The notes: a model not told the origin generated them from the letters alone. DNA of 64,000 nt from Ignavibacteriota bacterium (GCA_963801355.1 CAWDEM010000008.1:544001-608000), one strand, 5' to 3'. Numbered from the stretch's first letter, positions 1 to 64,000 are shown. Made by a program: numbers and translations.

Positions 1-765
1 CTCACGTATTTTCCCCTGCAGGGAGAGGATTTTGCCACCCGGCTGCTCTCACCCATTAGTCCGTCAATGATCCTGTTCCTCTCGCAATCGGGCTGGAGCG
101 TCGAGCGGCTCTTTACACTCTGTGTTCAGCAGGCGAACGAAGTGCCCAACGCTGTCTCCGCATCGGGTCCGACTCCCGATCTTGCGCCGGAGTACGAACG
201 ATCGCACCAGGTGTTCGAGGCGATGCGGACACTCCAGAAAAAGGGGCTCATCGAGGGGGCGCTCGACAAAGACGGGAAGACCGTCCTGTTGTATATTCGC
301 AACAACGCGAATGGTTCCACCGATCCGGCGGCTGTGAAGGTCAGGGAGTTACTGGACCTCGATCCCAATGCTCCGATGTACCGGCTTGTGCCCTCGTACG
401 TCCGTGAAGGCAAGGATGAGATTGCGGTGATGGGCCGGTCGATCCTGTCAGTGATGTTTTTTCTCTCTCAGGCCGTCGAAGTGCCTGCGACACATGCCAG
501 TCAGGGGAAGGTGACCGTCACCATGCGCAGTGACGGCACGCCCTTCGATTGGTCTCAGGTGATGGGCAGGGTGTTTCGTGTGCAGGTATCCCCCACCGAA
601 CCGGACAATGCCTATGTCCGTGTCTACTACCGGGATCACTGGTTCTACATCGCTGATTCCGACCTCAACACAAAAACGACGTTCAGTTTGCTGACGTACC
701 TTTTCAATCTGAAGGCAGCCGGGAAGGGCGGGCAGGAACCGCTGTTGAGTTATCCGATACGGTAG
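1..765 (+). CDS. Conserved hypothetical protein, C-terminal part (5' end lies outside the window)
   Basis: Frame is open from base 1 (LTYFPLQGEDFATRLLSPISP...) into ORF 67..765 and stops at TAG 763-765. Motifs GWSVERL and YRDHWFYIADSD resemble an uncharacterised proteobacterial/FCB lipoprotein family; function unknown. Confidence 0.75.
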   Translation, partial: LTYFPLQGEDFATRLLSPISPSMILFLSQSGWSVERLFTLCVQQANEVPNAVSASGPTPDLAPEYERSHQVFEAMRTLQKKGLIEGALDKDGKTVLLYIRNNANGSTDPAAVKVRELLDLDPNAPMYRLVPSYVREGKDEIAVMGRSILSVMFFLSQAVEVPATHASQGKVTVTMRSDGTPFDWSQVMGRVFRVQVSPTEPDNAYVRVYYRDHWFYIADSDLNTKTTFSLLTYLFNLKAAGKGGQEPLLSYPIR

Positions 766-790
766 AATGGCCGGAGGGGTGGGGAAAGTG

Positions 791-864
791 TGCGCCCAGA
801 GGGAGTCGAACCCCCAACCGTCAGATCCGAAGTCTGATGCTCTATCCAGTTGAGCTATGGGCGC
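791..864 (-). tRNA. tRNA-Arg, anticodon UCG (CCA not encoded)
   Basis: Reverse complement is GCGCCCATAGCTCAACTGGATAGAGCATCAGACTTCGGATCTGACGGTTGGGGGTTCGACTCCCTCTGGGCGCA. Acceptor stem GCGCCCA/TGGGCGC, D-arm, anticodon arm TCAGA-CTTCGGA-TCTGA and T-loop TTCGACT are all present. Confidence 0.95.
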
Positions 865-875
865 AGCGTGTATGT

Positions 876-3800
876 TCAGGCGGTCTGTTGCCCGGACCTC
901 CTTGCCATCCAGGCCTTTACCTTTTGTCCTCTTTGCTCCGCCACGATGTAAATCACGGGCACAACCAGCAGTGTCAATATAGTACCGACGGTCAAGCCCC
1001 CCATGACTGATCTCGCCATAGGTGCCCAGCTCTCGCCGCTTTCCCCTACGCCAAGGGCGAGCGGAAACAGCCCGAGAATTGTCGTCAGCGCTGTCATCAG
1101 CACCGGACGGAGGCGGACCAGTCCCGCCTTCTCCACTGCTTCAAACAATTCCATGCCCTGGCGCCGCAGCTGATTCATGTAGTCGACGAGAACAATGCCG
1201 TTGTTGACGATGATCCCGACGAGCATCACGATGCCCACCAGCGACATGACATTGAGATTAGTCCCCGTCACTACAAGTCCCAGGGTCACGCCGATGACCG
1301 AGAGCGGGATAGTGAAGATGATGATGAACGGGTCAACCAGCGACTCGAATTGCGACGCCATTACCATGTAGGTCAGGAGAATGGCGACGAGGGCGGCCAG
1401 CCCCAGATACATGAACGACTCCTGTTGTTCTTTTGCCGCGCCGCTGATTTCCAGCCGGACCTCGTTCGGCACGGAGAGCCCGCGCAGCACTTTCTCGACA
1501 TCGCGTGTTGCGCCGCTCAAGTCCCTCCCGGACACGTCGAGTGTCACAGTGGCGAGTCGCTCCTGGTCTTCGCGGTTGATTTCGCGCGGGGCGGTGGAGT
1601 ATGAGACGTCCGCAACGGAGCGCAGCGGGACCTGTTTTCCTGCCGGGGTCATGATCAGGAGGTTCTCCAGATCCTCCTTGCTGAGCCGGGCCTCCTCCGT
1701 CAGCTGCACGCGGATGTTGTATTCATCCCCTCCTTCCCGGAAGATAGTCGCCACAGTGCCCAGGATGCTTGTGCTAATGGTGTTCCCGACCTGTGTCGTG
1801 CTGAGCCCGAGATCCGCAATCCGGCGGCGGTCGGGAGTGATTTTGAGTTCGGGCCGCGTCGCCTTGATACTTGCTTCCGCCTGTACGATGCCTTCCACGT
1901 TGCGCACGGCCTTCACTATCTGGGTGCTCACGGCTTCTGTGACGGCGAGATCGTGACTGAAGATCTGGACGATGATATCGCCGCCCGTGCCCATCATTGT
2001 TTCTGCGCCCCGGTCGGCAAATCGCACGTTCACATCAGAGAGCGTCTTCACGGTGTCTCGCAAGTCGTCTTGAATCTCAAACATGCTCCGGCTTCGCTGC
2101 GAGCGGTTCTTCAGACGTATGCTCAGGTCTCCTTCGTTTGAGGCTTGAGACGAGAACATCGCCATGATCCCTTCTCCCTGTCCGAAATTGATGAAGACCA
2201 TTTCCGCCTCGGGAACGAGGCCCATGACGATTTCGTTGAGCTGCTTTGCACTTTTCTCCATGGCGGGGAGGCTGGTGCCGGGCGAGCGGTCAAGCGTCAT
2301 GGACATGAAGCCCATGTCGTTTTGAGGCATGAAGTCGCCGCCCAGGTTCATCAGGACAAGGATCGCCACGACGAAAGCGCCGGTCGAGTACCAGAGCACC
2401 CGCGCGCGATGGAGGACGCACCAATGCAGCCACCCCGCGTAGAATCGGTGCAGTTTCTCGAGCCAGGTGCCCACATTCCGCCCGAAACGTTCCCAGAACC
2501 CCGGCTTGTGCGCGCGACCGTGACGTCCGAGAAAGCGGGATGCCAGGAGCGGGACGAGCGTCAATGCCACGAGCAGCGAAAGGGAGAGCGAGAAGCAGAT
2601 GGTAATCACCATCTCTTTGAAAAGTTCGCCCGCCAGCCCGGGGACGAACAGTACGGGGACGAAGACAGCCAAGGTTGTCAACGTTGAGGCTGTAATCGCC
2701 ATCGCCACCTCCGTCGTGCCGACATCCGCTGCCTCACGGGGCGCTTTCCCCTCCTGATTGTGGCGGAAGATGCTCTCGAGCACAACGATGGAGTTGTCGA
2801 CAATCATCCCCACGGCCAGCGCGAGCCCCGCCATGGAGATGATATTCAGCGTGAGTCCGGATTGATCCATCACGGCGAAGGTGACGATTATGGAAACCGG
2901 GATGGACACTGCCACGATGAGTGAACTGCGGACATTACGCAGGAAGAACAGCAGCACCAGAAAGGTGAGTCCCACCGCCTGGATAGCCGTTGATCCGAGA
3001 TTCGACATCGACTGGTTGATAAAGACCGACGTATCGTAGAATATCCCCAGTTTGACCCCCCGCGGGAGTTGTGACTCGACCAGCGCCATCCGTTTCACGA
3101 CTGCCCGGCAAACCTCCACCGTATTGGCGTCCGACTGTTTCTGAAGGGCAAGCATGACCGCCGGTTTTCCGTTGCTCCACACCTTCTGTCGTTGTTCCGC
3201 AAACCCATCGATGACCCTGGCGACATCCTTGACTCTGATGAGTGTCGCCCCCCGTACGGCAACGGTGGTATTCTCAATCTCATCCAGAGTGGAATATTCT
3301 CCGGCCGTCTGGAGACGTGAATTCCTGATTCTCGTCCTGGATCCATCCCGAGGGGGACTGGATGTTGTTCATGCGCAGTGCGCCGACAATCTGATCGAGG
3401 GTAACGTTTCTCGCCCGGAGCCGGCCCGGGTCGGCGAGCACTTTGATCTCGCGCCGCATGCCTCCGACGGTGAACGCGGAAGCGACGCCGGGGATGCGTT
3501 CGAGCCGCGGTTCAACGTCGTTTTCTGAAATACGCCGCAGCTCCGCCTGACCATGCAGCTGCGATTCGACGGTCATGTACATGATGGGTTGGCCGGAGAC
3601 ATCGAAAGCAAACAGCAACGGGTCTGTCATGTCGTCCGGAAACGTGCTGCGCACCAGGTCGAGGGCTTCGCGGATCTCGATCTTTGACTGGTCCATATCT
3701 GTGCCCCAGTCAAACTCCAGCATGACCAGGGAGATGCCCTCCGCCGAGGTCGAAGTGAGCTTCTTGACGTTTTTCACCGATGCGACAGATTTCTCGATGA

Positions 3801-3996
3801 TCCGCGTCACCACCGTTTCCATGTCCTCGGGCCCGACGCCCGTGTACTGGCTGATGACTGCGATCATCGGGAATTCAAGCTTCGGATAAAGGTCCAGCTT
3901 CAGGCGCACCAGCGAGAAAACGCCGAACCCGATCGCAATGAGATAAATCATCAGGGTCGTGACTGCCCGCCTGATGGATGACTGGGTGAGCTTCAT
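876..3996 (-). pseudogene. Efflux RND transporter permease (AcrB/AcrD/AcrF family), split by a +1 frameshift near 3315 (true lesion or sequencing error)
   Basis: ORF 3280..3996 gives the RND N-terminus (LKLDLYPKLEFP...GVGPEDME). ORF 876..3182 gives the rest (GMIVDNSIVVLE, GIIVNNGIVLVD, RLRPVLMT). Removing one base in TTCACGTCTCCAG restores ...QEFTLQTAGEYSTLDEIEN... and a protein of about 1039 aa. Confidence 0.8.
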
Positions 3997-5135
3997 CGAT
4001 CAGGTCCTTCTCTCCCGACGACGACGATCCGCGCGCCGTCGCGCAGCGTGTTCTGCCCGACCGTCACAAACCGCTCTCCTTCCGACAATCCCGACGACAC
4101 CGCGATATTCTCGTTGCCGACATAGGAAACGCCCAGTTTGCGCTGCACAGCGCTGTCTCCCTGCACAACGTAGATGTAGTAGTTCTTCACAACCACGTCC
4201 TTGCCGTTGTGCTGCTCGAGGGAGGAGCTTTCGATTGTCGCATGCAGGGGGACAACGATGACATTGTTCACGGTGCCGACGCGGACCTCAACACGAGCGA
4301 ACATGCCGGGCTTCAGTGCGTGTCCAGGGTTGTCCAGCACAACTTCCACATGCGCCATTCTGGTCATGCGGTCGAGCACCGGGCTGATCTCCCCCACCGT
4401 TCCTTTGAATACGCGGTCGGGATAGCTCTTGACGCGGACTTCCGCGGGCTGTGTGCGCTTGAGCAATCCGACATCCGACTCCGCCACATCAAATGCGACT
4501 TTCACGCGATCCATCTGCACGAGAGAAACCAGAGGCCGGGCGGGCGACGCCATGTCACCGTCTTCGTAGTTGCGGGTGGCGACGATCCCCGATATCGGCG
4601 CGGTGATCAAAGCGTCGTTGAGCTGGCTTCTTGCCGACTTCAGCATCGCCTCCGCCTGCTCCCGTTGGGCGGCCACCGCCTCAAATTGCGTCTTGATGGC
4701 GTCCAACTGCTGCTGGCTGAGGGCATTTTCCTTGAACAGCCTCTGCGAGCGCTCGTACTCGAGACGCACATTCGCTTCCTGCGCCCGGGCGGCACCCAGC
4801 GCCGCGTCCGCCTGGCGCACAGCCTGTTCTATCGTGGTGGCGCGCACGCGGGCGATCAACGCGCCCTGCCGCACACGGTCTCCGACATCAACCAGAAACT
4901 TGTCGATCCGGTCAGGGACCCTGGAGTACACCTGAATTTCAAACTCCGCCTCGACATCGCCATCATAGCCAAGCGTCCGGTTGACGTTCTGGCGCTGCGC
5001 CACCAGGACCTCCACCGGTATCTTCTCGCCTGCCTCGCCGCCCTCCTTGGAATCTGAACATGCCGTCAGCATGAGAGCCAGTGACAGGACAATAGCACGC
5101 GGGAACAGCCTTTTCCACTTCGGTTTCATACGCAT
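3993..5135 (-). CDS. Efflux RND periplasmic adaptor (membrane fusion protein), lipoprotein
   Basis: Lipobox LMLTAC, lipoyl half-motifs (VDVGDRVRQG, ITAPISGIV), coiled-coil hairpin and LKPGMFARV. ATGA overlap with the RND gene. Confidence 0.93.
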   Translation of the reverse strand: MRMKPKWKRLFPRAIVLSLALMLTACSDSKEGGEAGEKIPVEVLVAQRQNVNRTLGYDGDVEAEFEIQVYSRVPDRIDKFLVDVGDRVRQGALIARVRATTIEQAVRQADAALGAARAQEANVRLEYERSQRLFKENALSQQQLDAIKTQFEAVAAQREQAEAMLKSARSQLNDALITAPISGIVATRNYEDGDMASPARPLVSLVQMDRVKVAFDVAESDVGLLKRTQPAEVRVKSYPDRVFKGTVGEISPVLDRMTRMAHVEVVLDNPGHALKPGMFARVEVRVGTVNNVIVVPLHATIESSSLEQHNGKDVVVKNYYIYVVQGDSAVQRKLGVSYVGNENIAVSSGLSEGERFVTVGQNTLRDGARIVVVGREGPDR

Positions 5136-5171
5136 CCTGTGTTCAGTCTGTGGGTCGCCCGCCGGTCCTGC

Positions 5172-6566
5172 CTAGAGCGCCCCCTCGAGGTGCCCGACAG
5201 CCTTCCGGAGGCGGTACCGGGCCACCTGGTACTCGAAAATTGAATTGGCATAGTTGACTTGTGCACGGGTAAGAGCAAGCTGCGAATTCAGCACATCCAG
5301 CTGCGTGTTCACTCCCTCATTGTACATCACCGTCGCGAGGCGCAGGGCCTCTGTGCCAAGCTTCTCCGTCGCGAGGGCCGACCTGTGCTTCTCATCCGCC
5401 TCGTGGAACGAGTTGAGCGCCACTTCCACTTCGGTACTGATCGCGTTCACCAGACTCCGTTCATCCTCCAGAACACTCCGATAGTCCAGCTCGGCTTTTT
5501 CGGTTTCTTTCGCGGTCTTAAAGCCAGCAAAGATCGGAACCTGGAGCGTCAGCGAGGAAGTGATTCCTTTGCTGAAATCGGGCCGGGCAAAACGCAGGTC
5601 ATCCCTCATGCCGAGATACGACAGGTCTGTCTGGAAGATAAGCGTCGGCCAGTAGCCGCTCTGCGCCACAGTGACGCTGTTGTCGGCCATAGTTTTGCGT
5701 TCTACCATGATCTTTGCTTCTTTCCGCTCCTCGAGCGCCATTGTCTGAAGCTCTGTCAGGGAGCGGGTCGCGAACTCTTCGGGGGCATACGTGAACTCCC
5801 CCGCGACATCGATGCTCTCGCTGCGGTCGAGTCCGAGAACTGTGCGCAAGGTTGAGAGCGACGACCGGTAGGCATTGCGTGCAGTAATCAGGTCGGGTTC
5901 AATCGTCGCGGCTTCCACCTGTGCCCGCATTTTGTCAAACGGTGACGCCATGCCGACGTCAAATTTCTTGGTGACCGTCTCAAGGTTCGCCGTGGCCTGC
6001 GCGAGAGCATTCTCCTGGACACGCACAAGCTCCTGCGCGAGCAGCACCGAATAGAACGCCGAGGCCGCGTTGAGTATGAGTGTCTGGCGTCTAAGTTCGA
6101 GCGCATGTTCCGCTGCGCGTTCTGCTGCATTTGCCATCCTGATCCCGGCCATGCCGGCGCCTCCGAGGAACAGCGGCTGCGTGATCGTTGCCCCGTAGCG
6201 CAGCATGTTCTGGAGCCCGAACGCAATGTCGACGAAGTCCGGCATCTGGTCCACACCCGGGATCATCGTGCCCAGCGGGCCGAGCATTGGTTTCAGAAAG
6301 TTTGGGATTCTGCTGGTCTGGATTTCCCAGGAATGCTGGAGGTTCGCGTATCCGTCAAGCCGGGGAAGCACGGTCGACCACGCCTGCCAGACGCCCGCGC
6401 CGGCCTTGTCGTAGTCGTTGCGTGCCACCTGAAGTTCAGGGCTGTGTTCGATGGCTGTGGCGATGCTTTGTTCCAGCGTCAGGGTCAGCTTCACCTGTCC
6501 TGCGCAGGGTGGGGCAACGATGAAGCCGAAGACTGCGAACACGCCTCCCATCCACAAGAGCTGCAT
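5172..6566 (-). CDS. TolC family outer membrane efflux protein
   Basis: LTLEQSIATAIEHSPEL, two OEP repeats and YNEGVNTQLDVLNSQ. ATG at 6566 is preceded by GGAGGA; signal peptide present. Confidence 0.92.
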   Translation of the reverse strand: MQLLWMGGVFAVFGFIVAPPCAGQVKLTLTLEQSIATAIEHSPELQVARNDYDKAGAGVWQAWSTVLPRLDGYANLQHSWEIQTSRIPNFLKPMLGPLGTMIPGVDQMPDFVDIAFGLQNMLRYGATITQPLFLGGAGMAGIRMANAAERAAEHALELRRQTLILNAASAFYSVLLAQELVRVQENALAQATANLETVTKKFDVGMASPFDKMRAQVEAATIEPDLITARNAYRSSLSTLRTVLGLDRSESIDVAGEFTYAPEEFATRSLTELQTMALEERKEAKIMVERKTMADNSVTVAQSGYWPTLIFQTDLSYLGMRDDLRFARPDFSKGITSSLTLQVPIFAGFKTAKETEKAELDYRSVLEDERSLVNAISTEVEVALNSFHEADEKHRSALATEKLGTEALRLATVMYNEGVNTQLDVLNSQLALTRAQVNYANSIFEYQVARYRLRKAVGHLEGAL

Positions 6567-6660
6567 ATGCTCCTCCGCCAGCGGGGAAAAAGCGAAAAGG
6601 AATGGATCACCGATCTCAACGCACACTACCTGACTTTTACGAGGAACACCGGGGCCTGTT

Positions 6661-7827
6661 TCATGCAGCGGGCGGTGCGGAATTCCTGTGTATGATCTTT
6701 GCGCCGTCGAATCCGTTGAACTTTGTCGCCGAGGCGATGCTGTACGCGCCGATGTTTTCCGTGTACAGGTAATCTCCTATCTCGAGGGTCCACGGGAGTT
6801 CCACGGAGAGGGATATTTTGTCGAAGCTGTCGCAGGTCGGCCCCACAACGGCGCAGATTTCAGACTCGCCCTCCTTGAAGGCGTGGAAATTCGGGATCCA
6901 GTGATCATAGACCACGCCGGAAAATGTGTGGTACACCCCGTCATTAATGTGGTAGTATACCTTGCCGTTCCTTCGTGCTTTGCCGATAATTTCCGAGACG
7001 AGCATTCCTGCAGTCGCGGCAATGAAGCGGCCCGGTTCGGCCACGATCTCGATGTCATTCGGGAACAGCCTCGCGAACTCGGAATTGAGAAGGGTGGCCA
7101 GTTTCTCAAATTGAGGGACCTGCGGATCGTAGGGAACGGGGAACCCTCCGCCGATGTCGATGAGATTGAGCGGGAATCCCTTGTTACGTGCGTCGCGCAA
7201 TACGGTCGAGGCAATAGCGAGCGCCACGGTGAAGTTGTCGAAATTGGTACACTGACTGCCGACGTGAAAACTGATCCCCTCGACCTTCAGGCCCATGTCA
7301 AACGCCTGCTGGATAAGCTGCTGTGCATCACCCGGCTCGGCTCCGAACTTGGAGCTCATCTCGACCTGTGAGCCCGTGTCAGGGACCTTCAATCGCAGGA
7401 CCAGACCGGCGGTGTCGCAATGATGCTTGATCTTTATGAGCTCGCCGCTGTTATCATACGTCATCAGCGGTTTGTATTGCTTGATCCTGCTCAGTGTGTC
7501 GCGGTCTTTGATCGTGTTGGAAAAAATGATCTTGTCCCAGACGAAATACTTCTTTTCCTTTCGTTCGAAGTGCTTGATGTACTGATACACCTGCATGAAT
7601 TCGTTAAAGGAGGCCACATCGAAGCTCGAACCTTCCTCGAACAGCGTTTCGATGATCTTCTGGTTGGAATTGGCCTTGACCGCATAGTAGCACTGCACCC
7701 GGGGGAGGTGCTTCTTGAATGTCCGGTAGCTCTCCCGGATTCTGTCATGGTCGATAATGAACAGGGGGGAGCCATGCTCCCCCACCAGGGCCAGAAGGTC
7801 TTCTTTCAAGGGCACAGTACGTTCCAA
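6661..7827 (-). CDS. Type III PLP-dependent ornithine (or Lys/Orn) decarboxylase
   Basis: YAVKAN (PLP lysine), FDVAS, SKFG, FHVGSQ, DIGGGF, AEPGR and GPTCD. The YDH specificity element has Asp, as in ODCs. TTG start is uncertain. Confidence 0.9.
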   Translation of the reverse strand: MERTVPLKEDLLALVGEHGSPLFIIDHDRIRESYRTFKKHLPRVQCYYAVKANSNQKIIETLFEEGSSFDVASFNEFMQVYQYIKHFERKEKKYFVWDKIIFSNTIKDRDTLSRIKQYKPLMTYDNSGELIKIKHHCDTAGLVLRLKVPDTGSQVEMSSKFGAEPGDAQQLIQQAFDMGLKVEGISFHVGSQCTNFDNFTVALAIASTVLRDARNKGFPLNLIDIGGGFPVPYDPQVPQFEKLATLLNSEFARLFPNDIEIVAEPGRFIAATAGMLVSEIIGKARRNGKVYYHINDGVYHTFSGVVYDHWIPNFHAFKEGESEICAVVGPTCDSFDKISLSVELPWTLEIGDYLYTENIGAYSIASATKFNGFDGAKIIHRNSAPPAA

Positions 7828-7866
7828 TCAGCCGACGAACGTGACAGGATGTCCAGTCGGCGAAGA

Positions 7867-7890
7867 TCGCGCGCCGCACGGGGCGCGCGA
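7867..7890. other. GC-rich 9-bp stem-loop between the DHS-like and ODC genes
   Basis: TCGCGCGCC-GCACGG-GGCGCGCGA, with no U-tract. Confidence 0.5.
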
Positions 7891-7912
7891 GCCACTGGAG
7901 TGAACGAGCTCG

Positions 7913-9082
7913 TTACGCAGGGAGCTTCTTCATCAGGGACTTCAACTCATCAACTTCCTTGTTGTTCTCGAGATACGATTCGATCAACCTCTTTCGCAAT
8001 TCGTCACCGCGGTCATAGAGGCGCTTCAGCGTCTTCGGTTTTGTCGTCTGACAGACGTAAGCGACGAGCAGCGGGAATGCGACCGTCACGTCGACGTAGG
8101 CTGTCACGGTTTGTTCAAGCTGTGTGGGATCAATCTTTCCCCAGCTGACCGCTTCGCTGGGAGGCGCGCCGGAAAGTCCGCCGGTGTCCGGACGGGCATC
8201 GGTGATATTGATGTCATAATCCTGGCCGGCCTCCGGGATCATGAGCACTTCCTGAATTTGGGGCTCCGTTTGCAGCAGGAAATTCTTCGGACTCCCGCCG
8301 CCGATCAGGAGCACGCCGGTTTTGCCTTTCTCGTATCTCTTGGCGTTCAGGATGATGGCGGTGGAATCGTTGACATCGATGCTGGGATTGATTTCCAGTT
8401 TGAAATAGTTCTTGAGGCCCGCCGCCTCGGCCAGCAGTTCCAGCCCCGCCACGTTCATGCCGATTGTCGAATCACCCGGTGAGGATGTGAACACGGGGAT
8501 CCCGTTGCGGTATGCAGCCGCGAGTACACTGACCTGGCCGAGATTGTTCCGCTGTTCGTACTCGTTCAGGACCTTCCCCAGAAGGTGGTAGTATTCCCGG
8601 GTGCCCATCTGTTTCTGGAACTCCGGCCGGAGCATAATCTTGCGCAGGATGCGGTCAGTGGCCATCAACACATCTTCATAGTCGAAAAGGATATCGTAGA
8701 TCCGGGTGACGCCCTTCTCGCGTAAATCGGCGTCGTCGACCGTGTGGCTGCCGCGGTAGAGCGGCATGTTGAGGGCAAAGTGCATGTCATGATACATGTT
8801 GGCCCCGGTTGCCACCATCCAGTCCACGAAGCCGTGATTCATGAGGGGAATGATGGTTGATGGCCCGAGACCGGCAGGGGTCAGTGCACCGGCAATGCTC
8901 ATGCCGATGGTGACGTCCTGCTGGGAGTATTTGTCGCGCATCAGCTGACACGCGGCCCTGAGTCGTCCGCCGTTATAGGCATCCATGTTGTCGATAACGC
9001 TTGCAATGGTGCTTTCGGCTGAAATCGGCTGTGGGAGAACCCTTTTTCCCGACAGATATTGCTGCTTTGACGAGTGGTGCAT
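7913..9082 (-). CDS. speY: Deoxyhypusine synthase-like protein (homospermidine biosynthesis, SpeY-type)
   Basis: GALTPAGLG, TGANMYHD, GGGSPKNF and DTGGLSGAPPSEAVSWGK, which keeps the catalytic Lys. Flanked by agmatinase and ODC. Confidence 0.88.
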   Translation of the reverse strand: MHHSSKQQYLSGKRVLPQPISAESTIASVIDNMDAYNGGRLRAACQLMRDKYSQQDVTIGMSIAGALTPAGLGPSTIIPLMNHGFVDWMVATGANMYHDMHFALNMPLYRGSHTVDDADLREKGVTRIYDILFDYEDVLMATDRILRKIMLRPEFQKQMGTREYYHLLGKVLNEYEQRNNLGQVSVLAAAYRNGIPVFTSSPGDSTIGMNVAGLELLAEAAGLKNYFKLEINPSIDVNDSTAIILNAKRYEKGKTGVLLIGGGSPKNFLLQTEPQIQEVLMIPEAGQDYDINITDARPDTGGLSGAPPSEAVSWGKIDPTQLEQTVTAYVDVTVAFPLLVAYVCQTTKPKTLKRLYDRGDELRKRLIESYLENNKEVDELKSLMKKLPA

Positions 9083-9093
9083 GGCCTTTCCTA

Positions 9094-10005
9094 TCAGCGT
9101 GTGCGCTTCATGAAAGCATAGTTCATCAACTTGTAAGTGAGTTTTGCCGCCGTGTAGTCGGGGTGCGGAAACCCCTTCATCGGGGCATACTCAACGACAT
9201 CGCATCCGACGATCTCCCGCTGGTCTCCAATCATGCAAAGAAGTTGCATTGTTTCAGACCAGAAAAGGCCGTTCGGCTCGGGCGTACCCGTACTCGGCAT
9301 GATTGAGGGATCGAGGCCGTCCACATCGAACGTCACGTACACATGCTGCGACAGCTTCGGGAGCACCCCGGACATCCAGTTGCTGTCCGCCCGGATCTGG
9401 TGGGCAAACAGGGTCGTCACACCCTTGTCACGTATAAACGTCGCTTCCTCCGGGGAGAGTGCCCGGATGCCGACCTGCACGATATGTGCCGGATCCAGGA
9501 ATTCGCAGACGCGGGCCATGACACAGGCATGACTGAATCTGGTCCCCTCATACGTCATCCGCAGATCGGCATGTGCATCGAAGTGGACCACAGAAAGATC
9601 GGGATAGACCTCGGCGTATGCCCTGATGGGCGATTGCGACACAGTGTGCTCCCCACCCAGGAGCATGACAAACTTCTTTCGCGCAAGAAGTTCCTTCACA
9701 GCGTCGTATATCGCCTGGACTGCCTTCGCGTCGACCTTTTTGCCGAGCACAAGGGGAGGCAGCGTTGTTATACCGGCGTCTCTACACAATTCCGTGCCGA
9801 GTTCCTCGTCGTAGTACTCCACATAGCGTGAGGCGTTGAGGATTGCCCTCGGCCCGTTCCGCGTCCCCCGGCCGTAGCTGACGGTGTGCTCATACGGCAC
9901 GGGAAGAACAACGATTTTGGCGCTGTCAAAGGTCGACATGTGGCGGTCAAGACCGAGGAAGTTGCCCTTTGCCGGCAAGGATCTGAACTTGTTGGCAGTA
10001 TGCAT
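9094..10005 (-). CDS. speB: Agmatinase / ureohydrolase
   Basis: GGEHTVS, HFDAHADLR, SHAC and TFDVDGLDPSIMPSTGTPEPNG. Start taken at ATG 10005 (MHTANK). Confidence 0.92.
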   Translation of the reverse strand: MHTANKFRSLPAKGNFLGLDRHMSTFDSAKIVVLPVPYEHTVSYGRGTRNGPRAILNASRYVEYYDEELGTELCRDAGITTLPPLVLGKKVDAKAVQAIYDAVKELLARKKFVMLLGGEHTVSQSPIRAYAEVYPDLSVVHFDAHADLRMTYEGTRFSHACVMARVCEFLDPAHIVQVGIRALSPEEATFIRDKGVTTLFAHQIRADSNWMSGVLPKLSQHVYVTFDVDGLDPSIMPSTGTPEPNGLFWSETMQLLCMIGDQREIVGCDVVEYAPMKGFPHPDYTAAKLTYKLMNYAFMKRTR

Positions 10006-10047
10006 GAGAGTCGAGCAGAGGTGGTGGAAATGCAGTAATGTAGTGTG

Positions 10048-10076
10048 AAGGTAGGACAGAAACAGCTGAGATGCAA
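10048..10076 (-). promoter_or_regulatory. Putative sigma70 promoter for the polyamine cluster
   Basis: TTGCAT-17 nt-TACCTT on the minus strand, about 40 nt upstream of speB. Confidence 0.4.
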
Positions 10077-10078
10077 GA

Positions 10079-12169
10079 CTAGTAAATCTGTCCGAAATTG
10101 AGGTACACACCTGTGGTTTCGGAACCAAACCCGACGTCACAGCGCACCACGAAGGTGTCCATCGAGAAGCGGATGCCGGCCGTGGGATTCCACTTCCAGT
10201 TGGGCCAGCCTACCAGCGAAAGTGATTCCCAAACGTTCCCGGCGTCCAGAGCGGCCACGCCGCCAAACCTCCCGAAAATAGGGAACCGCAACTCGGCGTT
10301 GGCGACAAACACTGCTTTGCCCAGGAACCTGTCTTGCACAAATCCGCGCAGCGTGTTGTTGCCTCCGAGGGGAAGCGCCATCTGGACTGGAAGGTCACCA
10401 TCGATCGCCGAGAGCTTGGTGCGCAGTGCGAGAACGGTTGTCGGGAGAAAGAGCGTGGTGTAGTGCTGGACGAGCGCATGAAAGCGCGTGAAGAGGACAC
10501 TTCCTGCAGATGAGACAGGTGCGCGGGACACTTCTGTTTCGACGAGCCATCCGGCGGAGGGTTGGACGACGCTGTTCCGCGTGTCGTAACGGCCTGCGAC
10601 GACAAGTGCGTAGGACCGGGCGATTCCCTGCGAAAGAGGAGGAAACGCCGCCGCAAGAAGACCCGCAGGCTGGATGTCGCTGTTGCGGACGTATTGAAAG
10701 CGAACGCCACCTTGGAGGACAAATGACTCGGTGAATCCCCTGCTGAGCAGGATGGAGAGTTCGAAAGGCTCCCGGGCGTAGTACTCACGGTTTCCGAATT
10801 GCGAGTCATTTCCGAACCCGAAGAAACTGTTCTTGATGTACTTGTCATAGTCCGCGATGACATCCAGGGCGACCGGATACACCGTTCGTTGACGGGTCTC
10901 AATGTCCGGGAACGAGGCGACAAATCTGTACCATCGTTCCCCCAGTGTACTATTGAACGCCGTGATGTCGAGCGATTCATTCAAGCCGAGCTGGTTCAGC
11001 AGGAAGCCCTTTGCCCCGTACCCGAAACCCACATCCGTGTCGTACGAAACGATCGGGAATGCTTCGATCGCCGGTTCCGCTATTGGCGTCGTCACATCCG
11101 CACGTCCCGCGGGCATGCCGGGATCCCGGGGGATTGTCACGGCAACGCCATAGTGGTCCGATGCATACACGCCGTCCACCGGCTCTGAAAATACCAAGCG
11201 TTCGGATGCTCTGTCCGCTAAGGACACCGCAGGGCTGAGGTATATATAGTCGAGGCGCTGGGGGGTCGAGTCGCTGACGGCGCCGTAGAGATCATATCCG
11301 GTCCGCGGTGTACCCCGTGCATCGACGTGCGCGGTCGTGAAGGCGATATTGGAGTTCCTGTGTGCATCCCACGTAACAGCGCGATCGGAGAAATTGAACG
11401 GAGTCAGGAGATTGAGAGAATGGATGCACTCTCGAAAGCTTGAGTCTCCCGGCTGACAGTTGAAGTCCCCTCCCAGCACAAAGGGAGACCCGCCGGACAA
11501 CTGATGGACAAAGTCCGCAAGAGACTCAAATTGCTCGTTCTTCAGTTCCACCCGTTCGTGCAGTCGAGCCGCTGCGTCGGGGTCACCCTCGAACAGAGCG
11601 TACGTCTGACTCGGCGGCATGGCCAGGAGATGGACGTTGATCGCACGTATTCGTTTGTCACCCCAGATAAAGGATCCTTCGAGCGCGACCGCGGCATCGT
11701 TGAAGTGGAACGAGAGTGCGGAACCGTGGAGGCCGAACTTGCCGCCGATCTTGGCGGCGCGCTCGAAGCGCAATGACAGTGCCGGAGCGGCCAGGATGGC
11801 GATCCCCTCTTCGAAATTCGATGGCACTCCAAGGCCGGCGATCTTCACACCGGCATGACAGACTTGATGAATCTCTTCAAATTGAAGGGAGTCCGCCAGA
11901 CGTCCTGCATAGTGCGCCACAGGGTTTGCTTCCTGGATCATCACAAGATGCGGCTGGAGTGACCTGAGTTGCGAGAGCAGAATCTGAAACCTCCGTTCAC
12001 GGGTGGTGGGCGGCTCGTACTCTCCCATTGTGGATATACCGACATAGTCCAGGCCGGACCAGACGTTGATGGTGACCAGCCTGAGGGAGTCCAGAGGCTC
12101 CGCACCGCGGAGAGGAGCGGTCAGAGTACTCAGGGAGAGGAGGAGCAATCCTGCGCAGATTCTATCCAT
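10079..12169 (-). CDS. Endonuclease/exonuclease/phosphatase (EEP) domain fused to an Omp85/BamA-TamA family beta-barrel
   Basis: Signal peptide, then EEP motifs TINVW, IQEA, NVHL, GGDFN, RLDYIY and SDH. A Pro-rich linker leads to a barrel with FPIVSYDTDVGFGYG, RYDTRN, LRGF (loop-6 motif), AELRFPI and a C-terminal NFGQIY beta-signal. Confidence 0.85.
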   Translation of the reverse strand: MDRICAGLLLLSLSTLTAPLRGAEPLDSLRLVTINVWSGLDYVGISTMGEYEPPTTRERRFQILLSQLRSLQPHLVMIQEANPVAHYAGRLADSLQFEEIHQVCHAGVKIAGLGVPSNFEEGIAILAAPALSLRFERAAKIGGKFGLHGSALSFHFNDAAVALEGSFIWGDKRIRAINVHLLAMPPSQTYALFEGDPDAAARLHERVELKNEQFESLADFVHQLSGGSPFVLGGDFNCQPGDSSFRECIHSLNLLTPFNFSDRAVTWDAHRNSNIAFTTAHVDARGTPRTGYDLYGAVSDSTPQRLDYIYLSPAVSLADRASERLVFSEPVDGVYASDHYGVAVTIPRDPGMPAGRADVTTPIAEPAIEAFPIVSYDTDVGFGYGAKGFLLNQLGLNESLDITAFNSTLGERWYRFVASFPDIETRQRTVYPVALDVIADYDKYIKNSFFGFGNDSQFGNREYYAREPFELSILLSRGFTESFVLQGGVRFQYVRNSDIQPAGLLAAAFPPLSQGIARSYALVVAGRYDTRNSVVQPSAGWLVETEVSRAPVSSAGSVLFTRFHALVQHYTTLFLPTTVLALRTKLSAIDGDLPVQMALPLGGNNTLRGFVQDRFLGKAVFVANAELRFPIFGRFGGVAALDAGNVWESLSLVGWPNWKWNPTAGIRFSMDTFVVRCDVGFGSETTGVYLNFGQIY

Positions 12170-12235
12170 GGCGTAGTAGAGAAGAGTGAAGGCAATTCAG
12201 TATTCGTGCATGCGAGACTATCCCCCACAACAGAG

Positions 12236-13414
12236 CTATGCTGGCAGTCGTTGCCTGACACTCTCTTTCGTGAAGGGGCCCTTCTCTGCAATAAGTGCGC
12301 GGGCAGCGTCGACCTGACCCCACGTGTTCCAGAGCAGGACGCCGCGTACACGGCCGCCGTCCATGTAGTAGACCACCCCTTCGTGGAATTCCTCTTTCCA
12401 TTCCTGTACGATCTCAAAGCGTGAATCCAACTCACCCACTGCCTCATATCCCAGATCGAAAAGGTCGGAATAGAAGAATGGCTGATGGTCGTACGCAAAA
12501 CTTCCCCCCGCCATATTCCTTCCTGCGGCATCTCCCATGGTCAGTGCGTTGTCTTCGTGTTCGACGCGCACTCGCTTGCCCAATGCCGGGTTGTAGAAAT
12601 TCGCAATATCGCCGGCCGCGAAGATGTCCGGGTTTGCCGTGCGCAGAAACCGATCAACGAGGACGCCGTTGCCAACCTCCAGCCCGGCGGCCGCGGCAAG
12701 CTCCTGGTTGGGTTCGGCGCCAATACCCGCAACGACACCGTCGACGGTCAGTTCCTTGTCGTCCGTGGTCTTCACGACATAGTACGTATCGCGCTTTTCG
12801 ATTCCTGCAATGCCGGTTTTCGCACGCACATCGATTCCTTGTGATTGGAAGTACGTATTGAGGAACCGGGAGAGGGACGGTGGATATATGCGCGCACCGA
12901 TGCTCTCATCGGGGAAAATCATTGTCACAGATTTCTTATTCATGGCAAGGGCGGCCGCTATTTCGGAACCGTTGAACCCGCCGCCGATCACGACAAATCG
13001 CTTCCCGTTTTCTGTGAGCAGTTTCAGTCTCTGATAATCATCGAGCGTTCTGAAATTGATGACTCCTTCGGCCTTCCAGGGCAGACTGCGTACACGTACG
13101 CCTGTCGCCAGGAGGAGTCTGTCATATGCGTACACTTCACCTCTGTCGTCCACGACGCGCTTGTGAACGGGGTCGATGCTTTTCGCCGTCGTCGACAAAT
13201 GCAGCCCGACGTTTTCCATGGATGTTCCGCGCCAGAGCTTGGCGAGCGGCTCCCCCTTCCACAGTGCCTTCGACAGTGGCGGGCGGTTATACGGCGGGTT
13301 GGATTCATTGCTGATGATCCCGATGCGGTTCGACGGGTCGATCTGGCGTATACCCTGCACGGCCGCGTCGGCAGTCATTCCGCCGCCAATGATGAGGTAT
13401 CGATATTCGATCAT
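12236..13414 (-). CDS. NAD(P)/FAD-dependent oxidoreductase (ferredoxin-reductase/AIF-like)
   Basis: IIGGGMTA, PYNRPPLSK, LLATG, VIGGGFNGSE, FAAGD, RVEH and PFFYSDL. Confidence 0.9.
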   Translation of the reverse strand: MIEYRYLIIGGGMTADAAVQGIRQIDPSNRIGIISNESNPPYNRPPLSKALWKGEPLAKLWRGTSMENVGLHLSTTAKSIDPVHKRVVDDRGEVYAYDRLLLATGVRVRSLPWKAEGVINFRTLDDYQRLKLLTENGKRFVVIGGGFNGSEIAAALAMNKKSVTMIFPDESIGARIYPPSLSRFLNTYFQSQGIDVRAKTGIAGIEKRDTYYVVKTTDDKELTVDGVVAGIGAEPNQELAAAAGLEVGNGVLVDRFLRTANPDIFAAGDIANFYNPALGKRVRVEHEDNALTMGDAAGRNMAGGSFAYDHQPFFYSDLFDLGYEAVGELDSRFEIVQEWKEEFHEGVVYYMDGGRVRGVLLWNTWGQVDAARALIAEKGPFTKESVRQRLPA

Positions 13415-13532
13415 GAAGTCATCCTATCAGAGGTTCTGTGCGGTCACCGTACCGGCATAATGCCATTCCAAAGTGCCTCTCCCCGGATGGCTGCAAGTTA
13501 GCACAAATTACGGGACAATCAAACGATCGGCC

Positions 13533-13603
13533 GCAGAAGTGGCATCCGGAAGGGGCATTGCAGAAGGGCATTTGCGGAAGGGCACATTTGCGGAAGGGCA
13601 TTG
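13533..13603 (+). repeat. Five imperfect tandem copies of a ~14-bp unit, C(A/G)GAAGGGCATT(T)G
   Basis: gcagaagtggcatc-cggaaggggcattg-cagaagggcatttg-cggaagggcacatttg-cggaagggcattg, in a divergent intergenic region. Confidence 0.75.
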
Positions 13604-13693
13604 TCCAGTAGCGTGTTTTTGTCGCACAGACAAGTTATATTCCACACACACGCGCATTCAACCACTATTCACACCACTCATAGGAGTCCCATC

Positions 13694-14398
13694 ATGAATG
13701 CCATTGTTCGCCGTGCTTCGTGTGCGTTCGGGCTCGCCACCTTCCTGTGCATCCCAGGAGGCGCGGATGCGCTTGCGCAACCCACCGAAGCCGCTCCAGC
13801 AATCGTCGATACTTTCATCGCCGTCGTCCCTCTCCGTTCCTTACAGGACATCAAAGCTGACGGCGAGCGCGCAGGTGCGCTGCGGAACCAGGCAAAACAG
13901 CGTCGGGCACAGGCCCAGGAGGGGGTACTCACGCTCGATAACATGATCAAGGCGCGGAAAAAGGATCTCGCGGCGTTCGAAGGTTATCTGGATGCTCTGG
14001 ATGCAGACACGAAGGCGGGCGAGATCGCCACGATGAAGCAGAAGACCGCCCTGCTTGAGAAGTTGCTGGACCTGCTGGAACTCCGCAAGAATGTGCGTGA
14101 AGGAGAGGTGGAATCCGCTGAGGCGACTGTCGCGTACACTGAAGCGATGGAAGAGTTGTACTCTCTTGAGGGTCAACTGGCGACAAAACGGAATGATCGG
14201 GCAGAACTCTCCAAGAAGAAAGCGTCCTCGGCTGACCGCGGGGAACTGGATCTGGCCATCAAGCAGATGGAGTCTGAAGTGCTGGAACGCTGGGACAAGA
14301 TGCTCAAGAAGCACGAGGACAGTGTATCGGAAGAGCAGGACTATATCGGTCTTCTCAAAAAGCTCGCAGACACCCAGGACGCATTTCATAATCCTTGA
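13694..14398 (+). CDS. Hypothetical exported coiled-coil protein
   Basis: AGGAG precedes ATG 13694. Signal peptide ends ADALA; the rest is E/K/L/A-rich with heptad character. Confidence 0.75.
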   Translation: MNAIVRRASCAFGLATFLCIPGGADALAQPTEAAPAIVDTFIAVVPLRSLQDIKADGERAGALRNQAKQRRAQAQEGVLTLDNMIKARKKDLAAFEGYLDALDADTKAGEIATMKQKTALLEKLLDLLELRKNVREGEVESAEATVAYTEAMEELYSLEGQLATKRNDRAELSKKKASSADRGELDLAIKQMESEVLERWDKMLKKHEDSVSEEQDYIGLLKKLADTQDAFHNP

Positions 14399-14436
14399 TG
14401 CAGTGCGTGCGTGAGAGATGGCGGGAGGATTGAGAA

Positions 14437-15378
<942 letters not shown>

Positions 15379-15503
15379 TCAGTTGTGTGCCTGTTGTAAC
15401 ACAAGATCAAGGGAAAGAATTCCTCATGCATTTCTCGAGCCATTGTGCAGCAACGCCATCGCAACATCTTCGACAGAGCCGGCTGACTGCGCCGGCCTGC
15501 CAG

Positions 15504-15532
15504 TTGACATTCGGCGGAGAGATCGGTACAAT
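15504..15532 (+). promoter_or_regulatory. sigma70 promoter for the ADH gene
   Basis: TTGACA-17 nt-TACAAT, about 20 nt upstream of the ATG. Confidence 0.7.
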
Positions 15533-15553
15533 TTACGCGAACAACATGGGCCT

Positions 15554-16663
15554 ATGATGAAGGCGATGATACTGGAGAGGCTTTCCTCCTTTGACCGTGT
15601 GAAATCCCCGCTGATTCTGGTCGACATCCCCGTTCCGACACCCGCAGAGGATGAGATTCTCATCAAGGTCTCCGCATGTGGTGTGTGCCACACCGAGTTG
15701 GATGAAATTGAGGGGAGAACGGCCCCACCCTCCTTCCCCGTCGTGCCGGGGCACCAGGCAGTCGGGCAGGTTGTGGAGATGGGGGCCAAGGTGCACGGGT
15801 ATGCTCCAGGAGACAGGGTTGGCATCGCCTGGATCTTTTCGGCATGCGGCCGGTGCGAGCATTGCATCGAGGGGAATGAGAACCTCTGCCCTCAATTCAG
15901 GGCTACGGGGAGGGATGCAAACGGAGGATATGCGGAATATATGGTGGTTCGTCACGACTTCGCACACGCCATCCCGGACAGTTTCACCGATGAGGAAGCG
16001 GCACCCTTGTTGTGCGCGGGCGCAATCGGCTATCGCTCCTTGCGGCTTGCTGGAATCACAGACGGCAACAACCTGGGCCTCACGGGTTTCGGGGCCTCCG
16101 GTCACTTTGTGCTGAAGATGGTGCGACACCAATACCCGCATACGAAGGTATTCGTTTTTGCGCGGACAGCGCACGAAAGAGCTTTTGCGCTCGGACTCGG
16201 CGCAGTCTGGGCGGGCGACACAGAAGAATCCCCTCCTGAGATGCTCCACAGCATAATAGACACAACCCCTGCCTGGAGACCGGTGCTCGAAGCGCTGAAA
16301 GGCCTCAGGCCCGGAGGGAGGCTCGTGGTCAACGCCATTCGGAAAGAGGATCACGACAAAGCGTGCCTGTCGGAGCTGAACTATCCTCAACATCTCTGGA
16401 TGGAGAAAGAGATCAAGAGTGTGGCAAATGTCACACGCGCTGACGTACGGGAGTTCCTGCAACTCGCCGCCAGGATCCCTCTCAAACCAGAGATTGAGGA
16501 GTACGCGCTGGCGGATGCCAACACCGCTTTATGCGAACTCAAAGAACGGAGCATCCGGGGAGCCAAGGTCCTGCGGATGGGGAAGAAAATTCGTTCCGGC
16601 GGATCGGACATTGCAGCCGGCTCTCAACAGGCTCCCAACCATGGACACCATTCATGCCCCTGA
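15554..16663 (+). CDS. Zinc-dependent alcohol dehydrogenase family protein (MDR)
   Basis: CGVCHTE, PGHQ, structural-Zn cluster CGRCEHC...NLC, APLLCAG and GFGASG. Confidence 0.92.
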   Translation: MMKAMILERLSSFDRVKSPLILVDIPVPTPAEDEILIKVSACGVCHTELDEIEGRTAPPSFPVVPGHQAVGQVVEMGAKVHGYAPGDRVGIAWIFSACGRCEHCIEGNENLCPQFRATGRDANGGYAEYMVVRHDFAHAIPDSFTDEEAAPLLCAGAIGYRSLRLAGITDGNNLGLTGFGASGHFVLKMVRHQYPHTKVFVFARTAHERAFALGLGAVWAGDTEESPPEMLHSIIDTTPAWRPVLEALKGLRPGGRLVVNAIRKEDHDKACLSELNYPQHLWMEKEIKSVANVTRADVREFLQLAARIPLKPEIEEYALADANTALCELKERSIRGAKVLRMGKKIRSGGSDIAAGSQQAPNHGHHSCP

Positions 16664-16680
16664 ACTTATCTGAACAACTC

Positions 16681-18630
16681 ATGAGGCGTCTCATCGCCGG
16701 TATCCTCGTCGCGGGTTCAGCTGTGTGTGTCCTGCTCTGCTGGTCCGCCTGGCACGTCAACGGGTCTTTTGGATTCCCGCTCGATGATTCGTGGATCCAC
16801 CTGCAGTTCGCCCGGAATTTGCGGGAGTACGGGGTATTCTCTTACTTTCAGAACCAGATGGTCACTTCGGGCTCGACGTCACCGCTGTACACAATGTTGC
16901 TTGCCGTAGGCCAGTTTTTCACATCGAATGAATTTGTGCTCAGCTACAGTCTCGGCATCGCGTTTTTCATTGCCGGAGCTTTCGTGCTCTCGCGCATCGG
17001 GGAAGGACTCTTCAAGGGCCAGCCGATCCTTCTGGTGGGTTGTGTCCTCCTGTATCTTCTGGAGCCCCGGCTCGATTGGATCGCGCTGTCGGGGATGGAA
17101 ACAACGTTGTTCATACTCCTGTTGATGCTCGTGTGGCATTTCTACCGGCTCCGATCTGCCCGCCTGCTCGGCGTGACTGCAGGGCTCTTGCTTTGGACCA
17201 GGCCCGAGGCGATCATTTTCTTCGCGGCCATTGCTCTGGATGCTGCCTACCATGCGTGGTGGGTCCGCCGTGAACGTGTGCGGAAGGGGCCCCATGTTGT
17301 TGTGCAGACCGACTATCGCTGGCTGCTCACGGCTCTGGTACTTGCGGGAATCATCTGCGCGGGATATGCGGCATTCAATTATGTGCTGTCAGGTTCCTTC
17401 CTGCCGAACACCTTTGCAGCAAAGATCCGGTACTACAGTTCCGGCAGAGGGGATTTCGCTGAAGCGACGTGGAGATTTCTCACGGGCGGACACATGCCGG
17501 TGCTTGCAGCCTTTGCGGCAATCGCCATCCTCGACGTGCTCTGGAAGGCCGGGAAGCGGGAGCGCCAGGAATCTCTTGTGCCGGTTCTCTGGTGTGCGGG
17601 ACTGTGCGCTGCCTACGCGCAGACGCTCCCCTATCTCTATCAGGAAGGAAGATATCTCATGCCCATGCTCCCGTGGATCATCCTGCTCGGGATGCAGGGC
17701 ATAGAGATCGCGATCACTCAGGGCAAGAAGGCGTTCGGATTGCTGCAACGGAGAACCGTCAGCACCATCGTCCTCTCAGGAATCACACTCGGAATTGTCC
17801 TGCAATTCGGCATTGGTGCGTGGGGATATCGCGAAGGGTATGCGGCGCAGTGCAAATACATCACCGACAGGCAGGTCCGCACCGCGATCTGGATCCGGGA
17901 CCATCTTCCCGCGGATGCAGTGATCGGCACGCATGACGTCGGTGCCATTGCGTACTACTCCGGACGGCGCATTGTGGACATGGTCGGCCTGGTGTCTCCG
18001 GAGATGATCAAGAACATCGGGAGCTTCGATCGGCTGATCGCATTCCTGGGCCGGGAACGGGTAACGCATCTTGCAGTCCTCCGTACCTGGTTCGAAGTGG
18101 CAAACCAGAAGCCAATTTTTCAGACGGATGAGGCGGCACCGGAGATCATGGAAGTTTTTCCGTTCGACCCGGCGCGGTGTCACTTCACTCCGCAGAATGC
18201 CGGCGCCCTGATCGCCGACGGCACCTACCTTTTGAGCCTGGGACAAGTCCAGCGGGCCGGGCCGATGCTGATGGAAGCCGTTCGGCTTGATCCGCGTTCG
18301 GCAAGGGCGCACTACGGCCTCGGTGTGGCGTTTCTGATGGTTGGCAAGGACGGGGAGGCAGAGCGGGAGATCACCAGAGCCCTTGAACTGCAGCCGGAAT
18401 CGTGGCAGGCGATGCTCGCACGCGCCCAACTCTACATTATGCGAAATGACCCGGACCGCGCGTTGGAAGTATACAAGGAGGTTGAGCGGAAGGACCCGGC
18501 GTATGCTCCCGTGTACCAGGCCCTGTCACATTTCTACCTCACGGTGAAAAAGGACACCGTGGCCGGGCAGGAGTACCTCGCGAAATTCACCGGTCTTGCC
18601 GGCGAAGGAGGTCAGGAGTCTCTCAGGTAG
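16681..18630 (+). CDS. GT-C-fold-like membrane glycosyltransferase with C-terminal TPR repeats
   Basis: FPLDDSWIHLQFARNL acidic loop after TM1, GSTSPLY, SGMET, TRPE, PNTFAAK and HDVGAIAYYS. About 11 TM segments, then TPR-like repeats (LDPRSARAHYGLG). Confidence 0.75.
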   Translation: MRRLIAGILVAGSAVCVLLCWSAWHVNGSFGFPLDDSWIHLQFARNLREYGVFSYFQNQMVTSGSTSPLYTMLLAVGQFFTSNEFVLSYSLGIAFFIAGAFVLSRIGEGLFKGQPILLVGCVLLYLLEPRLDWIALSGMETTLFILLLMLVWHFYRLRSARLLGVTAGLLLWTRPEAIIFFAAIALDAAYHAWWVRRERVRKGPHVVVQTDYRWLLTALVLAGIICAGYAAFNYVLSGSFLPNTFAAKIRYYSSGRGDFAEATWRFLTGGHMPVLAAFAAIAILDVLWKAGKRERQESLVPVLWCAGLCAAYAQTLPYLYQEGRYLMPMLPWIILLGMQGIEIAITQGKKAFGLLQRRTVSTIVLSGITLGIVLQFGIGAWGYREGYAAQCKYITDRQVRTAIWIRDHLPADAVIGTHDVGAIAYYSGRRIVDMVGLVSPEMIKNIGSFDRLIAFLGRERVTHLAVLRTWFEVANQKPIFQTDEAAPEIMEVFPFDPARCHFTPQNAGALIADGTYLLSLGQVQRAGPMLMEAVRLDPRSARAHYGLGVAFLMVGKDGEAEREITRALELQPESWQAMLARAQLYIMRNDPDRALEVYKEVERKDPAYAPVYQALSHFYLTVKKDTVAGQEYLAKFTGLAGEGGQESLR

Positions 18631-18667
18631 CTTTTCTCAAGGTCTCGAGTTGCGTCCTGCGGCGGGA

Positions 18668-20575
18668 TCACTCCTCAGGCGTCTGAATCGTCGGTGCATA
18701 CTGGGGTACCAGCGTACGGAAACAGTCGTTCACCGTCGGGAGTGATTCTTGCTGCGCTGCTTCGATGAGTTTCGTTACGGACTCCCGCAGGCTGAATTTT
18801 TGTTCCGGCGTCTCCGCTGGTTCGGCGGGGACCGGAGTCCGGCACACCTTGATCTCTGCGTGCTCTGTCGCTTCCACCTGATCGGTCTCGTAGAACAGTT
18901 CTTCGAACATCTTCTCGCCCGGCAGCAATCCCGTGATCTTGATCGGAATTTCCTCGTCCGTGTACCCGCTCAGGCGGATGAGGTCGCGCGCGACATCGAT
19001 GACTTTGATCTGGTCGCCCATGTCAAGGACAAAAACCTCTCCTCCCTTTCCCATCGCCGCGGCCTGAAGCACCAATTGCACCGCCTCAGGAATTGTCATG
19101 AAATACCGTGTGACATTCGGATCCGTGACTGTCACGGGTCCACCCGCGGCAATCTGGCGTTTGAACAGAGGCACGACACTCCCCCGGCTGCCGAGGACAT
19201 TCCCAAAGCGGACGGTGACGAAGGCTTTGCTCGAGCGGTCAGCGACATCCTGTACCACCAATTCGGCGATGCGCTTGGTCACTCCCATCACGCTTGTGGG
19301 GTTCACGGCTTTGTCGCTCGAAACCATGACAAAACGCTTCACGTCATAGCGTTCCGCGAGTTCAACCAGGTTTTGTGTGCCCATGACATTGTTTGTCACC
19401 GCCTCCGGTATGTTCTCCTGCATGAGATACACATGCTTGTGCGCGGCAGCGTGGAAGACGACATCCGGCTTGAGTCTGAGAAAGGCCTTTTCAATTCGAT
19501 CCCGGTCGCGAATGTCCGCAATCACCGGCACAATCTTTGTGTTCAGCCCCGGTGATTCCTCCAGTTCTTTCATGATCTGGAAGATGGTTGCTTCTCCGTG
19601 GCCCAGCAACATCAGCGCAGCGGGTTTGAACCCCGCGATCTGCCGGCACAGTTCACTCCCGATGGATCCCCCTGCTCCCGTCACAAGCACGCGGCTGCCG
19701 GTCAGCATTCCCGCGATTGACGAGGGATCAGTGGAGACAACCCCTCTCCGCAGGAGATCTTCGAGTTGCACTTCACGCACCTGGTCAACACTGGCCGTCC
19801 CCCGTATGATGTCGAAGATCGCGGGAATCGTCTTATAGGGGACGTGTGCCGTCAGGCAACTCTGGACAACATCGCGCACCACTTTGCCGGGGACAGTGGG
19901 CATGGCAATAATCACTTCCTGGGCATCCATATAGCGGACTACCTCGGGCAGCTCTGCAAGAGTGCCGCAGACCCGTATGCCGCTGATGTATCTCCCCTGC
20001 TTCAACCGGTCATCGTCCAGGAAGCCGACCGGATCGACTCCCGTTTGCTGATTGCGTAGGAGTTCTTTCGCGGTCATCGCTCCTGCCACACCGGCGCCGG
20101 CAATAATCACGCGGCGCTGCCGTACGCTCGCCTCTTTGCGATTCACCAGCATGAAGGCGATCCGGATGACGACGCGACCGCCTGCAATCCAGCACGCAGT
20201 CAGCAGTGCACTGATGATGGGAAGTGACCGTGGCAACGATTGTGGAAGGATGTGGAATGGATTCAAGACACCGAAGAACAGGACGAGTTCCAGGAGAGTA
20301 CTCAACAGCAGGGCTATCAGCAGGGTCAGCATCTCATTAGCACTTGCGTACGCCCAGAACTGACGGTAAAGCCCGCTCGCGTAATAGAAGTATATCTTCA
20401 CGACGATCATGACGACACCGTACACGAGCAATCCCCTGGCAAAATACTCAACTGTGCTCATGTCCTCTGTGCGGATCAACATCGCGAGCGGCGGGATGAC
20501 TATCAGACCGATCAGGTCGAAACCCATCAGATAGCGGGTACGCGGACGAGAGAGAAGCTTCAGATATTGTTTCAT
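18668..20575 (-). CDS. Nucleoside-diphosphate sugar epimerase/dehydratase (CapD/PglF/WbpM-like polysaccharide biosynthesis protein)
   Basis: Four N-terminal TMs, a GAGVAG domain, VTGAGGSIGSELC, FHAAAHKHV, SSDKAVNP, VRFGNVLGSRGSV and TRYFMTIPEA. Confidence 0.93.
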   Translation of the reverse strand: MKQYLKLLSRPRTRYLMGFDLIGLIVIPPLAMLIRTEDMSTVEYFARGLLVYGVVMIVVKIYFYYASGLYRQFWAYASANEMLTLLIALLLSTLLELVLFFGVLNPFHILPQSLPRSLPIISALLTACWIAGGRVVIRIAFMLVNRKEASVRQRRVIIAGAGVAGAMTAKELLRNQQTGVDPVGFLDDDRLKQGRYISGIRVCGTLAELPEVVRYMDAQEVIIAMPTVPGKVVRDVVQSCLTAHVPYKTIPAIFDIIRGTASVDQVREVQLEDLLRRGVVSTDPSSIAGMLTGSRVLVTGAGGSIGSELCRQIAGFKPAALMLLGHGEATIFQIMKELEESPGLNTKIVPVIADIRDRDRIEKAFLRLKPDVVFHAAAHKHVYLMQENIPEAVTNNVMGTQNLVELAERYDVKRFVMVSSDKAVNPTSVMGVTKRIAELVVQDVADRSSKAFVTVRFGNVLGSRGSVVPLFKRQIAAGGPVTVTDPNVTRYFMTIPEAVQLVLQAAAMGKGGEVFVLDMGDQIKVIDVARDLIRLSGYTDEEIPIKITGLLPGEKMFEELFYETDQVEATEHAEIKVCRTPVPAEPAETPEQKFSLRESVTKLIEAAQQESLPTVNDCFRTLVPQYAPTIQTPEE

Positions 20576-20714
20576 TGGTTTTCTTGTGGCCCGGCGCTGT
20601 CCATGACACGAGTATGGCACACAACAATCACAAAAGCGATAGAACGTCCCCCCCTCCTCAGAATCGCCGCTGGTGTTTCCAACCAAAGGGAAGCAGATTC
20701 GCGTGGAAGGCGAA

Positions 20715-20736
20715 AGCCCCGGGTGCAGGCGGGGCT
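20715..20736 (-). terminator. Probable intrinsic terminator after the ACT-domain gene
   Basis: Stem AGCCCCG/CGGGGCT with an 8-nt loop and a short U-run on the minus strand. Confidence 0.45.
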
Positions 20737-20762
20737 CGTTGAAGAGCGAGAAACCCTTCAGC

Positions 20763-21170
20763 TCACTTGGCGCCGATTGCGGCTCCGGTCTTTTCAGTGT
20801 CTACAGCGCTGACCTGCAGAAATGCAGTGTAGCTCCCGCCCGCTGCCATCGCATTTCCCGAAATAATATTGACGCCCGCTTTCGCAATGGCCTGGAAGGT
20901 CTTGACGAGGGCACCGGTCTTGTCGGTACCCTTCAGGATGAAGCCGGTCCCCTCCTGAACTGCCAATCCGGCGGACTTCGCGAAAGTCCGGAACTTGTCC
21001 GGATTCTTCGGGATGCAGACAACTTCCGCCTCTCCAGTCTGCGTGCCATATCCCCAGAGTCCCGCGAGGCCGATATTCTTCGACTTCAGGAGCTGCGTAA
21101 ACGCGAGGATCGCCCCGGGCTTGTCCTCGAGCTTCGCTTTGAAGTATGCCACACGCTTTGGTGCTGCCAT
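20763..21170 (-). CDS. Small ACT-domain protein
   Basis: LEDKPGAIL and GTDKTGALV...IAKAGVNI form tandem ACT-like motifs. GGAGGA RBS. Confidence 0.82.
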   Translation of the reverse strand: MAAPKRVAYFKAKLEDKPGAILAFTQLLKSKNIGLAGLWGYGTQTGEAEVVCIPKNPDKFRTFAKSAGLAVQEGTGFILKGTDKTGALVKTFQAIAKAGVNIISGNAMAAGGSYTAFLQVSAVDTEKTGAAIGAK

Positions 21171-21222
21171 AGTGTCCTCCTCGTGTTGTGGTGTCTGTTT
21201 GTGGTTGGAATCCCGCCGGCGC

Positions 21223-21252
21223 AAATTAACATCTCTCCCGGGCGAATGTCAA
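21223..21252 (-). promoter_or_regulatory. Putative sigma70 promoter for the ACT gene
   Basis: TTGACA-18 nt-TAATTT with a TG extension. Confidence 0.5.
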
Positions 21253-21324
21253 GCCTGTCCGCAAATACCAGGCAAAATACTTGTCGAAATATAACCCCGA
21301 AAACCCCTCCCCATAAGCGGATCG

Positions 21325-22899
21325 TTACGGCATGACCCTGTACAGAACCGATCGCGGCGACAGAACTGTAATCAGCGTGCGCAGCCCTTCGTGCTTCTTC
21401 TGCCCGTCGAGAAGGTCTTCAAGTTCCGGACGCGTGGCGACCTCATAATAACCGATGTAGAGGTAATCAACAGTGCTCTTGCGGAGGGCCGAGACGAGCT
21501 CCGTCTCACTCGTGACGTACGGAAAAGGAGTGTACTTCAAATTGAGATAGTATGCTATCTGAGGCTTTCTTGCCGAGATGCTTGTTCCCCGCGGCGAGTC
21601 GTCCGCAAGCCCGGCGAACGCATCCCTCACTTGAAGAATCTCCACCGGCTCCGAGGCAATGTCGAGCCTTGCCAGATTCACGCTCTGCAGACACGCCCAG
21701 GCCGCCAGGCCAAGCGCGACGGCCCGGGTGGCATACCGGTACCAGCGTTCGGGAATCCGCTGCATACCTCTCCACTGGAGAGCACGAACACATAACAGGA
21801 CTACAAAGGGCACAAGGAAGAGTGAGAAACGCACGGTGTAGAACACCGGAACCAGGACAAGGAAAGAGAGCACCGCGAAGAGGATGACCACCGCCTGTTG
21901 ACGTGCAAGACCGCTTCGCAGCATGGTGAAGCCGCCCACCGCCGCGCCCAGTCCGACAGGCCACGGGACTAGCTGCGTGAGATCGCTCCATGCGTGGGTG
22001 ATGAAATTCATCGCGACGTGTGTGGTGAAATTCCAAGGATCGTATGCCACGACATCTGCATATGATCGGAAATGCGGCGCAATGACGGTCCAGTAGTCAT
22101 CCCACCGGATACGGCCCCGCGCGTAGATCTCGTATGCCACATTGAGGAAGTTGTCATTGTACACGAATCTCCCGGTCTCCTGATAGGTGTAGAGACTGAA
22201 TGGGAGGATCGTGATCGCTGCACCGCCCAGGAAGGTGACAGCAGAGCTGATCCGTTGCTTCCAGGGCTGCGATGAATCGCAAAGCCAGAGGATGCTTGCC
22301 ACCGCGGCCACGAGGATTGCAACGCCGTTGTACCGCGTGAGATACGTGCATCCCGCGAGCAGACCGGCCAGGAGCAGCATCCATTTCCGGTGTGGTGCAC
22401 TATAGACGATCAGGTACAGGACTGACAGGGCAAGCATGACATAGAACATATCGGTGCTTGCTGTATAGCTCAGCGAGAAGAATGTGGGGATGACGGCGGT
22501 TCCCAGCGACACGAGGAGGGCGGTTTCGGCACCGAACGTTTTCCTTACAACCGCGTACAGAAAAAGAAGGGAGATCGCCGCGCTGAACACCGAGAGGAGC
22601 ATGCCCCCCTTGAAGAACTCCCCGGCAACCAGGCGCGACACTGCGAGGGCAATTTCGTACCCTGGTCCCCGGAATGCATCGAGAACGAGGTTGCCTGCGA
22701 GGAGCTCTTTGGCGATCGGCACAAACGTCCAATAGAAGTCCGTCTCGACATTCATATTGCCGATCGAGCGAAAATGGAGAACCACTACAGACAGCACTCC
22801 CACGTACAATCCCCAGAGCAGAAAAGGGATCCACCTCGGTGCTCCCCTTTCCGGGAGCAGTGAAGCGGAGGTGGATAGAGCCGGCCCTTCAGGCATCAT
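21325..22899 (-). CDS. Glycosyltransferase family 39 (ArnT/PMT-like, GT-C) membrane protein
   Basis: VETDFY acidic loop, FRGPGYE, STDMFY and YLTRYNG, with more than 10 TMs. Start uncertain. Confidence 0.8.
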   Translation of the reverse strand: MMPEGPALSTSASLLPERGAPRWIPFLLWGLYVGVLSVVVLHFRSIGNMNVETDFYWTFVPIAKELLAGNLVLDAFRGPGYEIALAVSRLVAGEFFKGGMLLSVFSAAISLLFLYAVVRKTFGAETALLVSLGTAVIPTFFSLSYTASTDMFYVMLALSVLYLIVYSAPHRKWMLLLAGLLAGCTYLTRYNGVAILVAAVASILWLCDSSQPWKQRISSAVTFLGGAAITILPFSLYTYQETGRFVYNDNFLNVAYEIYARGRIRWDDYWTVIAPHFRSYADVVAYDPWNFTTHVAMNFITHAWSDLTQLVPWPVGLGAAVGGFTMLRSGLARQQAVVILFAVLSFLVLVPVFYTVRFSLFLVPFVVLLCVRALQWRGMQRIPERWYRYATRAVALGLAAWACLQSVNLARLDIASEPVEILQVRDAFAGLADDSPRGTSISARKPQIAYYLNLKYTPFPYVTSETELVSALRKSTVDYLYIGYYEVATRPELEDLLDGQKKHEGLRTLITVLSPRSVLYRVMP

Positions 22900-23100
22900 A
22901 GTGTCACGTCCTCTTCCAGAAGTCACCCGAGTCGAATGAGAAGCCCACGAATTCTTTTCCCCATTGCTTCGCAAACCGTGTCGGCTGCAGGATGCACGCA
23001 GCCCGAATCAGACATCGAAACAGCATCATCGAATAGAGTTAACCTCTTATTCTTATGATGGTTCATCTTATGAAAGTGAAGAATATACTCGATCTAATTC

Positions 23101-25095
23101 TCATTTGACTCGCAGCACGAACTCGTTCTTCTGTGCCGTTTGCTTCATCGTCAAGACCATTCGCCAGAGCCTTTTTCCCCACGATGACTGAAGCTGGGGA
23201 TCACGGATTTCGATCTCCTCGGTGTGAAGGGTGAACAGCGCCGGGTCAAAGATTACCTCAGCAGCCTTTCCCGGGGCGCCGTGTGATGGGACCGGCAAAA
23301 CAACAACTCCGGGCGCGGAAGTGACCGGAGCACGGCAGGTCATCAGACTCAAAGCTATTCCACCGGTCACGGCATCCAGTTCGTACGAATCCCTCACGGT
23401 GACCTCCTTCCCCCTTTCCAGAGTGAGGGTTCGGTGCCAGGACCGGACGCGGGCTTCGGGCGGATACGCACCGGCAATATCCATCGACAGTGAGGCCATA
23501 GCATCGGTTCGCTGATAAGCAACTTCGCGTGCCGCGAATGATCTTCCATCCTTCTGAGGGACTCCGTTAATTGTAGGGAGGTTATGGTAACCGGACTGCA
23601 TGGTCCAGATCGCATAGCGGTCAGGGCTGAAGGTCTTTGCGGTATAGGTCTCCACACCCACGTCGATAAGCACCGGCTCGCCGTCCTTGTACACGATGAA
23701 ATTGCCGACATCGTTGTGATTATGGCTCTCTTCATTGTGCCCTCCCTGCGCGGCAAGATAGAGTCCTTCCGCTGACCCTGCCGAGGAGCGTGCGGTCATC
23801 ACCTGGATCCCCGCAAACCAGACGTCGCGGATAGCAGGTTCTGAACCTTCACTCTTCAGCAGTTCGTCCAGAACAAGGAGTCCGGGCAACACGCGCCCGA
23901 GCACGCCAAACTGCCCTGGCAGCATTCCTTTCCCCAGCTGTTGATCGTGGGCAAGTCTGGCGCCGAACGCCATCATCGGCACGTCACCTATTGCTTTCCC
24001 GTAGCGATAAACAGTCGGAGCATCCGGGCGAAGCCTCGCCGGGGCGTCCGCAAAGTTCACGAACCATGCTCCGCTTATATGGGCGCGCGTGATGAACCTG
24101 CCGATCTCTTTGATCCGGGGATGAGTGTATTCATCGATTTTTCCGCGCGAGGCGGAATGCAGGAGCTCCAGGCAGTCAAAGAGGGATGCACCGGCTCTCC
24201 CCCAGTACGACGCCCCTTCATCGCAACCTCCATCATCGGTGTACTCTGCGAGGAACCGGTCGAGACACTCGAGTATCTTGTATACCGAGCGCGCCCGGCG
24301 TCCGGTATCCTGCTCAAGGACGAGTAGTGCCGCGAGCCAGTTCGAGCAAATCCAGGGGGTCCAGTTGTTCACCCTGCGTGTGAGGCCCATCCACCAGAAA
24401 TCGTTCCGTTCAAGGTTCACCGAGATGATACGCCGGTCCACCTCGTGCTTGATTCTCTCGCACACCAATGGAGAGACCCGGTCGAGCGAGTCTTTCAAGA
24501 GGTAGTAGGTCCACGCAAGCAGTGATCCGGTCTCTGCGGAAAACAGGTCGACGGTCGGTTCCGTAACATCCGGGAGGCCGGCTCCTCTCCGCTGGAGTGC
24601 CACATGCGCCGGCACGCCCCAGTAGGTTTCTTCACAGATGATCCAGATACCGTTGACGATGTCATCCAGAAACCTTCCCCTTCCCTCCGCACATTCAGCG
24701 ATCACCAGTGTGGCAAGTCGTTCTCTCCGGCTGTACGAGAGGGACTGAAAGTGACTTCTGTTCCCCGTCCGCACGAATTCGAGGAAATCGGTCGCCTTGA
24801 GGGTGGGCCAATCGCAGTGCAGGAGTTGTTCCGCCTCGCGTCTGTACGCCTCCCTGACCCCGGACGGGAGAGAGAGCCATCTGTCGCGATCCATGACATG
24901 CGGGTAGGGGTGCCACTCGGAAGGAGACAGGATGAAGGAGCTGATCTGCCCGACGGTCAGGGAGCGGGTCAGGATGTCAGCACCGACGCCGGCTGTGGCT
25001 GTGCGTGCCGCAAGAAGCAACAGGAGCGCAACACTCATGTACGTTCTTGCCACGGGGCTGCGTGGATGGTACACTCTGGTCGTCGACGGTGACAT
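23101..25095 (-). CDS. Heparinase II/III family polysaccharide lyase-like protein
   Basis: CEETYWGVPAH, NNWTPW, DGGCDEGASYW, VNFAD, GGHNEESHNHNDVG, DVGVETYT and SGYHNLP. Signal peptide; AAGGAAG RBS. Confidence 0.88.
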   Translation of the reverse strand: MSPSTTRVYHPRSPVARTYMSVALLLLLAARTATAGVGADILTRSLTVGQISSFILSPSEWHPYPHVMDRDRWLSLPSGVREAYRREAEQLLHCDWPTLKATDFLEFVRTGNRSHFQSLSYSRRERLATLVIAECAEGRGRFLDDIVNGIWIICEETYWGVPAHVALQRRGAGLPDVTEPTVDLFSAETGSLLAWTYYLLKDSLDRVSPLVCERIKHEVDRRIISVNLERNDFWWMGLTRRVNNWTPWICSNWLAALLVLEQDTGRRARSVYKILECLDRFLAEYTDDGGCDEGASYWGRAGASLFDCLELLHSASRGKIDEYTHPRIKEIGRFITRAHISGAWFVNFADAPARLRPDAPTVYRYGKAIGDVPMMAFGARLAHDQQLGKGMLPGQFGVLGRVLPGLLVLDELLKSEGSEPAIRDVWFAGIQVMTARSSAGSAEGLYLAAQGGHNEESHNHNDVGNFIVYKDGEPVLIDVGVETYTAKTFSPDRYAIWTMQSGYHNLPTINGVPQKDGRSFAAREVAYQRTDAMASLSMDIAGAYPPEARVRSWHRTLTLERGKEVTVRDSYELDAVTGGIALSLMTCRAPVTSAPGVVVLPVPSHGAPGKAAEVIFDPALFTLHTEEIEIRDPQLQSSWGKRLWRMVLTMKQTAQKNEFVLRVK

Positions 25096-25140
25096 GACCT
25101 TCCTTGAATAGTCTTATGTGGTGTTTTCTCTCGCCGACAT

Positions 25141-26682
25141 CTATCGTAGCAGTGGTGTCGACGCATCTCTCAGATCGATGTACAGTACCGTTCCCTTTCC
25201 CTTCCCGGAATCGCTTGAACCCTCTTGAACCTGAGGGGGCCCGCCTCCCCGCATCGTGAGCGTAGTGTCGCGGAACCACAACCGCACCGCCCGGCTGCCT
25301 CCCAGGGCGTCGGGAGGGACGCCGTCGACGATGATAGTGGTTCCGGGCGACAGCCGGCCTTGACGGGCCGCAAGGCTGTCATGGATTGCTTCCACTGCTG
25401 CAGCCCTTTTGATCAGGTGGAAATAGCCATCATTGATCATCATCTGTCGCAATCCGAGCGAAAACATGCGTTCCACGTAGAGTGTGTTGGCAATAGCAAT
25501 GGCCGCCAATGCGAGGCCCGCCACGACGGCAACCCGCTTTTGAGCAAGCGGTGCTGTGATTTCTATAAGCATGATTGCCACCAGCAGAGATGTCGGGACG
25601 AGCGCATGGACTGCGTAGTATCGAGCCGATTGGTTCTTCAAGAGGAGTACCGGAGCGAGTGCCAGCAGGACCCAGCCGAGGAGAAACATCACGCGCAAGA
25701 GCGGAACCTTTCCTGGCGTGTGGTAGCGGGAGATTCCCCAGCCACAAAGCACCAGGAGTATCACCACAATGACAGGGCCAGCGGGTACGTGCGATTCCAA
25801 CACAGGGGCGAAGGCGGAGGCAATCCACTGTGCATACGCGGAGGCATGTCCGGCGACTGTCGACCAAGAGGCCTCCATGGCGTGGCCGGAGTCCCGCGGT
25901 GCCGCGAACGGTGAGGGGCCAAGGAGCTTTACGCAAGCATAGAGCACCGTGACAGCGGCATGATAGGCAAGGTCCCTCGCAGGGCGCTTCACCAGCAGAG
26001 TCCAGCAGACGAAGAGCAACGGGAGAAAAGCTGCCGCTTCCTTCATCAGCAGCGCGAAGAGCATCAGTGCTGCAGAGCTCTTCATGTGGCCATGCATGAA
26101 GAGTGCCAGGCTCAATAATCCGAACGTCATCGCACCGACGTCGTAGATACCCACGAGCCAGAGAAAGCAGTCAAGATGGAGAGACACAAGCGCAATAAAG
26201 ATCCCGCCGGCCACGATGCCGACGATTCTTTTCCCGGTGATCAGCGTGCCGATCCACGCAACGAGTGTCCCGTTCACTGCATGCAGGAACAGCGCGACAC
26301 TATGGAACCCGAGAGGATTGAGGCCGAACACTCCGTAGATCGCGGCGAAGTACAGCCATGCGAACGGCCGGTAGACAAGGGCAACTCCGGGATCGAAGTG
26401 ACGCAGGAGGGTGTTGAGGGTGCCCGAAGTTGCGAGTTCGTCAAGGACGAGCCAGTCGTCGTACACGAAGCTGGTGAGAAGCGTGCGCCAGTAGAGGGCA
26501 ACGGTAAGGAGAAGGAATCCGCATACGACGATCAGCAGGCCGGGCATGGACCATGGTGATTCCCCTGCGCTGCCGGAGCGCATCGACTGCTCATCCTTCA
26601 TCGGGAGTGGAGTGGGTTCGTCATACATATCGAAGAAGTTGATCGTCGCGTTCAGCGTGTGGAGCCATGTAGAGCGCGACAC
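25141..26682 (-). CDS. GT-C-like multi-pass membrane protein (putative glycosyltransferase)
   Basis: FVYDDW, YRP, GFHSVALFLH and LLMKEAA, with many TMs. The true start may be 26601 or later. Confidence 0.7.
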   Translation of the reverse strand: MSRSTWLHTLNATINFFDMYDEPTPLPMKDEQSMRSGSAGESPWSMPGLLIVVCGFLLLTVALYWRTLLTSFVYDDWLVLDELATSGTLNTLLRHFDPGVALVYRPFAWLYFAAIYGVFGLNPLGFHSVALFLHAVNGTLVAWIGTLITGKRIVGIVAGGIFIALVSLHLDCFLWLVGIYDVGAMTFGLLSLALFMHGHMKSSAALMLFALLMKEAAAFLPLLFVCWTLLVKRPARDLAYHAAVTVLYACVKLLGPSPFAAPRDSGHAMEASWSTVAGHASAYAQWIASAFAPVLESHVPAGPVIVVILLVLCGWGISRYHTPGKVPLLRVMFLLGWVLLALAPVLLLKNQSARYYAVHALVPTSLLVAIMLIEITAPLAQKRVAVVAGLALAAIAIANTLYVERMFSLGLRQMMINDGYFHLIKRAAAVEAIHDSLAARQGRLSPGTTIIVDGVPPDALGGSRAVRLWFRDTTLTMRGGGPPQVQEGSSDSGKGKGTVLYIDLRDASTPLLR

Positions 26683-26694
26683 ATGAAGAAATTC

Positions 26695-28839
26695 CTAACG
26701 GATGATGATCAACTTCTCATATGACGTCTCACCCTTAGCGTACCCCTTGCCTGTGACGGGATCAGTATAGTCCGCCGTGACGGTGAAATGCACGATGTAG
26801 ACCCCGCTCACCACCACCTGCCGGGAGGAGGAAAGTGAGTTCCACGTCTCGTCGCCGCTGCCGTTTTCGTGTTCAATCTGGTTGATCAGATCCCCATTGT
26901 CCGAATAAATCCTGATCGTGCAGTGTCCGGGGATGTTCAGGAACATGATTTTGTCCGGTTCGCCGGGATACTGCATGCCGGGAGAAGCGATGTTGTACGG
27001 GTTTGGCACAATGCGGATCGACGACAGGGCCTCTCCGGCCTTCCGCCGCAAATACGCGGGCTGGTTGGTTCGCGTGTAGAACCGATTGCTCACGAGTTGT
27101 CCGGTCGGATTCGGTCCTCCGGTGGCATTGTCGCTGCCGTCAGTGAATGCACTGACGTAGTAGTAGTACGAGACGCCCCGCTGGGCTGTGATGTCGTCGA
27201 ACGATGTGTTGCCCGGACCAAGACTGGCAATCTCCTGGAATGTTGTATCGGTTTTCCCGGTCGCGCGGAACACTTTGTATCCGCCGAATGCGGGATTCTT
27301 CTCGGAGGCACTTGGGACCCAGGAGAGGCTGATGCGATCGCCGCCGGAGGTCACCGAGAACTGTGCCGGCGGCAACGGCGCCGCCGGAATCCGGTAGCCG
27401 AGGTCATAGTTGCGTTTCGCACGGCTGAATGTCGACATGATTGAATCCCTGCCGGTGTAGACCCATGCGTCCTTGAATGCATCCTTGTCCTGGGTCGTTG
27501 TGCCGTTGGGCAGGGTGAAAGGACCCTTGAACGTTGGATCGTCGAACGCTTTCTTCCAGAGTCCGCCCACCTCGTAACATCTCGCACGGTTCAATCCCGA
27601 CACTCCCTCCGCCATGACGATCACCACGCTGTCGCCCGGGGCCAGATCGTACGGTCCGAAATTCATCCAGAGGTTTGTCCCGCCGCCGTCGCCGTGGACA
27701 TTCCAGGGGTCGGGTTTTGTGGCCATGTACTTCTCATCCATGCGTTCGCTGGCACTTCCCAGCCCCTTGTACGGCATTCCGCTCAACATTTTGTACATGT
27801 CGACATGGAGCGGCAGCGTACCGTACGTCATGTCGCCAAGGGCCGGATACGTATCACCGGCGTGCCAGCCAAGGGTGTTCGGCTGCGCTGGGTCGTCACT
27901 CCTGTCACTTGTGCTTTTGTCCACATGAAGGACGACGATTCCTGCGAACTGCGGGGCGCGAAGCCGGCCGTCTCCGGTCCGGTATGGGCCGCCGATGTTG
28001 TTGAAGGTGTTCACCGCCGATTGGCCCGCCCAGCAGTATCCTGCGCGGAGCCACTGAGGAATCCCGCTGGACTCGGTCAGAACATCACTGGCGTGCTGGA
28101 GGTAGTCTTCGCCGCGCCTGGTCACCCAGGTGTGCTTGCCATAATCCTGGCCGTCGGCAATACTGAAGGCTCCTTCACGGCACACACTGTAGCGGATGCC
28201 GAAACCGAACCGGAACCCCTTCACCGTGGCATTCCGGCTCTGCTGGTTCGTGGCGCTGGTGTAGCCGGTGTTCTTGAAGATGAACTCCTTGATGAAATAG
28301 TTGTCATGCCACTGCTGGCTGAATGCGAGAATGCGACGGGTCATCGTTACGCCCATGGAGGTGTTCACCACATTCGTGACGATACGGTCCGGGATCTGAT
28401 TCGGGTCGAGTTCATCGATTTCCCCCCGGTAGGCGGCGCTGATGTCGGTTCCGTCGACGAACAACAGGGGCAGGTCGATCTTCGCTGTCTGTTTGTTAAC
28501 CATGGGAAACACCGCAATGCCTGCCATCGCCGCCGTGTAGGGAACGCAGTAGTTTTCCCAGGTCTGTGCCTTGCCGTCGATGAAGTCCTGGCATCCGATC
28601 CATTGGCGCTCGATCACAGAATTATCAGTGTAGTTGTAGTCGGCCGGCCACATGAGGCCTTCATAGTAGACATCGTTCCACGCCCGCTCCGATCCGTACG
28701 CGGTGAAGCGGCTCTGGAGCGTTCCGATCCGCACGTACCGTTTCTGAGACTCCGGCACCTGGGCCGATGAGGGAATCATGGAGGAGAGCACGCAGGCTGC
28801 AACGGCGAGTACGAGATAGAACCGATGGATGGAGTACAT
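26695..28839 (-). CDS. Secreted hypothetical protein with an FN3-like domain and a variant T9SS-like C-terminal domain
   Basis: Signal peptide, FN3-like region (ISLSW...GYKVFRA...YYYYVSAF) and C-terminus IRIVPNPY...IMFLNIPGHCTIRIY...SGVYIVH...KLIIIR. Confidence 0.8.
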   Translation of the reverse strand: MYSIHRFYLVLAVAACVLSSMIPSSAQVPESQKRYVRIGTLQSRFTAYGSERAWNDVYYEGLMWPADYNYTDNSVIERQWIGCQDFIDGKAQTWENYCVPYTAAMAGIAVFPMVNKQTAKIDLPLLFVDGTDISAAYRGEIDELDPNQIPDRIVTNVVNTSMGVTMTRRILAFSQQWHDNYFIKEFIFKNTGYTSATNQQSRNATVKGFRFGFGIRYSVCREGAFSIADGQDYGKHTWVTRRGEDYLQHASDVLTESSGIPQWLRAGYCWAGQSAVNTFNNIGGPYRTGDGRLRAPQFAGIVVLHVDKSTSDRSDDPAQPNTLGWHAGDTYPALGDMTYGTLPLHVDMYKMLSGMPYKGLGSASERMDEKYMATKPDPWNVHGDGGGTNLWMNFGPYDLAPGDSVVIVMAEGVSGLNRARCYEVGGLWKKAFDDPTFKGPFTLPNGTTTQDKDAFKDAWVYTGRDSIMSTFSRAKRNYDLGYRIPAAPLPPAQFSVTSGGDRISLSWVPSASEKNPAFGGYKVFRATGKTDTTFQEIASLGPGNTSFDDITAQRGVSYYYYVSAFTDGSDNATGGPNPTGQLVSNRFYTRTNQPAYLRRKAGEALSSIRIVPNPYNIASPGMQYPGEPDKIMFLNIPGHCTIRIYSDNGDLINQIEHENGSGDETWNSLSSSRQVVVSGVYIVHFTVTADYTDPVTGKGYAKGETSYEKLIIIR

Positions 28840-28900
28840 CGTGATTCTCCCTGTGTTCATTTCAAGAAGCCGGCGCAATGGTTCCGGACACGGCACGGTG

Positions 28901-31900
28901 TCAGAAGCTCACTCTGACACCGAATACCCAGTTGCGCGGATTCAGGTACGTCAACGAGGTGATGTTCGGCATGTCGATGTACGACTTCCTGTTCTTGCGC
29001 TCCTGATTTCTGGCGCTGATCGTCGGGTCATTGTTTGGATTCGGTTCGAGCGGATCGTACGCGACATCGTCAGGACGGTACTCGCCGATCCGGTCGTCGC
29101 CTTTCTTGTCACCCTCCATCCAGTCGAAGCAGAGCGATGCAAGATAGTCCTGGTAATCGTACGAATCTGCAAAGCCGGCATAGTTGAGCAATTTGATGTT
29201 GAACAGGTTCTGCACGTCCATGTACAGCTGCACATCAAACCCGTAGAGCACCAGGGTTTTCATGAGGCGCATATCGACGTTAAAGTTGTCGCTCCACTGG
29301 ACGTTGTCGACCACGCCGGGGATCGAATTGGGATTGTAGGTGGCATAGCTTCCGGCCTGCCAGCGGGCGAGAATGTTCAGGCTCCATCCCTCGAGGGGCT
29401 TGATGCCCAGGACTGTCGGACCGAATTCCTGCGGCGAACGGAGCGTGATGTTTGCCCGTGCGTACGGCTGCGGATGCGGTTTGGTCTGGTACGGATTCAG
29501 CTGCAGATACGCGCGCTGCTTGCTCACATCCTGGTAGTAGGACGTAAGATCGAAGTATCCCGACGATTGAACGTCATAGGTGTAGTTGATGAAGCCCCCG
29601 ATCCACGAGCCGGGGACTTTCGTCAGCGTGACTTCAAATCCCCGGATGTCGGCATAATTGTTGCTCGATGCCTCGTAGTAGTGCACGGAGGTGTTGATGT
29701 TCTGATAGTAGATCCAGCCGGGTTGATGGGTCACGTCTTTGTAGTATGCCGCGATGTTCACCAGCAGCTCGTTCATCACATTCTGTTCGAAACCGAGTTC
29801 GTAGGAGATGGTCTTCTCCATCTCCATGTTCGGGTTGCCCAGATACGTCACCAGGCCGTTCGATTCACGCTGCAGCCGGAAACGCATCGACGAGGACGGC
29901 TCGGACACAAAGTGGCCGTAGTTGAAATAGAGCTTCGAATCCTCGGTGATAGGGTGCGAGATCCCGATGCGGGGACTGATATAGGTCTGCGACTGGGACT
30001 TCTCCTTCGGAGCCGCCCGTTCAATCGTATTGCCGAGGCCCTGGCTGAAGAAGAGATCGTACGTGCCGAGGTTCAGATATTCGTTGTTGGGGTTCGAGTA
30101 GTCGAGGCGCACACCAATGTTTGCGATGAACCCCTGAAACTCGAGCTTGTCCTGAATGAACCCGCCAAGCCTGTACGGATACACGTGGTAGATCATGCTC
30201 CGTGTCCAGGTTGACATCGAAGGACTGTACGTCCCCGAGTTGATGTCGAGATCGTCATACGTAAACTGGAAGCCCGCCTTGAATTGATTGTTCATGTCGA
30301 ACTGCGTCGTCAGGTCTGCACGCAAGCTGGTGGTCGAGTTCACACTCTCGTCGCGTCCCAGGTTCATCCATCCGCCGGTGCTCATCACGCCGTCAATTGC
30401 TCCCGTGCTGTAGCCCCAGTAGCCGTACGGAGCCTCATCCACGAAGTATCCGGGCACCGGTTCGTACACTTTCGATGTGTCGCGCAAGGGCGATTGGTGC
30501 ACGCTGTAGCGGCTCTGGTTCCGCTGCACCGCAACCTCATACAGGGTCGTCGGGCTCAGCATGTGGGTCAGCGTCGCGCCAATCGTGTACCGATACACGG
30601 AGCTCGGACTGAAGTAGTCCGGCATGTACAAAATATTCATGCCGGCGGTGCTGCTCAGGAGATCTGCAACCTCCGACTGACTCCGCAGAACATAGCCGGT
30701 CGGCGCTGTTGTCCAGTCGAACGGGGACACGGAGTACTGCTCTCCATAGAGGCCGAGGACGACAAGCTTCATGGTGGGGGTAATGTCGGCAGTGAGCTTC
30801 AGTTGGGTGTGGTTCTCGGTGTAGGCATCTCTCGAGAGCGGGACGACGAACATGTCGCGCTGGTTGAAATGCGAGAGATAGAATCGCAGGTTTCCCAGCT
30901 CTTCGCTGATAAAAGGAAGCGGCCCGCCAACGCCGGCGTCAATGACATAGTCCGGTTTGGTGATATCGCCCGCACGCCGGCGCTGCCACTGCCAGAGTTG
31001 TCGAGCGCCTTCAGGCGTGAGGTCATTCTTCGGGTCTTTGTCCTGCATGGTGGCCAGCGACACCGCGTTCCATCCCTGAAAGTATGGATACTGATGCTGG
31101 GTGTACTGATCCCAGCCACCGTTCTTCGTGCCCACCCAGCACACCGCCTCATCTGTATAGGGGCGGTTGAAATAGGACCCCGGATCGTAGAGCGACATCC
31201 CGAAGTGCTTTGCTGCAGGCGGTCTGTAGCTGACATTGACCATACCGCTGTAGCGGGAGCGGTCCCCTTCCTTCGTAACGATGTTCACCACGCCGGAACG
31301 GACGTTACCGTACTCGGCATTGAAGCCGCCGGTCTGCACCTGCAACTCTTTCGTCGCCGACAAACCAACGGCGGCATAGGGGATATTGGTCCGCTCGTCG
31401 TTGAGAATGTAGCCGTCCACAACAAAGATGGTCTGGTTCGTCCCGCCTCCGCGAATGACGATACCGTCGCTTCCCTGCTCGATTCCTGCCTGCAGCGCGA
31501 GAACCGACGTCACCGTCTGTACGGGCATGGTCTCGACGTTTTTCGACTCGATGTTGAACCGGCTCGCCGAAACGTCCTTCGTCACCACCGGGCGCTGGGC
31601 GGTGACAATAACCTCCCCCGTTTCGATCGTCGTGCTCTTCAGTTGCTGATTGATGGTCGACGTCAGTTCCATCACCACCCTCACGTTTTCCACTCTGGTC
31701 TTCGTATAGCCGACCAGACTGAATTGGACCGTGTACGTACCCGGAGGGACATTGAGAATGGAATAGTAGCCGTCGACATTTGTCGAGGCCCCCATCAACG
31801 TTCCCGTGATGGTAACACCGACCCCGGGAAGCGGTTGGCCGTTTTCCGTATCGGTGACGCGCCCGGCAATCTTGCCGTTGGGTCCGGCAAGGGCGGGCAG

Positions 31901-31948
31901 GGAAATGCACAAGAGGACTATCAGTGCCGACACTATGACCTTCCTCAT
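28901..31948 (-). CDS. TonB-dependent receptor (carboxypeptidase-regulatory-like domain + plug + barrel)
   Basis: GKIAGRVTD, IRGG, GGFNAEYGNVRSGVVNIVTKEG (plug), SPRIGISHP, GNPN and a C-terminal GVRVSF. Confidence 0.92.
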   Translation of the reverse strand: MRKVIVSALIVLLCISLPALAGPNGKIAGRVTDTENGQPLPGVGVTITGTLMGASTNVDGYYSILNVPPGTYTVQFSLVGYTKTRVENVRVVMELTSTINQQLKSTTIETGEVIVTAQRPVVTKDVSASRFNIESKNVETMPVQTVTSVLALQAGIEQGSDGIVIRGGGTNQTIFVVDGYILNDERTNIPYAAVGLSATKELQVQTGGFNAEYGNVRSGVVNIVTKEGDRSRYSGMVNVSYRPPAAKHFGMSLYDPGSYFNRPYTDEAVCWVGTKNGGWDQYTQHQYPYFQGWNAVSLATMQDKDPKNDLTPEGARQLWQWQRRRAGDITKPDYVIDAGVGGPLPFISEELGNLRFYLSHFNQRDMFVVPLSRDAYTENHTQLKLTADITPTMKLVVLGLYGEQYSVSPFDWTTAPTGYVLRSQSEVADLLSSTAGMNILYMPDYFSPSSVYRYTIGATLTHMLSPTTLYEVAVQRNQSRYSVHQSPLRDTSKVYEPVPGYFVDEAPYGYWGYSTGAIDGVMSTGGWMNLGRDESVNSTTSLRADLTTQFDMNNQFKAGFQFTYDDLDINSGTYSPSMSTWTRSMIYHVYPYRLGGFIQDKLEFQGFIANIGVRLDYSNPNNEYLNLGTYDLFFSQGLGNTIERAAPKEKSQSQTYISPRIGISHPITEDSKLYFNYGHFVSEPSSSMRFRLQRESNGLVTYLGNPNMEMEKTISYELGFEQNVMNELLVNIAAYYKDVTHQPGWIYYQNINTSVHYYEASSNNYADIRGFEVTLTKVPGSWIGGFINYTYDVQSSGYFDLTSYYQDVSKQRAYLQLNPYQTKPHPQPYARANITLRSPQEFGPTVLGIKPLEGWSLNILARWQAGSYATYNPNSIPGVVDNVQWSDNFNVDMRLMKTLVLYGFDVQLYMDVQNLFNIKLLNYAGFADSYDYQDYLASLCFDWMEGDKKGDDRIGEYRPDDVAYDPLEPNPNNDPTISARNQERKNRKSYIDMPNITSLTYLNPRNWVFGVRVSF

Positions 31949-32007
31949 GGTTGCGCTCCTCTAGGACAAAAACTCAATGATTGACATCCCATTCTTCAGT
32001 GTCATCC

Positions 32008-33042
32008 TTACATAGCGAACTTCACGGAAATGCGCTGGATATTGTTGAAGATCCTGTGAGGCATATACGAGTAATCGACCGCGATGCCGGCTTGCTGCAG
32101 GCCGATGCCGGCCGTCAGGTCGTAGTCCGGATGATTGGTAATGTACCCCACCCGGACCGCAACTGTCTTGCTGAAGACATACTCACCGCCGATATTCAGA
32201 AATTCCTCGTACGAGCGGGGGTGCACCGCATCGACAGAGGCGAAGAAGGAATGGTCCTCGCCGATTCCCGGCACGAGATCCAGCAGGTTCATGGAGATGC
32301 CGATCTTGAACGAGAGTGGAAGCTGGAAGCTTTCACGTTCGTACTTGATTTCCGGTGCGAAATTATTGACTGCGACGCCGAAGGCGAGACTCTTCAGTCC
32401 GGTCCTGAACATCGTGCCAAAATCGAATGCCAGGGTACCGATGGAGTAATCTCTCAACTCATTGGTAGTGTCCCGCCGCGTTGTCCCGTTACTGTTGACC
32501 ACGGTCGTGTACAGGGGCACAACGCTCTGGCCGAGGCTCTGATATGCATATTTGACCTGTCCGCCGACAGAGAATTGGTCAGAGAGGGCTCTCCCGTACC
32601 CGACTCCGATGACAAAAGCGCTGGGAAGCGGCCAACCTTCCATATCCTGGTACCCCTGATCGTTCGATGCAACCTGGGTGAAATGGAAATCCCCGTAGTT
32701 GATGGTCATGAAGCTCACCCCGATAACACCGTAGTCGCCTTGAAACGGACGGAAGGCAACGGTCCCCGACACATATTTGATATCGGCGATCCATTTCATG
32801 GGGCTGATCGAGAGGTCGACGAACGTCTTGATCCCGGCGAGGCCTGCGGGGTTGTAGAAGAGGGATGCTGAGGACCCCTCGATGGTTGTGAAGGCCTCTC
32901 CCATGCCGGTGGCACGAGCATCCGTGCCGACGCTCAGGAAGTTGAATCCGGTTTGTCCCAGTTTGGCTTGTCCGAATGCCGCCGATGCGAGCAAACCGGT
33001 CACGACGACAATCGTTGCGCTCCACATCCCGATTCGTTTCAT
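32008..33042 (-). CDS. PorV/PorQ family outer membrane beta-barrel
   Basis: FLSVGTDARATGMGEAF...SLFYNPAGLA FadL/PorV-type N-terminus, AVRVGY, IAVDYSY and a C-terminal ISVKFAM. ATGA overlap with the upstream gene. Confidence 0.88.
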   Translation of the reverse strand: MKRIGMWSATIVVVTGLLASAAFGQAKLGQTGFNFLSVGTDARATGMGEAFTTIEGSSASLFYNPAGLAGIKTFVDLSISPMKWIADIKYVSGTVAFRPFQGDYGVIGVSFMTINYGDFHFTQVASNDQGYQDMEGWPLPSAFVIGVGYGRALSDQFSVGGQVKYAYQSLGQSVVPLYTTVVNSNGTTRRDTTNELRDYSIGTLAFDFGTMFRTGLKSLAFGVAVNNFAPEIKYERESFQLPLSFKIGISMNLLDLVPGIGEDHSFFASVDAVHPRSYEEFLNIGGEYVFSKTVAVRVGYITNHPDYDLTAGIGLQQAGIAVDYSYMPHRIFNNIQRISVKFAM

Positions 33043-34247
33043 GGAAGAATTCCTCCAAAGTACGTCGCGCTCGTTTTGCCCCGGATGAGGAATTTTAAAA
33101 GCAGACCACTCGTGCTGCTCGCAAAGAGATCTTCCCCGCTTCCCCACCCCAGGAACTTGATACCGGTGCTGAAGAGGGATTGGTAGGCAACGTACGGAGC
33201 GTGGAAAGTTTTGTCTGACTCCACGATGACGAGTCCGTCTTGCGAGTCGGTGCCGATGTACAATACGCCGTCGGAGGAGAAGGTTATGGCCAATGGGACG
33301 GCGGTCGGATAGGCGGCGCCGAAGTCGAAATAGACCTCGGGTGTACCCAAAGCCCCGGAGGTGATCGGTGCCCGCCAGATCTTTTCTCCGGCGTCCGTCC
33401 TTGCGGCAATATAGAGGTAGTCATTGTACACCCTGACTGACCGGACGTAGCCGACAAACGGATACATCGCAGTGGCCTTGTTCTTGTCCACTCTGTAGAT
33501 GTTCGTGTTGTTCCCACCCCCCCAGATATTCCCGTCTTTGTCGAAATCAATATCGGAGATATACACACCGCTGCCGAACGACGTCCAGATGGCAGCGCTT
33601 GCGCCCCCGCCGGGATTGAACCGGTAAATTGCGCGGACATTTCTTACTCCGTACAGGTACCCTCCCGGCCCCATCTTCAGGCTCGTCCACTGTGTAACTC
33701 CCGTCGTCAGGGGTGCGTAGTTCGATCGGACACCGGCCGCAGTGAATTTCAAAATGCCGGCGTCATTGCCAAAGATGGCGTATCCTGCGTACAGGTTTCC
33801 CGCAGCATCGGTTGCGAGGGCGTTCGACAGGTCGCCGGCGGCAAGCCCGCCGAAGGACGCGGTCCCGGCGTGCAGCCGGTATTGGTACGTATTGCTGAAC
33901 GGCACTGCACCCCGGACGGCAACCCTTACGCCAATGCTGTCCATGGTGACGAGGGGCGCGATCATGCTGATCCGCGTGGGGGAGACCGAAAGCAGCACCG
34001 CCGGTGAGGAATTGAAATAGACGATATTGTTCGCCGGTACCGATGAAAAGTTCGTTCCCTGTATAGCGATCGTATCCATCCCGGCAAATGCGGCGCCTGC
34101 CGGACTGATGCTGGTGATCGTCGGTGAGAGACCTTGAGGCTCGTTGGGATCATACAATCCCATGCTTTCGGGTTCCGTACAGCCGCCCAGCGCAAAAAGG
34201 CCGAGCACCACAAGAAGAAGCGAAAGAGACGTGTTCAGAGGACGCAT
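33039..34247 (-). CDS. IPT/TIG domain lipoprotein with a beta-propeller (NHL/SMP-30-like repeats)
   Basis: Lipobox LGGC, PTITSISP...IQGTNFS, and repeats ALATDAAGNLY, IDFDKDGNIW and ITFSSDGVLYIG. Confidence 0.82.
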   Translation of the reverse strand: MRPLNTSLSLLLVVLGLFALGGCTEPESMGLYDPNEPQGLSPTITSISPAGAAFAGMDTIAIQGTNFSSVPANNIVYFNSSPAVLLSVSPTRISMIAPLVTMDSIGVRVAVRGAVPFSNTYQYRLHAGTASFGGLAAGDLSNALATDAAGNLYAGYAIFGNDAGILKFTAAGVRSNYAPLTTGVTQWTSLKMGPGGYLYGVRNVRAIYRFNPGGGASAAIWTSFGSGVYISDIDFDKDGNIWGGGNNTNIYRVDKNKATAMYPFVGYVRSVRVYNDYLYIAARTDAGEKIWRAPITSGALGTPEVYFDFGAAYPTAVPLAITFSSDGVLYIGTDSQDGLVIVESDKTFHAPYVAYQSLFSTGIKFLGWGSGEDLFASSTSGLLLKFLIRGKTSATYFGGILP

Positions 34248-34320
34248 AGATGTGCCTTCCTCCTAGGATTCGAAGCTGTTTATGTGGCAGGTATCCGGGG
34301 TTGCTCGGAATGCATGGCGA

Positions 34321-34349
34321 AATGTATCTCTCTCATTTTCCAAAGTCAA
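34321..34349 (-). promoter_or_regulatory. Putative sigma70 promoter for the IPT-PorV-TBDR operon
   Basis: TTGACT-17 nt-TACATT on the minus strand, about 75 nt upstream of the ATG. Confidence 0.55.
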
Positions 34350-34389
34350 CTACTCAGCAAAAATGCTTGGGCTTCTTTTCTTGGGTCTC

Positions 34390-35217
34390 TTACTGCTGCA
34401 CCAACTCCACACGGCGGTTTTTCGCTTTGCCTTCTTCCGTGTCGTTGGAGGCGACGGGAGCATACGGGCCGTTCCCAAACGACTTTAGACGTGAGGCGGA
34501 GATTCCCTGTTTGTGGGTCAACATCTGTACCACGGCTGTCGCCCTGGCTTCCGAGAGCTTCATATTGGATTCAAGCCCGCCGACGTTGTCAGTATGTCCT
34601 ACTACGTACAACTTCAAACCGGCGTCTTTCTTGAGGAGTTTGGCAATCTCCCCGATGGCCTGCTCTGACTCAGGCTTGATGTCGGATTTGCCGGTGTCAA
34701 AGAAGATACCGTACACTGCAGTGTGGCCTGTGTTCCTGAGTTCATCCAAAAAGACGTCAGCGTTGGCAACGATGTCCTGGCTCATGGCCTGTTTCTCGAC
34801 AATGTACAACCAGTACTTGCCGGTGAATTCCGCCCTGACACACACCCAGAACTCCTTTCCGTCCTTGGTCAGCTGCATCGTCTCGAGACTCTTTTCGCTG
34901 TAGAGGACCTTTCCTCCAAGCTTCTTGACTGCATTCTCAAAGTTGCGCAAAATCTGGAGCTCGCTGGGTTTGACCTTTGCTGTCGCTTGAGGATAGTAGT
35001 CAATTCGCCAGAAATGTCCCTCGACCTGCTCGGTCTTCCCTTTCGCAACCGGGAACGCATAGGCGTCAAATGCTCTTTCAATGCAGCCGTGAATCCAGGT
35101 GGTAGGCATTCGTGTGAAGAGAGGATGATCCTTGCAGTCCTTAACGTCATTCTGTTGCGCCATTCCGAGAATGATGAAACACAATGTGCACGCGCAGAGC
35201 ACGATACTTCTTTTCAT
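34390..35217 (-). CDS. OmpA family peptidoglycan-binding protein (DUF4892-like N-terminus)
   Basis: DHPLFTRMP N-terminus; IFFDTGKSDIK, VGHTDNVG, NMKLSEARA and NRRVELV. Confidence 0.9.
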   Translation of the reverse strand: MKRSIVLCACTLCFIILGMAQQNDVKDCKDHPLFTRMPTTWIHGCIERAFDAYAFPVAKGKTEQVEGHFWRIDYYPQATAKVKPSELQILRNFENAVKKLGGKVLYSEKSLETMQLTKDGKEFWVCVRAEFTGKYWLYIVEKQAMSQDIVANADVFLDELRNTGHTAVYGIFFDTGKSDIKPESEQAIGEIAKLLKKDAGLKLYVVGHTDNVGGLESNMKLSEARATAVVQMLTHKQGISASRLKSFGNGPYAPVASNDTEEGKAKNRRVELVQQ

Positions 35218-35298
35218 TGAGGCCTCCGGAACGATTGACCGTTGATTGGTAATAGTGCGAGTGAGAAATGGCGATCAGTTGCCCATATCTTCGGAGAA

Positions 35299-35327
35299 AT
35301 AATAGCGAAGAATTAGCAGGAGGTCAA
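35299..35327 (-). promoter_or_regulatory. Putative sigma70 promoter for the OmpA-family gene
   Basis: TTGACC-17 nt-TATTAT. Confidence 0.55.
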
Positions 35328-35404
35328 GGGCTCACGAAGATCTTGAATCTCGTAATGCAAAAGCATGCCCGGATGCGAATGCCGTTTGCAGCTCAGCCGA
35401 CTGC

Positions 35405-37102
35405 CTATCTTTCCAAACCGACCACGACAAGGAGCCTGAAACTCACCGGCTCCTGTACAGCCCAGACATTCCGTTGGGTGAGGTTGACAAGCGTGCTCCC
35501 GGACTCTGTAAGTTCCGTATTTTTCTCCAGCAGATATGCAAGAGGGAGTTGCATCGTCGCCAGGATCTGCATGGGGCCCCAGCCGCAGGAAAACCCGACC
35601 GAGCCGGACATCCAGGTTTCGTTCTTGAAGTCATGCCGCGTATGAGATGGAGTGAAAGCGTATTCCTTGCTCCCATCAGGGATTGCTGAACTGCCGTAAT
35701 CCTTCGTGATGAAACTGTATTTGCGGAGCAGCAGAAGTGAGGCCAGCGCAGAGAAGCGTCCGCTTATGGTGATACCGGTGGATGCTTCGAATCCCGTGGC
35801 AAAGAAAGTGCACCTGCCCCGTGAAAAGGATTCCCACGAAGGGCTGAAACCTCCCTCTGAGGGAGAGGAATTTCTGACGACACCATTTTGCGTCGCTCCG
35901 ATCGAGCCGTTCCACCTGGGGGAAGTGTTCACCATTCCGGTTGTGGAGAGCTCGAACAGAAGTCCAAAATCAAAATAGCTCTTGCCGAATCTGTATGTCA
36001 TCCAGGGGTTCACCTCAATCGTATATTCATTCTCCGCGTCGCTCCTGAGGGGTTCGCTGTCGAGATCGCTGTCGGTACTCACGGTGTTGTTGTCGCGATC
36101 GGCGTATTGCAGGAAGAATAACAGACCCACATCAGCGTCCCCGATTTTCCAGAAGCGGATCTTCGAGTAGGCACGTATCAGATCATCCGCTATTTTGTCC
36201 TCGTAGCGGCTGTCGGTGATGTATGTGCCGTGAAAATTTGAGCCCGGGACGGTATCGGCCAGGCTGCTGCGCCAGGAGTAGGTCTGCCCCCGCTCGCTCC
36301 TGTTTCTGTAGCGGATTGCGGACTTGTGATCACCGTGTTCGTAGCTCAGCTGCAGGTCGAGCTGCCCTCCCCTGTAGAGGGTATAGTCATTCAAGAACCA
36401 GGCGTCGAAGTTCTGACTGGACGTCTGAAAGATGTGCGCGCAGGGAGTTGTGGTCCAACCCCAGGTGATATGCTCCGATTTCGTTTCCGTGCCGTTCTTC
36501 GTGAATACGATTTCCGATTCCGGGCGTCCCGTGTTCTTGGATTGGTACTGTACTCTCAGTCCTACGGGATTGCCGAAGAGGTAGTTCGCATACACGAGCT
36601 GGACATCATAGTACCGTCTGACGGCGTCCGTTCGCGCATTTACCGGAATCAGCTCCATGGTACTGTTGTTTCGTACGATCCCGTCCGCCCTCAGTTCCAT
36701 GTCAATTCTGTTTGTTCCCAGTTCCAGGTAGACTTTCCCAAAATCGCCGAAACTCCAGATTCCCCCCACGCTATATCTGTTGTTGTAGGCATACGACGAA
36801 ACTCTCATGAAGGATCGGACTGCGATCGGGTCGCCGGCGTACCCGTCGGGGACGGGGAAATCGAAATTGTTGTAGTTACTTATGTATGTATCGTTCGGGC
36901 GTTCACTCATGTTTGTCACATGGCCCTGCCACGGAAGCGTCTGCGGATACATGTAGCAAAACGCAGCCTTGCCCGGCCACCGCAGAATGTCATGTGGATA
37001 GGCAAGAAATGTATAAAAGGGATTGCTGCCGATAGTGAAATTGGGATTGGCAGGGGCAGACAACGGTGACAGCAGCACGAAAGCAACGATCAGCCTTTTC
37101 AT
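35405..37102 (-). CDS. Hypothetical exported protein, probable outer-membrane beta-barrel
   Basis: Signal peptide and many aromatic amphipathic beta-strands (YYDVQLVY, LDLQLSY, YFDFGLLFE). No family recognised. Confidence 0.7.
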   Translation of the reverse strand: MKRLIVAFVLLSPLSAPANPNFTIGSNPFYTFLAYPHDILRWPGKAAFCYMYPQTLPWQGHVTNMSERPNDTYISNYNNFDFPVPDGYAGDPIAVRSFMRVSSYAYNNRYSVGGIWSFGDFGKVYLELGTNRIDMELRADGIVRNNSTMELIPVNARTDAVRRYYDVQLVYANYLFGNPVGLRVQYQSKNTGRPESEIVFTKNGTETKSEHITWGWTTTPCAHIFQTSSQNFDAWFLNDYTLYRGGQLDLQLSYEHGDHKSAIRYRNRSERGQTYSWRSSLADTVPGSNFHGTYITDSRYEDKIADDLIRAYSKIRFWKIGDADVGLLFFLQYADRDNNTVSTDSDLDSEPLRSDAENEYTIEVNPWMTYRFGKSYFDFGLLFELSTTGMVNTSPRWNGSIGATQNGVVRNSSPSEGGFSPSWESFSRGRCTFFATGFEASTGITISGRFSALASLLLLRKYSFITKDYGSSAIPDGSKEYAFTPSHTRHDFKNETWMSGSVGFSCGWGPMQILATMQLPLAYLLEKNTELTESGSTLVNLTQRNVWAVQEPVSFRLLVVVGLER

Positions 37103-37144
37103 AGCGGTTCCCCGAGAGACTTGCCGACTGTGCTTTCATGAATC

Positions 37145-37159
37145 TCAAAGACCGTGCCA
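37145..37159 (-). promoter_or_regulatory. Possible sigma54 (-24/-12) promoter
   Basis: TGGCAC-GGTCT-TTGA against consensus TGGCAC-N5-TTGC, about 43 nt upstream of ATG 37102. Confidence 0.4.
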
Positions 37160-37289
37160 TACGATCCCGCAGCAACGCGCCGGGTGTTTGTGACTCTCTG
37201 GAACTCCATCCGTTTGTAAAACAGTCCGGTGCTTTGCAATCTCTACTGTAACCCAAGTCCGGCAGTCGTGTCACTCGGGCTTGATGAAC

Positions 37290-37324
37290 AAAAACAGTGA
37301 AGGCATCCTGAGAGGGATGCCTTC
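37290..37324 (-). terminator. Intrinsic terminator after the DUF937-OmpA gene
   Basis: GAAGGCATCC/GGATGCCTTC 10-bp stem, followed by ACTGTTTTTG on the minus strand. Confidence 0.75.
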
Positions 37325-37348
37325 GGTGCACTGCGATGATTTCCGGGA

Positions 37349-38563
37349 CTACTTTGCGGTAACGCGCAGAGCGATCCTTCTGTTTAAAGCGCGCCCTTCC
37401 GGAACGTTGTTATCCGCGATCGGATGCTGGTCGCCGTATCCTTCCGCTGCCATCCGGTCCGCGGCGATACCGTACTTGACCAGTTCGTTCATGACATTTG
37501 TCGCGCGGTCCTGCGACAGCTTCATGTTTGCTGCAGGGTTGCCGACATTGTCGGTGTAGCCGCCGATCTTCACCTTCACAGCGGGGAAAGCCTTCAGGAT
37601 CTCGGCGATATTCTTGAGTTGTTCCGCTGATTCCGGCTTCAACGTTGCGGCCCCCGTCTCGAATTGGAGCCTGTCAAAGTCAAACCAGGTGGTCTTGTCG
37701 ATGGGCTTGCTTGCATCCTCGATGAATGCAAGAAGTGTGTTTTCGATCCCGAACTCCGGGATGTTCAGATCGACATGCGTGGGAAGGGATTTCTTCAAGA
37801 ATGCCCCGAGTTTGTCTGCGGCGGCATCGATCTTCTGCGCGGCTGCCTCAGTCACGACTTTAAGTGAGTCGACCGCCGCGGCCGGTTCCGTCTTTCCGCA
37901 TCCGCGAAGCAAGAGCCAGAGGCCGATGATGACGGCGAGGAGGATCAGTAGTGGCCAGAGCCAGGAGCTCCCCTTTTTCCCTGCACTCGCTGCACCGCTC
38001 ACGAGGTTGCCGCCGAGATTTTTCAGGTTGCCAAGGCCCAGAACGCCGGCAAGTGCTTGCGGGGCGGCGCTGATGATGCTGTCCTTCTGTGACACGAGCA
38101 AATTTGTCAGGCCCCCGAGATTCAGCCCACCCTTGCGGATGCGATCTCCCAGGACACCCATGATGAGGGGACCCGCCATACTGAGCAGCGAGCTGGCGGA
38201 AGAATTCTTGATGCCGGCAAAATTGCTGAGCACGCCGGCAATGGATGTCAACTTGTCACCGAAAATCGACGAGAGAAATTTCCCGCCGAGTGCGTTGATT
38301 GGATCCTTTGAACTCCCGCCCAGCAGGCTGCCGACGTTACTCAAGATGCTCCCGTCGTTTGCCTTGTCCTTCAGCAGGTCAAAGATCTGGCCCATTGCGC
38401 CGGAGTCCTGTGCTTTGCCCAGGATACCTCCAAGGATGGTCGGAAATACCGCTCCCACGGCCTTGGTCGTTGCACTTTCAGATTCGCCCAGCATGCCGCA
38501 GGCCTTGGAGATCAGGTCGGGGGTGACGAGCGCCTTCAGTGAATCAAGCAGATTTGTTGCCAT
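37349..38563 (-). CDS. OmpA family protein with an N-terminal DUF937-like domain and a TM anchor
   Basis: Gly/Leu-rich helical N-domain (LLSMAGPLIMGVLG), TM WLWPLLILLAVIIGLWLLL, and OmpA-C motifs FETGAATL, GGYTDNVG, LSQDRA and NRRIALRV. Confidence 0.88.
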   Translation of the reverse strand: MATNLLDSLKALVTPDLISKACGMLGESESATTKAVGAVFPTILGGILGKAQDSGAMGQIFDLLKDKANDGSILSNVGSLLGGSSKDPINALGGKFLSSIFGDKLTSIAGVLSNFAGIKNSSASSLLSMAGPLIMGVLGDRIRKGGLNLGGLTNLLVSQKDSIISAAPQALAGVLGLGNLKNLGGNLVSGAASAGKKGSSWLWPLLILLAVIIGLWLLLRGCGKTEPAAAVDSLKVVTEAAAQKIDAAADKLGAFLKKSLPTHVDLNIPEFGIENTLLAFIEDASKPIDKTTWFDFDRLQFETGAATLKPESAEQLKNIAEILKAFPAVKVKIGGYTDNVGNPAANMKLSQDRATNVMNELVKYGIAADRMAAEGYGDQHPIADNNVPEGRALNRRIALRVTAK

Positions 38564-38848
38564 AGGGTTTGCTCCTCTCGAGTGGTTGTTACATAAGGGC
38601 AAAGGGGGCTCGGATAAACGGTCATCGTTTAGCCAAACAATGATAACGAATTCCTATGTCAATAGATGCAGGCAGCAGGCAATCCTCAATGTATGCTGTT
38701 CCATTTGTCCCCGATGACGAGTAGGCCCCATATTGAGGCAAAAAGGCGACAGCTCAGCGCCTTTCAGAGAGTGTGCCGAATAAAAAACGAACAAAGGATG
38801 CCATGAAGTTATTTTGCGACGGACGGGGATTTGTTGAATTCCGCCCCA

Positions 38849-38874
38849 CCCGCTCCGGAAGAATCCGGAGCGGG
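38849..38874. terminator. Perfect 11-bp hairpin downstream of a small gene (terminator-like)
   Basis: CCCGCTCCGGA-AGAA-TCCGGAGCGGG, with no clear U-tract. Confidence 0.5.
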
Positions 38875-38913
38875 CGTGACGAACAGAATCGTTACGCGGA
38901 CGACGGACCAGAA

Positions 38914-39285
38914 TTACTTTGGCGCAATCGCCAGCACTTTCACATCAGGCTTGCCGATCACCCCGGCTTTTTCCATGACTTCCTTGAGCTTTGGACTGGT
39001 CGCGAATGCGTCTGCAGCAGCAGCGCTGGGGAATTCTCCGACGATGCTGACCATGTTGGGTTTGTTCACATCCGCATAGACGCCCCGAATAACAAACCCG
39101 GCGCTCTTACGATTGAGTTCGTCCGCGTCGAATGCTTTGCGCCAGACAGGATAGTCCTTCACTTCGTGTGTAATAATGACTGTCACTTTGCCGGCATGCG
39201 TGGACGCCTTCATTGCCTCTTTCGCAGAGAGGCCGACAGCAAGGCACAGAGTCATTGCTGCCACAAGAACCAATTGTTTTACCAT
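38914..39285 (-). CDS. Small exported dimeric alpha/beta-barrel-like protein (ABM/DUF3764-like)
   Basis: Signal peptide, then HEVKDYPVWRKAFDAD...KEVMEKAGVIGKP. Confidence 0.75.
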   Translation of the reverse strand: MVKQLVLVAAMTLCLAVGLSAKEAMKASTHAGKVTVIITHEVKDYPVWRKAFDADELNRKSAGFVIRGVYADVNKPNMVSIVGEFPSAAAADAFATSPKLKEVMEKAGVIGKPDVKVLAIAPK

Positions 39286-39402
39286 AGTGCGCTCCATTGT
39301 GGTGGTTGAGTGTGAATTGGCGCGTAGAGTTGTTGTCTCACCTACGCCTATAGCCCTGTGAATTGTTAACCAAAAGATCCGCATATTCGTTCCGCGGCAA
39401 GT

Positions 39403-39431
39403 TTGACTCTTCCTTCCTCGCGCCGTACTTT
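39403..39431 (+). promoter_or_regulatory. Putative sigma70 promoter for the D-TA family gene
   Basis: TTGACT-17 nt-TACTTT. Confidence 0.5.
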
Positions 39432-39474
39432 CAATAGGACCCTGTTCTTTCCCTCTTGACACCGGAGTGCCTCT

Positions 39475-40599
39475 ATGATGCAGAAATCAGATTCAACCTG
39501 GTATCAGATTGAGAATGTCGATGAAATCGATTCGCCCGCGCTCGTGGTCTATCCGGACCGCGTTATGGCGAACATACGGGCAGCCAAGAAAATCGTGCAG
39601 GATGTGACATTGCTGCGGCCACATGTGAAAACGCACAAGTCACCTGATGCCGTACGGCTGCAGCTGTCCGAGGGCATCAGCAAGTTCAAGTGTGCCACGA
39701 TCGCGGAAGCCGAAATGCTCGCGCTCGCCGGAGCGAGGGACGTGCTCCTTGCCTACCAGCCGGTGGGTCCGAAGATACGACGGCTTCGAGCCCTGACACG
39801 AACGTACCCTCGAACGACATTCGCGTGCCTGGTGGACGACATGACCCCCGCAAACGCTATTGCAGACGTATTTGCGGGAGAATCTGAACCACTTCGCGTT
39901 TTCCTGGACCTCAACGTTGGTATGAACCGTACAGGTATCGTTCCCGGAGACGGTGCGCTGCAGTTATACCGCGCATGTGCTGCAATGCACGGAATCCGGC
40001 CGGTGGGGTTGCATGCCTATGACGGGCATATCCACGACAAGGATCTCCTGCTCAGGAGTCAGCGCTGCAGTGCGGCCTTCGCGCCCGTTCTCACGATGCA
40101 GGAGGACCTGATGCCGAACGGGGCCGGCGTGCCTCTCGTTGTTGCGGGTGGATCGCCAACGTTTCCTTTGCATTCCCGTCACGCGGGTGTGGAGTGCAGC
40201 CCCGGAACCTTCGTCTACTGGGACAAGTCTTACCTGGATGGGCTACCGGACCAGGGTTTTCTTCCTGCGGCGCTGGTCATTGCGAGGGTCATTTCTCGTC
40301 CGACTGCGCAGACTCTGTGCCTCGACCTGGGTCACAAGTCCGTGGCGGCGGAAAACGACATTCTTCACCGGGTGATCTTCCTGAATGCAGCCGGTGCGGA
40401 AGTCCTCTCACAAAGCGAAGAGCATCTGCTCCTCAGCGTGAGAGACAGCGGTATGCACGCGGTTGGCGAGGTCTTGTATGGATTGCCCTTCCACATCTGT
40501 CCGACATGCGCACTGTATGAACGCGCAATAACTATTGTGGATCATAGGGCGCAGAGCGAGTGGACCGTGGTGGCTCGAGATCGTTTCATCAACATATAA
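39475..40599 (+). CDS. D-threonine aldolase / D-serine dehydratase family PLP enzyme
   Basis: DSPAL, RPHVKTHK, CATIAEAE, GMNRTG, YDGH, SEEH and PFHICPT. Confidence 0.9.
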   Translation: MMQKSDSTWYQIENVDEIDSPALVVYPDRVMANIRAAKKIVQDVTLLRPHVKTHKSPDAVRLQLSEGISKFKCATIAEAEMLALAGARDVLLAYQPVGPKIRRLRALTRTYPRTTFACLVDDMTPANAIADVFAGESEPLRVFLDLNVGMNRTGIVPGDGALQLYRACAAMHGIRPVGLHAYDGHIHDKDLLLRSQRCSAAFAPVLTMQEDLMPNGAGVPLVVAGGSPTFPLHSRHAGVECSPGTFVYWDKSYLDGLPDQGFLPAALVIARVISRPTAQTLCLDLGHKSVAAENDILHRVIFLNAAGAEVLSQSEEHLLLSVRDSGMHAVGEVLYGLPFHICPTCALYERAITIVDHRAQSEWTVVARDRFINI

Positions 40600-40743
40600 C
40601 GAAGCGCCGTTCAGCTTCCCGTACGGTGCAAGCTGTTGGGGCGCGTGCTGTGTTTTCTTCAGGATATCGTCTGATGTGACATCACACACGTATTGTACAC
40701 GGCAGAGGAAGAGCTGATGTGTCGCGCAGCTTGGAGGAGTGAA

Positions 40744-43700
40744 ATGAAAGCAAAGGAACGACTCCAAAGGTTGCTGTCGCTATTTCTGATGGCAGGCACG
40801 CTGGTCGGTCTCCAGCTGTTCAGTGGCTATGGGTGGGCGGAGAGGGTTGTGCAGGAGGAGGTTCAAGAGGGGCTGCTCGCCAGTCACGCGCGAGCCACGA
40901 GCAGCGACGTCTTTGCTGACATCGGCGGACGCGACATTGAGGCGCGGCGCGAGCTACTTAGAGAAGTCACACCTCCGAAGATGCCCCGCAAGATGCTGTC
41001 GGCCGGAAAGTCTGATCCCCGCGCGGCCTTCGAGCCGACGCAGAAAATTGATACACCGGAGAAACTGAATGCGGAGCTGGCGAGGCAACGGAGCTTGTAT
41101 GCGCCGTTCCTCGAAGTTCTCGCGCCCGAGCTGCCATCCCTGAGGGAAGCGCTGCGGCTGGAGGACTTCCGGTGGCGCCTCGAAACCGATGCCGACCGCG
41201 TCGATTTTCAGCACACACTGAGTGGGGCCGGGGGCTGGACAGCAGTCAAAGTACCCCACTTCGGCGGGCCGATCGGACGTGCGGCGGCGTACTACCGGAC
41301 TACGTTTCCGGTAACGCAAGCGATGCTCGACAAGGGCGCGGTGTTTGTGCGATTCGGCGCCGTGGACTACAAAGCGCACGTGTTCGTCAATGGACACTAC
41401 CTCGGCTCGCACGAGGGCTTCTTCGCTCCGTTTTCGTTTGAGTGCACTGCATCCGTACGCGAAGGCGACAATATTCTGCTGGTGAAGGTTGAGAACGACG
41501 CGGTCTTCCTGGGCAACGACTCCTGGGGTCAGCCGGAGGAAGGCGACAAACTGTATGCTGCCACGAACCTCGGGTGGGACGATCCGGCTATAGGTTGGCA
41601 CCATTGCCCGCCGGGCTTCGGGATCTATCAGGATGTGTTTATTGAAGCGTGTGCGCCACTGCATGTGGCCGATCTCTGGGTACGCCCGTTGCCCGATGAG
41701 GAGCGTGCCGAGGCATGGATCGAAGTCTGGAACCGTGACCGCCGGAACCGGCCGGCCTCGGTCGAGATCTCTGTATTCGGTCAGAATTTCAGGCAGACCG
41801 TCATCAGCCGTCTCCGCTACACGCCCGGCACGCGGATTATCCCCGGTGTCGGCGACCTGCAAAAACCGACCGACAACCAGGACGTGACGCTCACGATGGG
41901 TGCCGGCTCGAATCTGATCAAAGTCCCGCTGGCCATTCCACATCCGCGCCGCTGGGATCTGCACACGCCGTGGCTCTATCAGATCCAGGTCAACCTGCTT
42001 GACGAATCCGGGCACGTGGTGGATAACGCCAAACGGCAGTTCGGCATGCGCACCTTCCGGCAGGAAAACGACAACGTGCCTCGCGGCCGGATGTTCCTCA
42101 ACGGCCGGGACATCAAGCTGCGCGGCGCAAACACGATGGGCTTTGAACAGCAGGACGTGTTCCGGAAGGACTTCCGGCAACTCGTGGACGACATTCTGCT
42201 CGCGAAGATCTGCAACATGAACTACCTTCGGCTGACGCAGAGGCCCGTGCAGCCTGAAGTCTATGCGTACTGTGACCGGCTCGGGCTGATGACGCAGACC
42301 GACCTCCCGTTGTTCGGTTGTCTGCGCTACAACAAATTCGCCGAAGCCATTCGCCAGACCGAGGAGATGGAGCGGTTGGTGCGGGGTCACGCCTGCAACA
42401 TCATGATCACGTACATCAACGAACCGTTTCCCAACGCCAGTGGCAAACCACACCGGCATCTTACCCGCCCGGACCTGCAGGCATTCTTCGGTGCCGCCGA
42501 TCGCGCCGTGCGTGTGCTGAATCCTGACCGCGTTGTCAAACACGTCGAGGGTGATTACGATCCGCCGAGCGAAACCCTGCCGGACAATCACTGCTATTGC
42601 GGGTGGTACAACGGCCACGGACTTGAGCTCGGCAAGCTGCACCGGGGCTTCTGGGTGCCGGTCAATCGCGACTGGCTCCATGCGTGCGGCGAGTTCGGGG
42701 CAGAAGGCCTCGACCCTGAGGACCTCATGCGCCGCCGTTATCCCCGCACATGGCTGCCCGGAGCCGATGAATCCTCCTGGTCACCCGATTCCGTTCCCGG
42801 CGCACAGACCGGAAAGTTCCACTACATGTGGTTCGACACGCAGCATACGCTGGCAGACTGGGTGCGGCTCAGCCAACGCCACCAGGCATGGGCCACACGT
42901 CTGTTCGCCGAGCGATTCCGCCGCGACAACAGGATGGTCAGCTTTGCGATCCACCTGTTCGTTGACGCCTTCCCGGCCAGCTGGATGAAGGCGATCATGG
43001 ACTGCGAACGCCGGCCAAAGCCGGCGTACTTCGCCTATCGGGATGCCCTGGAACCGCTCACTGTCAGCATTCGGACTGACCGCTGGGCGTTCACCTCGGG
43101 CGAACCGATGACGTTCGAATTCTGGATTTGCAATGACACCCCCGAGGCTCCGAGGACGCTTCGCTTGCGCTGGCAGATCGAGCAGCGTGGTCGTGTCATC
43201 TTTGCACAGCAATCTCCGGCCACCGTGGAAGCGACACGTGCGGCATTCCAGGGATTCTTCACGCAGAGCGCGCCAGACGTTGACCAACGGACCAGGTATA
43301 CCTTGCGCCTCGCACTCGCCGACGGTGAGAAGATTTTGCGCGACACCGACATCGAGTATGAAGTCTTCCCTGCCCTGCCGCCCCTGCGCGAGGTGCAGGT
43401 CAGCGTCGTCGGCACGGGCAAGGCGCAACAACTTGTGCGGGAGTTGGGCGGAAAACCGGATGCGAGAACAGCGTCGGTGTTTCTTGTGGATGACTATACA
43501 ACGTACGTGCAGCGGCGGCATGACATTGACCGCGCCGTGGCTGCCGGTGCGCGCGCAGTGTTCCTCGAGCTACCGGTCGGTGAGTACGAGATCGGCGGCT
43601 CAATGGTACGCGTTGTGGAGTGCGTGATGCGAGCCCGGGAGTTTGTGTCCCGCGCTACAGGGCATCGGCTGGTGACCGGGTTTGAACCGGAAGATTTCAA

Positions 43701-43950
43701 GTGCTGGTATGACCCGAAGGCCGGCTATTTCCGACCTTTGCTGGCGACGGTATTCGACGCTGACGGCTGGCGGCCGATCCTGACCAATGGTAACGGGATC
43801 TGGGGCACTGGAGCGTGGAGAAAGATGTTCGCCGCAGCCGAGAAGCCCAGCGGGGGCGGTTCGTATATCGTTTGCCAGGTCGCGCTGGCGGGAAGGACCC
43901 GCCATAACCCCGCTGCCGGCATCTTCGCGCGCCGGTTACTGGAGAGGTGA
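40744..43950 (+). CDS. Glycoside hydrolase family 2 protein (secreted)
   Basis: FGAVDYKAHVFVNG...SHEGFFAPF, WDLHTPWLY, FGMR, LRGAN, INEP (acid/base) and GEFGA (nucleophile). GGAGGAG RBS before ATG 40744. Confidence 0.88.
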   Translation: MKAKERLQRLLSLFLMAGTLVGLQLFSGYGWAERVVQEEVQEGLLASHARATSSDVFADIGGRDIEARRELLREVTPPKMPRKMLSAGKSDPRAAFEPTQKIDTPEKLNAELARQRSLYAPFLEVLAPELPSLREALRLEDFRWRLETDADRVDFQHTLSGAGGWTAVKVPHFGGPIGRAAAYYRTTFPVTQAMLDKGAVFVRFGAVDYKAHVFVNGHYLGSHEGFFAPFSFECTASVREGDNILLVKVENDAVFLGNDSWGQPEEGDKLYAATNLGWDDPAIGWHHCPPGFGIYQDVFIEACAPLHVADLWVRPLPDEERAEAWIEVWNRDRRNRPASVEISVFGQNFRQTVISRLRYTPGTRIIPGVGDLQKPTDNQDVTLTMGAGSNLIKVPLAIPHPRRWDLHTPWLYQIQVNLLDESGHVVDNAKRQFGMRTFRQENDNVPRGRMFLNGRDIKLRGANTMGFEQQDVFRKDFRQLVDDILLAKICNMNYLRLTQRPVQPEVYAYCDRLGLMTQTDLPLFGCLRYNKFAEAIRQTEEMERLVRGHACNIMITYINEPFPNASGKPHRHLTRPDLQAFFGAADRAVRVLNPDRVVKHVEGDYDPPSETLPDNHCYCGWYNGHGLELGKLHRGFWVPVNRDWLHACGEFGAEGLDPEDLMRRRYPRTWLPGADESSWSPDSVPGAQTGKFHYMWFDTQHTLADWVRLSQRHQAWATRLFAERFRRDNRMVSFAIHLFVDAFPASWMKAIMDCERRPKPAYFAYRDALEPLTVSIRTDRWAFTSGEPMTFEFWICNDTPEAPRTLRLRWQIEQRGRVIFAQQSPATVEATRAAFQGFFTQSAPDVDQRTRYTLRLALADGEKILRDTDIEYEVFPALPPLREVQVSVVGTGKAQQLVRELGGKPDARTASVFLVDDYTTYVQRRHDIDRAVAAGARAVFLELPVGEYEIGGSMVRVVECVMRAREFVSRATGHRLVTGFEPEDFKCWYDPKAGYFRPLLATVFDADGWRPILTNGNGIWGTGAWRKMFAAAEKPSGGGSYIVCQVALAGRTRHNPAAGIFARRLLER

Positions 43951-43956
43951 CGCCGT

Positions 43957-44373
43957 TTAGTTCTCGTACATCTGGAATGACTTCACAATATGGTCTTCAA
44001 ACTGTACCTGGAGCAAATATCCCTTGGTATTCCACCTGTACGTGTCGGACTTTCCGATGTGCGAGACTTTGTCGCCCGGGCCGGCCATTTTGAACACCTC
44101 TGCCTCGGTCATGCCCTCGCTGATCTTGGGAGCACCCGTAACCGCTTTGGGTTGATACCGTTCGGTGTCGAAAGTTTTCTTCGCGCACAATGGACAGTCA
44201 ATGGCGTCTTTTGCACGTTCCCCCAACTCGGAGTTTTCAAGTGCGAGGGAACAATTCCGGGTCATGTGTGCCGTTGCACAGTTGGTGTTCCCGTACATTT
44301 TTCCAACCCACACCTTTTGTGCAGCACATGTCATGGTACAAAACACCAGCAGTAATATGGCCGCTTTCATCAT
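43957..44373 (-). CDS. Small exported hypothetical protein with a Cys/His cluster and a BamE/SmpA-like C-terminal motif
   Basis: AAGGAGG RBS and signal peptide, then CATAH...C...CPLC and ISEGMTEAEVFKMAG. Confidence 0.7.
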   Translation of the reverse strand: MMKAAILLLVFCTMTCAAQKVWVGKMYGNTNCATAHMTRNCSLALENSELGERAKDAIDCPLCAKKTFDTERYQPKAVTGAPKISEGMTEAEVFKMAGPGDKVSHIGKSDTYRWNTKGYLLQVQFEDHIVKSFQMYEN

Positions 44374-44554
44374 CGCCTCCTTGTGGGATGGTGTGTTGGC
44401 CTGGCTTTCCGCTCCCCTCCATAGCAGCCTGTCAGCCGTCGATGAGGAGAGCCGTGTGTTCCGGGCCACAGGAAGTATACCGAACAGGACTCCCAGATGA
44501 ATAGGCTGAAAGGATGAAAGAGTAGTTAATCCCTTTGAGGAACAGAATCACCTC

Positions 44555-45451
44555 ATGAAGACAAACCGGGTTCTCACCGGCCTGCTCGTCACATGGACCG
44601 CGGCGTCTGTCTGTTTTGGACAGTCAGACTCACTGCGCACAAAGATCTTGAACATCATTGGTGCGAAACGTGCTGATGTAGGAGTGGCGATTCAGGGCTC
44701 CCATCCGGCCGACACGCTCTTCGTCCATGGTGACAGGCACTACCCCATGCAGAGCGTATACAAGCTGCATCTTGCATTCACGGTGCTGGATCTTGTAGAC
44801 CAGGGAAAGCTCTCACTCGATCAGAAGATCCTTGTGACAAGCAGCGATTTGCCTCCAAGGACGTGGAGCCCTCTTCGGGAACGATATCCAGGCGGCAATG
44901 TGGAATTGACCCTGCAGGAAATTCTGACTTCCACAGTCTCGGAGAGCGACAACAACGGTTGCGACATTCTGTTCCGTTTGATCGGAGGGACGGGAGTGGC
45001 CAACGCTCACATGCATAGCCTGGGTGTCACTGACGTCGCGATCGCTGCAACGGAACAGGAGATGCACAGGGCCTGGGATGTGCAATACCGGAACTGGACC
45101 ACGCCACGTGCGGCGCTTGAACTGCTCGTTGGATTCCGGGGCGGCCAATTCCTGTCGGCCGAAAGCCGGCAGGTTCTCTGGCGACTCCTCGTTGGAACGT
45201 CGACCGGACCGAAAAGGCTCAAGGGCCTGCTGCCGGAGAGCACGATCGTCGCCCACAAGACAGGTTCCTCGGGAAAAAATGAACACGGGCTTTCCGCTGC
45301 GACCAACGACATGGGCATCATCGTTCTTCCCGATGGAAGATGGATCGCCATTGCGGTGTTTGTGACTGAATCTTATGAAGATGAAGATACCAATGAGCGA
45401 ATGATTGCGGAGATAGCAAAGGCGATATGGGATTCTCAGAGGGCACAATGA
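44555..45451 (+). CDS. bla: Class A serine beta-lactamase (subclass A2; PER/VEB/CepA-like)
   Basis: PMQSVYK (SxxK), TWSP, SDNNGCD, omega loop ATEQEMH with a Glu166 equivalent, and HKTG. Confidence 0.93.
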   Translation: MKTNRVLTGLLVTWTAASVCFGQSDSLRTKILNIIGAKRADVGVAIQGSHPADTLFVHGDRHYPMQSVYKLHLAFTVLDLVDQGKLSLDQKILVTSSDLPPRTWSPLRERYPGGNVELTLQEILTSTVSESDNNGCDILFRLIGGTGVANAHMHSLGVTDVAIAATEQEMHRAWDVQYRNWTTPRAALELLVGFRGGQFLSAESRQVLWRLLVGTSTGPKRLKGLLPESTIVAHKTGSSGKNEHGLSAATNDMGIIVLPDGRWIAIAVFVTESYEDEDTNERMIAEIAKAIWDSQRAQ

Positions 45452-45816
45452 AATCGCGTCAGGAAATCAAACGGGAATACAAGGAGCGGAAGAAACCAGC
45501 TGGCATCTTCCAGGTAAAGAACATCAGGAACGGCAAGGTCCTTCTTGGAAGCAGCCTGAATCTGGAAGGAGCACTGAACCGTCACAGGTTCGAGCTTGAA
45601 GTGGGGTCGCACCGCAGTAAGGAACTTCAGAGGGATTGGAATGAGTTGGGAGCCGACGCATTCGTTTTTGAGATCCTCGAGGAAGTGAAGGTGCGGGACG
45701 TTCCCCACTTTGACCTCGGCGATGAACTGACCCTTCTGGAGCAGATCTGGATCGAGGAGCTACAGCCATTCAGCGAACGGGGGTACAACAGGGAGCCAAA
45801 GATCCGGCAAGCGTAG
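45448..45816 (+). CDS. GIY-YIG nuclease family small protein
   Basis: AGIFQVKN...LLGSS...NRHRFEL...LQRDWNELG...FEILE...GYN. ATGA overlap with bla. Confidence 0.85.
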   Translation: MKSRQEIKREYKERKKPAGIFQVKNIRNGKVLLGSSLNLEGALNRHRFELEVGSHRSKELQRDWNELGADAFVFEILEEVKVRDVPHFDLGDELTLLEQIWIEELQPFSERGYNREPKIRQA

Positions 45817-45846
45817 AAGGGACCAACGGCTCCTCAGGACGAGGGA

Positions 45847-48126
45847 CTACCTCAACACAACGAGCTTCTTTGTGTCGGTGAACGATCCCGTTGTCGGCGG
45901 AATCCCCGGGAGCGACCCTTCCAAGGGGTGGACAAAGAGTCTGTAGAAGTACACGCCGCTTGACAAATGCGAAGCATCAAACTTGACCTCGTGATAGCCT
46001 GCACCCGTCCTCGCATTCACCAGCACCGCTACTTCGCGACCCAGTACGTCATATACACTGAGCCGTACCCACCTATTCCCTGCTGCCTCGTGCCTATCGC
46101 CTGTTCCCGGTACCGTGTATCCTATCGTCGTACTCGGATTGAACGGATTGGGATAGTTCTGGCTGAGAAAGGCAGTCCGCGGCATTTGATCCGCGGGAGA
46201 GAGTGACAACCCAGCGGGCTCCCGACGGGGGGTGCCTGTGAGGAGTATGGTACCGTTGTCTCCTGCCGCCCACGCAACAGTGTCATCGAGAACGCTCAGC
46301 GAAAAGAGATCGTAGGCTGTTTTTGCGAATTCGGTGTTCCATGTCGATCCTGCGTCTGTGGAGCGAAGGATCAACCCTGTGTCACCGACCGCACGCGCCT
46401 GAGACATCGTCATGCCATCTACCGCAAACAGATTGCGCAATGTCCCGGTAGAGGTCGGAGTCCAGGTGGTCCCCCCGTCGGTTGTTCGCACAATGACACC
46501 GTTGCCACCACCGGCATACCCATAGGAGTCATCCGCAAACGAAGTGCTCCAGAGGACCGTTGATACCGGGCTTGCTTGCGGCGCCCATGAAGCGCCGTCG
46601 ATGGTGTGGTGGATAGCGCCGTATTCGCCGACCATCCATCCGAGTTCGTCGGATATCATCTCGATCCCGTACAAGGGTGTCGTTGTCCCACTCGATTCAT
46701 GTCTCCACTGTGCCCCACCGTCCTCAGTTCGTAGAAGAACTCCGTGATCACCCGCCGCCCAGCCATGAAGTTCATTGGTAAAGGCCACACTGAGTAACGT
46801 AAGGGTAGTGTACGTGGATTGTTGCATCCAGCTCATCCCACGGTCAGTCGAATGGAGAAGCACGCCCAGATCGCCGACCACCCAGATCTTGTTTCCTACG
46901 TATGATACGCCATAGAAGGAGTCCCCCGTCAGACCATTGTCCAGCTTCTGCCAGGTCAGTCCACCGTCGATCGTGCGCAGCAGGTATCCCCATTGTCCCA
47001 CGGCGATGCCGTTCATGGGGTCGGCAAATGTCAGCCAGTTGACCGACGGGAAGTTGCCGGCATTCAGATATGTCCACTGAAGTTCGGGTCCTCTGCGGGC
47101 AAGAAAGCCATATTCGCCGACGGCGACCAACGAGGCCCCTGCCTGTGCGATTCCGTTTGCGGAAGCAAAGGTTTCCCGGAACGGATCCGAAGTCCACTGT
47201 GAGCCGGCCGATGTGGAGTGTAAGACGGTCGCATCATCGCCCACGATCCAGGACTCCGTGCTGTTCGCGAGGAGAATATCGTTGAGTCCTTTGGTCGTGC
47301 CCGAAGCAATCTGGGACCAGGAGGTTCCGCCATTCGAAGTGGACATAATGAGGCCGCCGCCGCCGACTATGAATCCCGAAAGCCCGTCGGCAAGAAACTC
47401 GATCTTCAGACCGGGCGCCGCAAGTGTCTGAACGAGCGTCCAGACGGCACCCCCGTCAACAGATCGAAAAAGCGACCCTCCAGTGCCCCCCATGGCGCCG
47501 CCGTATCCTGCGGCCCACCCGTTGGTTGCCGTCGTGAACGCTATGCTGTTGACGCCGCCGTTGCCCTGTTGCGTCGGAAGGATCGCTCGTGCCCATGTTG
47601 CCCCTCCATCCGTCGTGCGGATGATCGTCTTGGCGTCCCCGCCCGCCCACCCATTCAGATAATCGCGAAACACGACGGCATTCAGACCGTTTGCGGTTCC
47701 GCTCGACTGCTCCAACCATTGCCACCCGCCGTTCGTCGTGTGCACAACCGTTCCGTTGTCACCGACTATCCACGCCGTCAGAGAGTCGACGACTGCCACA
47801 TCGCGCAGGTTGTCCGTGACGCCTTCGTATTGCAGGAGCCATGTCACGCCACCATCCTTCGTGGCCAGAATTGTTCCGGCATCTCCCACCGCGAAGCCGC
47901 AACGCTCACCGGCAAACGCGACCCTACCGAGGGTATTGCCTTGCGGCAGCGGATGCTGCCACCGCCACTCCGCAGTTTGTGCCGTGCCGATCTCTCGTCC
48001 GCACAAGAGCGCAAAAGTAACGGCCATCAAGAATGTGCTCCATGCTCGATACCCTGAGAAATTTCTATGCATCCGTCCGCTTCGTCCTGCTACCTGCATT
48101 GCTCCGTTCCTGGCTTCTGTTCTCAT
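45847..48126 (-). CDS. YCF48/BNR-repeat beta-propeller protein with a T9SS type A sorting domain
   Basis: More than a dozen repeats of WxVGxxGxIxxTxDGGxTW. C-terminus LSQNYPNPFNPSTTI...VYDVLGREVAVL...SSGVYFYRL...KKLVVLR. Start uncertain (48138, 48126 or 48072). Confidence 0.9.
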   Translation of the reverse strand: MRTEARNGAMQVAGRSGRMHRNFSGYRAWSTFLMAVTFALLCGREIGTAQTAEWRWQHPLPQGNTLGRVAFAGERCGFAVGDAGTILATKDGGVTWLLQYEGVTDNLRDVAVVDSLTAWIVGDNGTVVHTTNGGWQWLEQSSGTANGLNAVVFRDYLNGWAGGDAKTIIRTTDGGATWARAILPTQQGNGGVNSIAFTTATNGWAAGYGGAMGGTGGSLFRSVDGGAVWTLVQTLAAPGLKIEFLADGLSGFIVGGGGLIMSTSNGGTSWSQIASGTTKGLNDILLANSTESWIVGDDATVLHSTSAGSQWTSDPFRETFASANGIAQAGASLVAVGEYGFLARRGPELQWTYLNAGNFPSVNWLTFADPMNGIAVGQWGYLLRTIDGGLTWQKLDNGLTGDSFYGVSYVGNKIWVVGDLGVLLHSTDRGMSWMQQSTYTTLTLLSVAFTNELHGWAAGDHGVLLRTEDGGAQWRHESSGTTTPLYGIEMISDELGWMVGEYGAIHHTIDGASWAPQASPVSTVLWSTSFADDSYGYAGGGNGVIVRTTDGGTTWTPTSTGTLRNLFAVDGMTMSQARAVGDTGLILRSTDAGSTWNTEFAKTAYDLFSLSVLDDTVAWAAGDNGTILLTGTPRREPAGLSLSPADQMPRTAFLSQNYPNPFNPSTTIGYTVPGTGDRHEAAGNRWVRLSVYDVLGREVAVLVNARTGAGYHEVKFDASHLSSGVYFYRLFVHPLEGSLPGIPPTTGSFTDTKKLVVLR

Positions 48127-48161
48127 GAATTGTTCCACCCCCCTGCCGCCGCGCCTCCTGG

Positions 48162-49454
48162 CTAGAAACCAATTCCCACACTGACGCCGACCTGATGGTG
48201 ACTGAAATCATTGTAATCGTCATTTGACTGGTTGCGCGCTGCACCGGCACTGAACGCAACATCCAATCCCACGCCGCCGGACAGTTCGAAATAGCGTGAC
48301 AGCCAGAGTTCTGCGGAGCCAAGGAGATCGATCCTGTTCCCAGCTATCACATCGCCATCCAGATTGAGCGCAGGCGCAGAGAAGCGTTTCCTTTGTGCTT
48401 CGACAGTCACGATCATCTGCAGCCCGAACGGGAGCGTCTGCCTGAAACCGACGCTCGACGACGGGCCCTCGTAGCTGAAGAAGTCGTTGTAGATATCTTG
48501 ATCGAGCATCGACGTATTGGCGTATTGCGCCAGATACCGCGATCCCGATCCAAGGTTGTGACGGTAGAGGATCTCCACTTTCAGGGACCCGGCACTCCAC
48601 GATGAGCCCGCGAACACTCCGCCGGCGAGCTGCGACGACGTGCCTGTGGTCGCGTTCACCAGGATTTCCTTGCCGGAAGGGACAACAAGCTTTGCGCCGG
48701 GTTTACCCTTGCCGTTGTTCTTTTCGACGTAGGTCCGTTTTGTTTCAAACCGTGTGGTATCATACAGATCGTTGGTGTAGTGCTTTATCCCTGCCTGGGC
48801 CGAGACGCCGAGTGTGAGTGCGTGAGGCGAAAAACGTCCGAGCTGAACCGACACCACGTCGGAAATATTGGAGAGTTCCTCGAGGTTCTGATATGTTCGC
48901 AGACCAAGATCGTTATGGATCCGCATAAAGAGGGCTCCGATGCGAAAACGGTAGGCAGCAGTGAGCGACGCACCCGTATTGTCGAATTCACGGAACACGG
49001 CCTTGTCATATCTGCCGCCTATCCGGGCGGCAACATCGAGGTAGGACTTCACGGAATCCATGTCGGCCGATTCCTCTTCCTCCACATCACTTTCGTCATC
49101 GGCATCTTCGGCCCGTGGCGAGGGAGCAATGGCGCCGAAGACCTGCTGCAACGCGACGCGCCCATTGTGCTCATAGTAGTTGCGGTCCGTGAAGGCATTG
49201 AAGATCATCACACCGCCCACATACCCCGCAGATATCGATCCGTTGCCGACAGGGTGCGCATACTGCAGCTCAAGATACCCCTGGCGCAACTGGTCGCCGA
49301 TTGCCTCATAGTTGTACAGTGGATTGCGATGATACCCGTACGACACGGACATGAAACCGGACACCTGGGCAGACGCGGGCAGACGGCCCACGAGGCAGAA
49401 CAGGAGAAGGCTGCTCCATCGGAGAACCCGTGGAAACACGATGTCAGAGGTCAT
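48162..49454 (-). CDS. Hypothetical outer-membrane beta-barrel protein
   Basis: Signal peptide (ASA-Q), amphipathic strands, an acidic loop and a C-terminal VSVGIGF. Start overlaps the GT2 stop. Confidence 0.75.
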   Translation of the reverse strand: MTSDIVFPRVLRWSSLLLFCLVGRLPASAQVSGFMSVSYGYHRNPLYNYEAIGDQLRQGYLELQYAHPVGNGSISAGYVGGVMIFNAFTDRNYYEHNGRVALQQVFGAIAPSPRAEDADDESDVEEEESADMDSVKSYLDVAARIGGRYDKAVFREFDNTGASLTAAYRFRIGALFMRIHNDLGLRTYQNLEELSNISDVVSVQLGRFSPHALTLGVSAQAGIKHYTNDLYDTTRFETKRTYVEKNNGKGKPGAKLVVPSGKEILVNATTGTSSQLAGGVFAGSSWSAGSLKVEILYRHNLGSGSRYLAQYANTSMLDQDIYNDFFSYEGPSSSVGFRQTLPFGLQMIVTVEAQRKRFSAPALNLDGDVIAGNRIDLLGSAELWLSRYFELSGGVGLDVAFSAGAARNQSNDDYNDFSHHQVGVSVGIGF

Positions 49455-50730
49455 GCGAAGTCTCCGGAGTGTGAACCACCTCGAACCGTTCAGTCTTTGC
49501 CCATACGCGCTTATCTTTCCGCACAACATCGGACCATAACGCCTTGACGACAATAACCATCCAGAGTTGACAGTAGGTGAAATACATTACCACCGTCAGA
49601 GCCATATTGCGGAGAGTGTCTTCCCGATCATACGAAAGGGTCACCAGCATCTCGCCCATGAACAGGAAGAACGCAAGAATCCATACCGCTGTGTAGGGAC
49701 CGGGGAGTGCAATGCTGACCAGCCTGGATACGCTCAAGACAAACAGCAGGTCCGAGATGACGATTGCGGCGAAGAAGACGTAATAGAGCGCGAGCGTATA
49801 GAAAAGATCAAATCGCAGGCGTCGATTCTTGAAATGCGGGATGAGCCTGAAGAATTTAGCGATGACATAATTGTTTCCCCGGACCCACCGCATGCGCTGG
49901 CGAATCCAGACAGCCCACTCCTGCGGTTCCTGCTCATACGTGATCGCATACGGGATGTACTTGATAATATAGCCTTCCTCATAAATGCGGATGCTCAGTT
50001 CAGAGTCCTCCGTCAGGGCTTGTTCATCCCACCCGTTGAGCTGACGGATCAGCGCCGTGCGCATGACGAAATTGGTCCCGGGCAACGTGGCGATATGGTG
50101 GAGCTGCGATCGCCCCGCCTGGAGCATGGATTGAAAACTCAATGTCTCAATGTTGATGAAACGCGTCAGGAGCGTCGCATTCTTGTTCACCGTCCGGAAC
50201 TTGCCCAGCACGGCTCCCAGCTCGGGGTGCAGCACAAGCTGCGCCACCAGGTACCGCAACGCGTGCGGGTCCGGAGTATTGTCGGCGTCATAAACAGCCA
50301 CGACTTCCGAATCCACCTGATGAATCCCGAGGTTGAGAGCTCTGGACTTCCCTTTCCCTCCTTTGCCTTCCGGAACATCATACAGGACAATGCGCGGATC
50401 GGATGCCGCCATCTCCTGGATGATGTCTTTCGTGCGATCAGAGGACCCGTCGTTGATCACCACGATCCGCAGCCGTTCACGGGGATACTCCAGCCGCAGC
50501 ATGGCCTCGAGGGCCTGGCGGATCACTTTTTCCTCGTTGTGTGCCGGGATCAGAATCGTGCAGCTGGGAAGATTGGGAGCCAGCACATCCACTTCCCTCT
50601 TTTCGCGAACAGACCGAAGGAAATTGGCGTACCCAAACAACGTCAGTACGAACTGGTATGCGATCATGAACCAGATCAGGATTACGGCAAGGACGAAGAG
50701 CGCACTCAGATCAAGCTCAAGCAGAGTCAT
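49444..50730 (-). CDS. Processive glycosyltransferase family 2 (YdaM/IcaA/CesA-like synthase)
   Basis: IPAHNEE, INDGSSD, GKSRALN, YDAD (DxD), LTED and QRMRW (QxxRW), with N- and C-terminal TMs. Confidence 0.92.
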   Translation of the reverse strand: MTLLELDLSALFVLAVILIWFMIAYQFVLTLFGYANFLRSVREKREVDVLAPNLPSCTILIPAHNEEKVIRQALEAMLRLEYPRERLRIVVINDGSSDRTKDIIQEMAASDPRIVLYDVPEGKGGKGKSRALNLGIHQVDSEVVAVYDADNTPDPHALRYLVAQLVLHPELGAVLGKFRTVNKNATLLTRFINIETLSFQSMLQAGRSQLHHIATLPGTNFVMRTALIRQLNGWDEQALTEDSELSIRIYEEGYIIKYIPYAITYEQEPQEWAVWIRQRMRWVRGNNYVIAKFFRLIPHFKNRRLRFDLFYTLALYYVFFAAIVISDLLFVLSVSRLVSIALPGPYTAVWILAFFLFMGEMLVTLSYDREDTLRNMALTVVMYFTYCQLWMVIVVKALWSDVVRKDKRVWAKTERFEVVHTPETSHDL

Positions 50731-53700
50731 GGGAACCCCTGCCTCGCTGTCCACGCAAACCGGCGACGCCGGAGAACAACCATTGCATACATCAGGAGAA
50801 GAACGGCGACCGATGCCACGCCGAACAGGGCTATCACTGTTGATGACCAGAAGCTCGTCAGATTGACGCCGTACGAAAATGCATTCCCGGCCACCAGCTC
50901 GACCGTATGGTTCCCGGGTGGGAGGGTGACCGTGTAGCCGTCGTTTCCCTTCATCGTTTGAAAATGACTCGCACGGCCATTCACACTCAGCGTGCGGGGT
51001 TCGCAGCTGACAGTCACAAGGCAGCGCCCCTCGGAGGCATACGCAAAAGTGAGCTTGCTCATGTCGGACCGCACAGACAGCAGGGTTCCGGTGCTGGACA
51101 GAATCCGGGGATAGAACTGATACGGGGACAGTGCTCCGCTGACGTTTCCCACAGGTCTGACGACATGCCGGCCAGCCGGGATGAGGTACATGTTGTCCCG
51201 TACCGGCGCAAGCGGGTTCCCATCAAGATCGATCTCTGACACTTCACGGGGAAAGTGCATCATGAAGTGATGCGGCGATTCCAGGTTGTAGGTTTCACCG
51301 CTGCGCGTCATCACCACGTTTCCGGCATACGCGGATGCAAGGGACATCATGTCTTGCGGGTTGACGCTCGACTCGGCGTAGATAGTCGCCCGGGGGGCGC
51401 CCAGCGCAGCCGCCCGCACGAGATGGAAGCTCTCCGTGCCGGTCTGGATCAGCGTAGGAAACGGGGTGGGCTGACCGGGATCCCGGAACGCGAGGATATT
51501 CAAGTCCAGGAGCAGCTGCTTGGGCGAACCGATGAGGTTCGAGTAGTGATTCCCGATCGCAACATAACGCATCGGATCCGTGGACCACTGATGTTCCGGG
51601 TCTTCGACCTGCAGAGCGAATCCGAACTCTTTCTGCAGCGCGAGGATGGACTTCATGTCCACACCGATGTATTCACGCAATTCAGGAGATCCGTAACTAT
51701 CCATTGCCGTGACGATCACCTCAAATCCATCACGATATCTCTGGATATCGGACACACTCTTCAGGATGCGGCGGTAAAGCTGCTCAAGCTTCTCCACACG
51801 ATAGTTGGTGAGAGCCGACCGGATCTCCGGATGGTCTCTCCAATACACCGGAGATCGTGGATCGAAAACCCGCACGGGGTCAAAACCGAGCCGGCCCCGC
51901 AGTTCTTGACGGGCGCTGGGATGCATCGGCGTGTACGATAGCGAATCCTGAAATCCCCTTCCCGCCTCAAAATAGAGTTCCGCAAGGTTGACACCATCCC
52001 AGTCATACTGCCGGAGAAAACTGACGAAGTCATTGGTCATCGCAGCAACACACCTCGCGTCGGTTAACGCGACCGGGTAGCGCCATGAGGGGCGCACGTC
52101 TTCACCCCGAAAATTCTTTTCACGCCATTCAGCATGTTCCTGCCAGAATTTCTGACTCACCTGTGGCGGCTCCAGCCAGGCGTAGACCAGAATTCCGTTG
52201 GCATGGGCAAGGTCGATGAGCCGCTTGTAGTCATAGGTGTACTTCGGGTAGGTGTGCCACCCCGCCACATGAATACGGCGAATCCCCTGCTGCACCCAGA
52301 GACGCACGAGATGCTCAATGCTCTGGGTGTGCCGAAAACCGGGATCAAAGTACATCTCGAGTGATTCCCGCCGCAGAATCGGGGCGAGCCCCATGTACGT
52401 GCGGATGTATTCGAACAGGAATGGGTAATGGCTGTAGCCGAGTTGCGTGTGCGGGTCAAATCGTGTCGCGATAAACAGGAGCTTCCCCCCGCCGACGTTC
52501 CTGCCCACAACCAACGGGACCTCGCTGGCATTGTCGGTGCAAAACACCTCGTCGATATCGTCCGCCTCAAATTTGGTGATCACTTCGGGCGTTCTCCAGG
52601 TGATCTGCTCTTCCGGGAAGAGCTTGTCCACCACTTTACTCACCTCCAGTGTCGTGTTGCCGAACCGGATGCCGAACTCTTCGACGAGGTAGTTACGCGT
52701 GTCAGTAATGAGCGCCCCACCGTCCCGCACCCACCGGACAAGAGCGTCGTATTCCTCCAGCTTCAAGGAATCCACGAACCCGAACGGTACGACCGCAAGG
52801 TTGTAGGGCGACAGGGTGATCGGCTGACCGACAAAGACCGTGTCCACGGGAATGCTCAGGCTCGCAAAAAGCGCGGCAAACGACGCTTGGTCGTTGTAGG
52901 CTGCACCGCGCGCGTACTGGTTCCAGAGAATAACCGGACGAGCTTCTTTCCAGGATTCCTCCGTGGAGAGCACGCGCCCTATGGTTCTCGTGACACCTTG
53001 CACTGTCTTTGCAAACAGCGACTGCTGGCGTTCCTTGAATTCAGTCGGCTCGCCCCTGTACACTTCACCGGGCTTGAGCTCAACGCTATGCGTGCTCGTT
53101 CCTGAGAGCCGCGTTTCCGACGTATTCCGGCGCACTACCTCGCCATCCCTGTCAATCACTGTTTCCACAAGATACTGATCGGCAAGCGTAATGTTGTACG
53201 TCTGGGACCCGGTGAGGATGATCCGATCGCGGGTCTGTACCCGGTTCTCGTCATCACGAACATCGATATACGTGTACCCCATCGCCTGCACGGAATCCAC
53301 AAGCTCTTCAAGCAGCGAGAGGTCCAGGAAAGCGTGAAAGAACGACGCAGCAAAACCATCACGGACACTCAGGTTTGTGCGCGCGTTCCGGACGATATCG
53401 AGAACGTATGCCCGACTGGAATCCTTGTTAGCCAACAGCGGCACATACCCCAGATTCTCCGGATAGACCTTTTGCCCGAAGAGATCCCGCTTGATCATAT
53501 AGGGGAAGTACTGGCTGTAGTCGGCGTGTTCGATGGTCAGACGTTGCTCCATTGCGCTGCTGAAGTACTCACCGATCACCCGGTACAGCAGGAACGAAGC
53601 GGTGTAGTGCGGGGTCTCCCATAGCAACGGGTACAAGCCATTCCTCATGAACTCCTGTATTCCCGTTTCGATCTTGCGACGTATCGCCGCTTCCGTTTCT

Positions 53701-54686
53701 CCCTTAATCGGGCGACTCGTCGATTCATCCCAGAATTCGTAATCAGCGCCGGTCGTGCCTTTGTATTGATGGGTGACCCCATGCATCACAATGGTCCCGC
53801 CGTTGCGCACCATGTATTTCAGTGCATCCACGATTTCGGGCTTGTCGGAGAGGCTCACACGGAGGCCTTCGCCCGGGTCCACGTAAAACGGGGAGACGCC
53901 CACGAGAAACGGAATGCCCTGGGAGGAGAGGACGTCTGCGACATCGCGCAGCCGGTCCGGGTTCTCCAACGGGTTGACGTCTTCAATCCTGATGATGGCA
54001 GAATGGGATCCCTCATGCTCTTCACCGAGAATGTCATGCAACATATCGGCAAAGAGAATGTAGCGATCGCCCGGGCCGGCCGAAGCGAACGGAGAGTCTG
54101 CGACATAGATGAGATTCCGGGAGCGGACGATGTACGGCACCCTGCGCTTGGATTTCTCCGCATACGCTGTGGCCAGGACGTCGACTAGTTTGCGATTGGC
54201 AATGGTGACAATGTTGAGATTCGGCTCTTCCTTGGAAAACCGGTCCGCACCATGCTCGATAGTGGAGAAGCCGCCAATAGAATCGATATGGCTTACCGAG
54301 AAGCCATACCGCGTGGCGAGATCATACCGAGCCGAGAATTCTGCAAATCCCGTGTGGATCCAAACGATCGGCACAGATGCCGAAAGGACATCGTCAAGAA
54401 ATTTCGAGGGCACGGTGTTGCGCGCGTTAAAACCGATATAGAAGACGTGATCGTACGAGAGGAGCGACCGTGGAGCATAGTCGTCAACGCCGATGACGGT
54501 TGAAGTAACATCAAAGTGACCCAGCAATGCCGCAAGTTGCCGTCCATCGCCCACCGGAAAGCTCGTGATATCGGTCTTTCCCTCCACCACGATCAGCACC
54601 TTCTTGGTGGCCCGGGCGTCAACACTGCATGTGAGCGCGATGAGGAATACAGCAAGTCCCATCACGAGTATCCGACCTCTGTTCAA
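50727..54686 (-). CDS. DUF2334/YdaL-like polysaccharide deacetylase fused to a glycoside-hydrolase-like TIM-barrel domain, with a C-terminal TM anchor
   Basis: LAALLGHF, IRIEDVNP, HGVTHQ, WETPHY and FFHAF (NodB-like). Later IDLAHANGILVYAW...YDWDGVNLAELYF, then a TM and RRRR. TTG start at 54686 follows AAGGAG. Confidence 0.82.
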   Translation of the reverse strand: MNRGRILVMGLAVFLIALTCSVDARATKKVLIVVEGKTDITSFPVGDGRQLAALLGHFDVTSTVIGVDDYAPRSLLSYDHVFYIGFNARNTVPSKFLDDVLSASVPIVWIHTGFAEFSARYDLATRYGFSVSHIDSIGGFSTIEHGADRFSKEEPNLNIVTIANRKLVDVLATAYAEKSKRRVPYIVRSRNLIYVADSPFASAGPGDRYILFADMLHDILGEEHEGSHSAIIRIEDVNPLENPDRLRDVADVLSSQGIPFLVGVSPFYVDPGEGLRVSLSDKPEIVDALKYMVRNGGTIVMHGVTHQYKGTTGADYEFWDESTSRPIKGETEAAIRRKIETGIQEFMRNGLYPLLWETPHYTASFLLYRVIGEYFSSAMEQRLTIEHADYSQYFPYMIKRDLFGQKVYPENLGYVPLLANKDSSRAYVLDIVRNARTNLSVRDGFAASFFHAFLDLSLLEELVDSVQAMGYTYIDVRDDENRVQTRDRIILTGSQTYNITLADQYLVETVIDRDGEVVRRNTSETRLSGTSTHSVELKPGEVYRGEPTEFKERQQSLFAKTVQGVTRTIGRVLSTEESWKEARPVILWNQYARGAAYNDQASFAALFASLSIPVDTVFVGQPITLSPYNLAVVPFGFVDSLKLEEYDALVRWVRDGGALITDTRNYLVEEFGIRFGNTTLEVSKVVDKLFPEEQITWRTPEVITKFEADDIDEVFCTDNASEVPLVVGRNVGGGKLLFIATRFDPHTQLGYSHYPFLFEYIRTYMGLAPILRRESLEMYFDPGFRHTQSIEHLVRLWVQQGIRRIHVAGWHTYPKYTYDYKRLIDLAHANGILVYAWLEPPQVSQKFWQEHAEWREKNFRGEDVRPSWRYPVALTDARCVAAMTNDFVSFLRQYDWDGVNLAELYFEAGRGFQDSLSYTPMHPSARQELRGRLGFDPVRVFDPRSPVYWRDHPEIRSALTNYRVEKLEQLYRRILKSVSDIQRYRDGFEVIVTAMDSYGSPELREYIGVDMKSILALQKEFGFALQVEDPEHQWSTDPMRYVAIGNHYSNLIGSPKQLLLDLNILAFRDPGQPTPFPTLIQTGTESFHLVRAAALGAPRATIYAESSVNPQDMMSLASAYAGNVVMTRSGETYNLESPHHFMMHFPREVSEIDLDGNPLAPVRDNMYLIPAGRHVVRPVGNVSGALSPYQFYPRILSSTGTLLSVRSDMSKLTFAYASEGRCLVTVSCEPRTLSVNGRASHFQTMKGNDGYTVTLPPGNHTVELVAGNAFSYGVNLTSFWSSTVIALFGVASVAVLLLMYAMVVLRRRRFAWTARQGFP

Positions 54687-54740
54687 GTCTCGTTCTCCTT
54701 GTACCGTCTTCACGCCACCCCCATGAAATATACACATACT

Positions 54741-54755
54741 ACAACTTCGGTGCCA
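54741..54755 (-). promoter_or_regulatory. Possible sigma54 (-24/-12) promoter for the deacetylase-GT2 operon
   Basis: TGGCAC-CGAAG-TTGT, about 55 nt upstream of the start. Confidence 0.45.
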
Positions 54756-55036
54756 AATCACTTGGGGGAAAACAGCGGAGAAAGGTGGTTTTTGTCGTTG
54801 ACGGTTCGACACAGCTGCCCTGGAGCGGCAGAATTGTCGAAGCAAATGATTTGTGCGCCCATTGTGCGTGGTTCTCCTCACAGGATGGTTTGTTGACCTG
54901 TGTGTCGTTCCCACATTCCCACGGATAGGCATCAAGCAGAAGGGGAACCTTCTGGGGGGTAAGCACGTTACACCGGCAGGACATCGTCACGGGATTCACC
55001 TGCACAGGATGTCCGCACGATCCAGGGAGACACGGA

Positions 55037-55780
55037 ATGGCACGAGGGATGCTTCGGGGAATGCTTGGCGGTGTGCTGATGTCCGTCGTTGCGCTTACCG
55101 CCCACGCGCAGGGCATCTCGTTTGAAATCCTGCATGGGAATGACCGGAAGGCAGTGGACAAGGGGACGTATATGCCCGGCATGTTCAGGCAGGAGGGCGA
55201 GGATGGAGAAGTCAGCATCTTGCGGCTGGACAAAGAATTGATGATCACCCTGATCCCGTCGAAAAAGTCCTACAGGGAGATGACATTTGCAGAGATGGGG
55301 ACACGTGTCAAAAAAGGTCGCTCCATGGCCACGGATGCAATGAAGAAACGGATGCAAGGCATGCCGCCCGAACAGCGAAAGAAGCTGGAGGAACGGATGG
55401 CAGCGTTGACCGGGACTGGGGAGGACGTGAAAACGGACATTGTTCAGACCGGAGGGCAGAAAACCATCGAGGGGTACCGTTGCACGGGCTACGTCGTCAA
55501 GCGGAACGGCAAAGATGTGGAAACAATCTGGGCGAGCAAAGATGTGCCGAATTTTGCATCGGTGCGCCACGACTTCCAGCGTATTGTCGCTCTGTTCAGC
55601 TCGATCGGCTCGGGCCGGAACGCCTTTGCTTCGATTGAAAAGATCGATGGCTTCCCCATTGAAACCATTGGCACGGGCTACACGGAGAAGATTACCAAAA
55701 TCCGGTCGGGATCATTCCCAGTTTCCGCTTTCGAGGTTCCCCCAGGCTACACGAAAGCAACATCTGAAGATTCTGACTAG
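55037..55780 (+). CDS. DUF4412 domain-containing exported protein
   Basis: Signal peptide (AHA-Q); ILRLDK...KKSYREMT, TGGQKTIEGYRCTGY, GFPIE and FEVPPGY. Confidence 0.82.
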   Translation: MARGMLRGMLGGVLMSVVALTAHAQGISFEILHGNDRKAVDKGTYMPGMFRQEGEDGEVSILRLDKELMITLIPSKKSYREMTFAEMGTRVKKGRSMATDAMKKRMQGMPPEQRKKLEERMAALTGTGEDVKTDIVQTGGQKTIEGYRCTGYVVKRNGKDVETIWASKDVPNFASVRHDFQRIVALFSSIGSGRNAFASIEKIDGFPIETIGTGYTEKITKIRSGSFPVSAFEVPPGYTKATSEDSD

Positions 55781-55788
55781 CATCCATC

Positions 55789-57486
55789 TCAGCGAAAATA
55801 CGCCTTCACGACGTACTGCAAAATCATGCGCTGGGTGTGAAAGAACGAGCCGTTCAAGGCTATGGCATGGCGCATGATGTCGATGAAACGGTTTCGGTCA
55901 TGGTAGAACATCGGGATGACCACTTGATCGAGCTTTGCATAGAGCGACGCGGCGTCACAGGCAGATCTGTCGTCGTCCGTCTTGACGGGATCACAACGTT
56001 CTCCGATAGCCCAGCCGGTCACTCCCTCGATGCAGCCTTCGATCCACCATCCATCCAGCACACTGAGGCTTGGCACGCCGTTGAGGGCGGCTTTCATGCC
56101 GCTCGTGCCTGAAGCTTCGAGTGGCGGCTGGGGTGTGTTCAGCCATACATCAACACCGGCGGTCAGGAGTCTTCCGAGTTCCAGATCGTAGTTGGGAAGG
56201 TAGGCGATATTGATGCGACCTTTGAGCGCCTCCTTGGCCTGAAAAATCCGCTTGATAAGTTCCTTTCCACCCATGTCATGAGGATGAGCCTTGCCCGCAT
56301 AGACCACCTGGAACTTTTCAGCCCTGGCGGCAATCTCCTTGAGCCGGTCCATGTCATGAAACAGCAGGTCCCCTCGCTTGTACGCTGCCGCGCGGCGTGC
56401 GAATCCAAGCGTCAAGACATTGGTGTCCATTCCGGAATTGGTCTCGCGGTTGACGCGGTCGATGAGCTGGCGTTTGGCCTGAACGTGTGCTTCCCATACC
56501 TGCGCTGCCGGAATGCTCAAAGCATAGCGCAGGCTAAAACTGTCCCCCCGCCAATCGGGAATCTGTTCGTCAAATAACTTCTGCAGCGGCTGTGCCGCCC
56601 AGGTGGCGGAATGGACGCCGTTGGTGATGGCATCAATCCGGTACTGGGCAAACAAGTGGCGGGAGACTTCGCCGTGTTTCTTGGCAACCCCGTTCACGTA
56701 ATGACTGAAGTTGAGGGCGAGATAGGTCATGTTGAGAGTGCCCTCGAGGCAGAACACATCTTGCATGGCCGCTATTTCTTCGCGCCCGAGCACGCGTGTG
56801 GCCATATCAATCGGAAACTGGTCATGCCCGGCCGGGACAGGAGTGTGGGTGGTGAACACGCATAGCTGGCGGACCGGCTCAATGTCGTCGCGGGTAAATG
56901 TGCTGCGACCCGCCTTTCGCGCTTGCTCATCGAGAAGGGCAACTGTGAGGAGGCTCGCATGTCCCTCGTTCATGTGAAACCGCTCAAGCTGGTCGTAGCC
57001 GAGTGCCCGGAGCATCTTGACGCCACCGATGCCGAGGATGACTTCCTGGCAGAGGCGGTAGTGCAGATCGCCGCCGTAGAGGTAGTTCGTGAGCGTCCTG
57101 TCCCAGTCGGTGTTTTCGGGCAGGTCGGTGTCAAGCAGATAGACCGGGACATCGAATCCATCGTAACCGCGTATTTCGTATTTCCAGGCGCGGATCTGGA
57201 CAGTCCTTCCCTCGATAGTCACCGCCGCCCGCGCAGGCATCTCCGTCAGGAAATCTTCAACAATCCATTCAACGGGCTCTTCCGTCTGCCAACCGCCCTG
57301 ATCGAGTTTCTGATAGAAGAAGCCTTTCCGGTGCACCAGAGTTACGGCGAGCAACGGGACCTTCCGGTCCGCGGCGGCACGAATGGCATCACCCGCCAGC
57401 ACACCCAGTCCCCCGCTGTAGGTCGGGATATCGTTCGCGAGTGCAATCTCCATTGACAAATATGCAACCAGCCTTCTGTCATTCAT
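55789..57486 (-). CDS. glgP: Alpha-glucan (glycogen) phosphorylase, short form
   Basis: [44 protein letters not shown] and [14 protein letters not shown]. Confidence 0.93.
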
Positions 57487-57497
57487 GGGAGACTCCC

Positions 57498-58478
57498 CTA
57501 TCGTTCTTCTTCTTCGCCGGCCGCTTGCCGAGATTGATCTGCACTGCCGTCCGGTGATTTGTCCGTCCGGTCCAGTGTGGCATCATGCAACGAGGCGGGA
57601 TCAGTCAACGGCTCCAGATGGGCCAGCACGGTGACATTGGGCAAGGCACTACGAAGATCGGCCTCGAGGCTCTCCATCAGTTGATGCCCGTGCTGAACCG
57701 TCCAGAGGCCGGGGACCAACATATGGAAAGAAATAAAGCGGCGTGTCCCTGCCTGGCGTGTTCGCAGTGCGTGATACTGTATGTCTGCTTGTCCATGCCG
57801 TTCAAGCACTGCCTGTATCGCTTGTTGTTCCTTGAGAGGCAGCGCCGTATCCATGAGTCCCCGCACCGAGCTTCGCATGATATGCACGCCCGACCAGATG
57901 ATATTCCCGGCGACGATGAACGCCACAATGGCGTCAAGTTCATTCCACCCTGTCAGAGCCGCTGCCCCCACACCAATCAGCACACCTGCTGATGTCCACA
58001 CGTCCGTCATCAGATGGCGGGCATCGGCCTCCAGTGCAATGGAGCCGTACCGTTGAGCCGCCTTGGACAAAGCCAGCGAGACAAACAGGTTCACGAGGGA
58101 GGCCACGACCGAAATCCCCAACCCCAGCCCGATCTGTTCCAGCGGCCGGGGTGCAATCAGCCTCTGTACGGCTGTGACGGCGATGCTGAGAGCGGCGACT
58201 CCGATCAAGCCCCCTTCTACCCCGCTGGAGAAATACTCCGCTTTGCTATGGCCGAAGGCATGGTCCGCATCTGCCGGGCGAGCTGCAATTGTCAACATCG
58301 CGAGTGCCATTACCGCGCCGGCGAGATTGACGCAGGATTCCAGTGCATCGGAGAGCAGCCCGACCGATCCTGTCATCATGTATGCCGCGGTCTTCAGTGC
58401 AATGGTGAGTATGGCCGCGGCAATGGAAAGCCAGGCAAAGCGTGCGAGGGAGGGACTACAGGTTGTGTTCGATGGCAT
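57498..58478 (-). CDS. Cation diffusion facilitator (FieF-like) transporter
   Basis: [31 protein letters not shown] and HLEP. Confidence 0.92.
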
Positions 58479-58524
58479 ATCCCGGCCCGTCAACGTCCTT
58501 GAAGTGGGTACATGCGTGCGCCGC

Positions 58525-59799
58525 CTAGAAGTCAAAATCCAGAATCAGAGCAAACTGGTTCTCGTCGATGGTGTTCTCTTTTCCTGTCTGTCTGAACGTG
58601 TACTCGGCGTGAAGCGCAACATTCACCGCGGACCAATCACCAAGATAGTAGCGCAACAGGAATGAGTAGGCATTGACGCTTCGTTCCTGGTCAAGCGATG
58701 GAGGACGGACCCAGTTGTACATTACTGATGCCACCAGCCGGTTGTCGAGTAGGCCTGCCCAGTTGAGCTCCGCAAACCCACCTGTGTAATTGTAGCTTTG
58801 CGTTTGGTCCAGAGCATTCAGTGCCTTATCATCGCTTCCCGTCATGAACAAGACGCCGAGATTGAACATCTCGTAGTTCAGACTTCCGTCGATGCCCATC
58901 CTGTAGAACGGTTTGTTGTCGGTGCCGTTTGTCTCGCCGGTCGGTGCGACGATGTTACCTGTGAGCCGTGTTGGCTGCCATCCGTAATAGGCAAACGCGC
59001 CGATCCGCTGCCCTGCGCTCTGGCCTTCGCCTTTCCCGAATGTCTGGAAAAGGCTGAGGTAGAAGTCTTTGGCATTGTTCACATCAGGGCTGCCACCGCT
59101 CCCGTTTACGACGCCGAATCCATACTTGAAACCGCTTCTGAAGTGTCCGGTTGCTTCGACGCCCATCTGATTGTCATCGAAGACGAATCCGTTCGCCGGT
59201 GTCGTGAACGAGTATACCTCGTAGGGAGCGAAGACGTTGTATTTTCGCTTTGAACTGAACTGATGATACGCAGGTTCGAACCGCCCGATCCGGATGTTCA
59301 AGGCGTCCTCAACGACGTTGCTGAAGACAAGATTGGCCGATTCCAGGGCGGCCAGTTGTGCAGGATTGTTGCCTGAACCGCCTGCGCCGGTGTAATCGGC
59401 CGATGGTTCATCGACCCTCGGAGTGTAAATCATAAGGAATGAAATGTTCTTGTGAAGAACACCCGCAGCGAGAAGGTCCAAGCCGAAGAGGTTGAATCCT
59501 GCCGTCGTCCCGGACACTGAACCATGCTTTCTGGAGTACACTGAGAGTCCGGCTGTTGTTCTCATGGCAATCGGCGGAGGGGTGTCGAAGACAGTCTTTT
59601 CGCCTCCGACCTGGCCGGGGAGCTGATACCCGTTGTCCCGGTAGCGCTGGCCGAAATCATTCAGCTTGGTGTACGCTGTGTGGCACATGTTGCAGTTAAA
59701 ACCATACTTGCGGGCAAAGGCCGGGATTGCGTCGGCGGCTGACGTGAGGAAGAGCAACGCGACGAGAACCATAACGAGAGACGCGAAAGGCGCTTTCAT
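58525..59799 (-). CDS. Fused monoheme cytochrome c-porin (Cyc2/ExtI-like outer membrane protein)
   Basis: Signal peptide ending ADA, then [16 protein letters not shown]...[13 protein letters not shown]. The rest is beta-strand rich ([14 protein letters not shown]) and ends LDFDF. AAGGAG RBS. Confidence 0.82.
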
Positions 59800-59811
59800 G
59801 ACATGCACTCC

Positions 59812-60879
59812 TTACTTTGGCATCGCTGATTGTGGAATGGGCTTCACGTTTGCCACCTCTGGGTTGAGGCTCGTCATCGCTCGTTTCATAAAGGCGACAA
59901 GGGCATCCTTCTCTTTCTGTGAAAGTCCGAGTGGCACGATCAGCGGGTCGAGATTGGAGTCATCAGTATCACCGCCACGGTTGTAGAAATCCACGAGCGA
60001 CTCGAGATTCTTCTCCGATCCATCGTGCAGGTACGGCGCGCGCAACCCGGCATCCCGGACCGTCGGAGTTTTGAATGCCCCTTTGTCTCTGGGATCCTTC
60101 GTTATGTCGAATCTGCCCATGTCCGGCTTGGACGGATCGCCCGGCTTCACTCCGATGTTGTGAAACCTCCCATCAGTGAAGTTCGGCCCCCAGTGGCACA
60201 ACGTGCAATGCCCTTTGCCGTTGAAAATCTCCAGACCGTCTTTTTCCTGCGGCGACATGGCCTGGTCATCCCCTCTCACGTATCTGTCAAATGGTGAGTC
60301 GGTGGTAACGACTGTACGCTCGAATGCCGCGATTGCCTGTGCGACCAGATCAATCGTGACCGTGGAGGACCCGAATGCCGCCTTGAATTCTTCCGCATAG
60401 CCCGGAATATTGTCGACCGTCTTCAACATGGCATCATGGGTGTTCCCCATCTCGATGGGGTTCGCAATAGGTCCCTTTGCCTGCTCCTCGAGGCTCGGCG
60501 CCCTTCCGTCCCAGAATTGCAGCGGGAGATAGGCTGCGTTCGACACCGGCGGTGCCCTCCGTCCTCCCCTCTGCCCGGCGATACCCGCGCTTGTCGGGCC
60601 GTCATCCGACCAGCCCTTGGCGGGATCATGGCAGGTCGCACAGCTTATGGTATTGTCTTTTGAAAGACGTGCATCGAAGTAGAGCTGTTTCCCCAGGAGA
60701 ATTTTTGCGGCCGTCTGTGGATTGTCCGGCGGAGAGACAACCGCGGGAAGATTCCCCAGTTTCTGCGGACCGAGGACCTGGACGTTGAGTGCTGTCGTCG
60801 GTTTGTCGGGTCCATCCGCTGCGCTCAGAAGATAGGGAGTGATCAGCAAGGCGATAATCAACAAAAGCGTCTTGTACAT
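59812..60879 (-). CDS. Diheme cytochrome c peroxidase / MauG family protein
   Basis: LGKQLYFDARLS, CATCH, QFWDGRA, PIEMG, CTLCH and FKTPTVR...APYLHDG...FYNRGG. AGGAGG RBS. Confidence 0.92.
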   Translation of the reverse strand: MYKTLLLIIALLITPYLLSAADGPDKPTTALNVQVLGPQKLGNLPAVVSPPDNPQTAAKILLGKQLYFDARLSKDNTISCATCHDPAKGWSDDGPTSAGIAGQRGGRRAPPVSNAAYLPLQFWDGRAPSLEEQAKGPIANPIEMGNTHDAMLKTVDNIPGYAEEFKAAFGSSTVTIDLVAQAIAAFERTVVTTDSPFDRYVRGDDQAMSPQEKDGLEIFNGKGHCTLCHWGPNFTDGRFHNIGVKPGDPSKPDMGRFDITKDPRDKGAFKTPTVRDAGLRAPYLHDGSEKNLESLVDFYNRGGDTDDSNLDPLIVPLGLSQKEKDALVAFMKRAMTSLNPEVANVKPIPQSAMPK

Positions 60880-61225
60880 GTCATCCTCCTGTGAAATGAG
60901 AAAGGGTTGTTGAAAATGAACGGGGGACCTGCATCCTGGAAAGGTATCTGTAGTGTTCTCGAGCGCGTTATTGCATATTCTGGCTTAAGGACATGCTATG
61001 GTAGCAAAGGTCGGGTGGAATATCAAGAGGATTATAACTCAGGGCATCCTGGAGCGAATAGGAGGCGCTTCAACAGTGCATCGGCAGGCGTTTCGTTACT
61101 GCCGGGTACGCTAGGGGGCAGGGTCTTGATTCCGGAGAGAAAACGTGAGGTTTCAGGCATGCAATGATGCACGCTCCTTGCGGAGAGTGTCACCGTGGAA
61201 TTGAATCGGAAGTGGCAACTACACT

Positions 61226-62326
61226 TCAGTCATATCTCCCATACCTCTCCACCAGCTCTCCTACCCGTCTTACCCGGTACTCGAGACAATCGGGTGGCAC
61301 CTGGTCGGCAACACCAAGCACATAGCGAGGATGAGACCGCATAACAAGCAGGACGTTTTGTACATGACGGTCAAACTCTTCGTCAGTCACTTTGGATGTG
61401 AAATACCCCCCTGGAATACCGCCCCAGAGAATTGTCCTGGGGTTAGCGGCCTGAGCCGCCCATTGGTCGATCGGCAGGTCTCCAACGGGATCAGGAGTCA
61501 TTGCCTCGATCACGTTGACGCCTGTTGATGCCTCTTCGCGGAGGAGTCCCTTGAGCGTGCCATCCATATGGATGAAGGAATGTTTTCCCACGCCGGCGAT
61601 CTCTCTGATCCACTCCTCCTGATAGGCGCGCATGTACTTCTCAAAAAAGCGGCGACCGACCATCTCGGCCGAAAGGTTCTCCGGAATCATCAACACTTCC
61701 GCCGGACTCTCAACAGCGATCCGGGCGGCTTTGTCAAACGTTGACTGCATGACGGCGAGGGTTTCGGCAAATGCATCCGGCGCTGCAGCCACCATAAAGG
61801 TCACGGCGGCTATGCCTGCCTCCAGAGCGACGAGTTGCATAAACGGGCTCTTAGGAAGATAGCAGAGAAGGATGCCCTGATCCCCGATCTGCCCCAGCCG
61901 TCGATTGGCGAAATCGTAGTCTGGTTCCCAGTCGGTACGCGAATACACATAGCGCAGGGCGGGCAGATCTTCTTCTGATTTGACCAGGTGCTCAATAGGG
62001 GCTTCGGCATACGATTGAGGGAGGTATTCCCAGCACTCCCGCAGGTTTCCTTTCGGTGTGACAAGTTCGTGATACCGGCGGTTGCCTTCATGCCATGTGC
62101 GTTCCTGAACGTCAAGGATCGCGCGAAACGGGAAGTACCCCTGAAGATACAATCCCACCCCCAGGGAACGATGCCATTGAACGTATTCAGCAGTTCCTTT
62201 GAATCCGTCCGGCTTCCTTCCCTGGGCTATCAGTGCCGTAGCCCAATAGTCCAGATCCCCGAACCAGGGAACCTGATCCGGCCGATCACCTTTCAGTAAA
62301 GCCAGGATTCGCTTTCTTGGTGTCAT
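61226..62326 (-). CDS. Uroporphyrinogen decarboxylase superfamily protein (UroD/MtaA-CmuA-like TIM barrel)
   Basis: MTPRKRILA...PDQVPW, TPKGNL, PENLSA, HMDG, LWGGIP and GVADQVPP. Confidence 0.82.
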   Translation of the reverse strand: MTPRKRILALLKGDRPDQVPWFGDLDYWATALIAQGRKPDGFKGTAEYVQWHRSLGVGLYLQGYFPFRAILDVQERTWHEGNRRYHELVTPKGNLRECWEYLPQSYAEAPIEHLVKSEEDLPALRYVYSRTDWEPDYDFANRRLGQIGDQGILLCYLPKSPFMQLVALEAGIAAVTFMVAAAPDAFAETLAVMQSTFDKAARIAVESPAEVLMIPENLSAEMVGRRFFEKYMRAYQEEWIREIAGVGKHSFIHMDGTLKGLLREEASTGVNVIEAMTPDPVGDLPIDQWAAQAANPRTILWGGIPGGYFTSKVTDEEFDRHVQNVLLVMRSHPRYVLGVADQVPPDCLEYRVRRVGELVERYGRYD

Positions 62327-62541
62327 CGATGGCGCCTAGCACAACTAGTGAACAATCTACAAGCCGGATTGCCAAATCTCTGCAAGGCAATTTCTGACAA
62401 TTGTGTAGGAAATTCAAGATCCGCACAACGAATTCTCCGGACCAATCCCTGACCCTCGTCCAGGACCCAGGTGTGTTCGAAAGTCCATCATGAAATAGCC
62501 AACGACCTTTGTTATCGGCATTTATATTGGTATTTTTCAAC

Positions 62542-62584
62542 ACTCACACTTTTTGTGAGTCAATAAATCATGCCATGTGAGTCA
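62542..62584. promoter_or_regulatory. Candidate operator: ACTCACA-N5-TGTGAGT palindrome plus a second TGTGAGTCA copy 22 bp downstream
   Basis: Seen directly in the AT-rich divergent intergenic region upstream of the SGNH gene. Confidence 0.45.
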
Positions 62585-62645
62585 TTGAATCATACCATGG
62601 TACTAAGAGAGCTCTGTCCTTAAGCATAAAATGGGGAATTCAATA

Positions 62646-64000
62646 ATGTCTCATAGATCTTCAATGCATAATATTTCTGCTGGTGGACTTCTTCATTCAT
62701 GGCGCCGCGTGTTCAGCACCTTTGCGGTTTCAACGATAGTACTCTTGGCTTTGAGTCCTCTCTCTTTTTGTTTTGCCGAACCGGCAGGCTCATCCAGCTC
62801 TGCAAAGAAATGGGTTGGAACCTGGAGTACCGCACCACAACTCGTTGAGCCAGGTAATAATCCCCCGGCACCTGGTTTGAGCAATAACACACTTCGACAG
62901 ATAGTGCGCGTTTCACTTGGTGGAGACAGTTTGCGCATGCGATTGTCAAATGAGTTTAGCGCAAGTCCTGTAACATTGCATGCAGTTCACGTTGCTCTCT
63001 CTAAAGGTGGTGGTACAATTGACACGAGTACTGACAAGGTCCTCTATTTTGATGGAAAGACGGAGGTCGCAATTGCGCCAAGGAGTGCGATTACATCGGA
63101 TCCTTTTGAGTTTGTTGTTCAACCACGGAGTGAGGTTGCAATCACGATTTATTTTGGCAACACCTCACCGGATGTAACCGGTCATCCTGGATCAAGAACC
63201 ACATCATACCTGCTTACAGGGGATCAAGTGTCCAAAGTGGATGTTTCCGGCGCTGTCACGACGGATCATTGGTACAACATCAATGCGATTGATGTGCTGG
63301 CACCGTCGACTGCAGCTTGTGTTGCAATTCTTGGCAACTCCATTACCGATGGGCGCGGTTCAACAACAAACATGCAGAATCGATGGACAGATGTGTTTTC
63401 AGAATCTCTTCTGAAGGACTCAAGTACTCGGCAAGTAGGTGTTCTTAATTTGGGCATTGGAGGGAATTGCGTGCTTTCCGGTGGTTTAGGCCCGACTGGA
63501 GTAAGCCGATATGACCGCGACATTCTCAATCAACACGGCGTACGTTGGGTTATCGTTTTTGAAGGGGTAAATGATATTGGTGGGGTCAACTCTGCTGCTT
63601 CTGCAACGATGACTGCCAATAATCTCATTGCTGCATACAGGCAGATGATTGCTAAAGCTCATACCAAAAACATCAGGATATACGGTGGAACCATTCTGCC
63701 CTTCAATGGTAATTCGTACTATAATCAATACAGTGAATTATGCCGAAATGCCGTTAATCAATGGATTCGCACCAAGGGCAATTATGATGGGTTCATTGAT
63801 TTCGATAAGGTGATGCGAAATCCACAGGATACTACGAGACTTGTGTCAACATATCAAAACGACGGTCTGCATCCTGATGCGGCAGGATACAAAACGATGG
63901 GTGAATCCATTGATCTCAATTTGTTTACCGGGGCAGATACGGTTTTCCAGCAAGTGACGGGAATTGAGTCGTTGTGGTTTGAAGCTGAACGTTTTCCGAC
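62646..64000 (+). CDS. Secreted SGNH/GDSL hydrolase (carbohydrate-esterase-like), 3' end outside the window
   Basis: Missing from the ORF track because it has no stop in the window. My translation gives KWVGTWSTAPQ, TLRQIVRVSLGG, LGNSITDG, NLGIGGN, EGVND and DGLHP, then a further domain beginning WFEAE. Confidence 0.88.
   Translation, partial: MSHRSSMHNISAGGLLHSWRRVFSTFAVSTIVLLALSPLSFCFAEPAGSSSSAKKWVGTWSTAPQLVEPGNNPPAPGLSNNTLRQIVRVSLGGDSLRMRLSNEFSASPVTLHAVHVALSKGGGTIDTSTDKVLYFDGKTEVAIAPRSAITSDPFEFVVQPRSEVAITIYFGNTSPDVTGHPGSRTTSYLLTGDQVSKVDVSGAVTTDHWYNINAIDVLAPSTAACVAILGNSITDGRGSTTNMQNRWTDVFSESLLKDSSTRQVGVLNLGIGGNCVLSGGLGPTGVSRYDRDILNQHGVRWVIVFEGVNDIGGVNSAASATMTANNLIAAYRQMIAKAHTKNIRIYGGTILPFNGNSYYNQYSELCRNAVNQWIRTKGNYDGFIDFDKVMRNPQDTTRLVSTYQNDGLHPDAAGYKTMGESIDLNLFTGADTVFQQVTGIESLWFEAERFP

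Follow-up and report, generated by a model that had tools for sequence, protein, structure and literature searches.

The window analysed here is a 64,000-nucleotide stretch of Ignavibacteriota bacterium DNA (GCA_963801355.1, CAWDEM010000008.1:544001-608000), and its minus strand encodes a protein, P0001, in which an EEP phosphoesterase domain precedes an Omp85 beta-barrel. The gene lies in a co-directional run, with a flavin oxidoreductase gene on one side and arginase-family, deoxyhypusine-synthase-like and ornithine-decarboxylase-like genes on the other. A scan for promoters and terminators gave signals near chance level. The following features were assigned:

10079..12169, minus strand: EEP-Omp85 fusion gene for P0001, 696 aa from an ATG start, by Pfam and the AlphaFold2 model
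12101..12169, minus strand: probable Sec-type signal peptide, approximately aa 1-23, by hydropathy and a low-pLDDT helix, with a putative cleavage site
11129..12091, minus strand: EEP (DNase I-like) phosphoesterase domain, aa 27-347, by PF03372, fold neighbours and conserved residues
12020..12052, minus strand: hydrophobic-tipped loop 1, aa 40-50, just past catalytic N35 and W37, by column composition; probably exposed
11825..11848, minus strand: hydrophobic beta-hairpin 2, aa 108-115, by model and column composition
11711..11734, minus strand: hydrophobic hairpin 3, aa 146-153, predicted to pack on barrel turn T5
11072..11128, minus strand: linker, aa 348-366, 19 aa (11-22 aa across fusions), by the model
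10082..11071, minus strand: 16-stranded Omp85 beta-barrel without POTRA, aa 367-696, by PF01103, the model and BamA/TamA fold matches
10553..10582, minus strand: periplasmic turn T4, aa 530-539, part of the predicted EEP dock; residue 539 covaries in charge with residue 134
10436..10456, minus strand: periplasmic turn T5, aa 572-578, core of the predicted EEP dock; motif L-F-Y-P-x-T, here with Leu for Tyr
10340..10351, minus strand: loop-6 LRGF motif, aa 607-610, with lid-lock Arg608, whose presumed partner is Asp642 in strand 13, by conservation
10082..10114, minus strand: last strand and beta-signal, aa 686-696, by model and alignment

A Pfam search of P0001 placed PF03372 (Exo_endo_phos) at aa 32-339 (E = 1.5e-11) and PF01103 (Omp85) at aa 392-650 (E = 8.9e-20; 71.9 bits against a cut-off of 24). 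No POTRA domain was matched at E ≤ 0.1, and the same search gave no match to PF01734, PF00149 or DUF5982. The sequence holds the catalytic set N35, E80, H180, G234-D235-F-N237, D307 and S337-D338-H339. Modelling with AlphaFold2 from a 108-row alignment gave a mean pLDDT of 93.9 and a pTM of 0.90, with an EEP sandwich followed by 16 barrel strands (367-377 through 686-692) and no secondary structure in the linker, residues 348-366. The original prediction had described a Sec signal, an EEP set, a linker, an Omp85 barrel, an LRGF motif and a terminal aromatic residue, and each of these is present; the 16-strand barrel and DNase I-like fold that it anticipated were also obtained. Its claim that there is no room for POTRA domains agrees with the Pfam result and with the short unstructured linker. 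Two details need qualification. The N-terminus is signal-like by hydropathy, and a hydrophobic 10-mer stands ahead of the EEP domain in 131 of 136 fusions, but cleavage near residue 23 is presumptive. The linker was called Pro-rich, which is true of P0001 (five Pro in residues 347-366) but not of most relatives. The last residue is Tyr, where 131 of 138 aligned fusions have Phe.

The barrel matched F. nucleatum BamA in a structure search (Z = 28.0, rmsd 3.0 Å, 304 residues aligned), with TamA at Z = 24.7. The 16-strand fold and the loop-6 RG motif with its lid-lock Asp place P0001 in the Omp85 superfamily; R608 and D642 are each kept in 136 of 137 fusions. The absence of POTRA and the 19 unstructured residues of the linker place it outside BamA, TamA and TpsB, and all NCBIfam scores were sub-threshold (Omp85_fam NF047779, 116.5/200 bits; BamA TIGR03303, 34/297 bits). 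Omp85 is matched 11 times in the source genome; one of these proteins is BamA-like with several POTRA domains, one is a patatin-Omp85 and two are of WD40 type, which indicates that P0001 is an accessory member. P0001 is also the sole PF03372 match in that genome.

Three groups of known Omp85 proteins are closely comparable. The noNterm proteins (Leptospira LIC12252/12254/12258; NF047779) share the POTRA-less barrel, the loop-6 RG motif and the lid-lock Asp, and the stand-alone relatives of the P0001 barrel are noNterm-type by architecture. P0001 itself differs in falling below the noNterm cut-off, in lacking DUF5982 and in carrying an entire enzyme domain. The lid-lock was described for noNterm barrels, whose function was left open, in excerpts of PMC11358297. 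Members of the Metallo subfamily (PF00149 + PF01103; excerpts of PMC4104836), which is uncharacterised, likewise have a phosphoesterase-type domain on a POTRA-less, noNterm-related barrel; that domain, however, has a calcineurin-like fold, and PF00149 is absent from P0001. The patatin-like Omp85 proteins (PlpD, FplA; formerly type Vd) share a Sec-exported hydrolase N-terminal to a 16-strand barrel, accessory to BamA. In P0001 the hydrolase is an EEP phosphoesterase (PF03372) and not a Ser-Asp lipase patatin domain (PF01734), and there is no POTRA. P0001 most likely works like PlpD, yet lies outside the patatin, Metallo, WD40 and POTRA-bearing subfamilies.

To determine how widely the fusion occurs, genome contigs were searched, giving 13 loci: eight with the fusion in one open frame, one frameshifted, one with EEP only, two with barrel only and one weak, unrelated match. 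The hosts of the first twelve were Bacteroidetes/Bacteroidota, Ignavibacteriaceae, Aminicenantes and one uncultured bacterium, all of them metagenome-assembled genomes. Both Pfam families were present in all of the best 120 of 293 protein matches, the query included. The single-frame loci and these best matches together rule out an assembly artefact or a one-off fusion, and the architecture is therefore not unique to this assembly, a point on which the original prediction had depended. In a 138-row fusion alignment, of which 137 rows cover both domains, all eight catalytic residues are kept in 135 of the 137 full-length fusions. A mixed alignment, comprising the query and the 107 non-fragmentary sequences among 150 representatives listed, held 23 fusions, 43 stand-alone EEPs, 31 stand-alone barrels and 11 partial sequences.

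The distribution of the fusion is patchy. It was found in 3 of 401 genomes of a phylum sample, the source genome among them. In a class sample of 401 genomes the barrel occurred in 58, with one match each, 24 with the EEP domain and 34 without it. Across 13 genomes of the source genome's family, EEP occurred in none and a bare barrel in two. On a quick tree of the barrel, fused and unfused forms are intermingled, with 12 changes, at least six of them forced by well-supported branches, which suggests that the EEP domain was lost or gained repeatedly. Two apparent intermediates were seen: L109 has a 66-residue EEP remnant ahead of the barrel, and L009, an 85%-identical relative, has approximately 620 unrelated bases in the barrel's place. 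Apart from the L109 remnant, none of the 34 stand-alone loci had a split form, with a stand-alone EEP beside a stand-alone barrel.

These data indicate that EEP-Omp85 is a real and apparently undescribed Omp85 subfamily, not a new secretion system. The original prediction knew of no such characterised fusion, and our literature search, with subscription journals and closed or bioRxiv supplements outside its reach, likewise found no paper on the architecture. PF03372 is absent from the architectures in Table S2 of the ten-subfamily Omp85 census (PMC4104836), and EEP-Omp85 was not found in the excerpted text of that paper or by term search of four of its supplements; an architecture missing from the census is thereby gained. 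In the ESM Atlas, two clusters of 102 and 100 members bear an automatic EEP/Omp85 name, such names for the architecture already existing in databases.

On which side of the outer membrane would the enzyme lie? Strand 1 of an Omp85 barrel begins in the periplasm, so that the turns following even-numbered strands are periplasmic; turns of P0001 were numbered from the strands of the AlphaFold2 model. With the barrels superposed, five E. coli BAM entries aligned model residues 129-132 with residues 381-385 of BamA; this alignment is given as range ends, and few EEP residues may be involved in it. Barrel-only BamA aligned from its residue 423 to model residue 367. Residues 381-385, which we take to be POTRA5, precede the barrel start at 423, and the modelled EEP domain would therefore occupy the POTRA5 site.

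The EEP domain and the barrel were also submitted to ESMFold2 as separate chains with the linker removed. The score of the pair was 0.68, and the best of three controls reached 0.00, on a measure whose docking mark was reached by 116 of 157 solved pairs and 2 of 215 mismatched pairs. Runs agreed in at least 94% of contacts, with partner pLDDT of at least 89. The predicted interface comprises residues 363-365, 532, 538-539 (T4) and 572-578 (T5) of the barrel, and 102-104, 135-140, 146-153, 159, 161 and 225-226 of the EEP domain. This prediction supports docking on T4/T5 without showing it.

Conservation pointed to the same turns, a pattern at T5 that had been noticed prior to the complex prediction. 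The barrel columns losing most conservation in 22 nested stand-alone barrels were 575, 578, 576 and 573, the top four of 332, and on the EEP side columns 149, 138 and 137 were in the top four. Pro576 with Thr/Ser578 occurs in 136 of 138 fusions and 6 of 30 stand-alone barrels; in the class sample, leaving out G000 and the contig-split G471, the counts were 22 of 22 and 3 of 34. Residues 134 (EEP) and 539 (T4) are oppositely charged in 60 of the 71 rows in which both bear a charge, where approximately 35 were expected, and in 25 versus 11 clades after tree collapse. Residue 134 adjoins the predicted interface but is itself outside it. The covariation analysis was a light one, noisy at an effective depth of 98, and 134-539 was the sole clear inter-domain pattern among five pairs inspected; the top-ranked pair, 69-430, lies outside the interface and looks like phylogenetic noise. 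The structural placement, docking, T5 conservation and 134-539 covariation draw on overlapping alignments and are not independent. Taken as modelled, the EEP domain very probably faces the periplasm, docked on the barrel turns.

The original prediction had favoured a type V-like protein that displays or translocates the EEP domain to the cell surface, for external lipids or nucleic acids. An N-terminal enzyme with a C-terminal barrel is indeed the autotransporter layout, a linker of 19-22 residues could just thread a barrel, and structure predictors tend to put an N-terminal domain near strand 1 in any case. However, the complex still docks on T4/T5 with the linker removed, some fusions have linkers of only 11 residues, and both lid-lock residues are conserved. 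The positions conserved specifically in fusions lie on the periplasmic side, and extracellular loops 4, 5 and 7 belong to the most weakly conserved regions. The cargo would be a globular alpha/beta domain, and there is no POTRA for TpsB-like substrate handling. The host also has another route for surface display, as the source genome encodes the T9SS protein SprA, and a relative encodes an EEP-like protein with a T9SS tail, its EEP match just under the Pfam cut-off. The PlpD precedent argues in the same direction, since its enzyme domain was shown to be periplasmic and its secretion was refuted (excerpts of PMC11116518); a 2026 review nevertheless calls surface translocation of type Vd domains unresolved (excerpts of PMC13721041). 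Model, two-chain complex and conservation thus all place the domain against periplasmic turns, and we consider surface display improbable.

A separate precedent for display is M. tuberculosis SpmT (Rv0888), an EEP sphingomyelinase with an outer-membrane anchor/channel domain, described as surface-exposed and outer-membrane-anchored (excerpts of PMC4827864 and PMC6712060). In the literature as excerpted, it is the only fusion of EEP with an outer-membrane channel that was found in print. Its domain order is the opposite of that in P0001, its anchor is non-Omp85 and its enzyme, according to the same excerpts, lies at the surface.

The EEP domain was examined for indications of substrate. Folded alone it gave a pLDDT of 95.6, and its complete catalytic set, by residue conservation, marks it as a probable metal-dependent phosphoesterase. 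Its closest fold neighbours tie, namely hSMPD2 (Z = 25.2, rmsd 3.4 Å, 260 residues aligned) and TDP2 (Z = 24.4-24.7, rmsd 2.6 Å and 236 residues aligned at the upper value). Inositol polyphosphate 5-phosphatases, AP endonucleases and DNase I ranked lower (Z = 15-17 and 18-21), though a lower rank is compatible with those activities. A DNase role, one of the options originally raised, is unlikely because the domain is acidic, with a median net charge of -10. P0001 shares a TWD-x3-N motif with TDP2; in contrast to TDP2, it would be exported, is acidic and has extra hydrophobic hairpins. Most fusions also lack Arg at column 160, HMMER-aligned to a TDP2 Arg that is presumably the 5′-phosphate site: only 5 of 138 fusions have a basic residue (Arg) there, P0001 has Ala, and 15 of 41 stand-alone EEPs have Arg.

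A strict sphingomyelinase, also among the original suggestions, does not emerge from the data. P0001 scored 16.7/248.2 bits against the sphingomyelinase profile TIGR03395 (and 18.6/99 bits against xth). By a register carried over from TDP2, not from residue-level structural alignment, the rarely basic column 160 is likely to correspond to K116, the essential D-K lysine of hSMPD2. Conserved K109 or H155 might stand in for it. Likeness to hSMPD2 and yeast Isc1 extends to the EEP fold and the N-x-W motif: W37, two residues past the catalytic Asn, is present in 137 of 138 fusions and occupies the position of hSMPD2 W17, termed a phospholipid-stabilising residue (excerpts of PMC10682184). The C-terminal membrane anchor of hSMPD2 contacts residues beside the D-K loop, as described in the same excerpts, and the anchor of P0001 is predicted to touch a loop seemingly equivalent to it. 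The P0001 anchor, however, is a beta-barrel and not helices, the D-K lysine appears to be absent in most fusions, and identity is 16%.

Three Gly-rich hydrophobic loops (40-50, 108-115 and approximately 146-154) are conserved in fused and stand-alone EEPs alike, and strand order would put them on the active-site face. A lipobox-like Cys, by a loose pattern, occurs in 6 of 41 stand-alone EEPs and also speaks for a lipid substrate. Given the periplasmic topology, the balance tips modestly towards a lipid-like substrate. The following mechanism may be proposed. The fusion would be exported by Sec, as its signal-like N-terminus suggests, and BAM would insert the barrel through the C-terminal beta-signal, a route established for such barrel proteins. 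The EEP domain would then fold in the periplasm and dock on T4/T5, where POTRA5 sits in BamA; lacking POTRA, P0001 would have its enzyme straight on the barrel. From there the hydrophobic active-site hairpins could reach the inner leaflet beside strands 10-11, and the enzyme could hydrolyse a phosphate ester in a lipid or a lipid-linked molecule; phosphosphingolipids, lysophospholipids and phospholipid head groups are examples. The outcome would be head-group remodelling or phosphate recovery, as in PlpD with a different enzyme. An accessory, PlpD-like Omp85 that anchors a metal-dependent phosphoesterase on the periplasmic face and acts on a lipid-type substrate is the reading that we prefer, at about even chances as a whole. 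The outer-membrane lipid-remodelling enzyme that the original prediction offered as an alternative has thus become the favoured one, with the substrate still conjectural.

Gene context is a weak guide, and the scarcity of lipid genes beside the fusion speaks against a lipid substrate: a UbiA-family gene lies near 7 of 22 fusion loci, all close kin. The best serine palmitoyltransferase match of the host scored 480/640 bits, below cut-off, and no candidate SPT or ceramide-synthase gene lay above its family cut-off; sphingolipid synthesis by the host is therefore uncertain. A link to a sphingolipid cluster was rejected, since few loci have SPT-like, GNAT or lipid-kinase genes as neighbours. A tblastn search for lipid kinases near 22 fusion loci gave no match, while Pfam gave a YegS-like kinase in two of those loci. 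A functional link to the polyamine genes was likewise rejected, as they are absent from the ORF lists of the other fusion loci inspected and kept only in the close relative L009.

The barrel itself may be more than an anchor. Strands 2-6 bear numerous charged residues with conservation of 90% or more in fusions, which a passive-anchor role does not explain, and several of these residues also occur in stand-alone barrels. Such charges would suit a channel-coupled hydrolase, a mirror image of mycobacterial SpmT, in which the docked periplasmic EEP scavenges soluble phosphoesters (nucleotides, glycerophosphodiesters, sugar phosphates), maybe through the barrel lumen when loop 6 opens. The predicted interface covers the segment before strand 1, putting the EEP domain under the barrel, and in fold TDP2 and soluble EEPs stand just as near as hSMPD2. 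The neighbourhood is also suggestive: after a length filter, 12 of 34 stand-alone barrels but 1 of 22 fusions have a T9SS-tailed 5′-nucleotidase-like gene no more than 6.5 kb away, as if the barrel tended to travel with some phosphoesterase. Without that filter 7 of 30 fusion loci were counted, short matches to the T9SS tail among them. These counts come from loci that are kin, with uneven flanks, some ended by contig ends. Against this, 22 of the 34 stand-alone barrels have no nearby nucleotidase, and two fusion loci outside the class sample, L002 and L003, have both. The conserved lid-lock pair does not favour an opening lumen, Leptospira noNterm barrels were modelled domed shut (excerpts of PMC11358297), and the conserved hydrophobic loops would be left unexplained. 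Scavenging of soluble substrates is accordingly a possibility that we hold only tentatively, behind the lipid-directed enzyme.

A broader and doubtful reading is that the POTRA-less barrel is the working part of envelope enzymes and not an assembly factor. Its charged lumen or wall would deliver a phosphoester, either an outer-membrane lipid or an imported solute, to a hydrolase docked on T5. Within this clade the barrel would have alternated repeatedly between carrying a fused periplasmic EEP and standing unfused, in the latter case often with a T9SS-exported nucleotidase nearby. If true, the uncharacterised noNterm Omp85 class would gain its first function, as a substrate channel or a lipid-presentation platform.

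Alternatively, the barrel could be a dedicated TamA-like factor that assembles or inserts small barrels or lipoproteins of the same cassette, with the EEP domain as a dispensable aid that modifies nearby lipids or strips a phospho-linked group off a client. The barrel is kept without EEP in 34 of the 58 genomes of the class sample, and its last strand stops at residue 692, ahead of a conserved Gly, which we take to be a feature of gated Omp85 proteins. Small OMP_b-brl genes and one two-component system recur beside fusion genes. Of 22 fusion loci, 14 have an OmpR-type response regulator no more than 6.5 kb away, as do 7 of 34 loci with a bare barrel, and its sensor kinase mostly accompanies it. 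However, P0001 has no POTRA, and the genome already has its multi-POTRA BamA-like protein and nine other Omp85 paralogues. The window copy also stands outside the cassette, approximately 1.45 Mb from that two-component system and beside polyamine genes. We regard an assembly role as improbable, to a degree similar to surface display.

Under the preferred reading, in which the barrel carries a periplasmic lipid phosphoesterase, the family would bear on the general role of Omp85 barrels. Every Omp85 protein characterised earlier than PlpD assembles or translocates proteins; PlpD was the first to resemble a periplasm-facing lipid enzyme (excerpts of PMC11116518). EEP-Omp85 would be a second, independent case of a periplasm-facing enzyme, with different chemistry and no POTRA, which suggests an 'enzyme platform' as a general barrel role. 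For noNterm barrels the family is also a natural experiment: 24 genomes have the same barrel with EEP, 34 have it without, and the docking motif is defined.

Several relatives of the fusion, which joins a DNase I-like phosphoesterase (EEP) domain to an Omp85 barrel, were broken or had lost catalytic residues. One relative at 85% nucleotide identity (P0009, L009:1-1137) retained both the EEP domain and the downstream arginase-family gene, with approximately 620 unrelated bases in the expected place of the barrel. The absence of the barrel could reflect either a true deletion or a misassembly. At locus L109 (genome G679), a 66-residue EEP remnant preceded the barrel, and this was counted as a decaying copy. 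Of the other decaying copies, at L010, L100, L101, L102 and L078, four were fusions carrying frameshifts and the fifth was a broken fragment of the EEP domain. Two further proteins, P0023 and P0046 (L098:6725-8830), were full-length fusions lacking several catalytic residues, the latter encoded about 2 kb from an EEP-like gene with a type IX secretion (T9SS) tail.

Two more Omp85 proteins, at L053:6307-8208 and L143 (G000:C8:2674950-2677418, in the window's own genome), carried N-terminal regions of approximately 360 and 570 residues, respectively. Neither region matched a Pfam family at E ≤ 1e-4, and the proteins are regarded as putative additional unclassified Omp85 architectures.

Within the window, the following genes were also noted:
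876-3996 (-), presumed RND-type efflux transporter gene, named from its motifs and split between ORFs of 238 aa and 768 aa
6661-10140 (-), polyamine-type run of arginase-family, deoxyhypusine-synthase-like and ornithine-decarboxylase-like genes
26695-34247, TonB-dependent-receptor-like gene, PorV-like barrel and T9SS-cargo-like protein, all putative and judged by appearance
44555-45451 (+), ORF taken to be class A beta-lactamase-like, from its motifs

The polyamine-type run lay immediately downstream of the fusion, in the same direction. A frameshift or an error in sequencing around 3200-3300 could account for the split transporter gene, and genes resembling an adaptor and an outer-membrane factor lay upstream of it.

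Gene groups outside the window were also noted. A YegS-like lipid kinase, a PEMT-DUF3419 fusion, a GNAT-like gene and a PLP decarboxylase recurred together at L004:8110-13836 and L051:500-5870, possibly representing an undescribed lipid pathway. A second SPT/BioF-like gene occurred with a ThiL/AIRS-like gene at L103 (G000:C8:1995307-2003567), neighboured by apparent lipid-kinase and radical-SAM genes. This group adjoined the two-component system normally found beside the EEP-Omp85 gene, and similar genes were present at loci L048 and L097.
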